Source: Octopus sinensis
Taxonomy: Eukaryota
Length of the DNA: 64,000 nt
Direction: 5' to 3'
Assembly: GCF_006345805.1 (NCBI RefSeq)
Contig: NC_042999.1
Span: 97,154,001-97,218,000, forward strand
Position 1 is the first letter of the stretch. Every line of letters starts with the position of its first letter. Made by a program: the position numbers and the translations under genes. Of the stretch, positions 1 to 64,000 are shown one piece after another. Under the pieces are notes generated by a model. That model saw nothing but the letters and a program-made list of their open reading frames with translations, was not told where the DNA came from and made no database searches.

Positions 1-575
1 AAAATTGTTGACAATTAGCAGATTGATAGGCTTTCCGGTAACAGTTAACAGGCTGACAGGCTTTCCGGTAAACAGAGAGTGAAATATAGGGGAATGGAAA
101 ACAGTGTAAAGAAAGATTTGGCGCAAGTAAATAATAAAAAGAGGAGAGAAAAAAGGAGACAGACTCTGCTATAGAACATGTGAAAATTAGTGACGTGTCG
201 TGATAAAATAACAGAAGAATAGAGACTGAATAAATGTCAGAGAGAGAGAGAGATATGGAAACTCGTGAACGTGTAAGACGTTGGGAAATGGAGAGAATAG
301 ACGTAGATTTTGAATAAGAAAAGCAGTGGAAATCGCATATGGTGAAAGCAGCGATGGTAGATCTTCATTTAACTTATGCTAACGTTTAAATCTATGAAAA
401 AGGGTGCAACCATTTTAACTACAAGCTTGAAACATGATTCATCGTTCACACATATGGATGAACGCGTATGTATGTACAGACATTCTAATTCGCGCTCTAT
501 CACTCTTTATATGTGTATGTATATATTACATGCTTGAGTTGTATAGTTATGTACGTGTGTGTGGGGGGGAGGTGC

Positions 576-607
<32 letters not shown>

Positions 608-685
608 TCTAACCAACTCATTCTTTCTCTAAGTTTTTTTTAAATATGAACAAATAATAATAGTAATTTCCATCGAATCTGACAG

Positions 686-846
686 GGAGAAGTTGAGCTA
701 CACGTGTTTTTCTACGACTACCACGATATTGATAAATCAGCTCAGCTTGTTGACTGGTTCGAAACACGACTGGTCCAGAAAAAGATGCCATCACATGACA
801 ACCTTTATAAAAAGCTTCGTGGAAGAAGGAAACTGTTCAAAACGAG
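686..846 (+). CDS. Internal coding exon of an uncharacterised type I membrane mucin-like gene; peptide resembles a C2/MNNL-like (Notch-ligand N-terminal) domain end
   Basis: Acceptor gacAG at 684-685, donor GTAAGT at 847. 161 nt, open as GEVELHVFFYDYHDIDKSAQLVDWFETRLVQKKMPSHDNLYKKLRGRRKLFKT+AG. Its phase-2 end matches the phase of the acceptor at 10557. Absent from the ORF track because it has no start codon. Confidence 0.75.
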
Positions 847-1021
847 GTAAGTGACACAATGAAGAGTACAAAACTACAAGCTACATATCTCTCAAAATCT
901 ATAAATTACTTATCATAGAGCCTCTGCAGAGTCACTTTACATAATACGTATAAGCACTCAAACGTCCTTCAAATCATTGTCTACTATCTTAAAAGTGAAT
1001 GGATACATTGAATAATGTAAA

Positions 1022-2270
1022 CTAGCGGGATCCGTGAATATTTCACGAAATTAATGATAAAAATTACTGGGTTATTTCTGAAAACTGTATCCAAAAGGCA
1101 TTAAAGCGTAGCCTGTATTGAGTCTGTATCGAAAGATAGTCGCTCGTCTGCTAATCATTGAAAAGTGAAGGAAATTGGAATGCGATGATTACTTAATACA
1201 CTTTATATATACACTTTATATACTTTATACACAATTTTATAGACTTAATACACAACACTTTCCCTCATTCTCTCTCACTCAGCGCCTCACCCTCTTTTTC
1301 TCTCTCCTTCTTCCGCTCTTCGCCTTTCCCTTCAACTAATCACGTGAAAGCGTTACAGACGGGCTAAGCAACGGAGAAAAACAACTTAGTTTTTAAAAAT
1401 TACACATTTCACTCACCATCAATTCTCCCTCCCCTTCACCTCCCCGTCTCCACCCCATACCTTTCCCATCCATCCACTCCTCATCACTTCCCCATTCCCT
1501 CATATCCCCATCTCCTGATCTAAATAAAATGTCAAATATGTTGGTGCGTGACTTTTGGCCCACCTTGAATGATGATGATGATGATGGTGTGTGTGTGTGT
1601 GTGTGTGTTGTCTGTGTGTGTGTGTATATATGTATACCGTATGTTTTCGTGTAAAAGTCGAATTTTTTAGACCATTTTAAGGTCAAATTTATGGGGTGAA
1701 CTATTCCATAAATACTACTTTTGAGAGGCTGAAATTCAAACTAGAATCAGCAGCAGAAACCCAACTGATCTCTAAGTGAATAAAAACAAAAAACACAATG
1801 AATCACAGTAATATTACCAATTCTATGCATCAAAACACACGTCCTAGTAAATAACAAAACCCATAAGCAATTTTCCCCAAAAATTCCTGTCCTCGGTATC
1901 TACATAGTCCGAGGTATATTTGTAGAAAATTTCATTAAAAAATATCTATTTTCATGAAAGTTAAGACGAATTGAAGTGAACTTCGGTGAATTTTCCGAAA
2001 TTCCTCACCCCCTCCAAAAAAACTCCCCTCCAAAAAAACTCCCCTCCAAAAATACTTTCCCTCCAAAATTTTGTATATTTGGAATCTACATGATATAACA
2101 CATAATCGTATAAAATTTCATTAAAAAATATCCATTTTCTGAAAGTTATGATCTTCCAGAAATCTGTAGTTATGCCCGCTACTCATATATGAACTAAAAC
2201 TATTGCTTAGGTGCACACACAATAAAAGATAAAAGACAACATATCGATACAAAGAATTCTAATATTTATT
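1022..2270 (-). mobile_element. Possible non-autonomous Helitron-like element
   Basis: Minus strand ends CGTGAA-ATA-TTCACG hairpin, 7 nt, CTAG|T at ~1022, which is the Helitron 3'-end pattern. The 5' boundary is not clear. Contains a 16-bp tandem repeat (cccctccaaaaaaact) at ~2008-2068. Confidence 0.35.
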
Positions 2271-3013
2271 TTCATTAGCCTAAATTATTTTTTATAAAAA
2301 ATGAAATTTTTTTGCTCAATTTTTCTTAGCATGGTTTTTTAAATAAACTATTTTAATAACAAGATTATTAAATTTTTTTTTTATTTTGTCTCTATGAGCA
2401 GTACTGAATCATGTAGTAGGGCTGTTCAGAAAGGGCAAATGACAAAAATTCAAATATTTTAACAGTCAATTTTCACTTTTTAAATTTTCAAACATGGAGT
2501 TAATTATTGGCATACTAAAAGTGACTTTATTTATAATTTATTTATTAATTTTATAGTAAATAGAATATGATTATTTGTGGCTTTGTCTCTGTGAGCAGTA
2601 CTGAAGTCTGTAGTAAGGCTGTTCAGAAAAGGCAAATGCTACTTGTAATCATATTCTGTTCAATATTAATTTAATTTAATTTATTTAACATAAAGTCATT
2701 TTATTGAATTTGTATCTTCATTTTTTTTTTCTTCATTATTTTAAAAATTCTTTAAATATATTCATTTGTAACTTTGTCCCTGTACAGTACCGAAATTACA
2801 GTACGTACATTATGTCCAGAAAAGCCAGAGTTGCAATGATTATCATGCATTTTTAATTTAATTTCTGAATGAGAATAAGTCAAATGAAAAAAATCAAAAT
2901 TTTGTTTGAGTTTTCTTGGAAATTTTTGAATTCAAAATGACTGCAAATAATGGCAATTTTATATATTTTTAATTAAAATTTTACTATTACTGCAATGCCT
3001 GTAAAAACACAGG

Positions 3014-3372
3014 ACTAGCCAATGAAAAATGCAGACGCATACTAACAATATTCTTAACAATTAAACCTGGAAAAGTAGAGGACAAAAAAACTCATTAAAA
3101 TTAAAGCTTAAAATATTACTGCTAAAATCAAAATTTCAAAATTTATTATTAATTCATTTAGTACAAAAATTAAAATTAAAATAAAAAAAAAAAGTGAAAT
3201 TAATTGAGTTAATTAAAAAATATGAAAAAGTACCTAAGAGGTACTTTTTAATTTTAAATTTAGCAGCAATATTTTGAGCTCTAGTTTCAATGAATTTTTT
3301 TCTTGTCCTCTACTTTTCCAGGTTTAATTTTTAAGAATATTGTTAGTATGCGTCCGCATTTTTCATTGGCTA

Positions 3373-3374
<2 letters not shown>
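3014..3374. mobile_element. Foldback/MITE-like inverted repeat
   Basis: 3014-3085 is the reverse complement of 3303-3374 with 2 mismatches; weaker pairing continues inward; AT-rich centre. Confidence 0.7.
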
Positions 3375-3375
<1 letters not shown>

Positions 3376-3423
<48 letters not shown>

Positions 3424-3518
3424 TGTGTGTTTATTTATATACATGTATATATTTGTGCATGTATGTATGCATACAGACAGACAGACAGACAGACAGACAG
3501 GCAGGCAGGCAGACAGAC

Positions 3519-3600
<82 letters not shown>
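3376..3600. repeat. Compound microsatellite (GT)n/(GACA)n/(GATA)n
   Basis: Direct reading. Confidence 0.95.
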
Positions 3601-3601
<1 letters not shown>

Positions 3602-4717
3602 TGTTTCTTTATTAGCCACACAGGGCTGCACACAGATAGAACAAATTACAAGGTAGAGCTTTTCTTTTGAAGGTTTAAAAAAACAAAAAAAAAAAAAAAA
3701 AGGAAGGGGGAGTTTCGATCAAAAGGGATCGTAAAAGGAGAGAAAGAGGACAAAAAAAGGGGGGTTAAAAAAAGGGGGAGAGGAAGAAAAAAAAGAGAAA
3801 AAAGAGAAAAAAAAAAAGAAAAAAAAAAATTGATCAATAGGGATCGTTATCACAGAAATGTCAATATGAAGTGTAAAGGGGAGGACAGGTGAGGTTTACC
3901 CGTGGAAAGAAAAGCCTACGGAAAAGACCACGGTAACCTCGGTCAATGAAGTCACATTTTATATTTTTTTTTTTTTTTTGCAAATAAGCAACTCTCTGTT
4001 TTCGATTTCTGGGTTCATAGGACTATGCTCAAGGTGGCTTCGTCATTCATACGTGCCATTCTTGCTACATTCACCCATCGTTTTTTAAAACATTCGCTAG
4101 ACAAAACTTGCCTCTCTACTCTCACTTTCCTTTTCAAGTGGTACTTGAAGAAGTTGATGAGAGATTGACCAGAGAGGAAAGTGTTTGTCTCCAATCCTTT
4201 CAGACGCGTCCACCAGATACATTCTTTCGCCATAGCCACAAGGATGATGAAAATAGCTCTTCCTTCCCGTTTGAAGGAGGGAGGCGTGACAATATTGACG
4301 ATAGACTCAGCTGATAAACCGACTCTTCCCACACGTGACAGCAGTTGTTCGACATAAGCCCACAGGTCGGAAATTGTTGGACACTGAACGAGTGCGTGCA
4401 GAACGGTTTCGTCGCTCTGACCGCATCTCGGGCAGGTCGGCCCCGTGTTTCTCGAGCCGTGTCTGTAGAGCTTATCCCGAACGGGTAGCGCTTCTCGGTA
4501 GCACTGCCAGGCCAGGGATCTCTGGAAGTTGTCCATGGGCCCTGGCCCGAAAGTCGTCCCGAACAGGCGGGTCAGGTACTCCTCGTCGACGTCCAGGTTC
4601 GCCCCGAGCTCGTCGTCGTACCTCCCCTCCACTAAACCCCTATAGAATGCTTTGGTTGTGTTGAAGTCACTTAAGGTCGACCCAGGACGGCAGAATTGCT
4701 TGAGAGCAACGCGACAC
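3601..4717 (-). mobile_element. 5'-truncated Tx1/L1-clade LINE (ORF2 C-terminal zf-RVT zinc finger plus 3' UTR) inside a (GATA)n tract
   Basis: ORF 4015-4632 has LAWQCYREALPV...CPRCGQSDETVLHALVQC (CCHC), and the frame stays open to ~4716. GC-rich relative to flanks. The 3' UTR ends AATAAAGAAACAT directly before (ATCT)n; (GATA)n on both sides. Confidence 0.85.

Positions 4718-4804
<87 letters not shown>
4718..4804. repeat. (GATA)n microsatellite
   Basis: Direct reading. Confidence 0.95.
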
Positions 4805-5032
4805 GTTAAAATCTAAGCTGTGTCCTCTTAAAGCACACCTGCTTATTTCAGTATTCCAAATCTGTATGTAAATGTAAGTTTATGTGAAGTATGCATACCA
4901 GTTGAAAATACTGGAAAATATTATTTGCTTCTCTGCCTGAAGAGTTTCTACTAGGATACAATTTTGAAACTCCTGTTAGCAAATGAAACACTCGTAATGG
5001 TAAATAGATACCAAAAATTTTCCAGTTTCCTG

Positions 5033-5035
<3 letters not shown>

Positions 5036-5066
<31 letters not shown>

Positions 5067-5069
5067 TAC

Positions 5070-5112
<43 letters not shown>

Positions 5113-5130
5113 ATATATAATATATATATA

Positions 5131-5205
<75 letters not shown>

Positions 5206-5265
5206 TATATATATATATCTATATATATATATATATATATATATCTATATATATATATATATATC

Positions 5266-5302
<37 letters not shown>
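5036..5302. repeat. (CA)n/(TA)n microsatellite
   Basis: Direct reading. Confidence 0.95.
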
Positions 5303-5305
<3 letters not shown>

Positions 5306-6072
5306 TGTTCCTCATATTCCATAGTTTGGTCAGTTGAAGCAATGTAGAGTAAATCATTCTGCCTAGAACAACAGGATACGCCAGCAGTGTGCTTGAACTC
5401 ATAGCTCATCCACACAACCATCGCACTTCTACAGCTGTTTCCAGAGATCACTTTGTCCACGGTTATTACTCCCCAACCAAAGTACTGGTCAATGAAAACA
5501 CAGCTTGTCAAATATGTGGTCCATAGCTTTTCGTAGAGTACAAAACAAGATGCAAATCAGAAAACCTTCGCCAACTTTGAGAATTGAACCCGTAACCCAT
5601 GGGCTAGTAATTATTATCTTTGCTAAAATAAGGAGGCAGAATTTAGACATTAAAGCCAATCCTTTTCTCACGTCAAGATGTTTAAAGAGAAGCACAGATG
5701 GTAATGACGGTGATGGTATCACAGGGGGGGGGGTAATAGTGATGTTTGCGTTAATGGTAGGAGGGTGTTGGTGGTAGTAATAATAGTGGTTACGATGGTT
5801 GTGAAGGTTGCAATGATAGTGGTGGTGATTGTGTAATAGTGATGATTGTAGAAATGGCGGTTAGGAAAGGGGTGTGGTGGTGGTGGTGGTGGTACGGTCG
5901 TGGTAGTGTTGGCATTGCTAACTATGTGGATAGCCGTGTGATTATGGTAGGAGCTGGTTGTCGTGTTGGTTGTTTTGGTGTGCGTAAGTATGTGTGCATG
6001 TGTGTTCGCGCGCGTAGTTTTGAAGAGGATAACGCTGGTGTAGGAAGGAAAGAAACGAAAGAAGAGGCGGAG

Positions 6073-6325
6073 GAAGAAGAAGAAGAAGAAGAAGAAGAAG
6101 AAGAAGAAGAAGAAGAAGAAGAAGAAGAAGAAGAAGAAGAAGAAGAAGAAGAAGAAGAAGAAGGGGTATAAGAAAATTAACTAAACGACGTATAAGACAT
6201 AGACTGGGATAAGAGTCAACAGAGAGAGAGGTCGATGTGAATGACGTAGGAGATTGTTTTCTCTTTAAAACAAGACACCAGAAAGAACGTTTTGATAATA
6301 CGGACAAGACAGAAATGATGATGAC

Positions 6326-6372
<47 letters not shown>

Positions 6373-6398
6373 CGACGACGACGACGATGACGATAATG
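6073..6398. repeat. (GAA)n tract 6073-6163 and (GAT/GAC)n tract ~6316-6398
   Basis: Direct reading. Confidence 0.9.
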
Positions 6399-7016
6399 AT
6401 TTTATAAAGAGCAAAGTGCATGTAAACGAAGTGATCTGTTAGAGTTTCGTTGTTGATCTGGTGTAATTTGTATGATATGTCAACAGGAAACTGCCACACT
6501 GTGTTTCAATAGACACAACTGTTTTTCTTTTTTTTTCTCCCTTTTATTCCTTAAATTTTTTTTTATACTTTATTATCCCTTTCTCTCGCACAATCAGAGA
6601 CGACGGACAATGCAAAAAAAAAAATCGTGACGTTCGGTACACTTTTATCAAACAAGGTCATTTGTGACGTAAATATTCATACTTGGAATCGAAACCTGTG
6701 TGCCCTGCAGATCTGGGTTTCTTGTTAAGGGAAAATTCCCCTCGGAAGTGTTCTGCATACTAAATAGAAATATGGCACGTTGTAATCTGTGTGCCGTATT
6801 TTCCGCTATATAATTCAACGTAGTACATAGGGTAAACGTGTAGTGTAAGCATTCAAGCTTCGTCTCTATCTTTCCAAATTTTGTTGCGTTTTTATTCCTC
6901 CAAGTCCACTTATCTATTTTGCTTGTAAAGTTTGGCCTGAAAAATTCGACAAGTATTGGGAACAGTAACATCGGTCGACCCTCTCTTCTGAAACTGCCAA
7001 AATTAAGAAAGTCTAT

Positions 7017-7076
<60 letters not shown>

Positions 7077-7192
7077 TTGAGGGGATAATTAATATTAATT
7101 TTAATATCAATTTAAAACCAGTAGTCCAGCATTCAAAAAATCTGAGGAGTCAGAGAAAATTCAAATATATGTGTATATTGGCAGGGCTGGCC

Positions 7193-7585
7193 TGCTAGGT
7201 AGCCGGCCAGAATGTTAGAAAAAGATCATCAACGATCAAACTACAAGGGAAATTCTCTAGAGGAAGAATTCAGCGAACACCAGAACCAACTTTGGCGGGC
7301 AGGATATATGAAAAATTAAATAAAAAACAGACTTAAATGCATACCTCGGTTTCGGTCTTAACAAAAGAATTACTTGCATAATTCAAGTGTCCGTGACTTC
7401 ATCAGTACATTCGGTCCTCGAGATGCAAACCGCAAGACTAACCCCAGCTCTCTGTGTCAAGACAGACACGTGCTTAGTCTTAGCAAAGTTGGTTCTGGTG
7501 TTCGCTGAATTCTTCCTCTAGAGAATTTCCCTTGTAGTTTGATCGCTGATGATCTTTTTCTAGCATTCTGGCCGGCTACCTAGCA
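7193..7585. repeat. 102-bp inverted repeat pair (7193-7294 / 7484-7585) enclosing a hammerhead-like spacer; probably a rearranged Penelope-like terminal repeat
   Basis: Arms are reverse complements with 2 mismatches; the spacer carries CTGATGA...GAAAC on the minus strand. Confidence 0.75.
7335..7412 (-). ncRNA. Type I hammerhead ribozyme-like motif
   Basis: Minus strand: GAATGTA-CTGATGA-AGTC...GACC-GAAAC-CGAG-GTA|TGCATTT. Stem I has 6-7 bp and the triplet is GUA. The first stem II pair is an A.C mismatch. Confidence 0.55.
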
Positions 7586-7809
7586 TATATATATATATAT
7601 ATATATATACTCTGTTGTGTCTGAGGAGAGTCATTTTCATTTTCTACCTTAAATTTTACCGATGTGTTAAATTTAAGGCACAAAAAGAAAATGACTCTTC
7701 CCAGACACAATAGAATATGCTTCAACACACGAACTCACATAAAGAATCTTGCAAACCAAATCAAAAAACGAAATGTGTGTGTATGTGTGTGTGTGTGTAA
7801 TTAATGATT

Positions 7810-8026
7810 CCTTCTTGAGCCATGCCAGGCTCATGAGGGCCGGTTTCAATACCGTATAAATTCCCCACCTGGACGGAACGCCGGTCCGTCGAAGCTGAGT
7901 GAACTGGAGCAATGGGAAATGAAGTGTTTTGCTCAAGAACACAACAGGTTGCCTGGTTCAGGAATCGAAACCACAATCTTACTATCATGAGTCCAACATC
8001 CTAATCACGAAGCCACACGCCTCCAC
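7810..8026 (-). mobile_element. tRNA-derived SINE
   Basis: Minus strand starts gtggaggcgtgtggcttcgtgattagg (A-box-like) ... ggtttcgattcc (B-box-like), followed by a non-tRNA body. Confidence 0.7.
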
Positions 8027-8158
8027 GCGCACACACACACACACACACATGTATATATTGTATCTAAATACACATTTAATTTATATGATATATATACATA
8101 TATATTTGGCGATTTTTTTTCCTCTGTCTTCCCTTTTCTGGATCTTTCCTTCTCCTAT

Positions 8159-8193
8159 GTTTCCGACGAAGAGCTCCGCTCGAAACGTTAAAC
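8159..8193 (+). ncRNA. Minimal hammerhead-like motif with variant core, within a probable Penelope-like 3' fragment (~8124-8295)
   Basis: GTTT-CCGACGA-A-GAGC/tcc/GCTC-GAAACGT-T-AAAC. Stems I and II pair; core position 4 is C rather than U. Confidence 0.4.
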
Positions 8194-8298
8194 CCTCCTT
8201 CTTTCCTTCTTCCTTGAGCGTCCAATAATACTATATTTGTTCCACGTCCTCGCGTTGTTGTGTTTTTTTGTGCTTTCTTGTTTGGATTAACTTCATAC

Positions 8299-8346
<48 letters not shown>

Positions 8347-8452
8347 CACATGAATGAAATGTGTATATAGATACAATATATATACATAAATATATATTGT
8401 ATCTATATACACATTTTATTTATATGATATATATACATATATACACATATAT

Positions 8453-8536
<84 letters not shown>

Positions 8537-9111
8537 GGAGACGATAAGGTTTAAAATATGTCATACGAAGTATTTGTACGCATCTCACTAGCTGTGGGTG
8601 ACACAAAACGTGAATGAAGCCAACGAGGAACCCTGCATATGGTTGCACAACCTGTTAGAAATAACTACCAAACTTCCCTCCAATTACACGCTACAATTTT
8701 AATAAAAGAAGAATATGTTATGTGGTGTCACCACTTGAGTGCATTCTGCCCTAGTAAAAGATGGAATGGTGTTGGCTCGAATACATTTCTTCATAGTTTT
8801 ACTTCATCAGGACTAAACCACATCTTTTTCCTCATTTTTTCTTTTTGTTATTGCTGTCATTGTTCTTCTTTGTCTTCTTTGTCGTCATCTTCTTTACCAT
8901 TATCATTGTGGTTTACTAAACAAACAAATTTTTCTGTTATCTTACGTTCACAAAATAAACCACGTGGTTGGTGACGTAATACCTGACCTCAGATGTCAAG
9001 ATGACAGCAGTTTTGTTGTCTTTTGATTTCACTATTCAGCAAATAACAAAAGCAAATGATAATAGAAAAGAAAAAGAGCAAGAAATGAGGAAAGAAAGAA
9101 AGAAAAGTAAA

Positions 9112-9465
<354 letters not shown>

Positions 9466-9937
9466 TGTATGCATAGCTGTGTGGTTAAGAGGTATACTTT
9501 ACAATTATATGGATTCAGGATCGATCCTACTAAGCAGTATTTGGAGCAAGTTCTTTTATCATAGCTTCGGGCCGCGAGCGAAACCCACCTGAATGCGTAG
9601 AAACAACCCATCTGATGCCGCGTTTCTTTCTGTTTGAGGTGGTTCCTTCAATAAATCACGTGACTTAACATCATCCTGTCAGTTGATGTCATTATCGGAT
9701 GTACGCTCTATTGCAAGTATTTAGGCTAGATCTCTAGTCTAATGATTAATGCATTTTTTATACCCATCAATCTAGGAGGCCCTGAAAAGGGTCATGGTCA
9801 TAGCCCTCCAACATCTGTCTTAATAAAAAAAACATGTGGCTGCATCAGTATGTGTATGTGTGTGTGTATATGTGAGTGTGTATTTTATTTTACCGAAGAT
9901 GACGACGACGACGACAGCGACGATGATGATGATGATG

Positions 9938-9970
<33 letters not shown>

Positions 9971-9973
<3 letters not shown>

Positions 9974-10452
9974 TAGTTTTATTTTTATAGCGTGCTTTCA
10001 CTTCACTACCGAGCGCAGCTCTGTGTGCCTTGGGTATGTGCTGTGATTTGTTGTGATGCTCTGATGGTTATTGTATGGAAAGTGTTCTGCGTAGGATGTG
10101 TGCAGTGCCTAGTAGTGCAATTTTCTGTATGTTATATGTGTTTGTAAGTCCTGGTGTTTTTGTTATGTTTTGTTATGTATTGTCTGAATATTTTTTTATC
10201 ATGCCTAATGCACCTACTATGATAGGAATTGTTTCTGTTTTCAGGTTCCACATTCTAGTTACCTCTATTTCCAGGTCTTTGTATTTTGAGAGTTTCTCCA
10301 TTTCTTTTAGAGACACGTTGTCATCTGCCGGTATTGATACATCAATTAGAAAGCATTTTTTTTCTTCATGATCTCTGACAACTATATCTGGTCTGTTGGC
10401 CTTAATTTCTCTATCTGTGTGTATCGGCATATCCCAGAGTATGGTTGCTTTC
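9971..10452 (-). mobile_element. 5'-truncated Dong/R4-clade LINE (restriction-like endonuclease C-terminus) inside a (TAA)n tract
   Basis: KATILWDMPIHTDREIKANRPDIVV...LIDVSIP...EKLSKYKDL...PIIVGALG, then after a small duplication IQKIALLGTAHILRRTL*. (TTA)n at 9939-9970 and 10453-10517. Confidence 0.85.
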
Positions 10453-10512
<60 letters not shown>

Positions 10513-10556
10513 TATTAACTGTACATCTGGTAATATTAATACTGTTTTTCTTTCAG

Positions 10557-12291
10557 CCTAGAATTTAATTGGTCGATAACCTGCTCCGACTGCTCTCGTA
10601 ACCAAACCAAGAAAACAGATAGCAAGGAAAGTGGTTCGGCCGACCCCACCGGCAAACAGTCCTCTACACAACGTGATAAACAGCAATATTCTCACTTGAA
10701 AGAATTTTTCACCTTCACAGACGAATCAGAAGACTCTCCGCCTTTATTTCATTTGCCGGAGTCAGAAATTCCATCCCAATCTCAAGTGAAAACCCAACGA
10801 GGAAATCTTATGAAATCTAAACAAAGACGTATCAATAATGACGTGAATCTTACCTCTAGTGCTGCATCCCGTCTTCTGTCGCCACACTTTAATTCCACAC
10901 TGAAGCAATTCAGAATCAGAAAGACCTTTGTGGTGAAAAACAAGAAGTCTAATACAGGAAATGGGATGGGACACAAGAAATTGTCAAAAACAGTGAAACT
11001 TAGCAGAGCGGGTAGTAGAAGTTTACCAATACTAACAGATAACAAAGGCGGGGTCTTAAACTCAAAAAGAAATCATCTTAAAGTTATTCGGAAAAAAATA
11101 TCACGACTAGAAAATGATAACTTATCAACTGGAATGGTTAGTTCTAAAAACCGCATAGTTGACCATATAAATACTGCTCCTCCTTTGACTTTTAATAAAA
11201 CTTCAGAAAATGTAATGACAACTCCACTGCCTCCAAGTCATTCTAGTGTCTTGAGAAATCCAAATAATACTGGCAAACATACTGAGCTTCGTTTATCAAA
11301 GAAGGGAATTGACGAGAGGTTTATAGAGACAGTGGTGGCTGCTGTGGAAGACATTTCAAGCGATCAGGTGGATAAAGTAAAATCTTTACGACCTCTAGAG
11401 CATTCAAAAGAACGAAATTTAGAGGCGGGTTCAATTCCAGATAAATTAGAATCGATTGCAAATTTAGTTAAAATTACTCAGAAAGCCAATGAAGATTACG
11501 TTAAATCAGAAAGTGAAAATGCTCAAAATTCTATCGAAGAAGAGTATCTTAGGTACTCTTCCATCCGTTCGGAAAGTGAAAGCAGCACAGCATTTCCAAG
11601 AGACAGTTTGACTCCAGATAACATGAAGAGCATATCATGGACCATCGTGCCTACTCATAAAACTGATTCTAGATCAGAAACTGCTGACTCTAGATCAGAA
11701 AGTAACCCCTTTGAAACGATACCTAGAGATGAATCAAATCCAGATTTGGAATTTAAAAGTCCAAAATTAAATAGTAAAAAAGCCAGTCAAAAGCTAACAT
11801 CAACTATTGCCAAAGAATCGAGTTATTACCAAAATTCTGTAAATGGAAGTTTAAGCCGAATTAAAGTGACAAACAAATTTTCTATGCGGAATTCACATAT
11901 ACGGCGAACGTTTGAGTCACAGGGTGCTACCCAAAATTATCTTTCGAGGGAGTCTCAGACAGCAACAACAACAACTAATACCGTAACAGCAGCAACAACA
12001 ACAGAGTCAGCAATAAGAACTCCTTCAAGAGCAGTTACACCACCAATAATTACAACAACAGCAGGGACAACAAAAACAACACAGCGGTATTTTGACGTTC
12101 GAATACCATCAGAAAAGAAAGACAAAAGTCCAACCAAAACGCAAGTGAAAGAGGGGACTGGATCAACTGTGTCAGCACACATGGTGGTTACATCAAGGAT
12201 CGGGAAAGGTGTTAAACCTTCGGCTGCTGATCAACTAATCATACCGATAACCCAACCAAAGTCGCAATCGGAAGTACAGCCGTCCTCGAAC

Positions 12292-12379
<88 letters not shown>

Positions 12380-14391
12380 TATTAGGGAATAATCCAATGG
12401 TCAATGAAGTCCAGCAGGAAGAAAGCATTCCAACAAGAGTTAGCCTGGAAAAGAAAACTTCCCCAGATTGGTGGAGGCGGACATACGATGTAAGGACTTC
12501 ACATGGCACGTTAAGTTCCATTAGAAGATTTTCAGTTCTGCGTGACGTGACATCAAAAGCAAGTCTTGCTAGTGAAAGCATAACTAGAGATAAAACATCC
12601 ACTACAACAAATTTTCCTTCTGTGGAAGACAAACAAGTCATCTTGGAGCCGAAACCTAAAAGAATCAGGATGAGGAATTCTACAAAAGGGAAAAGCATCA
12701 ACAGTGTAGCAGCCAGGAAACAAGGAAGACCAGTTATTAATTCAAAGGCAAGACAACAAACAAGCGCTTTGAACGATTCTGAACAACTACTTGATATAAT
12801 TCACAGGGAACATTCTCGAACGTTTCCTTCAGAAAACTCCCAAAACAGCGATACGGTTCAAACTACAACTGGTAGTTCTAAAATAAACAGCATGAAAGAT
12901 TTTTTGACAAGTCTTGTTAAAGTAAAAGGTTCTAAAAATCAAATAGCAAGTAAGACCAAATTGCAAACTAATAATCGAACAAATCAGTTTATCGAACCTG
13001 AAGATTTTCTTATATCGACCACAAATGCATCTGTTGAACGCAAAGAAACCCAACTGCTTCATTTGACTGATGAAGGTAGTGGGGTTAATGAAAATCTTGA
13101 CTCTGTCTTACGCAATGAACTGGGATTTGAAATGAATGTTAATGTCAAAAATACAACTAGCAAAGCAACTCTGCCAGCAGTATCTACAACAGGGAATATC
13201 GTAGAAAAAAACATTGATGGTTTACCGGAACGTATGTTGTCTGTAAAACCTACGTTGACATCTCAAACTGATGTTAACGATTTAGTCTTATCACAACAGT
13301 CGCTTGAAGCTGATTCTGTTACTCTTCCAAATATATCCGTTCCGGCTTTCCATTTACAACGGAACGTTACTGAAATGGTTAACACAGTTACCGAGCAGTT
13401 GAACATTTCTAGCGTCATCCAAGATGTATCTTTTGAAATGGAAAACCCAATAGACTATAAAAGTTCTACTGAACAAACCAGATCCAATGACGATATACAT
13501 ATTAGACCAATTACAACGAATACAGACAGTCAGGCAGTTCCTAAGAATGGGACTGGAACTACTGGTCCTAATCAATCATTTAAGACCACAACAAATATCA
13601 AGAAGAAAGTTTCTAAACTCAAAACTTCAGTTTCGCTTTCGAATTCATTTGAAATTCCTTCGACAGGTTTTGAATACAACTTGATAAATTCAACCGAATA
13701 TTTGGAGAAGGTCACTCCCGTTTACAATTCCAGTAAATTAGATCCATATTATTCACAGGCCCCACCAAATAATAAATCAAGTGTAAACCCACCTTTTTCT
13801 CGGCAACACCTTTTAACATTAAAAAATCAAACAAAATCGCAACAAAATAGAGGAAAAATCAATCAGATATCACTGACTTTTAATATCACAAATAATTTTT
13901 CCTCGATCGGAGTCACTCCTCAATCAAATATCACATACGAGCCAGCAGTCAGTGAAGTAGCAAATAATACTTCTATAAAGCATCCCCAACTAAAACCCCA
14001 GATGACATCGGACAAAAACAATGTCCACAATGTTCTAACACCCATTAAAGCTACAACTTTAAGCTTCATAACTGGAATTGATACAAATACCCAAAAAACT
14101 AAAATCTCGAATCCGGTATTATCCACGTTACTAACGTCTACAACTATCACAAGAAAGAAAGACAAAATCCATTTATCGCCATCTGAAGAGTTGCAACCTG
14201 AAAATTCGGCAACGAATAATGAGGAGGTTTTCACATACAGCCAACTATATCCATCCACTCTTCACATACCTAAACCTACAACACAGACCGAGTTTCGAAC
14301 ACTAAAAATATCTACACATACAAGAACAATTGAACATACCGGAAACAAAGAATATTTTCATGGAACTTCAACGTTTTCAACTCCCAGAAGA
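10557..14391 (+). CDS. Giant exon encoding a Ser/Thr-rich mucin-like ectodomain (frame stays open to the stop at 14730 if unspliced)
   Basis: Acceptor ttttctttcAG at 10555-10556. Frame is open from 10558 (LEFNWSITCSDC...) into the 1344-aa ORF 10696-14730. High S/T/N/K content, many N-x-S/T sequons, 29-Ser run. Confidence 0.85.
12292..12378 (+). repeat. Coding (AGT)29 encoding poly-Ser
   Basis: 29 perfect AGT units in frame within the giant exon. Confidence 0.95.
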
Positions 14392-14660
14392 GTAAGTTCT
14401 GATAATTCTGATACCATTCCTGCTATTACGTCTGAGTCTAAAACTGTCCCATCAAATGTTAATGAAGCTCGTTCTACTCTAAATCCCAAAGTGAACACCA
14501 AATTCCACGAAAGATTCCCTTTTACTCCTTCCAGTGTTCGTCAAGTGTTTACTACAATCTCTCCAAAGTCAACTACATCCAGTAGTTTCTTGAAAATAAC
14601 GCTGCCAAAGTGGATAATAATCTCGAGAAATTTCGAAGATTTTCTTCGACTTTCAAATAG

Positions 14661-15049
14661 AATGACACCAAAACAAAAATCAAATATAAACTTGTCATCT
14701 TCATGTCCTCTACATCTACAAAAGCAGTAACTGTTCCCAAATACAGATTTACCCCACGATGGTCAACTGTATTCTTAAAAGAACAAAAACTGTATGAACC
14801 AACGACTCTAATAAGACCGGGCAAAAGAAGAAGTAGTAGTAGTACCCAGCTAAAAGGAAAACGACAAGAAAGCCTTAATAAACCCCGACCTATCGGATCT
14901 CCTATTCGACAAGTTCAAAATATGCAAAAAGAAATTATACTCAGTCCAAGGGAAATTTTTATAAAATACTGGCCAGCAATCACAGGCTCGACTTTTGGAG
15001 CCCTATTTCTTCTGGCAGCCATCTTAACATCAGTTGTCTGCAAAAGAAG
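14661..15049 (+). CDS. Juxtamembrane and transmembrane exon of the mucin-like gene
   Basis: Frame 3 is open from 14661, right after a TAG that doubles as an acceptor. Encodes ...KYWPAITGSTFGALFLLAAILTSVVCKR (hydrophobic helix plus basic stop-transfer). Donor AG|GTAATT at 15050, phase 2. Confidence 0.8.
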
Positions 15050-15391
15050 GTAATTGTTAATTGTTCGTTCTCTTCTTTAATTTTGATATTTTAAATGACT
15101 AACATTTGTGGGTATCATGTTGATGATGCATGAATTTTATTATTTCATCAAACAACTTCATCACTAAAAGATTACATTGTGAATACCAGCAAAACAATGA
15201 TTTTATTAGTCGAGACTGTTTCAGTAGTTGTTTTTGCTATTTATTCCGTGACACCTTTTTCTTTTTTCGGGAATAGTATACTTCCGACTACATTATCCAA
15301 TATGCCCTTTTTAAATTTGTTAGCGTACAATTTCGAGAGCGATGCCGCTTTATTTCTGGTATATTGTCCTAGTATATTGGGCAAGTTGCTG

Positions 15392-15392
<1 letters not shown>

Positions 15393-15440
<48 letters not shown>

Positions 15441-15455
15441 TACACATATGTATAA

Positions 15456-15492
<37 letters not shown>

Positions 15493-15614
15493 AAGCGAGA
15501 GAAAGAGGGGGAGAGGGGGAGAGGGGGAGATAGTGAGGGAGCGATGTATATATATATATATATATATATACATGCATGTATATATATATATATCTTTATA
15601 TATATATGCATATG

Positions 15615-15647
<33 letters not shown>

Positions 15648-15787
15648 ATGTATATATATATATACATATATATATACATGTATATATATACATGTATGTA
15701 TGTATATATGTATATCTATATATATATATTGTGTGTGTGTGTGTGTGTTGTGTGTGTGTGGATGTATGTATGTACGTATATATATAT

Positions 15788-15870
<83 letters not shown>

Positions 15871-15890
15871 TACATACACCACACACACAA
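15393..15890. repeat. Compound (TA)n/(GA)n/(TG)n microsatellite block
   Basis: Direct reading. Confidence 0.9.
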
Positions 15891-17230
15891 GCTTTTAATG
15901 ACCATCGTGAGCTGCATAGCGTTGAAAATCCCTGTCTGTTAGCTCTTTGTTGAACGGAAGTCAGCATCGTAGTAAATCTTTGTTGTAAGGTGTGGGAAGC
16001 TCGTGTAGCAGCCATGTTGGCAGCATTCCTGACCAGGTGTGTAGTGCGTTGGTCTTTGTTCTTTGCAGCTCGTGCAGCAGCAGCAGTTCGTCGAACTTTA
16101 CGTTGGACATCTGTTTGGAGTGCTCTTGTAGTGGCTGTACGTTCTGCATTTTGTAATCGTCTAACAGAAGTTTCCAATGACGATTCATTTGCCCTCCTTG
16201 CTGATGTTCTTACCGCTTTCGCAGTTTTACGGTCTATTGAATCTCTTCCTTCGGCGCATGACCTAAAATAAGCTGGAGGAAATACACTCATATACACTGT
16301 TAAGTATTAAACATTAATTGAAGGGTTACTATGTAACTGTAAATAACTTGCAAGCTCGCAACTTCTGCGATAATAATTAACTGGTAGTTGAACGGTAAAT
16401 GTGTAAAATAAGATGATGCTAGTGTTATGACATTAGAATGAAAATGGAAACAATAAAAGTGAAATAATATTATAGTCCTATCACAATATAATATGCATAA
16501 TAGTGAACCAGTGTAAAAGATTGTCCGTGTCCGCGTTAGGCAAGAAGTTAGAAATTGTTTTGGTCCATGACACTCCATGGATCGTAAGTAAGGCATGTGT
16601 AAAATTTTAAAAAATTAATAAGAACTCATTAGTAAATTAAATTCTGGACGCTTGTGATTTACATTAGCCATGAGCACCATGGTATTTCTAACACGTCATG
16701 CTACCACTGAACAGGTATTTGCGAAGTTATCTCGTGAAAGAGTAAGTAAATGTGTGTAAAGCGGACCATGAGTGCAGTTAGATTCTGCCCAGTTGGACAG
16801 AAGTTGTTGAATGGGAAACAACTGTACACCATACAGGGTTAATGTAACGAAGTGTGAAGTTGCATTGTTCAATGATAGAACGATGAAGTTATTTACTTGG
16901 AGGAAAACTTGTGAATCTGTTTCGAATCACAAACAAAATGAATGTTACTGTAAATGTGCAATGAAAGTGAAACATTGTTATAAACCGGAAGAACAAAATT
17001 GAAACATAGATGTCATTCTTTCACTTTTGACATGTAATAGCGAACCAGTGTAAAAAAAAATTGTTCCGGGCCGAACTAGGCAAGAAGATGAAAACCTTTT
17101 TTTTTTTGGCCTATGACACTCCATGGACCGTATGTAATGTATGTGTTAGATTTGAATGAAATCGGTTGTGTAGTTCTCGAGTTTTGGGTATTCACACAGA
17201 CACACACACATTCTCATCTTTATATATATA
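15890..17230 (-). mobile_element. Helitron 5' fragment with the start of an STPR-like repeat ORF, in an intron of the mucin-like gene
   Basis: Minus 5' end TATATAAAGATGAGAATGTGTGTGTGTCTGTGTG...AACCGATTTCATTCAAA resembles Helitron 5' termini. ORF 16297->~15900 has ~23-aa R/A/T-rich repeats. Internal ~90-bp duplication (16500-16590 vs 17036-17140). Confidence 0.55.
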
Positions 17231-17312
17231 TTTATATATATATATATATATGTAAATTCCTCTATTTACATAATATCGAGGTCTCTTTCTTTTGTTATCT
17301 TACCGTTTTTAT

Positions 17313-17366
<54 letters not shown>

Positions 17367-17442
17367 GATTGGCATAATAAACTGATCATATTTTGTTTTC
17401 TCTTCGCAATACATTGACTTGTTTCTCTTACTTTTCATACAG

Positions 17443-17689
17443 GACTTACATACGATCACGACGCACAACTAGGCCGTCGCATCCTCCTCACAACCAGAAC
17501 CAAAACCACATCACCACACATTCAGTACCGCAGTCATCATCGCCACTACCACCACCGCCGCCGCCGCTGCCACCACCGCCACCTCCACCACCACCACCAG
17601 CAATGCAAGAAGCCGTTGAATTTCTTCGGAGTCTTCTCTCTGTGGGGACACTGCTCCCACAGATCATCACGTGCCGACCACAATTGTAG
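17443..17689 (+). CDS. Terminal exon: cytoplasmic tail with polyproline tract
   Basis: Acceptor cttttcatacAG at 17441-17442, phase 2, matching the donor at 15050. Encodes (R)TYIRSRRTTRPSHPP...LPPPPPPLPPPPPPPPPPAMQEAVEFLRSLL...CRPQL*. Confidence 0.8.
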
Positions 17690-17879
17690 AAATTTCTTGA
17701 AACATGAAACAAAAACAAGAACAAAAATCTAAACTGTCTTTAAAAACTTATGATGATCATATTGTCATTTTAACTGAATCATGTAGATAATTTGGTTCAC
17801 TTGCGAATATTTCACCATTGTAACTATTCTGCAACCTTGACAACCACTGAACTTGTATGTATATGTTTGTATATATTTG

Positions 17880-18117
17880 CTCATATATTTTCTCTTATAT
17901 GCATATATACACGCATATATACATGTATATGTATATACATATATATATATGTATATACAAATATATATACATATACACATATACACACACACATATACAC
18001 ATATATATATACACACACATATACACATATATATATACACACATATATACATACATACATACATACATATATATACATACATACATATATACATACATAC
18101 ATACATACATACATACA

Positions 18118-18200
<83 letters not shown>

Positions 18201-18218
18201 TATATATATATACACACA
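17880..18218. repeat. Compound (TA)n/(TACA)n microsatellite block
   Basis: Direct reading. Confidence 0.9.
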
Positions 18219-19306
18219 CTTTTCTCATACTTTGACATGCAAAAACATGAGTGTGCTCAATATTCGTTTATATTAAAATGTGCAGATACAAATGTAATGT
18301 ATGGTATTATATGCGCGGTAACTAGAAATTATATACCCTTTCTTAAACAAAATTACATATTTTCCAACCATTAAGCATATCTTCAGAATCATGAAATACG
18401 TTTTAACAAATTTACACTTTCGCTTCGTTTTTGTCGTTTTGATCTCCGACTGAAGCGTTGTGTATAAATAATTTTTTGCAGGGGAAAGGCTATAAAATTG
18501 ATAGTTGTAAAATGTATGATCTTATAAACTTCATGTATATATATTTGTGAGTGATAACCCAATCCTTTCAGCCTCATATGATTTATTGTTTAAATTATCC
18601 GACAGAGGCTCTATTTACCGCTGTCATTATTAACGGCACGAGTACCCTGATGTGTAAATATTTTGAGGAATGGTGAAACAAGTAACTATTCTATAAACCG
18701 TAATTCCTTATTATTTTTCATTTATAGTCGATAGTCATTCTAATAATTAGAGAATTTTATATCATACTAAATGCATATATGCTGTTTCAAAGCATTCTAA
18801 ATTGAGGTATTCGTCTCGAGAAAGCATCTCTTATAAAGTTTAGAAGGTTTTCTGCAGTATATATGCTTTAAGTATGATATACAGATGGCTAATTTGAAAT
18901 AATATTGCATTTGTCACAAATAGTGAATTACTATCCTCACAATATTCGTTGTTCAAAATTTTGGTTGAGGTATGAGTTTCTATTTCTTGTTGCCACATAC
19001 GCATACATGTACACACGTACATGCTCGACGATACGCACAACAACTGTATATAATAACTACATTTCCACTTTGTAAAGCTGTGTATTCGTTTTTGATTAAA
19101 TCCGAAATTCTTACATATACATATATACGGTGTGTACATTTGGCTAGGAGGGAGCCTATGTATTTGGGGGTAGGACCTATGTATATTTCATAGATTATAA
19201 ATAGTTGTTTTAAATACATTCACTTGTACAGCATATGGTGAAAATAAGCGGACAATATCACCTACATGTAATTATATACATATACATACATTTGTATAAA
19301 TATGTA

Positions 19307-19346
<40 letters not shown>

Positions 19347-22300
19347 CGTGTGTGTACATGAGTATACATATACCAATACCTATATGCATGTATATATATC
19401 TATATATATATATATATATACATGCTACATGTTTTTATAGAACATGTATACATATATTTAACATATGCATGCATTCAAACGTGTGCGTGCTCGTGTTCAT
19501 GTGAATATATGAAATATTTCAATTATTTTGCAGCATTATTTGTGTTTTTTATCATTTCCTTTTTTTATTATTTTGAGGGTGAGGGTGAGATGAGGTGCTC
19601 CGCCATCTGTTATGTAAGAACATAAAAAATTTTTTAATCGTTTATTTTAAAATCAACAACCTTACGAAAGCAACTTTTTGAATTTATCAAATCATGTCAA
19701 GTGATATATCTATACTGTAACAGTGACATTGGATTGTTTTCGGGGGGCTTTTTATTTTGTTTTTTTTATTTTTCGTTGATTTTTAACCATGTCCCAGCGT
19801 GGATACCTGAGTGGATGAGGTTTATCTTGTCTAAATGTATTTTATATTGTGATATATTGAGGACACTTCAATGAAACATTAAGTCATCGCTGTCCGCAAC
19901 CCATTTTCAATTCCCAATTGTGACATTTTCATTCATTTCGTTGTAAGTTTTTGAGTGAAAAGTTTTATAATAATAACATGAAAGTCATTATTTCCCATTT
20001 ATCTTTTATCAACCTGAGTCTTCGCAATTATGTAAACATGCACTATTATATGTTGTTATTTACCACTGCAACAGATCAGCAACTATCATGCAGGCCCATG
20101 ATCAAAGGCGTCATCGGTGACCATTCTGTGCTTTATTCCAACAGTATAGCAATGCATTATTAATCAATGGACACTACATTTAACAAAAGTACTGAAGGGA
20201 GTGAAATGAGGGATATTTTACATCTACATCTAGCATGTGGATCCCTCACACTAAGGCTTGCTCGTTGTACATTATAACATAACATTATATTATGTTATAA
20301 CATATCAAATTGTTAGTATAACTAGACTATATTAACATAGATTATACGTGAAACCTTTCACCTTGGATAACATTGAGATGGATCACTGCGAACACTTTCA
20401 AGAGCAGTTACTATCAACATCATCACTCATTTAGATCAATGAGCATAAGAAATGTTATTTTCCTGTCCCAATGTATCAGACCGAGGACCTGGACACCCTT
20501 TGCTTGCTAGAAGTATTGTCTATAGGACTACACGATATTTCTACGGATCACGAAATTGCCGAATTTTTTTAGTAAGAGATATTGAAGCAGCCAGCGAAAG
20601 ATCTTAACAAGACTTCTGAGTATTATCTAAGAGTCGTAATAGGAAGTTTCTCTTGGATAATGTCCAGACACCTGATTACTCCAGGCGAAATGGCATAATT
20701 TCGCAGACTTTTGCCAAGTTATCTTCTTTCCACAATAATCATAAGTTTTGACTTGGTAGACATAGAGTAGCCTAGATTCACTTTTTTAATCTTCAACAAT
20801 TTCGAAAATGTAACCCCTTGACCTCTAAGAATTGGCCCAACTATTGCACTAATGGATCCTTTGTCTTTCCAGAAACATTTCTGAACAATCTCGCGAATAA
20901 TTTATGTGTGCGATACAAATATAACGTGTATCAAGAGTTCTTTTATTTCTCTTGTACATTTCAACATATGGGAGTAGAGTTGCTTGTTTGTTTATTAATA
21001 GAAGAAAGATGGGCAGCGCATACAATCTTTGTAGGACAACCTGACAGAACAGAGCGGTGTGCTTTAACAGCATTTTCAACTACGGTGGGTCTGATAACAA
21101 TAGGACAAATATGAGCGGGGTAGACAATTCAAGTAGAAAAAATGGTTGGACAAAGAGATTTTGCAGATCCTAGAGGCAATGGGACGAGAGGCAGATACCC
21201 CTGGGTGTCGTTGGTGTATGTGGCATGCAACTTTCCCATTTAGAGGGACAAAGTCTATTATAACAGCAATATCATAACAGAAAGAAAAAAGTGCATCATT
21301 GAGATAGTAATCGTTAGGTGTTAGCGCTCGCTTATCTGAACAACAGAATAGCCTTCTTTTATATGGTCTATTATGCTTATGTATGTGTAGCAGCTCCACT
21401 GTCAAATATATATAAGCACTACCCCAGTATGGATCTACTTCAGTTTTTGTGATCAGCAAATGAACATAGTTGATGAGGACTTTGAAAAGGAAGCTCGGGC
21501 TGTGAATGTCAGGTTTGATTTTCGGAGCTGACGAAGCTGAACGACACAGAAACATGCGTCCTACGATTCAATGATATCATTCACAGCACTTCCGCCTTCT
21601 CAAAACTGTCTTCACAGATGCCTAGAAGGAGAATTTTCTCCCCGACGATCTCTGCAATGATTTTACACGAATGTTCTTTATTCAACGCATGCTTCGTGCG
21701 ACATTATACAGACAGTTATGTGCGTGCATGTATGTATACTCACACACACACGCATGCACGCACGCACGCATACATACGTTATATATATATATATATAAAG
21801 AGAGAAAAAGAGGGATATATAGATATAGATATACACTCACACTTGTACACACGCTCACATACACGTACGTTCTCAGCGTTTACATGCGCCATAAGGTTAG
21901 GCTATGACATCAACAAAATATCAAACATCCCCATTCAAGTTAATCAATTAATTAAATCTGTATTCATCTCAATATGTTTCGTAATCAGAGATATACAACA
22001 GTGACTTACCAGTGTCACAAACTCCTTTTCAGAAAAAGCCAATGGTTATCGTGACTTTCATGTATCTTTTTTATTTTTCATTCCACAAAGTGTGTGATCC
22101 GCATTAAACTGCGCCTTATTTGGAACACAGTGTGTCATGTTTGTAACAAGCTATACGCGCAATGACAGTGTATCTTGTCTGTAACAGTGTGTTGTTTGTA
22201 ACACAGTATTTTCCTGTAACACAATGTTTAATACTGTAAAATAGCTTACCTCTTTATGCGTTTGATCTTAAATATACTCCCAGTGATAATGAACTGTGCC

Positions 22301-24228
22301 TTACCTGTAACACATTGTCTTGTTTCGAACTACTTCATATTTTACCTGTAGCAGATATATGATTCATTTTACCAGTGATAACGAACTGTATCTTGCCAGT
22401 AATACATTGAATCTGATTTGTAACGTATGTAACGTACAGTATGATTTTTCCTTGAACAGATATACACTGTATATTGCCAATGATACTAAACAATATCTTG
22501 CCTGTAACATATTGCATCTTGTTTGTAATATATTGTAACATAATGTAACACAATGCATTTTTTCCATAAACCGGTTTTCCTTGCATGTAAAATTAGGTAT
22601 GCTACATGTAACATACCGCGTTCTTTGTATCATACTATATCTTGAAATTAAAATTTTACATCTTTGCCAGATTTAGTTGTATATTGCCAATATTCTGATG
22701 TATCTTCTATTTTACAACGTAAATTATCAGCAATTTATTAAACTAAATGTGATTTAACTACAATATTTATGATTTTCCCAGAACATTATGTAACTTTCTA
22801 TCATGCATTACACATTGTCCGTGATATGATATGACTTGCTTGTAATACAATATATCGCTTGTATTATGATGTCTACTCTTTGCTGGAACTGTATCAAGAA
22901 TTTTATGAGCTAAATTATGAAGTTCATTTCTAACAACATACCATGATGATGTACCGTCTATTGCTACAATGCGTTCTTGTACAGCATCTAACGAATGCAG
23001 CTTTCCAACATTTTAGACGCTTTCAAAGCTTCATGGTATTATGATTTCTGGCAGCCGGTTTTATTACCAGTAGTCTGGCTCTTACTAAGCCATGGTCAGT
23101 TCAGCATTCAGCACTTTGCATAGAATGGACATTGCAGGCATCTTGTTCGCGGACAATCCCGTAGTCAGCTAAATGTAATGGCGGGATTCTGGGTGCATCC
23201 AGATTATAACGTTGTCAACTTTGTGTTTGAATTACGTACTTGAAATATAAGATGAAACTCGGTGCAAAACTCCAGCAAAAGCAAACCATTATTGCTTACT
23301 TTCCCCGCACCATACCTTCCCAAGCAACTCCAAGTTTCACAGTCTTTGCCAACTCATGCATTAAAGTTTCCAATGAGAATATTTTTCACTATCAGGAACA
23401 TATCACTGTACATGCAATAAGGAGTCATAAAAATCGGCTTTTGTAGCTTCATCAATAGCAATTGTGAGAACATACACACTGATTACAGTTGATTATTGAC
23501 CAGAATATTCAACTTGATAGAAGCAGTCGCATTGTCATCGACCGTTCATGAACACCAGAGAGAAGTTCTGTTAGTCTGTGAATTAAACTTGTGCTGATCG
23601 CTAAACCCACACCTGCTTCTCAACTATTTTGAGCGTCCCGTCTCTTCCAAAAAAAAAAGATGTATATACACCACCAATCTCTTGTGACTGTCCATCCTCA
23701 GGAAGATGAACCTCTGGAAAAGGTTTATTGATGCCTTGAAATTAATGCAGTTCTACATTCTGGAGTCATCCATTTTGATTATCAACCAGAATTCACACAT
23801 TCCAGAATTCTATGTTTAATTGGAATTTAGGTTTCGTATTTTCTCTTGTATTTCAAGCGGATAAATTAAAGTCCGTCAGCCGCGCCAAACTGATTAGACT
23901 GAATGAATAAGACATACATACATACATACATACATACATACATACATACATACATACATACACACACATGCCTTTATTGGATATCAATCCCACGTATTCA
24001 CTGTATTTCTGTTCACTTTGTTTACATGTACACAACTAGTCTATTTTTCATTTCATTCTTAAATACTGGTGTTTAGTAAGAAACACTTTGAGAAATGTTG
24101 TACAGCGGCAGCAGGATTTGAACCTAGAACTTCAAACTTTAAACAATGGTCATTAACTAAAAGAAACCTCCCACTTCATTTGTTGATGATGTGAACCATG
24201 TGCTTCTTTATGATATTTATTTAGAGCC

Positions 24229-24847
24229 AAGGCGGCGAGCTGGCAGAAACGTTAGCACGCCGGGCGAAATGCTTTGCAGTATTTCGTCCGCCGTTACGTT
24301 GTGAGTTCAAATTCCGCCGAGGTCGACTTTACCTTTCATCCTTTCGGGGTCGATTAAATAAGTACCAGTTACACACTGGAGTCGATGTGGTCGACTTAAT
24401 CTGTGTGTCTGTCCTTGTTTGTCCCCTCTGTGTTTAGCCCCTTGTGAGTAGTAAAGAAATAGGTATTTCGTCTGCCACTACGTTCTGAGTTCAAATTCCG
24501 CCGAGGTCGACTTTGCTTTTCATCCTTTCGGGGTCGATTAAATAAGTACCAGTTACGCACTGGGGTCGATGTAATCGACTTAATCCCTTTGTCTGTCCTT
24601 TTTTGTCCCTCTGTGTTTAGCCCCTTGTGGGCAATAAAGAAATAAGAATCGTTAGCACGTCGAGCGAAATGCTTAGCGGTATTTCGTCTGTCTTTATGTT
24701 CTGAGTTTAAATTCTGCCGAAGTCGACTTTGCCTTTCATCCTTTCGGGGTCGATAAATTAAGAACCAGTTGCGTACTGGAGTCGATCTAATCGATTGGCC
24801 CTCTCCCTCAAAATTTCAGGCCTTGTGTCTACAGTAGAAAGGATATT
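24229..24847 (+). mobile_element. Head-to-tail trimer of a Nin-domain-type tRNA SINE
   Basis: Three copies of gagttcaaattccgccgaggtcgactttgcctttcatcctttcggggtcgat(t/a)aa(a/t)taagtaccag; CpGs intact. Confidence 0.8.
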
Positions 24848-27010
24848 CATTTAGAGTCAATCGAGTAGACTGTAGAGTGTCTTTGCCATCACAAACATAG
24901 TATGATGATAAAATGAGAAAGGTTAATGAGCAGAGCTGATCAGTCAATATCAGTCTTTGAGTCAACAATCTTTGAGCAATGAGTTCTCCTATATAACTTT
25001 GTTCATAATCATATGACAATTTCAGTTTATAAGTACGCAGAGGTAATGTTTCGTTGCAACTGTTGCCGGCCTGAAATCTTTAATGCTTGTACAAGGTGTC
25101 TTTTTGGTTTTTGTGGTAGATATTTAAGTGTAATGCGTTTAATGTAGTGCTGGCTTGTTTCACATAGATCATCACATAAACTCGCCGATCATTCAATGTC
25201 AAGACAGATCACGACGTTTAGAGGCAGAACCCAGAGACCCTGGCATGGGAGTAATTACTAAAGTCACTTCCTGTTGCTTTTTCCTGGCCATAAATGAATT
25301 TTGAATACAGAACTACAACGTTACGAAACACTTAAATATCGAAACTGCTCCTCGTCCAGTATGTATTTACAAGTAAGTAACCTGAGACATCGAAGGTTAG
25401 CACCTTTGCCATACACGTAGGTTGATACCGTTAACGATTTTTTTTTCTAGTTGCCACACTAAGATGTTTTATTTTGCCAGGAAAGAAGTTAACGAAGCGT
25501 CAAACTTTTTGGCTGGCAAACTTGAAGTCTGATCATCTGGCTGACTGCAATATTCCATGCAGCTAATAATCAGAAGAAAATAACTTTCAATATACATCTC
25601 ATAAAATTGTTTGAGTTAGTTTCAAATTACTGCTTAGGTGGGAAGAAGGTGTATGACGAAGTTTTTTGCCGATAATTTACCAAAATAACTGAATCAACAG
25701 ATGAAATAACACAATATTCTCTTGACACAGCTTGATAGCAAAGAAGCGAGCGGAACCTCGGAAGTGGTAAATATCTAAGAGAGGTGCAAACCGCAGACTA
25801 CACTTCAGGCCAAAGATATCTTGATTAAATGAAGCTTATATCGTCGTTAGGAGGCCCATGTTAACACGCGGAATATTCGATCAGAATGCGTAGAGAGCAT
25901 ATTTGTTATCAATAATTCTCACTATTATAGACACAAGGCCCGAAATATTGTGTGAAGAGATCAGTCGATTACATCGAACTCAGTGAATTTGATCTCGGGG
26001 CATAAAGCCGGGTGGGATGCTAAAGGCTAGTAGTAGCTTAGTTGACGTTCAGTGGACTATTAGCACACATTAGCAGCAGTAGTAGTCAAAAGCCCGGAAA
26101 CAGGGGGTGCAGGTGGTGCGCTTGCACCCCCTAAAATTTTGGTGGGTGCAAAATCAAAATTTGCATCTCCTACATACTTTGCCCGGTTTAGAAGATAGTG
26201 TCTAAAAATTGATCTGTAAAAAGTTGCTTGAAGTTAGATTTCTTCTCAAAACAGAACGAAAGACAAAAATTACATTTTTAAAAAAGTCCAAAATGTTAAC
26301 TGATGAAGCTGGTCATAAAATTCCCAAAGGTATCCTAGAAAGACATACTACTGAACTAAAGCATTATCAACATCAAAATTAAAAGTATATATATATATAT
26401 ATATATGAAAGAAGGTTTGAAAATGCAATTTTAAAGATGTTTATTCACTTGACCGGTTTCACTTTTTTAGAAAAAGATTGTCAAAAGTAAAATGTAAGGC
26501 TTTGTATAAGCTTTGTTGTGTTAAGTACTGGTTGTCACAAAAGTATTGAAATACATATATACATTCTTTGATAATAATAAAAAGAAGAAAATGTAAAAAC
26601 AGTTTATAAGGAAATATCTAAGAAAATATTAAGCAAAAAGTATTAGGAATTCGATAAAAATCATGTTTGGTAGTATATATATATACATACACAGAAAAAG
26701 TATTAGGACTTCAATAAAAATCATGTTTGTTTGGTAGAAGGAGATATATCATTATGGTACGGAGCCGGGTCTTCAAACGGCGAAGTGCGCTGAACGTTCT
26801 CTCACTTGCAGCTTATTCTGTCTTTGCATCAATTGAGAAAACGTTCAGCACACTTCGCTGTTTGAAGAAGACCTGATTCTGTACCACATTCAAACAGCAC
26901 TGCCTAATATACTGTTCCATAATGCATGTGCATAAAAACCTGTGCAAGAAAAACGCTTCGCACATATTCATAGAAAGATTTTATTGCCAAAACGCTCGAG
27001 TGTAGAAAAT

Positions 27011-27485
27011 TCTTCAAAATGATTACACCATCAATGTTGAGTTCTATGCCAACTTGCTAAGGCAGTTACGAAAGTCAGTCAAAACCAAACGCCCAGAAAA
27101 ACTGATGAAAGGGGTTTTGTTTTATTAGGACAATGCTTCAGCACACAAGTCCTTGGTTTCAATGGCTGCTGTGTGTGATAGATTTTGAACTGATTGATCA
27201 CCCTCCTATTTTAGCGTTTTGGTTCCATCTGACTATCGTCTGTTTCCCAACATGAAAAAGACACTTGGCTAGGTACCACTATTGCTGTGATAATGACGTC
27301 TTATCTGCTGTTGATGGCTATTTTTGACCAACAGGATAGCTTCTTCATCAATACGATCCAAACACTGTAACACTCGTGGAAGTGTGTGAACAGTAAGAGA
27401 AACTATATTAAAAAATGAACTTCATTAGGTCACATTCCATAGCAGTGTCTTGCTCAGCCTATGAATATTTCAGCCGACCCTCATA
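27011..27485 (+). mobile_element. Mariner transposase 3' remnant with terminal repeat
   Basis: TINVEFYANLLRQLRKSVKTKRPEKLMKGVLFY*DNASAHKS...LIDHP..VPSDYRLFPNMKK (decayed HDNA and YSPDLAPSD motifs); ends cagcctatgaatatttcagccgaccctcaTA. Confidence 0.8.
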
Positions 27486-28340
27486 ATAATAACAATTATT
27501 ATTATATCTGCACTTATATTAATATTAACATTGAAAAGATCCACATTTTTCGTAAAAACTTTTGGACCTAGGTTTGCATCTCCGAAGTAAATTTCGTTCT
27601 CGGGCCATTGGTAGTAGTGCTTACGTGGTAGTAACCAGATTTGATAGTGCTAGGTTAAAATTGATATTGGATGATCAGTATGGGTGGTGCTGCGTGAATT
27701 AAATGCTCTGCCTTTGTATTTGGGACAGCTGAGCCTAGGGTGGCATATCTGGATTGTCAGCTGCCAGTAGATTGAAGCTCGTTAACAGGGTGTGTCTCTG
27801 GTTGAAACAATTCTATTTCTGAATGGAATATTATGAAAAAATTGTGTTCGCTTTCACCCCCTAGAGATAGCTCTTGAAAATCTGTGTTCTGTACATACAA
27901 ATTTATTCAAGACCGATTCATTTATCCAGTTTTATTGTCAAAGCTTTAAGATAAGAAGACTTTTGTTGCTATTCAATCACGTCACTATTTTATGCGACGA
28001 TTCTACAACGTTTCTCCATGACTCTGAATTATTGTAAAATAATTATACTGCAGCCTCCAAAGTAAATGTTTAAAAAATGTGAAAAGCAAACGTTTGAACG
28101 ATTGAATATAGAAGCTTAGGAAACCAAAGATGAAGAAATAACGACTGATGTGGTTAAGTGGCTCAATGTGATCTACCCTTATTGAGCAAGCCTTATTTTT
28201 AAAAGTTATATCAGTGTCATGAAATATTTAAAATCCAAACGTAAAGCAAGTGTTAAAAATATCAGTATCAACAATGAACTAAAATGAACTAAAATTACAG
28301 TAATTAGAAGGGGAAAATACTGAAAAACAGTACAAATTTG

Positions 28341-28495
28341 CCAGTAAAAGAAATTAGTGTTGATGCTGAGAGAATTTTCTCGGCTGCTGATTTATCTTAA
28401 TTTAAGATTTAATGCTTGTTTATTCATAACCCAACTAAGATCAAGTCTGTCTGATAAAACACTAGAGGCATTATGCTTTTTGGAAGATTATTTTT
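28341..28495 (+). pseudogene. hAT transposase C-terminal dimerisation-domain remnant
   Basis: PVKEISVDAERIFSAAD*...ITQLRSSLSDKTLEALCFLEDYF; interrupted by stops and an insertion. Confidence 0.6.
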
Positions 28496-29680
28496 CAAAC
28501 AGAGATTAAAATATCTTTATGATTGAATTAGGAAACAAATCTTAAAACGGTTAACCTCTTTACTATAAAGCTTCCATATCAAATGCAAATCAAAACAAAC
28601 ATTTCTTTTATCAGCTTGTTGCTTGTTTTTATTTTGTTTTCTTCTTTAAGGAATAATTTTTCATGCGCAATAAATGTTACGAAAGAAAATTATTTTTATT
28701 TATAATTTCTTTGCCAGAAAATACGTTCTTAACTTTACAACAAACCGATTAATCCTTTAATACCTAGTTGTGAAAATTTCCAACGACTATTCACAGGTTT
28801 AGTTGTATCGTTAGAGATCCGGTTGCTGCGATGTTTGTTCCAGTTGCTTGTACTCTGAGTTCTAATTCTGCCGTGGTTAATTTTGCCTTTCAGCCTTTCG
28901 AAGTCGAAAAAAAATGTAATAGCTCAATGTTGATGGCGTTTTCTCTTGCCCTAGCCATCAAATCCAGAATGTTATACTGGATCAAGGGTAGGAAAAACAA
29001 GAAAGTGCTTATGTCTAATCATTACTGCATGATCACCTAAAGTAATTAGCAACAGTTTAGTATATGCCACCAAGTAATACTCTCTTGTAAGTATATACTC
29101 TGCGATTTATTTTATGCCCACTTCAGACCTAGAATCTCATATGACATACGAAGTCTCCTGCCCCAATAGGCAATACTGAGATTTGCAAACCTTCGATCAA
29201 TATATACATATATAAATACATGTATGTATGTATACAATTGTATATATGTATATATATATTATAATCTTCTAATACTGAAACACGTATAGTTCCTTCATAT
29301 TTAATAACTTTAAGTATTAACTAAAATAGGAGATAATTAATGAACTATAATATATACCCTGCTGGTGATTTTGGTTTCCTTTAAGTATTATTTCGTGATG
29401 TGCAAACTGATACCATGAGTTTACTTTCAGATATGCTCATTAGGTTACTTTTTGAATTAGCTGAAATAGAATACCCGCATATCGATTAATCTCCAAAAAA
29501 TTGAATTAATACATATATATATATATATATGTGTTAGGCGTAGGAGTGGCTGGTGTGCTAAGTAACTTGCTTAACAACCACATGGTTCCGGGTATATATA
29601 TATATATATATATATATATAGCTATGGACTCCATGTGGGCAGCCATCTAAGAGTTTTTGTTTATCTTGATGCTGACATAA

Positions 29681-29781
29681 GTTCCTTGTTTTTCCTGATG
29701 AGAAGGCGGCATTATGCACCCCTTATTCCTTCGAAATTAGGAATATGCAGCCTTCGAAACATATGTCGAGAATAAAGGAAT
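29681..29781 (+). ncRNA. Type I hammerhead ribozyme with intact catalytic core
   Basis: CTGATGA 29695-29701; stem II GAAGGC/GCCTTC (29702-07/29750-55); GAAA 29756-59; palindromic stem III ACATATGT; GTC cleavage triplet 29765-67; stem I about 12 bp with a 2x2 internal loop. Confidence 0.8.
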
Positions 29782-29965
29782 TTTGTTAAATCGTCGTTCA
29801 ACTCCATTCTTTCATTTATTTTTTTAAAAAAACACACAAATTTCCACACGAAAGCACGTGATCTATGCCCCTGGCATGTAGCTTCAACCGTGTTTTTCTG
29901 ACGTGAATTTGCTACCCAGGTATCGGTTAACCGAATTATCCATACTAAGATAATTCATTCAACTA

Positions 29966-30007
<42 letters not shown>

Positions 30008-30010
<3 letters not shown>

Positions 30011-30513
30011 CAAAAACACAATAGAGGACAGTAAAACATTCAGACAGATAGACGATACAAAGGCGGACAGGGGAAACAACAATTAGAAGGACGGGTAAAA
30101 AGACAGGTCATTCGTGGCCTTCTTTCATCAGTTAAGTTTACCAGAAGTCCTTACTGTTTCGGGCAGTTACACTTGAGAAAGTTCGATCTGGTTACCCCCA
30201 AAAAAGTCTAAGCTAAGAGCATTAGAATTTTTTGTAAGAAAGCTAACGAATGTATCGGCAACAAAGACAAAAAACAGAGAACATGTTACGCAATTACAAA
30301 TACAAACAAGAAAATAACAACAGGTGTCTTTTGACTGAGAACGAATCAAATTGGCGTGTATGAAGTGAACATAGGAGATGGACACAAGAGGTGTTGGCAG
30401 TCGGCAGTCAAGCCAAGAAAGAAAGATCATGGCTGGCAGGACACCAGTCACGTGGATGGAGGAGAGAGGTGTAGGTGGCAGCGGGATTGAAGGAGATAAA
30501 CGAGGGGGAAGGT
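30008..30513 (-). mobile_element. Probable Penelope-like terminal fragment capping the 3' end of the CR1-like LINE
   Basis: Abrupt switch from RT peptide (...QLWSP) to unrelated sequence at ~30514. Contains a decayed hammerhead half (CTGATGAAAG-AAGGCCA/cgaa/TGACCT, no GAAA). Ends at (TA)n. Confidence 0.4.
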
Positions 30514-32780
30514 GGGGCGACCATAGCTGGGAGCAGTAGTCGAGACAGCTGAGGACAAATGTTCTCCAGAGGACCATCATGGTTTCTTTCTCTCTGGTTC
30601 TTAAGGTTCTCAGGATCCAGCCAGCCAGCTGTCTGCACTTTATCGCCATATTGGTAATGTGCACTTGGAAAGAGATGTCATCACTCATGTCGATACCCAG
30701 GTCCGCACTGATTTAGGTTTGGAGATTGTAATATCCTGTGGGCCAGTGTACTCTGTAAGTTTTAAGTTCAGTTTTGGGCGCTGGTAGCGCAGGGCTTGGA
30801 ATTTTCCAGCATTAAACTGCATATTATTGTCCTCAGCCCATCTGTAAATTGATTCCAACTCCTGCTGCAGGTGTGCAACATCGCTAGGAATTTGTATTTT
30901 CTGCGAGACTTCCGTATCGTCTGCGTAGCTAGCAAGAGTGACTATCTGGGCAGCTGAGGGTATATCTGAGAGGGCTACTATGAAAAGCAGTGGTCCCTGG
31001 GAACATCACTCACTATTTGTGTTGACTTTGATGTGGCTCCATTGACCACCACTGCCTGACTTCTATCTTTCAGAAAGTCATGTAACCACTCTCCAAGTTT
31101 TCCAGCTATGCCAAGATCACGCAGTTTGTGGCATATCACATGATCCACTTTATCAAAAGCATTTGAGTTGTTGAATAATTGCCTCAACACCCAGTCATAG
31201 TGCCGTAGGAACTGGGTCAGGCAGCTCCTACCTGGTCGAAAACCATACTGGGTATCACTCAGCAAGTCGTTTTCTTCAAAGAATGCGGTTAGTTTCCCTC
31301 TGACTATTCGTTCCATGACTTTGCTGATGTGAGAAGTCAGAGAGATAGACCTATATTTTTTGGTGTCTGCTCCACTTCCTCCTTTATGGATTGGGCATAT
31401 CATTCCCTCCTTCAGTTTGCTTGGCAACCTGCCCGTTGCAAGAAAACTCTGGAAGAGAATCTGTAGTGGTTTCGCCAGGGCACACTTATACGATTTGAAG
31501 AGGATTGCTGGGAAACCATCAGGGCCAGCAGTTGAGTTTGCGTCCACCTCATCTATGGCTAGTAGTATATCTTCTTCACCAATGTTGATGTAATCTATCG
31601 TAGCTGCCTCGCTGGTTATAGGTGAAGCGACAAAGAAATCCACTTGTTCGCTCACTTGTCGGTGTTCCAACGGGATGGTAAAGGCACTTTTGAACTGGTC
31701 ATTCAGTACCTCACTGATCCTGGTTGGGTTATCTGTGAGGGAGCCATCCTTTTGGGAGACGGGTCCTATCTTAGAGCGTACTGAAGCTGTTTCTTTGGCA
31801 TAATGAAAGAAGGACTTTGGGTTTGACTTAATGTTTTTTTATAAACCAGGCTTCTTTGTTTGCTCCATCCTTCACATAGGATTGTTGCAGGCTTTTTTCA
31901 ATCTCCATCAGTGTTGTTTTTAGGCAGGACCTTTCACTACTTTTGGGATGCTGGTTGAAGCGATATGCAACCTTCGTCTGTCGTCTCATGAGCATCTTCT
32001 TCTCCCTTGGAATCTTGTTCCTTTTTATGTTGGCCTTGTGCTCTGGGACATATTTCTGGCATATGGTTTGCATAACAGACATGAAATATTCGAGTTTCAT
32101 GTCAATGTCTGGTGTGAAGAGACATTTCGTCCAGTCCTATCTGAGGATCTCTTTTTGGATCGATTTTCAGTCTGCTTTATGGAAGTTCGGATTGGAGAGA
32201 TTTTGGGTGCTTCCTTTAGGCTGTATGCCTCTGGATACTTTTGGTCCATACATAGACTACTCTGTTATGATGTGATCTGAAACTAATGTCAGCGTCACTT
32301 TCACATTATGAACGATGTCCATATTCTTTGTGAAGCAGAGATCCAGAATGTTATTCGCCCTAGTTGGTCTGAGCACAACTTGCTCCATGAATAGTGCATT
32401 GATGAGGTTGAGCAGGAACTCCACCTGTATTTGTTTGCAATGAGTCATTCTTGAGAGCATGAGGTCTTCGAAGGATTTGGCATTGGGGAAGTTGAAATCA
32501 CCCATAAGAAACACGCTCACGTGATGTTCCAGTTTCATGAGGATTTCTTTTATTCTTGTGAGGCAATCTTCAAACTTGCCTGTGTGGTTTGGAGCATCCA
32601 GTGAGCAATATGTATTGCATATGACTATATTGTGTTGTCTTATGTATACAACTAGCGTCACATACTGAATTTGAGTGTGACAGTAGGACATGGAGTATGA
32701 GATCCTCACGGATGTATACAGCAACTCCAACGTGGCTCCTCTCCCTTCTGTCTTTTCGCAGTAATATATATGTATATATG
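30514..32780 (-). mobile_element. Degenerate CR1-like LINE ORF2 (APE endonuclease plus reverse transcriptase)
   Basis: APE: RKDR..SHVGVAVYIRED, MGDFNFP, PTRANNILDLCFT, SDH. RT: AGPDGFP, PIHKGG, YRSISLTSHISKVMERI, QYGFRPGRSC, AFDKVDH, LASYADDT (~30912-30935), LDYCSQLWSP. Several frameshifts and stops. Confidence 0.9.
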
Positions 32781-33337
32781 CATGTGAAACAGCCAAAGAA
32801 AGAAGCAAGTCTGACTGCCAATACAACAAAAAGGATAAAAAGCGACAGCACACACGAATGTGTAAATTCCACTTGAAAGGTGTCTGGTGGCATAGAGAGG
32901 GGGGTGCATACTGCCATTTTGTAGACCAAAGACCCTGCCACACCAACACAAAACAGGGTGGAAACCAATTGCCAAAAGGAAAGGACCACGTACCACCTGC
33001 CTCAAAACAGAAATACGATGTATTATGCACTACAAACCAGTCCTATCAACATGTTATAGAAAGGGAAGCTGCTAGACAACAATTTTTTTTTTGTATGGCA
33101 CAGAAGATTGTACAGCAACTGACCTGGCTACATCAATCTCACAGATGGGACTATCCCCAATACACAAGACCACCACAGCAAATGGACCCAAGGTGGACAC
33201 CACTAGCAACAACACAGACATCACATCGGTGCTCTTACTGAACATTAGAGGGCTGTTAACACTTAGTAACAGGACAAAAATTGCTTTCCTGAGGGACCTT
33301 GTTGCATGCAATCAAGCCTTATGCACAGCAGTAACAA
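32781..33337 (+). mobile_element. Inverted 5' segment of the same LINE (ORF1 end plus APE N-terminus)
   Basis: Plus-strand Cys/His-rich RMCKFHLKG..., then TSVLLLNIRGLLTLSNRTKIAFLRDL...ALCTAVT, the APE N-terminal motif missing from the minus segment. Confidence 0.75.
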
Positions 33338-33439
33338 AAAAGTATATATATTTACGTATGTGTGTGCATGCGTGCATTTGTGTGCATGTGTGTGCATGCA
33401 TGCATGCATTTGTGTGTATGTGTGTGTGTGTGTACAAGA

Positions 33440-33600
33440 GGAAGAACCACAACACCATATCATTAAATCCTGACCACACCTTCACCTGCAGCCACTGTAG
33501 CATGCCTGCCTGTCCCACATTGGCCTTGTCAGCCATAAGCATGCCTGCAGTCATCATGGACCAGCCCTTTCGTAATAATCTTCATTCACAAAACCAACCC
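33440..33600 (+). mobile_element. RTE/BovB-like LINE 3' fragment
   Basis: FTCSHCS..(frameshift)CLSHIGLVSHKHACS resembles the C-terminal C2H2-like motif of RTE ORFs. Confidence 0.5.
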
Positions 33601-34648
33601 AGGAAAATACTAAAGATCAAATAGGTTAATAAAAGTATGAGTAGAGTCAATATTTAAATTAATTGGTGAATTATGCCATGTGTTATATGGCATGTGTTCA
33701 GGAAGAGAAAAGACTATATTAATGTGGATATATGAACTAAATGATGGATTGTATCACATAATTAGAATAATGAATGGGCAGTAATAGAATTGGCATACAC
33801 TAACTAGATTAAAGAAAGAACAGTCAATATTAGTGCTAACATTTAAATCAAATAGCAATCTATATTAAATACAGAAAATATAAAAACTGACATGTAAACT
33901 AAATAGTAGATGATACTATAAATTAGCTTAAGTGAAGCATAGACAATATTAGGGGAGTGTAGAAAATATTAGGGAGCATAGGCAACATAAACAAAAGTGT
34001 ATACTTTACTATATAATAATTAAGGTAAAAAAAGTACAGGCAATATTAGAGTTAACATTTTAATCAAATTGTGACTCATATCAAATACTAATTAAACTGA
34101 TAAAAGAATGTGCTGTATTAGGTATGAAATGTAAATTAGATTAGACCATTTACTAATTACATTCAGGGAAGGAAGAGCAATGTTAAATATGTCATTTAAA
34201 GTAAGTGATCAGGAAACAAGCTTTCTAACCACACACCCACACCTGCACCTAACACAGCCAGAGAATGCAAGAAACAAGGTAAGAAGTAGGTAAGAGGTGA
34301 GTGCTGAAATATAACTAAGAAAAACAACAAAAGTGAGAGAAAATAAAAATTCTTTGATGTATTTATTGCTTCACTGATTTGTTCATTCGTTTGAAAGATT
34401 TTTGTTTTGTTTTTTTCAATCAGAAAAGGATTTTTTTGGTAATAAATTATGAGACAAAAAATTTGTCAATATCGTGTTGTCTGTGAATTGATGACAGACA
34501 AAAGTTTGTGGAATGGTTCCAAAACGTCCTTGGACGTCATTTTTGGTCAAATGCAGATGGAACGGTCCCCAATATTATGGGCACTCCATCCACCAACAAT
34601 TCAGCAGTATTTTTTTTTCAACAGTAAAATCTATGATCTATGGCTCTG

Positions 34649-34746
34649 TCAGTGGTGTTCATCTTGGCGACGAGAACTTCGCCTTTTCTTTTTAGGGTGC
34701 CGTCGTTCTAGGAATCTCTTTTGGTGAGCCAAAATTGGGAACAGTT
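34649..34746 (-). CDS. DROSHA: Drosha last coding exon ([32 protein letters not shown])
   Basis: 98 nt, phase 1 start, ttcattctAG acceptor, TGA at 34649-34651. Confidence 0.93.
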
Positions 34747-37700
34747 CTAGAATGAAAGAAAGAATATAGAAAGAACACGACAAAAACATATAATACAAAT
34801 TGTAAGAAATTTGGGGGCAATCCCAAAAAAAGTAGAAGTATTTAGACATTTTTAGCCTGAAATAAATGAACCAGTTTTTATTGTCTACAATATTTCCTTC
34901 CAAATTGAGACACAGGAAAGGGAGAGATCAACTTATCTGATTTGTTGTCGTAGGAGAATCATAATTTTCAGTGGTATAATCCACATAATAGGTGCTTTTG
35001 TTGCTGTTTTGTCCCAAGTCACTTACACCTAGATAATCACCATTAATTCCATCGCATGTGTCAGTTATGTCATATCTTCAATACTCCATACATCCTCTCC
35101 AGCACATCTCTGGGCTAAAGGCTGTAGCGTATTGGCAACTGAGTGTCTGCCAATCAGTGATTTTCAATGTGAACATGTGTATAATAACCCCAGCACTCAG
35201 CTGAGGGTCATATCATCAACACCTCATACATCTCACTTCTGTATTATAGACACCAATATCTTATGTACTCTATTTCTATTCACTCTATGAGTTGGTTTAT
35301 CACAAAGTCTAAGAGATTTATGGAGAACCGATTTTAATTCTATACTAACACAGTTACACAAATTGTCACAATATATCCACGGTTTAAAGGTCAAAATTTC
35401 TCAAATAATAAATATCATAATACATATTTTATAGCAGACTTACTTGCTTAACAATGAAAAAGCTTATTAAAAAAAAATCTGATTCCTGAGTTATTCCCCT
35501 TTATTACAGTTTATGCAACTTACTTTGACTAGAAAATTATTTGGACCAGAGTAGATTGTTAAGAAAATAAACCATCAAAATTCACAGTATTCAATTACAA
35601 TGTTTTCTCTTCTGAGTTCAAATTATAAATTTACCTTCATGCTTCATTCTTCTTTGGCCAATATAATGGGATGAATTCAACTGTCTATATCCCCTAAAAA
35701 TGTTAGTTCTGCATCAGACTATTGACTAAAGAGGCCTAACCCTAATTTACTCTATTGTTATGTCTGTAAACAAGACATTTCAATAGTTTGTTTAGTTGTA
35801 AATAAATAGCATTGGTTGATACTGTTGTTGTTTTCCTTTGACTCCAAGTTAACTCTGGTCAATAAAACTTATGATCAAATATTTTCCTTTTGTCTCCATC
35901 TCATTTTTTATTTTCAGATACTGTATATAGGACTGCATTATACAATGTCCTTTTCTTTTTTTTTTTAACTAAAATAGATGTATACGATTTGACAGAAATT
36001 TGACTGCTATTTCTATCAGGCCAAGCTAAAAATAGAAGCTCCTTCAATGGCTTGACTGACAATTGTTTTCTTAGCTCAAAGTGTTCACTTAAAATGCTGC
36101 TAAGTGTAAAACATTAAAGAGAAATAGATTCTAGCAAGCAGACTAGCCCTAAGTATACCAAATGGAATTGAAATCTTCAAATTCTACTGTAACAACCCAA
36201 TAATAGGAACCAATCATTTCATATACACAACAGCCCACAACACCAAGACCTTAACCAAATTCTCATGGAAAGAACAACTTAAATTAAATACTTTATGCTG
36301 AAAATACCCCACACCACCCTGAGCTTAGCCAAGCTTACTATTCAATATCTCTCATGGCAAAACACAGCTAATAAAAATCAACCAGCAGTTATGTCATATA
36401 GAAAAAAAACTCCAGTCCACATGGGGATCTCACAGTGAACAGACTATTCTTATAGCCATACCTGATCTCTGGTTGAGTGCATTTGTAGCAGCAGCCATTT
36501 CAGCTTGTTGGATACTGTGACCAATTCCTGTAGCCAGACGTTCTCCACGGAAATACACAGCTACAGTATATTTTCTTGTGTTTGTTGGACCAGATGACTC
36601 TATAACCCTGGAAACATTAATAGAAATATTATATCAAATGTTGTTAGCATCATCATCATCATCATTTAATGCCCTTCTTTCATACTGGCATGGGTTGGAT
36701 GGTTGGACAGGAGCTGGCCAGACAGGAGCCTGCACCATGGTTCTGGCATGATTTTTATGGCTGGATGCCCTTCCTAATACCAACCACACTGTAGAGTGGG
36801 CTGAGAGCTTTTAACAAGGCACTCACACAACTGAAGCCAGTTTTGACATGGTTTACACAACTAGATGCCCTTCCAAATACCAACCACTTTACAGTGTGGT
36901 TGGGTGCTTTTTAAGTGGCACCTGCATTGGTGGCGTCACCAAGTGACTCTACAAGACAAGGAGTCTTTGTGAGGGGAGGAAGCATTGGAGGAGATGATCA
37001 TATGTCAGATGATGAAAGGTTAGAGTGTGACAGAGAGACAGAAACATATCTCGCAATAGAGGAGGTACGAGGTTACCTAGCCAGAGAGGGAGAGACAGAA
37101 GTAAAGAGACAGATGAAAAGAGACAGAGGAAGAGAGGGAGAGGAAGAAAGCAAGAAAGAGAGCGATAGAAAGAGAGCGAGAGTTAACAAGAATGAGAGCA
37201 GAAACAGGTGTGCTGCTAAAGAGGCGGAACATAGTTACCTAAAAAGAGAGGGGGGTTACCAAGAAAGAGGTGTGTTGCTGTAAAGGAGATACATGGTTAC
37301 CTAGCCAAATTTGAATTCAGAACATAAAGACAGATGAAATGCCACTAAGCATTTTGCCTGGCATGCTAATGATTCTGTCAGCTTGTTGCCTTGTTAGTGT
37401 TTTAATAACAGTGTAAATGTTTGCATGTATGTGTATATATATATGTGCAGAACAAAATGTTTTTTCTTGTGTGTAATATAAAGCAATATGAAAAATGGTA
37501 AAAGAACAGAAGTTCATCATCATCATCATCGTTTAACGTCCGCTTTCCATGCTAGCATGGGTTGGACGGTTTAACTGGGATCTGGGAAGCCAGAAGGCTG
37601 CACCAGGCCCATTCTGATCTGGCAGTGTTTCTACGGCTGGATGCCCTTCCTAACGTCAACCACTCCGTGAGTGTAGTGGGTGCTTTTTACATGCCACCGG

Positions 37701-40700
37701 CACAGGTGCCAGACAAGGCTGGCAAACGGCCACGATCGGATGGTGCATTTTACGTGCCACCGGCACGGAGACCAGTCTAAGCTGGCAACGGCCACAAATC
37801 GGACGGTGCTTTTTACATGCCACCGGCACATAGACCAGATGAAGCTGGCAACAGCCACGAATCGGATGGTGCTTTTTACGTGCCACCTGCACGGAGGCCA
37901 GTCAGGGCGGAGCTGGCTACGGCCACATTCGGATGGTTCTCTTACGTGCCACCGGCACTGGTATCACAGCTACAAATTCCATTGATGTTGATCGAATACG
38001 ATTTTGATTTTCACTTGCCTCAACAGGTCTTCACATGTGGAGCTTTGTGTCCCAAGAAGGAAAGGAATGCATAAGTGGGCTGGCTACATCCCAGGTAGAG
38101 GCCATGGGATTATGGCCTCACTTGTCCTGCGGGGTCTTCTCACGCACAGCATACTTCCAAAGGTCTCGGTCTCTAGTCATTCACCACCTCGTCCCAGGTT
38201 TTCCTGGGTCTACCTCTTCCACAGGTTCCCTCAACCGCTAGGGTGTGGCACTTTTTCACACAACTATCTTCATCCATTCTCGCCACATGACCATACCAGC
38301 GCAAACGTCTCTCTTGCACACCACAACTGATGCTTCTTAGGTCCAACTTTTCTCCAACTTTTCTCTCAAAGTACTTCTTAGGTCCAACTTATGTAATATA
38401 TATTAATAAAACGATGACATGAGACCAAAGGTTGTGTAATCACATTCATTTGCTCGCAGCTATTTCAGCTATAAAGAATTAAGCACTTAGAGATGAGTGA
38501 CAATAGAACATAGCTTCATCAGAGCCTTGCAAGTTCACAACAGCTTAGAAATACCATGCATTATATGTATGCTGAGTTCTAGCAAATGGCTATTCATCCT
38601 GATATGGTTAAGCACAAGAATATATAAAAAATATACACACATATTGTGTGTGTGTGTGTGTATGAGGGACAAAGAGAGAGAGAGTGGCTGTGCATGTGCG
38701 TGTGTGCATAAAGAAGCTAGAGAAACTCACTTGTATATTGGTATATCTGGTTCACCACCATCTAGTTCTCGTAATGTCAAACAACATTGCTGAAGCTGTG
38801 ATTTCGGATCATTCCAATCCTGATTCAAGATGAAGTCCTGTTGTAAACACCAAACAAACAAAAGATCAGTTAACAAAAGATCAGTCATCATCACTGACAT
38901 CACTGGTCTTCACATTACTTCATCCTTTTTTTTTTGTTTACATAATCACTTCCATTATCACCAATTTCACTACTGTTATCATCATCATCATCATCAGCAG
39001 CAGCAGCAGCAGCATCAACTCCATTACCCTTTGTTATCACCTTCCTCACTCCCATTATCATCACTATCACTATCATCACCAGCCTCCATCTTACTTCCCC
39101 TTCCTTCTCAACATTATTATTGTTATCATCACTATCACTACTAACAACATTATCAGTGGGCTGCACATTTCTTCTTTTAATCATCATCACTGCTGATGAT
39201 TAAAACATCATAATCATCATCAGTAGTTCAGGTTGTTAGTTAAAACCATCTCTGCCACTCTTGTATTATCATCACCATCAGCCTTAATATAATACTAACT
39301 TCCAAAAGCATTCACATATTAAATAAACAAATATCCAATTTCTACACAATCTCACTCCACACTAACTTGTACAACCTGCTACACAAAAACAATGTCTTCA
39401 GTGGTGACTCCTATGATCCAGTAAGTTTTTGGGGTTCACCACAATTATTTCTAAGATGTTTCATTTCATTATTATCCATCATTTTATATCTAAACAACCT
39501 CACTAAATTTTGAGCTTTACCAAGATGGTTTGCCTGAATTAGATTTTTAAGACAGTAGCATTATATCTGAGAAAGGTGAGGCTCAAATCTTGTAGGTCAT
39601 GCAATTCCATCAGACACTCAAAAAGCAATAGCAAAATCTAAAAATTTAACATAAACAGACAAAATTCAAAATATACACCTGAAATACTGAGGGAATCACT
39701 GCATTTACTAATATTGGCTTTAAATTTTGGCACAAGGCCAGCAATTTGGGAGGAGGGGCTAAGCTGATTACATTGACCCTAGTGCTCAACTGGTACTTGT
39801 TTTATCAAACCTGAAGGGACGAAAGGTAAAACTCAAAATGTAAAGACAGACAAAATACTAAGCATTTTACCCAGTACAGTAATGATTCTGCCAGCTCACT
39901 GCCTTGCTGCATTTACTAATATTTATAACTATTTGCATCAACACTGGGAGTGTAAGAATCTAGAAGCTGGACAAAATTATAATGATTCTAACAAAAATCC
40001 AAGTGAAGTAACACTTCACTTTATGATGCAACAGTGATGTTGCAGTGTTCTAGGGCTTTGTATATGTGTCTGGTTGTTTTGTTTCTTGAGTAGTCACCAA
40101 GAGTGTAAGGGTTGAAGCTAGCTGCTATAAGAAACTGTACCTATTGCCTGTCCATGTGGACTTTTATTTTTAATATTTTTTATTTTTTTTGTGTAGGTGT
40201 AGCTTAATAATGACAAAGTTATTTTACTCAAGTTTTCTTTATTTTCAAAATAAATTGAAACAAAGGCAATGCAATTCAATACAAATATGGTATCAAAATG
40301 GTTAAGGTGGTGTTGAATATTTTTTTATGTAAATTGATAGAAATGAATAGAATTGAAAGCTTTGTTGTTGATGATGATTAGAATGGTATGTATGAGGAAT
40401 TATTTTTTTTATTCTTGTAGTTATCAGGTATTTCTGTGTTAGGTTTGGTGATTGAGTCTGTGTTGTAATTTGGAGAAGAGGATGTGTGAGTGATGATGTT
40501 GAGGACTCAGTCTATCTAGAATTTCCAAAGTTGTACATATAAGAATGATGATTCTTATATGTACAACTTTGAAAATAGTTGCAATATAGGTGCAGGCATG
40601 TCTGTGAGGTAAGAAGTTTACTTCCCAACTACATGGTTCCAGGTTCAGTATGGGCATATAGAAATAGACAGAAGCATAGAAAGAATGCAATATATCCAGA

Positions 40701-43700
40701 CTCTTTCACCACAAGCCACACACTAACTGAGACACAGTATAACTAGGAAGATTGATCTATAAGAGTAATGCTTTGTTTGGTCAACTATTCACATAACATA
40801 GGGCTTCTTTACCAGAGCTGACCGGGGCCCTCAAATTAACCTTAGATAAGTTACAGACAAGGCCTTCAGTGGCACCCTTAAAACCCAGTGGGCATACCAT
40901 GAATTCATCTAACTAAGGAAGAAACAGATAGCTAAGTAATACATTATATCCAGAAGATTTGGTAATGGAAATTTTCACTTACTCTGAGTCTTGGGAAAAA
41001 ACAGACATTGCAGAAGACACGGCAATAATCAAGAGCTTTGTCCACGTAGAGAGCCCCAATGAATGCTGTGAATGAAGGAAAATAGTATCAAGAAGAGTTC
41101 TCACGCGTATTAGAGGAAGATGTCTTTAAAATCACAACAGATACACAACAGACCACAAACTCACATCTTTCACACAATATGTAATTTATATTGAAATCTC
41201 ACACACACACAGACACATAGAATTAATTAAATCTCCTCTCATGCTCATACATTTATCCTACACATACACACAACACACTTACTTACAGATATGGACATAC
41301 ACACAAACATATATATACATATCCACACAATCACTCAAATACATACACAAATTTGAACACATTAACTAACCTTCTAGTAAATCAGCTTTCTCCTTTGGTT
41401 TCATTTCCAGATGGTCACCTCGGGTGTCAGCATAAATAACATAGTTAGACATACCCAGGTCATCACACACAATGGCCTGGGTTCTGTTGTTTACCAGAGA
41501 ACTTCGTAATAACTAAACACACCAAAAGATCACAACAGTTAGATTGATATATATATATACATACAAGGTATAAATGCAGCTTATATAAAGGATAACAACT
41601 TGATCAACAGAGTTAGTAGGTTATGTAGGGTCAGTGGTGGACTGGATCTAAAAATATTGGTTGTCAGGAGACTAAGGGGGCCCACCCGAAACTACAAGGG
41701 GGCCCACCCGAAACTACAAGGGGGCTCACCCAAAACTACAAGAGGATCCACCTGCAACTACAAGGGGACCCACCCGCAACTACAATGCTATCGTTTAATT
41801 TTCTTTTTTTTTTTTGGTTAAAAGTATTCTTTTCAACTGTCTACAAACACAGCCAGGCTGAAATAATTAATGCATTCTTCCAGAAGTGAATAAAAAATTA
41901 TAAAACTTGAGGGAATGGGTCCCTTAGATACTAACATGGGCCCCTATATATGGATTCTAAAGGCACAGGGGCCCACTTGCCATTGGGCAAGCTGGCAACC
42001 TGGCCAGTCTGCCACTGTGTAGGGTATATATACATAGCACAGTCTGGTACAGTTGCTAGTATAGTACAAATAGCAAGTATGGTATATAGGTTAGTAGTGT
42101 GTATATAACAATATGGTGTGTTGACTAAAAAGATGCACATAGCAAGAGTATGATTTATTTGTCAGTATATGTGATGTATTGGTTAGTGAAATGTATGTAA
42201 TAGAGTATAGTGTTGTATAAGTGAAGAGGATATATAAAACATTGTACGTAACATACTGGTCATTGCAATAGGTGTATAATAGAAAATTATATGTAATGGT
42301 AATAAGTTGCAACAGAATGGCAAGAGACCTAAATATAAGCATTTCAAAACTCTACTTCAACCACCACCAAAATTTAAAACAAAAGAAAATTATTTTTTTT
42401 TGACATTGGCAAAGAAATTTTGTTGCAATAAGTACAGTATTGCAATAAGTACAGTATTTAATACAATAAGTATTAGTATTTAATAGATACTTAAACCTAG
42501 AAGGGTGAAAGGGAAAACTGGCCTGAAGATTTGAATTCAGGATGTAAAGGGACATAACTAAATATTCCAAGACAATTAATCAAGCATTTTACCAATTCTG
42601 CCACCAACAAACAAAAATTAATATAAATTATTAAAATAAATATAACTTCTATTTCCATCTACTACCTCTCAACACCACTAACTCAAGTGACAGAAAAATG
42701 ATAGGATGTATAATCTTATGGAAGTAGGACAGTTATATGGACAAGGAACTGAAATACCAACTTACAAACCTTCACATTAAATCCTGATAGCAATTTCTTC
42801 CGTATGTGGGTAGTACACTTAATTCTTCAATACCTTGGATCTTTTAATTGTTACAAATACATGCCAGGTTTTCAGAAATATTAACTACAATTGACTGACA
42901 TCTTATCCAGATCATCTTTCTCTCTCTCCTTAACGTTAAAGGTATTTACATAACACTGATAATTGAGCAGTCCACCTCCACTTAGCAACAGAATTGATTA
43001 TCCAATTAGAAAAGCAATAACTCCAACCAAACCCACCCCATCTAACCTAGACCCACAAAATAAATACAAGAACAGTAAAATGAAATAATTCATTCTTTAC
43101 TAAGATAAATAGAACCAAACAGTAACCTGCTTCCAAAACCAGTGACATTTTGAACAGTGTAGGAATCACTTATGGAATCACCATTATACTGTACCATTCT
43201 TTCCAACATCCAGTTTGGGAACAGATATTAGACTAGCACCATTATAGGATCTGTCATATACCACTACATACTACTAGTGAATCAATGAAGGAACATCTAT
43301 GCAGCCACATAGCCTGCTAGATATAACAGCCAAAATCCTTCAAATCACAAACTACTCAAAATAAAAATGCTTGGGAAAATGTAGTCCGAGGTGTATTTCT
43401 TAAAAGAGAGAATAACTGGAATAATTGTTCTCTCTCAGCTGCACACATGTGCATACACATGCTTGGCAACCAGCACACAAATGAAAATAATGTAGTAGTT
43501 TATCATCATCATCATCATCATCATTTAACGTTCGCTTTCCATGCTAGCATGGGTTGGACGGTTCAACTGGGGTCTGGGGAGCCCGAAAGCTGCACCAGTC
43601 CAGTCAGATCTGGCAGTGTTTCTACAGCTGGATGCCCTTCCTAACACCAACCACTCCGAGAGTGTAGTGGGTGATTTTATGTGCCACCGACACAGGTGCC

Positions 43701-46700
43701 AGACGAGGCTGACAAACGGCCACGCTCGGATGGTGTTTTTTATGTGCCACCGACACAGGTGTTTTATAATTATACTTATTGTATATTTAACATCCCAGCT
43801 CTTTATACTCTGAGTTCAAATCCCACTGATGAAACTCTGCCTTCATCCTTCCAGGATCAATAAAATATATAGCCAATTAACTAGCAGAGTCAATCTAATT
43901 GATGAACCCCTCACCCAACTATCCGGTCTTGTACCTAATTTAGAAACAATTATACACTTGGTGTGCATGTGCTTTTACTGCAAGAAAAAAAATTCTATAC
44001 AACAGATTTATGAACACACTATCTACTACAGATCAGATTGGTTGGAATATTTTTGATTGCATAATTTTCCAATTCTCCTCATAACTCATCCTTTTTATCA
44101 TTCAGTCTAGAGACTTTGTCTCTCTCGTATGTCTCATTTTCTCTTACTTGAGCTCATCTTTTATATTCACTCATTTATAGGCGCAGGAGTGGCTGTGTGG
44201 TAAGTAGCTTGCTAACCAACCACATGGTTCCGGGTTCAGTCCCACTGCGTGGCATCTTGGGCAAGTGTCTTCTGCTATAGCCCCGGGCTGACCAATGCCT
44301 TGTGAGTGGATTTAGTAGACGGAAACTGAAAGAAGCCTGTCGTATATATGTATATATATATATGTGTGTGTGTGCGTGTTTGTGTGTCTGTGTTTGTCCC
44401 CATAGCATTGCTTGACAACCGATGCTGGTGTGTTTACGTCCCCGTAACTTAGCGGTTCAGCAAAAGAGACCGATAGAATAAGTACTGATCTTACAAAGAA
44501 TAAGTCCCGGGGTCGATTTGCTCGACTAAAGGCGGTGCTCCAGCATGGCCGCAGTCAGATGACTGAAACAAGTAAAAGAGTAAAAGAGAGAGAGTATACC
44601 CCAACAGCTTTTGCTGTTGACACCACCAAACTGAACAAATTTATCAATAAAGCACCAAAATTGCGATGTTTCATTAATAACTGATGTGGGATTAAGCATA
44701 TCCATGTCCATTGGGTGTTTTACCGGTGTTTCATATGTTTCTTTGTTGTCCTTCTGTACCATATTTTATTATTTTCATTATAAAAGTCTACTCAGTAAGG
44801 GCTTACCGGAGCAAAACAACAGCCAAAACATCACTTCAACAATATTCTCTTTAATGTTTTGCTGAGGGTATGCACAGACATTTACTGTGTCCAAATTTTG
44901 TCTTTCTTTGCAGAGTATGAACATATCCATGTCAGTAACCATCATAAATTAAAAAGCAAGAGCAACTCCTTCTTAAAAGCTACTAGACATGAATGATGGT
45001 GGTGTATATGATATGAGATAGTGGATTGCAATGCTCCATCTAAGTCTATGTTTATGCACAACTTAGAGGGATCATCGCACACAACACCACCACATTATAG
45101 CACTGCAAGAAACAAGGGACCAACTACATGAACTATTAATGTGCCTGAAAATCACCATCAAATCCCTCCCCCCACCATCTTCAAAAAGAATACATTGGGT
45201 AATGTTGTCTTACTGAATGGTCACACAAAATACTTCTGCTCAATCCAAGTTGATCTTGAGCTAAGCAACAGCAACAACATCAATAGTAATCACTGCAAAT
45301 TATACCCAACAAAATAAAACTACAGTCAAATACTCACAGACAAGTGACCTTCATGATGGTCTGGAAAATGACGGAATAGATATTCAGAGGCAACCAGTTG
45401 TAGGACAGTGTCACCAAGAAACTCAAGTCGTTGATTGTGACCTCTGGTAAGTAAATAAAAGAGAAAAATGTTAGTTACTTACAAAGAGAAATAAGATGTG
45501 ATATTTATTTCTCTCATTGAGAAATTAGCAATGTGACTGATTAAAACATCTGATTTCAATTACACACACACATACATACAATCTGGTATTGTACCTACAA
45601 TTATGAATGTATGAATACAGTCATGAAGTTATGTGTATACATATTTATTCATATATATGATATATATTGTCTGAGGATTCCCATACTGAGATGTGACAAC
45701 CTGACCAACTCATGCTAGCATGGAGAATGGTTATAAAATGATGATGATGATGATACTGTGTGTGTGTGCATGCATGTGTATGTGTGTGTGTTCTAAAAAT
45801 TATCTTTCATCTGTTTTTCCATGTTGACATGGGTTAGAATTCTCTCAGAGTCTTGGCATTTCTTTGTTGTTCTTCACCACCTGGTACACAACACAACAAA
45901 AATCCCTACCACCACCAACCATTGTTATTGTGTATACCATAAACCAAGCATGGGCAGCCTTTTTCAAGAAGTGGGTTGCATGAGACACGTTTCATCATCA
46001 GGTGGCCACACTACTCAAAAAAATCAAGGTATTTTTTCGTCAGGTGTGCCATTCAGGAATTTCTGCAAGCCACAGTTTGCCCATGACTAACATAAATTAA
46101 AATTCATGCATTTAAAAGATGGAAAGTAATGGGAGTAATGGAGTGCAGAAGTTTTAGGAAAGACTTACAGAGTCAAGTTGTTGTATCCCACATTGCGGAG
46201 AGTGAAAGCTCTAGCCAGGAGTCTGATATGGCAGAAGGTGATACCTGTGTCATCTTCAAATCTCACCAATTTCTGGAATTACATTTTTATACATTTTATT
46301 TTGTGTTAAAGAAAATATACATTTTATTTTGTGTTAAATAAATACACACAAATATATGCACAAATACACAAACATATACACAAACACACAAATAAACACA
46401 CACACACACACAAACACATACTGTCGTTCATTTCTCACCACAAGGCTATCTTCTATTCACATCCGTGGTCATCTTGCATTGAACAAACAAAGATAGCATA
46501 GAATAGTGAGGTCTCTTTATGCTTGCTGAGGGCAATACAACCTGTCTTGGGAGGATGCCACAATAAAATGCATCCAATACATACTGTGAAGTGATTGAGG
46601 TAAAGAAGTGCATCCAGCCATAGAAAACATACCATTAGTGGAATGCCCTTTCTAACGCCAAACACTCCAAGAGTGTAGTGGGTGCTTTTACATGCCACTG

Positions 46701-49700
46701 GCACGAGGGCCAGTCAGGCAGTACTGGCAATGGTCACACTCAAATGGTGTTTATTACGAGCCACCTGCACATGAGCCAGTCCAGCAGCACTGGCAATGAC
46801 TTCGCTCAAATGTTTTTTCACGTGCCAGTAAGGCAACACTGGTAATGATCATGCTCAAATGGTGCTTTTTACGTGCCACCAGTACGGAAGCCAGTTAGCT
46901 GCTCTGGCAACGATCACACTCGGATGGTGCTCTTAGAACTCCACTAGCACGGATGCCAGTCATCGAATTTGATTTCGATTTCACTTGCCTCAATAGGTCT
47001 TCACAAGCAGAGTTTAATGTCCAATGAAGGAAAGGTACGCATATGTGGGCTGGTTACACCCCTGGTATGGGCCTGTATTTGGAATTAGGTACCACGTTCT
47101 CTGTTTTTTGTCTTTGTAGCAGGACACTGCTTCTGGTGCATGTCTGTGTATGTTTGTGTTTGCTTGTATGCATATATATGTATGTGCATGTATAGTATAT
47201 GTGTGTGTATATAAGTACCTGAAGTGCTGGTGATGATTCTACCCAGTGACGGTCTCCTTCTGGTTCATCCTCCTGTAATGGGTGGAGAGGAAGTTGTTTC
47301 CAAGTACGTACCAGGTCTGTATCATCAAATAACGTCTTGGCAAAGATCTTGTCTACCAAATCAACACCTCCATCAAGAAACAAAGCACCTGGATAAAATA
47401 ACAACATAAACGACATGAGCAACAACCCAATAATCCAATCCAATAGTCAACAAAGTAGCAACACACCTCAAAAGATAATTTATGAATAAATCATTAATAA
47501 AGCATTAAGGAGGAAAATGTTGAGAAATTTCTGAGCAGTAGTTGTAGATGGCCAGAAAATGTCCCCTGCAGCATGTTCCCCACATCTCTCCTCACACTTT
47601 ATGAAGCTTTCCAAATGTGAGAACTTGAAGAAATTGTCTTTACAAATATTACTTTTCTTTTATTCTTTTACTTATTTCAGTCATTTGATTGTGGCCATGC
47701 TGCAACACCACCTTTAGTCAAACAAATCAACCCCAGGACTTGTTCTTTGTAAGCCTAGTACTTATTCTATCTGTCCCTTTTGCCAAACTGCTAATTTACA
47801 GAGATGTAAACACCAAAATCAATTAGTAGTTTGGCAAAAGACAATGATAGAATAAGTACTAGGCTTACAAAGAATAAATCTTGTGGTCAATTTTTTCAAC
47901 CAAAGGTGGTGTCCAGCATGGCCACAGTCACATGACTGAAACAAGTAAAACAATAAAAAACTAATCCCGACCAAATCCAGGTATCTAGTAAATAATAAAA
48001 ATCAACTTACCCATCAAAGCTTCAAAACAGTTGGCCATGGCATGTTTAAGGTCTGATTCATAACATAAATCAGGGCCATGAGCATAGAGCATGAAATCCT
48101 GCAGGTGAAGTTTCTACAAAATATACAAATTGGCATATTCCCTTAGTACTCTTCATACCCATCATCATCAATAATATCTGTCACTTTCACCAACACCACC
48201 AGCACCACCCTATCATTAGTAACCTTCACCACTACAACCAGCTTTATACCATAATCATTTCCACCCACAAATGTCTAAAGTGCTGCAATCAGTAACATCA
48301 TAACCCTCATTATCACCATCAGTCAAAATCATATCATCATCATTAGCATTATAATAATTATGATTGCCATTATCCATAAACAATCTACAAAGTGCTCAGA
48401 TCTCAAATTAGCTTTGCATCACAAATCTCATTTTTCAACTCACTAAACTCTTCAGGAATGTCATGGTGGGGAACATTTATTCACAACTTCCCATTTTTGT
48501 CTGCCCTGAACTGCATACATATCATCCTTTAACAGATACTGCTGATTATAAATAATCAAAAAGAAAACAGCAGTGATAGTGTTAGTGTTGGTACTAGCAT
48601 TGGTAGAGGTGGTGATGATAACATGTTGTCAACACTAACTATTCAGCCATCAAAATTAAATCAACAAGCCCACAGAGACACTCCTTGCATAACTCTTACA
48701 ACAAAAATAAGTCAATTGAAAAGTACAAACTTTTGCAAGAACAGCTAAATGTTGGTTTTGAACTATAGCTGCCCGATATGTTGTGAGACCACCTTCTTCT
48801 AAGCCTGGAAACATGAAGAATAAGTGGACGCTGCAAAAGAAAAAACACACAAAAGGATTAACTCAGTAAAGCATATGAAGAAACATTAAGTTTCAATATA
48901 GTTTGTTTTGTTAGAATGGATGGCTGAGTAGAAAAAGCACCAGATAACCAGCAAAGAGATTTTTGTTCTGCATCTTATCACCAAGTATGGCATTTTAATA
49001 GAAAGACATGGATTCACCTACATATAAGTAAACAGGTAAATGGTATAACTAACCCTAACTGTAACTACTGATTTACAACTGGTACTTCAGAGCAGTTAAA
49101 CCTGCCTAGCTCTAAGTAGATTCCACAGGAGTGTACAATTCTTGGCTGTAAACAGATACTAAAGATTGGTATATTCCACTTAGTTGTAAGCAGGCTGAAC
49201 TGGGGCTAATCAACAAAATCTCATTCTCTCTAGGTTCTCATTCATGTGTTTCTGAGATAAAATCCCATTAAGGCCAAGTTTCCTTTTTCATGTTTCTAAT
49301 TACAATTCCACCCACTATGAAACTTGTGATAGTTCAACATCCTTTGTAAAACACATTTATCTTCTATTTTTTTAAGCTATAAAGCTGGTAAAAACAGCAA
49401 CAATTTGGAGCTATATGATTCAGAAAACAATTGGCATTTGTTGTGGTTTTTTGTTATTTTTTAGTTTACTATATTGGCTAAACAAACTTCATTCAAAGGG
49501 TCTATCAAATAGAGGTTGTTAGCTCTGTAACATATTGGGTCAAAGCAGCACATTTTTTTCCAACAGATATTGACCCTGTTAAGAATGGCATTAGCTGCAT
49601 AAGTATCACTCCTCTAGAAAGACCTGGAAAGGTTATGAGCACTGCCTCAAAACAAAAACTATTTAGAAACTTTTTCCCAAGCAATTTGCATCTACAAGTC

Positions 49701-52700
49701 AGAGTGACAAAACCGATCTTTCTCTCTCTCTCTCACCCAATAAACTCTACACACAACATCAGACTTTGGTACCTGCTTACAGTTAAATGGGTTGGACAAA
49801 TGAGAGTTAATTATGAAGCTACTGTCCCTTCGGCTATCAGCCTAATATACTATTGACTCTTATTGTCTGCAATAATTTTAACACCAAGTCTTGTACAACG
49901 GAGTACCACACTAGATAATTCATTCTGCCTAGAATTGAATGTCCTTGTGAGGGACACAACACAACACAACACTGACCAAGATCTGACTCACTGATCTTGC
50001 AGCCAACTGGCCAGCAGCTTGTCAACCCAAACAGCTATGACCATCAACTATGACACTCTAAAAACAATGTGTGAAAATTGATAGTTTACCTTGATAGGAA
50101 TTCAACAACAGCATCACCCAGGAACTCCATCCTTTCATTATGAGGTATTTCAGAAGATGTTTCTTCTTTATGTCCCATCCGGGACATGATATCAATGAGA
50201 ATATTGATGCCTGGTCAAAGGAGAAATGAAGAGCAGTTATAAGAAGAGTTTGTGCCAGAGACAGAAAGATGAATACAAATTTTGAGAGAGAATGTAAAAT
50301 GATGTTTTCTATATCATCATCATAATCACCATCATTTAACTTCCGTTGTCCATGCTGGCATAGGTTGGATGGTTTGACTGGGCTGACACGCTGGAAGGCT
50401 GCGTCAGGCCCCAGTCTGATTTGGCATGGTTTTCTACAGCTGGATGCCCTTCCTAATGCCAACCACTCTGAGAGTGGTAAAGGGTACTTTTACATTCCAC
50501 TAGCACAGGTGCCATTTGTGTGACACTGGTATCAGCCACGACTGCAATTTTGCTCGGTTCGATGGATGATCTTCTCAAGCACAACATAATGCTAAAGGTC
50601 TTGGTCATTGCCTTCATGAGGCCCAACACTCAAAAGGAACTCAGCCACCTACCTCGTCTCTGTGAGACCCAGAATTTATCAGTGTAACTGAGAATCATCA
50701 TCCAGACTGATGTAAATCTTCCATACTAGACGTCCCAATCAAGCAATGAGACTTGAATGTCTTGTCTGGGTTTTAGTCACATTAGTCTTACATTAGTCTA
50801 GCTGAAATATCTCATCTCCATATACTACAACTGCAGATGAGAACACTCATTCACTAACTGAATTGGTTGATCCTGGCCATTGACAGTTTCTCATCAGACA
50901 AAAGTAACTAAAATAAGCTGGCTAATTCAATAAGAACTAGTCAAATACTGGAGTTGATTTAACCAAATATACACCCCACCCTAACCATTTACAAATTTTC
51001 TGGTGCAGATCATTAAGGAAGAGGGTAACGAAATCATTAAGGAAGAGGGCAACAATTTGAAAAAAAAATTCTAAGATACCTAGCAGTGTTTAGTTGTGTG
51101 TCTTTCTTTACAATTCAATTTTAAAGTCAACTTTATTTTGCATCCAAACAGAGTTGATAAAATAAGTACTATCAACATAATGTGACAGACTCAATTAGCT
51201 ATACTTCTCCCCTTCACATTTATAGCCATGTACTAATGTTATAAATCCTTGACTTATCTGAGAGCTTAAATCCCAACAAGACTTACTGTGTTTTTCCTCC
51301 TTCTGGGGTCAATAAAATAGGGTAGTAGTGAAGTACTGAACCAATTTAATTAACTAACCCGCTCCACTAAATTTGTGGTCTCATGTTTATGTTAGAAATC
51401 ATTATTATAACTGAAAAGCGAGCTGTAAATCAGCAATGATTGAGCATCAGACAAAAGGCTTTACAGTAATTAGTTTCATCCTTTTTATATTCTGAGTTCA
51501 ATTCCTGCCAGAGTCAATTTTACTTCTCAAAAGTACTTGTAAAATACAGAGTCAGTCTCATAAGAATATAATCTCTCCCCAACAAATCTTGACCTTAACA
51601 TGCTACATGAAGACAATATCTATAGGGGTTTTGACAATATTAAAAGGGTTTTTTCACAAAAGAAATTTCTAAGTTACATTTATGTATTTATTTTGCAATA
51701 TTCTTGATGTGAATTCATGTGTTGAAATAGATATTGTTATATTTGGGGATGGTCATCTTTTTCCAATTAAGCACATTAGCTTTATTATCATCATTATTAT
51801 TATTATTATTAAGGTGGTGAGCTGACAGAATCATTAGCACACCAGGCGAAATGCATAGTGGCATTTCATCCATCTTTACATTCTGAGCTCAAATTCCACT
51901 GAAGTCAACTTTGTCTTTCATCCTTTCAGGGTTGATAAATTAAGTACCAGTGAAACACTGGAGCCAATGTAATTGACTAGTTCTCTCTCCACAAATGTCA
52001 ATCCTTGAACCTTTAGTAGAAAGGATTATTATTAGTTTAGACACACATACAGATACAGGCATAAACACATGCACAGATAGGGATACATACCACAGAAAGG
52101 CAAAATAGAATAGACAAGAGCAGAGAGAAGAGGAAACACAAGGAACAGAAAGCTGAAGAGGAGATCACAGAATGAATGACATAAGAACTCTGACAAATAA
52201 ACTAATAATAATAATAAAGCTAAAATGAAGATCTGATAAATAGCCCATGTGTTTAATTGGCAATAGATGACCGTCCCAAACATAACAAATTTGTAAGTGT
52301 TAACTTCAAAAGTCTAGAAATGGTTAATATTCCACAGACCTCTTTTTCTTGTATGAACGTAATGTATTTTACGGTCTCCGTATTCCACTTGACGTGAGCC
52401 ACAGTTGGTCAATGAGTTACGAGCGTGGTCAGGGTTGGTGCCATAGTTCACTCGATAAGAGGTGTGCGTGAGTGCCAACTGGAAGACAGAGAGAAATGTG
52501 TGAAAAAGAGTGCAATAGAATGGTGAGAGTGCAGAGAGCCATACATATACAGAAAGAAGGAGAAAGAAAAGGGGGAATGAGAGATAGTAATGAAATAAGA
52601 GTGTTAGAACTCTAACACATTTAGCATTAGGAAGGGCATCCAAATGTAGAAACCATGCCAAATCAGATTGGAACCTGGTGCAGCTCTCCAGTTTCAGCCA

Positions 52701-55700
52701 AACTATCTAACACGTGCCAGCATAGAAAGCAGAGGGTAAATGATGATGATAAGAACTCAGAGGTGGAGTGTATAATTGAGTGTTAACTGATAAGAGAGAG
52801 ATCAAATTGTTAACTATGCGAGATCAAATCTTCCTCAAGAGCATCACAAAACAACAGAGAATCATCGTTGTCATTATTCTACACCTGTTTCTCTTTGCTT
52901 GTATGTGCCCAATCCATTAATTTAACATGTCCCTTCCCTATTTCTCAATTAATGCAAGTTATGTGAAATACCATATAACTGATTCCTGATCTTTCAATAG
53001 TTTCTCATCAATATTTCTCATTCTTGTACTCATTAGTATCCATGTTGCTGTTGTTAATGTTATTTATCCCACCAATCAGCGCTGATCAAGCAGATCTACA
53101 ACCAAAAGCATTCAAAGCATTCCAGCTGCAACCATCTCGTTTCATTATTTAGGCATTTGCTTATCTAACATGTCCTACATATATTTTAAGACAGTAGGGA
53201 GAATTTGACTGGTACTTGTAGCACAGAGACTCCTTCAATGCACTCACCGACTTGCTAGTAACATATGGCTATATCATAAAAGATAAAAGACAAAGAAACC
53301 AAAAACGTAACTCAAAATCAACCATCAAGATTTTTAAACTGCAGAATGTTATAATCTGTTCATACAGAGGTTGTAAAACAAAGAAATAAACTACACCTAC
53401 CTGTAGCAGACTGCGGTCACTGAATTTATAGCCTAAATAGCCTTCAAGAATGGCCAAAGACTTATGGAATCGTAGATGACATAACAAAACAGGTAATAAC
53501 ATGACATGCTGAAAAGAAAGGAAAAAGAATAGATTTTATAAGTCAATTCATACTTTTTAGTATACTTCTGATGATGATTTAACAAAGTAAGGTATTGGAG
53601 TGGTAAAATGGATAAAGGTGCCAAACAAAATGCTTTGTGGTATTTAGATATATCATTTTATGTTCTGAGTTGAAATCCCTCTCGGCCATTTTCACTTTTC
53701 ATTTGTCTGGTGAGTCAACAAATTAAGTACCATGGGTGGGTCTCATGGAAGAGGGAGAAGACATTGGATGAGGTACTGAAGGACAATCTTAGGATGCTGA
53801 TCCTTTCAAACATGATGGCAAATGACTAAGATGCCAGGCACCTTGCTGTACTCAAGAAGACCTGTCCACCACAATAGAAATGTTAAGGCCACTTCGCTTG
53901 AAGAGGATTGACCAGCAAAAGTCCTGTGCTGGTAACACATAAAAAGCACTTGTGTTGGTGCCACGTAAAAGTGCTCATGCTGGTGCCATGTTGCAAGCAC
54001 CCAGCACACACTGTGAAGTGATTAGTATCAAGAAGGGCATCCAGCTGTAGAAGCCAAGCCAAATTAGACTGGAACCTGGTGCAATTTCCCAGCTTGCCAG
54101 TTCTGGTCAAGCCATCCAACCCATGCCAGCATGGAAAACAGACGTTAAGGGATGAGAATGCTGATGTACCAAACAAAATGCTTTATAGTATTTAGATACA
54201 TCCTTTTATGCCCTGAGTTCAAATCCCTCTCGGTGATCTTCACTTTTCATTTATCTGGTGAGTCAACAATTGAGTAAGTACCACAAATATACTGGATCAC
54301 ATGAAGTAAGAGCTGATAGCACATACCTGACACACATCAGACTTGATACCAGTTCGGATAAAACCTTCACTGCTGATTTCCACAGTCACTTCTCTTTTCA
54401 TTGTACTGAAAAACAAAGAGGACTTGCTTAATAATTATTAATACTAACCACCATAAAGATTTCTTTTTGTTTTTGTTTTATTTTCATTCTATGCTATCAG
54501 CTTTGCTACAAGAAGTTGCTAGCTTCTCACTCAACTATTCTCCATTCCTGGGAAAACATGCTGCAAGAAGGCCTTCATCACCCTTTCCATAGTACAACAA
54601 AGCCAGTTCCCAAAGCTAGAAAAAAAGAGAGAGAAGCAGAGGGAGAGAAGAAACGACTCTAATATCTGACTAATATTTTATTAGTGATGCCTTGAAAGAC
54701 AAAAGACAAAGTTGATTTAGGAAGGGTCTAAGGATAGAGCACAGAAAGCCAAAACAAATCCTGAAAACCAATCTGTTCAATGCTCTGACACTATCAAACT
54801 ACTCACTGCAAGCCACCAAACTATTAATACTACTGCCGTAATCACTGTACATACTACTGTAATCACTGTAAACCACCAAACTATTATTAACATGTCAGTA
54901 CTTTAAACCACAAAACAATTCTCAGTGATGTGTATCCTAATTTTTAAAACAGGCATGCTGTGTCCCTGCTTGTGAGAGGCAGCTAACAGATCTGGCATAG
55001 GGAAGAGTCTTTGGCCATACAACATACTCAACACATGCCAGCATGAAAAAGCAGACAAATGATGATGATGGTGGTGGTGGCAGTAGTAGTGGTGGTGATG
55101 GTGGCAGTAGTGGTGGTGGTGGTGGTGGTGTAGGTGTATTTGTTGATGATGATGATGTAGCCATCATAAACTACCACACTGGCCAACAACTTTAATTCTG
55201 GTTGACATCACTTCAATCACCACTACACCTTAACCTTTGACACATCAACTAGTACTATAAAAAAGAGACAACATCACTATAGTTGCTGCTACGACTCTCA
55301 TAACATCCCTACAGTCACTGCCATGCACCACATCCACCACTACTACACCACCACTGCCAACATCACACCACCACACCCATCATCATACACCCACAGAGAC
55401 CATCATCTGGCCCTTCATCTTTCGCCACAAGATAAGTAAAATTAGAATTAAAATAAAACTGAAATTTTCAAAAATCTAACTCACCTTTTGAGTCGCAATT
55501 GCTGTAGAAATTCTTCCTTCATCTGTAATTTGTTTTTATCTGCATATGTTACTTTTGGTTTGCTCGTTAGCAGGTGTTTATACTTCACATATTGTTTCCA
55601 GGCTTTCTGATAACTGTAGAATAAGAAAATGAAAGTATATTATGAGAGAAATTGGGAGATGAACAAAGACATGCCAACAGAGCTACAGTTTTAACAATAA

Positions 55701-57071
55701 ATATCTCAGATACCCAGATGTGTTCTCATTTCATTTTATACTCAAATTCAAATGATCTGTCATCTATCTGAGCATCCATCTCATCAACCCAGAAATTTCT
55801 AGAGAAACAGTTTAATGCATTGAGGAGTGAATTCTGTCTTAGAAGAATGATAGGCAGCATTAACATGAGCATGGTTTGGACAAAGAATATAATGAAAATA
55901 AAACTGTATTTAGTCTTATAATAAAGTGTAATGAGAGCGTAATGGTCTGACTCTAACTTTATAATTGGAAAGCCAACCACTGTGGAAAAAAACATTTCCT
56001 CATCATTAGTTTAATATATTTTCCATGTTGAAATGGGTTAGATAGGTATGCAAACAGCATATCTTCAGTCATCTAAATACTGAGTCATCTGTTTTATAAG
56101 TATACTTAGAACTAACCTCACCTTTATTGGTGAGCATACTCAGTACTTTATTAGTCAGCTTACTCAGAACTAACCTCACCTTTATTGGTGAGCATATTCA
56201 TAACTTAATTGGTCAGCATACTAAGAATTAACATCACTTTTATAGGTACTCACTATATCTGATACCTCCTACCATTAGCTATTAATACATTTTCTCATTC
56301 ATTCACATCACAAGCCTATCCATATCAATTACTTCAGCTTTCCTGTAAACAGCAACTGATGTCCTCAATGCCAAGTAACCTTTCCAACTCATTTGTACTC
56401 AGCCTTTTGTGTAAATTTACACTGCACACTTATGAAATTATAGTTAGCTCATTTCTCTCCGATGCTTATTGTTATTCTAGGACTTATTCATGTCTCACCA
56501 CCTTAAAACATTAGTTCAATCTAACAATATGCAAAATTGTCAAAAAGATTTTTTTCATTTTAAAAAATTGTTACAGTTCTTAGAAAGAAGGGAAAAGGTC
56601 AAATAAATCAACACAACATATTAGTAGCACTCATTTTATACCAAGAGGTATAAAAAGTAAATCAGCCCTGATGAGATTTGAACACAGAATGCATAAGGCA
56701 TTTACTATTTCTTAATGAGAATAATTAACCACTTTTATTAACATGCTTTAGCTGATATTTGAAAAGTTGTTCATACTTAGGGTCACCGGCATAACTGAGC
56801 TGTGCTGGACGTATACCAAAATGAATGATGAGAGGATATGTGATCACATCTGGTTTTAACTGCTGCCGATCAAGTTGGTCAACACGGATAGAACTTGGTT
56901 TCTGAAACAGAGAATAGTTACACATCTAAAGTCTGTGGAGCAACTATGTGTTGGTCATGTTGCTGATATTATGTTAAATATTTGTGATGGCATAAGTGTA
57001 ATAAGGCTGTGATTTCAAAGTATGTGTGACAGTATTACAACTATCGTATGACACATACACACAAACACATG

Positions 57072-57102
<31 letters not shown>

Positions 57103-60100
57103 ATGTGTGTGTGTGTAATATATATATATAAACAATGAACTTCTTTCACTTTCCACCGACCAAATCTGCTCACAAAACTTTGATTGGCCCAAAGTTATAG
57201 AAGAACACACTTACCCATAGCGCTGCACAGTGAGACTGACCTAAAATCATGTGGTTAGTAAGCAAGCTTCTTAATCACACAGTCATGCCTGCACCCATAC
57301 AGACTCTATGGTCCCATATCAGGAATTGAACACGAGTTGCTTGTGTGAAAGCCAAGTGTTCTAACCTCAAAACACTGCTAGTAATATTGATGGTCACTAA
57401 TAAATTTTCCTTCCCTCATATTTAATTCTAGTTAGCTTTTTAATGCTCCATGCACTAAATATATAAATACTAAATTCACTGTTTATAAACAATTCTATTT
57501 TCCTATACCAGCAAAGGTACAATCTTATATAGTTAAATAGTGAATCTTTCAACATTAGTTTGGTAAGTATGCTGCAAGGTATGCTTTACTGAGGAGGAAA
57601 GAATAAAACTGAAACCCATCTGGAGTTGTAGCCCGTACTGAACATCATATTAGTCATTGGTATAATTATTTCAACTTCGCTCTTTAATACTTAATGTAAT
57701 GAATATCTTAACACTAACTTACCTAAAATTTTTCATGTTGATAGTGTCTTTGTATTATTTTATAATAATAATAATACTTTCTACTAAAGGCACAAAGCCT
57801 GAAATCTTGAGGGCAGTGGCAAGTCATTACATCAACCCCAGTGCTCAACTGGTACTTATTTTATCAACCCCAAAAAGATGAATGGCAAAGCTGACCTCAG
57901 AGGAATTTGAACTCAGAACATAAAGACAGACAAAATGCTTAGAGGCATTTTGTCCAGCATACTAACAATTCTGCCAGCTCATAGCTTTCATAATAATAAC
58001 AACAACAACAATAATAATTAATAACACTACTAACCATTCCAGGTTTACTGACAATCATACCTCGAACTTCATCTACCAAGTTCTGCCACTCATTGTTGTC
58101 ATATTTAAGAAGCTGAGCCAGTTCCGTCTCTTCCAGAAGAGGCTTGGAACTGCCCAACAAATATAGCAGTACTTCATTCATTGACAAAATTTCTTTACCA
58201 TTGTCTGCAACAGAATACAAAAAGAATACACACTAAATTTACAAAACGAAAACATCAATAATTTCTTTCATAGGTACAAGGTCACAAATTAGGTGGAAGG
58301 AATAATCAGTCAATGAAAGTGATCCCAGTGATGAAAGGCAAAGTTGACATCTACAAGATATGAGCTCAGATAATAAAGAGCCAGAAGAAATACCACAATA
58401 TATTTTGTCCAACACTCAAACAATTCTGCCAATCCACATGCTTAATAAGGCCACAAATTCTGGGTGAGGGAACTGTGAATTATATCAACACCATATTTGA
58501 GACCTATTGTATTTTATCAACCCCTAAAAGATGAAAGGAAAAGTCATCCTCCACAAGACAGAATATTCAAAATCAGAACATAAAGGGACACAACTAAATA
58601 GTTCATCTGATGTAATCCAATACTCTATTGATTCTGTCACCCTACTGTGCTCATTTCTTTGAATGTCACAGGATGAAAGATGGGACTGATGGTGGATTAC
58701 AAGCACAGCAGTGAGGTAACATAAAGATAACATTACAGTAGAAGACATCTTCTCACACATACATGCTCTCATATATACACATGTTCACATACTCACAAAA
58801 AATATCATAAGACCATCAAACCACCAATTAAGCTCTCTTCTTTCTCTGTTCCACAAAATAAGCAGCAACATCATCATTACCATTATCAATAACAAGAGGA
58901 GAAATCTGATAAAATAGTTGAGAAATAAAGGAAGCTGAGTAACTGCAAACTCACCTGGCAATTCGCGTGCAAACCGAGGCATAAGATGAAACCTACTACA
59001 ACTGATTTCATTTCCGGGGCCTTTCCAGTCCAAATCTACAAGTTCTAGGATCTCATTAAAGAGGAAATGACACACTTGATCCAGGGACCGAACAGTGAAA
59101 TTCTGCAGCACAAGAAAAATGAAATAAACAAAGAGAAACTGTAAAGAAACAGCTAACTTAGATTAAAATTTTTAAGATGCATTCATATTCAATGGTTACC
59201 TCATATTTGATGTAACCATTACTTTATCCGTTTTCAGGGTTGAGAGGAAGTAAACAATAGCAAAAACCAGCACTATTTGCTGCTTTTCTTCTTTTTTAAA
59301 TATACATATTCTTTATTATATATATACAGGTATGGCTGTATAGAGGTGCAGGAGTGGCTGTGTGGTAAGTAGCTTGCTTACCAACCACATGGTTCCAGGT
59401 TCAGTCCCACTGCATGGCACCTTGAGCAAGTGTCGTCTACTATAACCTCAGGCTGACCAAAGCCTTGTGAGTGGATTTGGTAGACAGAAACTGAAAGAAG
59501 CCCATCGTATATTGTATGTGTGTGTGTGTGTGCCTGTGTGTCTGTTTTTGTACTCCCAACATCGCTTGACAACCAATGCTGGTGTGTTCATATCCCCGTA
59601 ACTAAGTGGTTCAGCAAAAGTGACCAACAGAACAAGTACTAAGCTTACAAAGAATAAGTTCTGGGGTTGATTTGCTCAACTAAAAGTGGTACTCCATCAT
59701 GGCTGCAGTCAAATGATGAAACAAAAGTGTAAAAGGGTATTTGCTTAGATAAAGAAGAGTGTGGTGCCCATGACGTTTGCAATCCTCCTTAGACTGGTTA
59801 GTTGTTCTACAGAAACTGGGTGGGGAGAAACCCCAGATGACAGAGATGATTATCAATGGCTGTTGCTATTACATCATCATCATCATTTAACGTCAGCCTT
59901 CCATGCTGGCATGGGTGGGACTACTGTAATGTTGTAAAACACAACACTATCATGTAGGTGTGGAGTGGTATGAGTTTTCCCTTTTTGATACCTATGTATA
60001 AAGGGAAGTAAAAATATGTGGAGTAAAAAGAACATAATTTGGAAAGGGTTTTGTTGTGTCTGTGTGTGCATCAAACAGTTATATCCAGCAGTTTTTACTA

Positions 60101-63100
60101 AAGGCACAAGGCTTGAAATCTTGAGAGCAGTGGCCAGTTATTACATCAATCCCAGTGCTCAACTGGTATTTATTTTATCAACCCCAAAAGGAAGAAAGGC
60201 AAAGCTGACCTCAGTGGAATTTGAACTCAAAACCATTGGCTATATCTACCAGATTTATTGACCAAGTCTATCTTGAACCATTGCTTGCTAAAAACAGCAG
60301 TTAAATTCAACTCAGACAATATCTTATCTTCTTCAAAAAGAACACATTGAATACTGCATTCTATGAAAATAGATAGAGTAATCATAGTTGGACGGCATTA
60401 TCATAATACTGCTAGATCAGAGCTAGTTTGGAATTAAACAATATCAACAAATAATTGTCTCAACTATTTTGATGCTTTCTTTTGGTTTTCAGTGCTTACC
60501 AAGAGCAAATTAAAGTTGTTATAATGTTTTGATTTATCTGACAAACTATAAAAATAGCTGAGGCTCATCTGATTGATCTTGAGATTTAATATGATTAGTT
60601 GGCAAGAAAAAACTTGATATCAAGATATCTGATTTAATAATTCAATGTTTTCAAATCAAATTAGAGTTTCTGAAGTAAATACCTGGGACATATTGGATAC
60701 CAATTCCTAACAAATATAAAAAGATAGCCTAGTGCCTAATCCAAAAGAAATCTTCACAAAGAATGGGGATATAGTGTTGAATCCCCTTTCTGTGACTACA
60801 GAGCTTTCTAAATTATGGGTCACCAGCTTGTTTGTGTATTATTGGATAATTTGATAAATAATATGAAGAATGTGCAAGACTGCATAAAAAAGTGGTAGGT
60901 TTTGATAAAGACATAAAACAACAATATGGATGTCACATGAGAAAACTGGTATAAACAACAGTGAAGAAAAGTAATTGTTAAAAAATACAAAATAAACTCA
61001 CCTCTGGCATTTTCTCCTCAAAAAAATGGATTGTGTATTCAATATTGAATCGGATCACTTTACAAACAGGAACCTAATAGAAAGTAGAATATGAGATCAC
61101 AGATTTATCCAGTATATCTCATGAGACTGCTACTTCTTTCAACAAATCCCTACATCAAACATCACATACAATCTTTCATCTCAGAAGACATTATAATCTA
61201 TCCATAACCTCTTCTTACATTTGCATTTTGCCTATCCCCACTTCTTACAACTTTCAATAATTTCCAACTACTTTCATACACAAATATCTTTCAAGAAAAG
61301 ACAATAGTGACACATCAAAATCAACAAAAAACACTCCTACATACAGAGTCAACCTGCTTAACAATTCAACCATAGTTTTTTTTTTTTTTCAATAAATATA
61401 CCACATTATGTACAACAACAATATTACACACTTTAGGCAATATACAATATTATGAGCCGACAACAGAGATGGTCACATGGTCACCCAATATGCTATAAAT
61501 AGCAGTCAAATTTCTCTCAAAATCACACCCCACCATCTTAAAAAAAGAAGACACATTTGCTAATGAACTTCTACATAACTCTAAAAACAGGATGAACACT
61601 GCTGGATAAACTTCAGTCATAAATTTGTTCAATCAGGATTGACCAAAATCTAAACAACAACAGCAAACAATACTAACGCATAACATTAACTGAAAGACAA
61701 CACAACTTACGTTCTCTAACTGGTAATGAGAAAGAAGAGAAAATCCTTCAAAGATATATTCATGATTATCATGCTCAATGATGGTGGGGTTTTTACTCTG
61801 AAAAGAAAGGAGACATATCAATTATTAAGACATCAACATTATCAATAATGAAAAGCAAAAGCTGAATAAGAATGGTGATAAAAGCTATATATAATAATAT
61901 AGTTCCTGATATACAAAAGATGGGATTAACAGGTCTTACATCATAGTTTTGTTTGATTATGATTGAACTGGGAACACACAACAATAATAAATCCCCTTCT
62001 TTCCACTTCACCACCTGGTTCATTCCTCTGCACACATACATGCCAAGTACAGAAACATATCCAGTTGTTTCAAACTAAGAAGGCCACCACCCCAGACAAT
62101 TTTGCTTCTATTTTACAGAAATAATGTGTCCCACAGCTAACACCTATCCTCACCAAACCTTTTCATTTTTCTCTCCCTCAACAGAAGTATAACCCAATTA
62201 CTGGAAACATACTATAGTGCATCACATTTCTAAAAAAAGGCAACCTCTCTCATCCTGCCAACTACCATTTTCTCACACACACTTCCACTATCAATAACAA
62301 CTATGACACTTCATCACCTATTGTTGCTATGGCAATTATAAGTGGTCCTGAGTTCCAAGTTCCACCATAATAAGCTTTGCATATCATCCTTCCAGAGTCA
62401 ATAAATAAAGTACTAGTTAAGGGCAGTGTACTAGCAGAATCCTATCCTGTCATAGGCTACTTGGGTGGCAAAATTAATCCATTACCTAAATCATTAGCTT
62501 GTCTTTGGATGCCATTAACAGAGCCAAGCCTATAGCAAACATTCAAGTCAGGTCTCTGGTTAGAAGATACTATCCTCCCACCTCTATCTTACTTGTAACG
62601 GGTCATAGCAACTGCCCTTCTTCCTAACTATGCATCATCATCATCCTTTAATATCTATTTTCCATTCTGTTTTCCATTCTGGCATGGGCCTGACAGGAGC
62701 TGATGAACCAGAGGACTATGCCATGTTCCAACATCTGCTTTGGTATGGTTTCTATGATTTGATGCCTTTCCTAACACCAACCCCTTTAGAGTGTACTGGA
62801 TGCTTTTTACATGGCAAATGCACAAGTGAAGTCACCAAGTAACTTGCAAAATAAGACCCCTCAAATGAGAGGTGTAACATTGAGGGAGATGGCTTTATAC
62901 CAAATAAGAGGTTAAGGTATGATAGAGGGGTGTAAGTAGAAACATGTGTCTCGTGATAGAGGAGATACATAGCTGGTTCTGGAATGCATCAGAATATCAT
63001 CAGGAAGGTGAATATAAGAGAAGTGGCCCAGAGGATCCTACAGGGTAAACAGATAGTAAGACTGTAAGAGTTGAAAGGAGAGTGGCAGATAGACAGAGAC

Positions 63101-63750
63101 GGGGATAGCGGTGAATGCAATGATTGATGAAACTATAAAAAAATATATAAAAGAAACATAATACTCTCCATATATACATTCATTAAAAGATATATTCACA
63201 CATTACTATGCAACATAATTATGCACTAGACAGATACACATTAAAATACATACACACACACAGAACCAACAATCCACACTACACAGCTACAAATAACACC
63301 CAAAATTATATCAGCAAGACTGAATGAAAAACAGTTACGAAAGAAACTAGCAAAAGTGTACTAACCAAAAAATTTGTGGATGGTGACATGGTGATGTGAT
63401 AATGGTATAACCTGTTGGCATTATTACTCTCTGAAACACATGGAATGATTTCCTGAAATGAAAGACAATATCAACATCATGATATCTCATTAACATAGCC
63501 ACAAAGAAACATTTATCAATTTGGTCATTTATACTCTTACAGTATTATAATTATACACAGATATACATGCCTTTATATTAAAGTACTGCACCATGCTATA
63601 CACTTCTATGTATGTAGACTACATACACTAAATATTATATAATGTCATATATAATGTAACACAACAAACCTCTTCTCCAGGGAATATATTGTGTCGAATT
63701 CCAGTCTTTCGTGCTTTTAGACTGCAACGACAGAGTGGTCCATCATTCAT
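34649..63750 (-). CDS. DROSHA: Drosha (class II RNase III), 3' portion: 22 coding exons, 2505 nt, 834 aa; 5' exons lie beyond the window
   Basis: Spliced translation is collinear with known Drosha: [113 protein letters not shown]. Every junction is GT-AG and phase-consistent. Confidence 0.97.
36462..36607 (-). CDS. DROSHA: Drosha exon, dsRBD ([48 protein letters not shown])
   Basis: 146 nt, phase 2/1, GTATGG donor. Confidence 0.96.
37513..38340 (-). mobile_element. RTE-clade LINE 3' fragment with (GAT)n tail and internal ~64-bp tandem repeats
   Basis: [52 protein letters not shown]; 3' end aggaagggcatccagccgtagaaa...gacgttaaacgatgatgatg. Confidence 0.85.
38731..38837 (-). CDS. DROSHA: Drosha exon, dsRBD start ([35 protein letters not shown])
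   Basis: 107 nt, phase 0/2, GTGAGT donor. Confidence 0.96.
40983..41065 (-). CDS. DROSHA: Drosha exon ([28 protein letters not shown])
   Basis: 83 nt, phase 1/0, GTAAGT donor. Confidence 0.95.
41371..41512 (-). CDS. DROSHA: Drosha exon ([21 protein letters not shown]...KEKADLLE)
   Basis: 142 nt, phase 0/1, GTTAGT donor. Confidence 0.95.
41632..42017. mobile_element. hAT-family MITE, 386 bp, with 14-bp TIRs and a perfect 8-bp target-site duplication
   Basis: TIRs CAGTGGTGGACTGG / CCAGTCTGCCACTG; TGTAGGGT at 41624-41631 and 42018-42025; internal 21-22-bp repeat x5 (41677-41785). Confidence 0.9.
43500..43762 (-). mobile_element. Short copy of the same RTE-related 3' end
   Basis: catcatcat-ttaacgttcgctttccatgctagcatgggttggacgg...ggatgcccttcctaac. 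Further decayed copies at ~36647-36960, 46590-47060, 50320-50640, 52590-52750, 53800-54150, 62626-63000. Confidence 0.75.
44180..44590 (+). mobile_element. tRNA-derived SINE, near full length, with internal (TA)/(TG) tract
   Basis: ggcgcaggagtggctgtgtggtaag (A box), ggttcagtccc (B box), (aaagagt) tail. Related copies at 59345-59735 (+), 57125-57295 (-), and a head fragment at 29535-29592. Confidence 0.85.
45338..45443 (-). CDS. DROSHA: Drosha exon, RNase IIIb signature ([35 protein letters not shown])
   Basis: 106 nt, phase 2/0, GTGAGT donor. Confidence 0.96.
46169..46272 (-). CDS. DROSHA: Drosha exon, RNase IIIb start ([34 protein letters not shown])
   Basis: 104 nt, phase 0/2, GTAAGT donor. 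Confidence 0.95.
47219..47388 (-). CDS. DROSHA: Drosha exon (ALFLDGG...[25 protein letters not shown])
   Basis: 170 nt, phase 1/0, GTACTT donor. Confidence 0.94.
48011..48113 (-). CDS. DROSHA: Drosha exon ([34 protein letters not shown])
   Basis: 103 nt, phase 0/1, GTAAGT donor. Confidence 0.96.
48731..48830 (-). CDS. DROSHA: Drosha exon ([33 protein letters not shown])
   Basis: 100 nt, phase 2/0, GTTTGT donor. Confidence 0.95.
50090..50210 (-). CDS. DROSHA: Drosha exon, RNase IIIa signature ([10 protein letters not shown]...[17 protein letters not shown])
   Basis: 121 nt, phase 1/2, GTAAAC donor. Confidence 0.96.
51812..52030 (+). mobile_element. Decayed Nin-domain-type SINE
   Basis: Collinear with the 24229 unit. 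Similar decayed copies at ~39715-39905, 57782-57985, 60098-60232. Confidence 0.75.
52340..52478 (-). CDS. DROSHA: Drosha exon, RNase IIIa start ([23 protein letters not shown]...HTRKR)
   Basis: 139 nt, phase 0/1, GTCTGT donor. Confidence 0.96.
53401..53508 (-). CDS. DROSHA: Drosha exon ([18 protein letters not shown]...FSDRSLLQ)
   Basis: 108 nt, phase 0/0, GTAGGT donor. Confidence 0.95.
54327..54405 (-). CDS. DROSHA: Drosha exon ([26 protein letters not shown])
   Basis: 79 nt, phase 2/0, GTATGT donor. Confidence 0.95.
55485..55613 (-). CDS. DROSHA: Drosha exon ([15 protein letters not shown]...QQLRLK)
   Basis: 129 nt, phase 2/2, GTGAGT donor. Confidence 0.95.
56777..56901 (-). CDS. DROSHA: Drosha exon ([12 protein letters not shown]...[15 protein letters not shown])
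   Basis: 125 nt, phase 0/2, GTATGA donor. Confidence 0.95.
58035..58204 (-). CDS. DROSHA: Drosha exon ([17 protein letters not shown]...[10 protein letters not shown])
   Basis: 170 nt, phase 1/0, GTTAGT donor. Confidence 0.95.
58955..59102 (-). CDS. DROSHA: Drosha exon ([21 protein letters not shown]...[15 protein letters not shown])
   Basis: 148 nt, phase 0/1, GTGAGT donor. Confidence 0.95.
59345..59735 (+). mobile_element. Older copy of the 44180 SINE family
   Basis: Collinear with 44180-44590, with many CpG to TpG/CpA changes. Confidence 0.8.
61002..61073 (-). CDS. DROSHA: Drosha exon ([24 protein letters not shown])
   Basis: 72 nt, phase 0/0, GTGAGT donor. Confidence 0.95.
61711..61797 (-). 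CDS. DROSHA: Drosha exon ([29 protein letters not shown])
   Basis: 87 nt, phase 0/0, GTAAGT donor. Confidence 0.95.
63366..63452 (-). CDS. DROSHA: Drosha exon ([29 protein letters not shown])
   Basis: 87 nt, phase 0/0, ttcAG acceptor, GTTAGT donor. Confidence 0.93.
63670..63750 (-). CDS. DROSHA: Drosha exon ([27 protein letters not shown])
   Basis: 81 nt, phase 0/0, tttAG acceptor, GTTTGT donor. Confidence 0.95.
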
Positions 63751-64000
63751 CTAAAATGATAAAAAATGTAACTTCAAATTTCTTTGACACCATGGCTTAC
63801 TGGAGATCAAATTAAAACTTACTAGTGCATTTCTCGTAAAAAGTTTAGAACATTTTTGAAGGTTAAAAATTTTAAAACAAATATAGAAAACTATTGCTTC
63901 CTGTCTTTTAGCAATTATACTTGTATATAAGAAAATTTCAATTAACATGCTTTTGAGGACTCTTCAGTGTTAGTATGGATTTTCATTATGTTTTATAAAA

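What the first reader, a model, noticed from the sequence alone, without database searches (positions are those of the whole stretch)
14392..14660. Exitron-like 269-nt segment that could switch the mucin between membrane-anchored and secreted forms
The 1344-aa ORF (frame 1) stops at 14730 without a TM; the TM is in frame 3. A perfect donor AGA|GTAAGT lies at 14392 in phase 0, and a pyrimidine-rich acceptor ttttcttcgactttcaaatAG ends at 14660, exactly at the last frame-3 stop. Removing 269 nt fuses ...TPRR|NDTKTK... in frame through TM and tail. Retention gives a TM-less protein, and the segment is itself stop-free and S/T-rich like the stalk. A one-base assembly or real indel between 14661 and 14727 is the main alternative explanation.
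Basis: partly seen in the sequence, partly recalled or inferred. Interest (0 to 1): 0.75.

Follow-up and report, generated by a model that had tools for sequence, protein, structure and literature searches.

The report
Probable one-base frameshift, not an exitron
A large octopus gene for a sugar-coated surface protein changes reading frame just before its membrane anchor; this is most likely a single missing base (a sequencing error or a recent mutation), and the intron-like 269-base segment is probably ordinary coding sequence, though only RNA or read data can settle it.

Summary
The window is Octopus sinensis CM016861.1:97,154,001-97,218,000, a PacBio-era assembly. A 4.5 kb exon (10557-15049) is open in frame 1 to TAA 14728-30. 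It is open in frame 3 from 14661 through a clear membrane-spanning segment. GTAAGT at 14392 is the only GTRAGT in the exon and sits in phase 0. Removing 14392-14660 (269 nt) joins the two frames. A pair this good arises by chance in about 1.7% of codon shuffles.

The segment is nevertheless coding-like in frame 1: it has no stops, the same codon bias as the rest of the exon, and the same GC. Frame 1 stays coding-like for 14 codons beyond the proposed acceptor. The best-fitting frame switch is near 14704, which matches simulated one-base deletions. A much stronger acceptor-like site at 14534 competes out of frame. The only annotated product is an unspliced 777-aa protein ending at 14730, and no homologue exists in the databases searched.

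My estimate:
- One-base indel, whether assembly error or real: about 0.6.
- Functional exitron: about 0.15.

Iso-Seq or RNA-seq reads, genomic reads, or the O. vulgaris locus would decide. None can be reached with these tools.

The parts
10064..10143 (+). Candidate first coding exon: ATG plus a hydrophobic, signal-peptide-like start (MVIVWKVFCVGCVQCLVVQFSVCYMC), ending in phase 2 at the donor TTT|GTAAGT (G at 10144)
   Evidence: The phase fits the acceptor at 10556, and the join reads ...YMC-F-LEFNW. This is inferred only; it is not annotated.
10144..10556 (+). Putative intron 1 (413 nt), T-rich, containing a (TTA)22 microsatellite, with acceptor ctgtttttctttcAG
   Evidence: T 48%, AT skew -0.36, stops in all frames.
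10557..15049 (+). Giant coding exon of a Ser/Thr/Asn/Lys-rich, mucin-like protein. Frame 1 runs to 14727 and frame 3 from 14661.
   Evidence: There is no Pfam domain and no homologue.
12292..12378 (+). (AGT)29 microsatellite encoding poly-Ser. The annotated 777-aa CDS starts at the first ATG after it (12397).
12397..14730 (+). The only CDS on record at this locus (P0001, 777 aa, single exon). It retains the 269-nt segment and ends at the frame-1 TAA.
14389..14397 (+). Donor-like site AGA|GTAAGT, phase 0, formed by codons GTA (Val) and AGT (Ser)
   Evidence: It is the only GTRAGT in the exon. About 0.56 in-phase GTAAGT are expected from Val-Ser dipeptides.
14392..14660 (+). The 269-nt segment: stop-free in frame 1, with exon-like codon bias and GC, but the most T-rich window of the exon
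14514..14534 (+). Strongest acceptor-like site in the exon (ttcccttttactccttccAG), 143 nt after the donor. Using it would enter frame 3 and hit a stop after 16 codons.
   Evidence: score 9.4, against 1.8 for the acceptor at 14660.
14640..14660 (+). Proposed acceptor ttttcttcgactttcaaatAG. Its AG is part of the last frame-3 stop, TAG. Another AG lies 22 nt upstream at 14637-38.
14661..14727 (+). The 67-nt zone where frames 1 and 3 are both open. Any single-base indel must lie here. It contains A4 and A5 runs at 14670-79.
14692..14716 (+). Most likely position of the frame switch (maximum likelihood at 14704, roughly +/-12 nt). The joined reading ...NLSSS(x)SSTSTKAV... is one smooth Ser/Thr run.
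14728..14730 (+). Frame-1 stop TAA, the end of the annotated protein
14877..14882 (+). AATAAA, 147 nt after the frame-1 stop and inside the frame-3 coding part. About 1.9 per kb are expected by composition.
14979..15050 (+). Predicted membrane-spanning segment ITGSTFGALFLLAAILTSVVC followed by KRR, in frame 3
15047..15055 (+). AAG|GTAATT donor-like site (G at 15050) overlapping the frame-3 stop TAA 15051-53. The protein either ends ...CKRR or continues in an unseen exon.

Best explanation
The region 10557-15049 is one continuous coding exon of a taxonomically restricted, Ser/Thr-rich (mucin-like) type I membrane protein of Octopus sinensis. In the assembled sequence its reading frame is broken by a single missing base inside 14661-14727, most probably around 14692-14716. 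This is either a consensus error of the PacBio long-read assembly or a real, very recent (possibly heterozygous) one-base deletion. The 269-nt segment is ordinary ectodomain coding sequence. On this reading the GTAAGT...AG pair that happens to restore the frame is a coincidence produced by a Val-Ser dipeptide (GTA AGT) and pyrimidine-rich Ser/Thr/Pro/Phe codons.

Shown: the geometry, the coding character of the segment, the position of the codon-bias switch, and the unspliced annotation.

Inferred: that a base is missing, and whether that is an artefact or real.
For: 1. The segment scores 0.49 bit per codon in frame 1, against an exon mean of 0.48 +/- 0.13. It has 0 stops in 89 codons (about 0.002 by chance) and 36.8% GC against 37.5% in the flanks.

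2. Frame 1 remains coding-like for 14 codons beyond the proposed acceptor: +6.67 bits, P = 0.002-0.012 if this were unselected read-through.

3. The maximum-likelihood frame switch is at 14704, 7.19 bits better than a switch at 14661. A gain that large occurs in 38-39% of simulated one-base deletions, whose mean gain is 6.8-7.0 bits. It occurs in only 0.6-14% of splice-only nulls.

4. The joined reading ...NLSSS(x)SSTSTK... is a smooth Ser/Thr run.

5. A 67-nt overlap of two open frames is what a single indel gives in sequence where about 7-10% of off-frame codons are stops.

6. The source is GCA_006345805.1, assembled from PacBio reads plus Hi-C. Long-read assemblies are known to carry frameshifting indels (abstract of PMC12007338), and collapsed alleles can give apparent frameshifts (title and abstract of PMC8445201).

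7. The only product on record is the unspliced 777-aa protein. Only the longest product per gene is kept, and a spliced isoform from the same ATG would be 795 aa, so no such isoform is annotated. That 795-aa sequence is not in the collection.

8. The best acceptor-like site in the exon, at 14534, is non-productive. This shows that this composition generates splice-like motifs by chance.
Against: - A frame-restoring GT...AG pair this good arises in only about 1.7% of codon shuffles.
- The donor is the only GTRAGT in 4.5 kb.
- The candidate intron 1 of the same gene uses the same kind of donor, a weak exon side followed by GTAAGT.
- The segment is the most T-rich and pyrimidine-rich 269-nt window of the exon, and the shift begins at about 14380. 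It continues to about 14770, however, and the local protein sequence is richer in Phe and Ile.
- The predicted switch near 14704 is not in a long homopolymer, which is where polished long-read errors concentrate. The A4 and A5 runs lie 25-34 nt upstream.
- I saw no reads, transcripts or orthologues.
Confidence: 0.6

Rival explanations
1. This is a frame-shifting exitron. On this reading 14392-14660 is alternatively spliced. The spliced mRNA encodes the membrane-anchored form (...TPRR|NDTKTK...TM-KRR). The retained mRNA encodes a TM-less, secreted form ending ...HLQKQ at 14730.
For: - The sites are canonical, with a perfect intron-side donor in phase 0, the only GTRAGT in the exon.
- The chance probability of the pair is about 0.017.
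- The segment is stop-free and coding-like, as the exitron definition requires (PMC4484396).
- Exons that contain exitrons tend to be long (PMC4484396).
- The segment has the most intron-like T content of the exon.
- An AATAAA at 14877 could end a retained transcript.
- The annotated protein does retain the segment.
Against: - No spliced product is annotated or present in the protein collection.
- The codon-bias switch lies at about 14704, not at the acceptor.
- A far stronger acceptor-like site at 14534 would compete and give a premature stop.
- An AG at 14637-38 lies 22 nt upstream of the acceptor, and I could find no clear branch-point match by eye.
- GC is not lower than in the flanks.
- If the donor at 15050 is used, the retained mRNA carries its stop 319 nt upstream of an exon junction, which would make it a likely target of nonsense-mediated decay (inference).
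- It needs a contrived history: a segment coding in frame 1 and a TM part coding in frame 3, both maintained.
Confidence: 0.15
2. The frameshift is real and fixed. On this reading the gene now makes only the truncated, TM-less protein (the annotated 777-aa model or a longer version), and the frame-3 TM reading frame is a recent relic on its way to decay.
For: - The annotated model ends at 14730.
- The gene has no detectable homologue, even though O. bimaculoides and Argonauta proteins are in the index. That fits a fast-evolving, dispensable gene.
- The predicted switch point is not in a long homopolymer.
Against: - The frame-3 ORF is still intact for 130 codons (about 1.4e-4 by chance, given a stop frequency of about 0.066), with a clean TM plus KRR. 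Any such mutation must therefore be very young.
- With these tools it cannot be told apart from an assembly error. It is counted within the 0.6 of the best explanation, as its 'real deletion' branch; the figure here is my estimate for that branch alone.
Confidence: 0.2
3. 14392-14660 is an ordinary constitutive intron, and its open frame 1 is accidental.
For: The GT...AG sites and the 269-nt length are compatible with a short intron. Putative intron 1 is 413 nt.
Against: - 89 stop-free codons have a chance probability of about 0.002, and the codon bias equals that of the exon.
- Composition is unlike the two putative introns of the gene: T 32% against 42-48%, and GC 36.8% against 29-32%.
- The annotation treats it as CDS.
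Confidence: 0.03
4. The ribosome or polymerase changes frame in 14661-14727, by programmed -1 frameshifting or transcriptional slippage.
For: A -1 shift in the overlap zone would join the two frames. A4 and A5 runs are present.
Against: There is no X XXY YYZ slippery heptamer in frame 1 in the zone. The A runs are far shorter than those known to cause slippage (read; established knowledge of such sites).
Confidence: 0.01

Closest known systems
Exitrons (Marquez et al. 2015, Genome Res, PMC4484396; Drosophila Or-gene exitrons, PMC10990081)
   Same: It is an internal part of an annotated protein-coding exon with GT...AG ends and no in-frame stop, inside an unusually long exon. Its length is not a multiple of three, so removing it changes the C-terminus.
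   Different: Splicing has not been observed. GC is not lower than in the flanks. Here the spliced frame, not the retained one, carries the long downstream ORF; this is the reverse of the usual case and is what a simple indel predicts. A stronger internal acceptor competes.
Frameshifting indels in long-read genome assemblies, and apparent frameshifts from collapsed alleles (PMC12007338, PMC8445201)
   Same: Two long ORFs in neighbouring frames overlap by a few dozen bases in a PacBio-era assembly. The annotated protein is truncated at the first stop. Codon bias switches inside the overlap.
   Different: The predicted site is not a long homopolymer. No reads were available to show the missing base.
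Secreted versus membrane switches by use of an internal donor (immunoglobulin mu-s/mu-m; MUC1/SEC read-through isoform); from general knowledge, not tested here
   Same: The idea is the same: reading past an internal 5' splice site gives a short secreted tail, and splicing from it adds the membrane anchor.
   Different: In those systems the membrane exons lie beyond the secreted-form poly(A) site, and the read-through sequence is not a long coding-like stretch. No sequence relationship exists, and nothing here shows regulation.
Membrane-tethered mucins
   Same: It has a long Ser/Thr-rich ectodomain (27% Ser plus Thr, 29 N-x-S/T sequons), a single C-terminal TM, basic residues after it, and a candidate signal peptide.
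   Different: There are no tandem PTS repeats apart from poly-Ser, no SEA, EGF or other Pfam domain, and no homologue. Sequon density equals the shuffle expectation. It is 'mucin-like' by composition only.

Membership tests
Exitron | Lies wholly inside an annotated protein-coding exon | tested here: met
   The annotated single-exon CDS P0001 (window 12397-14730) spans 14392-14660.
Exitron | Canonical core splice signals (5' site, 3' site, branch point) | tested here: inconclusive
   GTAAGT and a pyrimidine-rich tract ending in TAG are present. With my crude matrix both rank 4th in the exon and score close to the gene's putative real sites: donor 2.45 against 3.09, acceptor 1.76 against 3.18. 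I found no clear branch-point match, and there is an AG 22 nt upstream.
Exitron | No in-frame stop codon; coding character | tested here: met
   0 stops in 89 codons and 0.49 bit per codon, the same as the exon mean.
Exitron | Is actually spliced out in a fraction of transcripts | not testable with these tools
   No RNA data can be reached. The annotation and the protein collection hold only the retained form.
Exitron | Base composition shifted towards introns relative to the flanking exon (lower GC in the 2015 data sets) | tested here: inconclusive
   GC is 36.8% against 37.5%, so there is no drop. T content is the highest of all 269-nt exon windows, at 32% against 24.5 +/- 3.2%. The T-rich zone runs on about 100 nt past the acceptor.
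Single-base indel (assembly error or recent mutation) | Two long ORFs in adjacent frames with a short doubly-open overlap | tested here: met
   Frame 1 is open to 14727 and frame 3 from 14661, an overlap of 67 nt.
Single-base indel (assembly error or recent mutation) | Coding signal changes frame inside the overlap, not at a splice site | tested here: met
   The maximum-likelihood switch is at 14704 and is 7.19 bits better than a switch at 14661. That is typical of simulated deletions and uncommon under splice-only nulls. The statistic rests on only 22 codons.
Single-base indel (assembly error or recent mutation) | Independent reads or sister-species sequence show one more base | not testable with these tools
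   No eukaryotic read or genome collection is searchable here. Exact look-ups of two 'corrected' proteins found nothing.
Membrane-tethered mucin | Tandem Pro/Thr/Ser-rich repeats and a juxtamembrane SEA or similar domain | tested here: not met
   The only tandem repeats in the exon are (AGT)29 and one 2.4-copy 21-mer. There is no Pfam hit. Ser, Thr and Pro together make up 32.5%.

The most novel reading that the evidence does not exclude
The frame offset is real, and the 269-nt coding segment is a bona fide frame-shifting exitron. On this reading, splicing it out makes a membrane-anchored form of a lineage-restricted octopus surface glycoprotein, and retaining it makes a secreted form. It would be a membrane/secreted switch built from an internal donor inside a 4.5 kb exon, in a cephalopod.
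Probability: 0.15. Interest if true: 0.5.

Novelty: not a real feature. Interest (0 to 1): 0.2.

Why it matters
If the exitron were real, it would be a tidy example in a mollusc of intra-exonic splicing deciding whether a protein is anchored or secreted. Exitrons are well described in plants, humans and Drosophila, and my one literature search found no cephalopod example.

If it is a frameshift, as I think more likely, the practical points are smaller:
- The RefSeq model of this gene (777 aa, no signal peptide, no TM) is probably a fragment of a membrane protein of about 1,500 aa.
- The locus is a useful warning. In Ser/Thr-rich exons, convincing splice-like motifs that happen to repair a frame can arise by chance.

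Tried and rejected
- **Homologue searches.** Three word-index searches were run. The C-terminal 317 aa in an 'indel-corrected' reading and the whole frame-1 ORF found nothing, not even the window's own annotated protein. A control with the LINE reverse-transcriptase ORF did return O. sinensis, O. bimaculoides and Argonauta hians proteins, so cephalopod proteomes are indexed.
- **Exhaustive HMMER search.** Against 1.84 billion representatives it found only the self-match P0001 and a weak hit to an unrelated repeat protein.
- **Exact look-ups.** The spliced 795-aa form, two corrected 885-aa forms, the long ATG and TTG forms, and the 116-aa frame-3 ORF were all absent.
- **Other database scans.** Pfam found no domains. 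The window holds no paralogue. Rfam and tRNA scans found nothing.
- **Literature.** I searched the supplementary files of PMC9712504 for the CDS coordinates and found none. The O. sinensis genome paper is not held. A search for reported frameshift problems in this assembly returned nothing useful.
- **Rejected ideas.** Programmed -1 frameshifting has no slippery heptamer. A-to-I editing cannot change the frame. A constitutive intron is ruled out by the segment's coding character.

Full report
**Source of the window.** The exhaustive protein search returned a 777-aa protein, P0001, that is 100% identical to the last 777 residues of the frame-1 ORF. That protein is encoded on GCA_006345805.1, chromosome CM016861.1. 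The fetched locus is base-for-base identical to window 2397-24730. The window is therefore CM016861.1:97,154,001-97,218,000. This assembly is the Octopus sinensis genome of Li et al. 2020, built from PacBio reads and Hi-C (cited in bioRxiv 10.1101/2023.05.16.540928). The window looks like a cephalopod genome: 36% GC, many microsatellites, and LINE fragments.

**Checking the observation.**
- The frame-1 ORF 10696-14730 is 1344 aa.
- The donor AGA|GTAAGT has its G at 14392, in phase 0.
- The tract ttttcttcgactttcaaatAG ends at 14660, and its AG belongs to TAG 14658-60, the last frame-3 stop.
- Removing the 269 nt gives ...STPRR|NDTKTK... and reads on to ...VVCKRR at 15050.
- Frame 3 holds the only credible TM segment, with a Kyte-Doolittle 19-mer mean of 1.99 against at most 0.94 in frame 1.
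- The two frames are both open only in 14661-14727.

**The gene around it.** Frame 1 is open from 10540, directly after a good acceptor (ctgtttttctttcAG, 10556). The first in-frame ATG is 84 codons further on, so the exon is probably internal. A candidate first exon lies 413 nt upstream. It has an ATG at 10064, a hydrophobic signal-peptide-like start, and a donor TTT|GTAAGT at 10144 in the phase that fits 10557. This is inference only. At the 3' end, AAG|GTAATT at 15050 overlaps the frame-3 stop, so the protein either ends in CKRR or continues in an exon I could not find.

The protein is 15.5% Ser, 11.5% Thr, 8% Lys and 8% Asn. It has no Pfam domain, no tandem repeats beyond a poly-Ser microsatellite, and no homologue. 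It is mucin-like by composition only.

**Is the splice-site pair more than chance?**
- GTAAGT at 14392 is the only GTRAGT in the 4.5 kb exon. About 1.1 GTAAGT are expected from base composition, and about 0.56 in phase from Val-Ser dipeptides.
- With a crude position-weight matrix taken from general metazoan frequencies, the donor ranks 4th of 215 GT and the acceptor 4th of 320 AG. Both score a little below the gene's putative real sites.
- In 3000 codon shuffles a frame-restoring pair at least this good, 40-1000 nt apart, appeared in 1.7%.

Allowing for the other rescue routes a reader might have accepted, I treat it as roughly 2-5%.

**What the segment looks like.**
- In frame 1 it has 0 stops in 89 codons (about 0.002 by chance). 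Its codon-bias score of 0.49 bit per codon is indistinguishable from the exon mean of 0.48 +/- 0.13. The other two frames have 7 and 9 stops.
- GC equals that of the flanks. It is not an ordinary intron.
- It is, however, the most T-rich and pyrimidine-rich 269-nt window in the exon: T 32% against 24.5 +/- 3.2%, and AT skew -0.01 against +0.22. The shift begins near 14380.
- That shift runs on to about 14770, and the local protein is richer in Phe and Ile. It may simply reflect a more hydrophobic juxtamembrane region.

**Where the frame really changes.** I trained a codon model on 10558-14391.
- Frame 1 stays coding-like for 14 codons past the proposed acceptor (MTPKQKSNINLSSS, +6.67 bits) and then turns off-frame-like.
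- Frame 3 is neutral over those codons and becomes coding-like from 14703 (MSSTSTKAV...).
- The maximum-likelihood switch is at 14704, 7.19 bits better than a switch at 14661.
- Under splice-only nulls, where frame 1 is unselected read-through, a gain this large occurs in 1% of cases with ectodomain codons, 14% with downstream-region codons, and 0.6% of real off-frame open stretches in the exon.
- The 14-codon frame-1 score has P = 0.002-0.012 under those nulls.
- In simulated one-base deletions, both synthetic and in the real exon with a leave-out model, the mean gain is 6.8-7.0 bits. In these, 38-39% reach the observed value, and the estimate falls within 12 nt of the true site in 71% of cases.
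- A simpler position-specific base model points the same way, but weakly.
- Joined near 14704, the protein reads ...NLSSS(x)SSTSTKAVTVPKYRF..., a smooth Ser/Thr run.

This rests on 22 codons, so it is modest evidence, about 3-10 to 1 for an indel over a plain splice.

**Further points against active splicing of 14392-14660.**
- The best acceptor-like site in the whole exon (ttcccttttactccttccAG, 14534; score 9.4 against 1.8) lies inside the segment, 143 nt from the donor. Using it would enter frame 3 and stop after 16 codons.
- A functional switch would be expected to have lost such a competitor.
- Its presence also shows that Ser/Thr/Pro/Phe codons generate acceptor-like tracts here by chance.
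- An AG lies 22 nt upstream of the proposed acceptor, and I could see no clear branch-point match.

**Outside evidence.**
- Within 10 kb either side, the only gene on record is the single-exon 777-aa CDS at 12397-14730. It retains the segment and stops in frame 1.
- Only the longest product per gene is recorded. A spliced isoform from the same ATG would be 795 aa, so none is annotated, and that exact sequence is absent from the 15-billion-protein collection.
- The CDS begins at the first ATG after the (AGT)29 microsatellite. That would fit a transcript-based model broken at the repeat, but this is my inference.
- No homologue was found in an exhaustive search or in word-index searches, although O. 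sinensis, O. bimaculoides and Argonauta hians proteins are indexed.
- No reads, transcripts or sister-species genome sequence could be reached.

**Weighing.**
- The indel reading explains the coding-like segment, the codon switch inside the overlap, the typical 67-nt overlap and the annotation. It needs one coincidence, the splice-like pair, at 2-5%.
- The exitron reading explains the pair, the coding-like segment and the T-richness. It must accept the codon switch at about 14704, a strong competing acceptor and no annotated spliced form. It also needs an awkward history in which frame 1 of the segment and frame 3 of the TM part are both maintained.
- Apparent frameshifts are common in long-read assemblies (PMC12007338, PMC8445201). 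Frame-shifting exitrons whose spliced form carries the conserved downstream ORF are rare; in the 2015 definition the retained form is the full-length one (PMC4484396).

My estimates:

| Reading | Probability |
|---|---|
| One-base indel, of which roughly two thirds assembly error and one third real deletion | about 0.6 |
| Functional exitron | about 0.15 |
| Constitutive intron | about 0.03 |
| Recoding (frameshifting or slippage) | about 0.01 |
| Unresolved | remainder |

**Comparison with known systems.** The segment meets the structural parts of the exitron definition: it lies inside an annotated coding exon, has GT...AG ends and has no stop. It fails or leaves open the rest: splicing is not observed, and there is no GC drop. 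The proposed function would work like the immunoglobulin mu secreted/membrane choice or MUC1/SEC, but that is an analogy from general knowledge, not a tested relationship.

**Verdict.** It is most likely a frameshift in the assembled sequence and not a regulatory element. Interest is low unless RNA data show the 14391^14661 junction.

Noticed in passing
window 10064-10556: Candidate unannotated first exon with a signal-peptide-like start (ATG 10064, donor TTT|GTAAGT at 10144), followed by a 413-nt T-rich intron containing (TTA)22. The phase fits the acceptor at 10556. Together with a repaired frame, this would give a membrane protein of about 1,500 aa where RefSeq has 777 aa.
   Followed up: partly
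window 12292-12378: A perfect (AGT)29 microsatellite lies inside the ORF and encodes a 31-residue poly-Ser run. The annotated CDS starts at the first ATG after it, which suggests the gene model was broken at the repeat.
   Followed up: partly
window 14514-14534: The strongest acceptor-like motif of the whole exon (ttcccttttactccttccAG) lies 143 nt downstream of the only GTAAGT. This 143-nt pseudo-intron is also 2 mod 3, but it runs into a frame-3 stop after 16 codons.
   Followed up: yes
window 30167-33030 (- strand) and 4015-4632 (- strand): Fragments of LINE-type retroelements: an endonuclease (PF14529), a reverse transcriptase (PF00078) broken into several ORFs, and a separate zf-RVT piece (PF13966). 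The closest proteins are from Argonauta hians and Octopus sinensis, at 57-62% identity.
   Followed up: partly
The search for homologous proteins: The word-index search did not return P0001, even though that protein represents its own 90% cluster in the same collection and is 100% identical to part of both queries. Negative results from that tool for this window's own gene should therefore be read with care.
   Followed up: partly
P0002: The only non-self hit is a 3048-aa protein made of long near-identical repeats. It matches 88 residues of the ORF at 33% identity (E = 6e-7, 8 stretches). This is probably a compositional match; I did not determine its source.
   Followed up: no
window 15395-15876, 17915-18212, 9112-9463 and elsewhere: Dense dinucleotide and tetranucleotide microsatellites, (TA)n, (AG)n and (ATAG)n, flank the gene. 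They create many long spurious ORFs on both strands.
   Followed up: no
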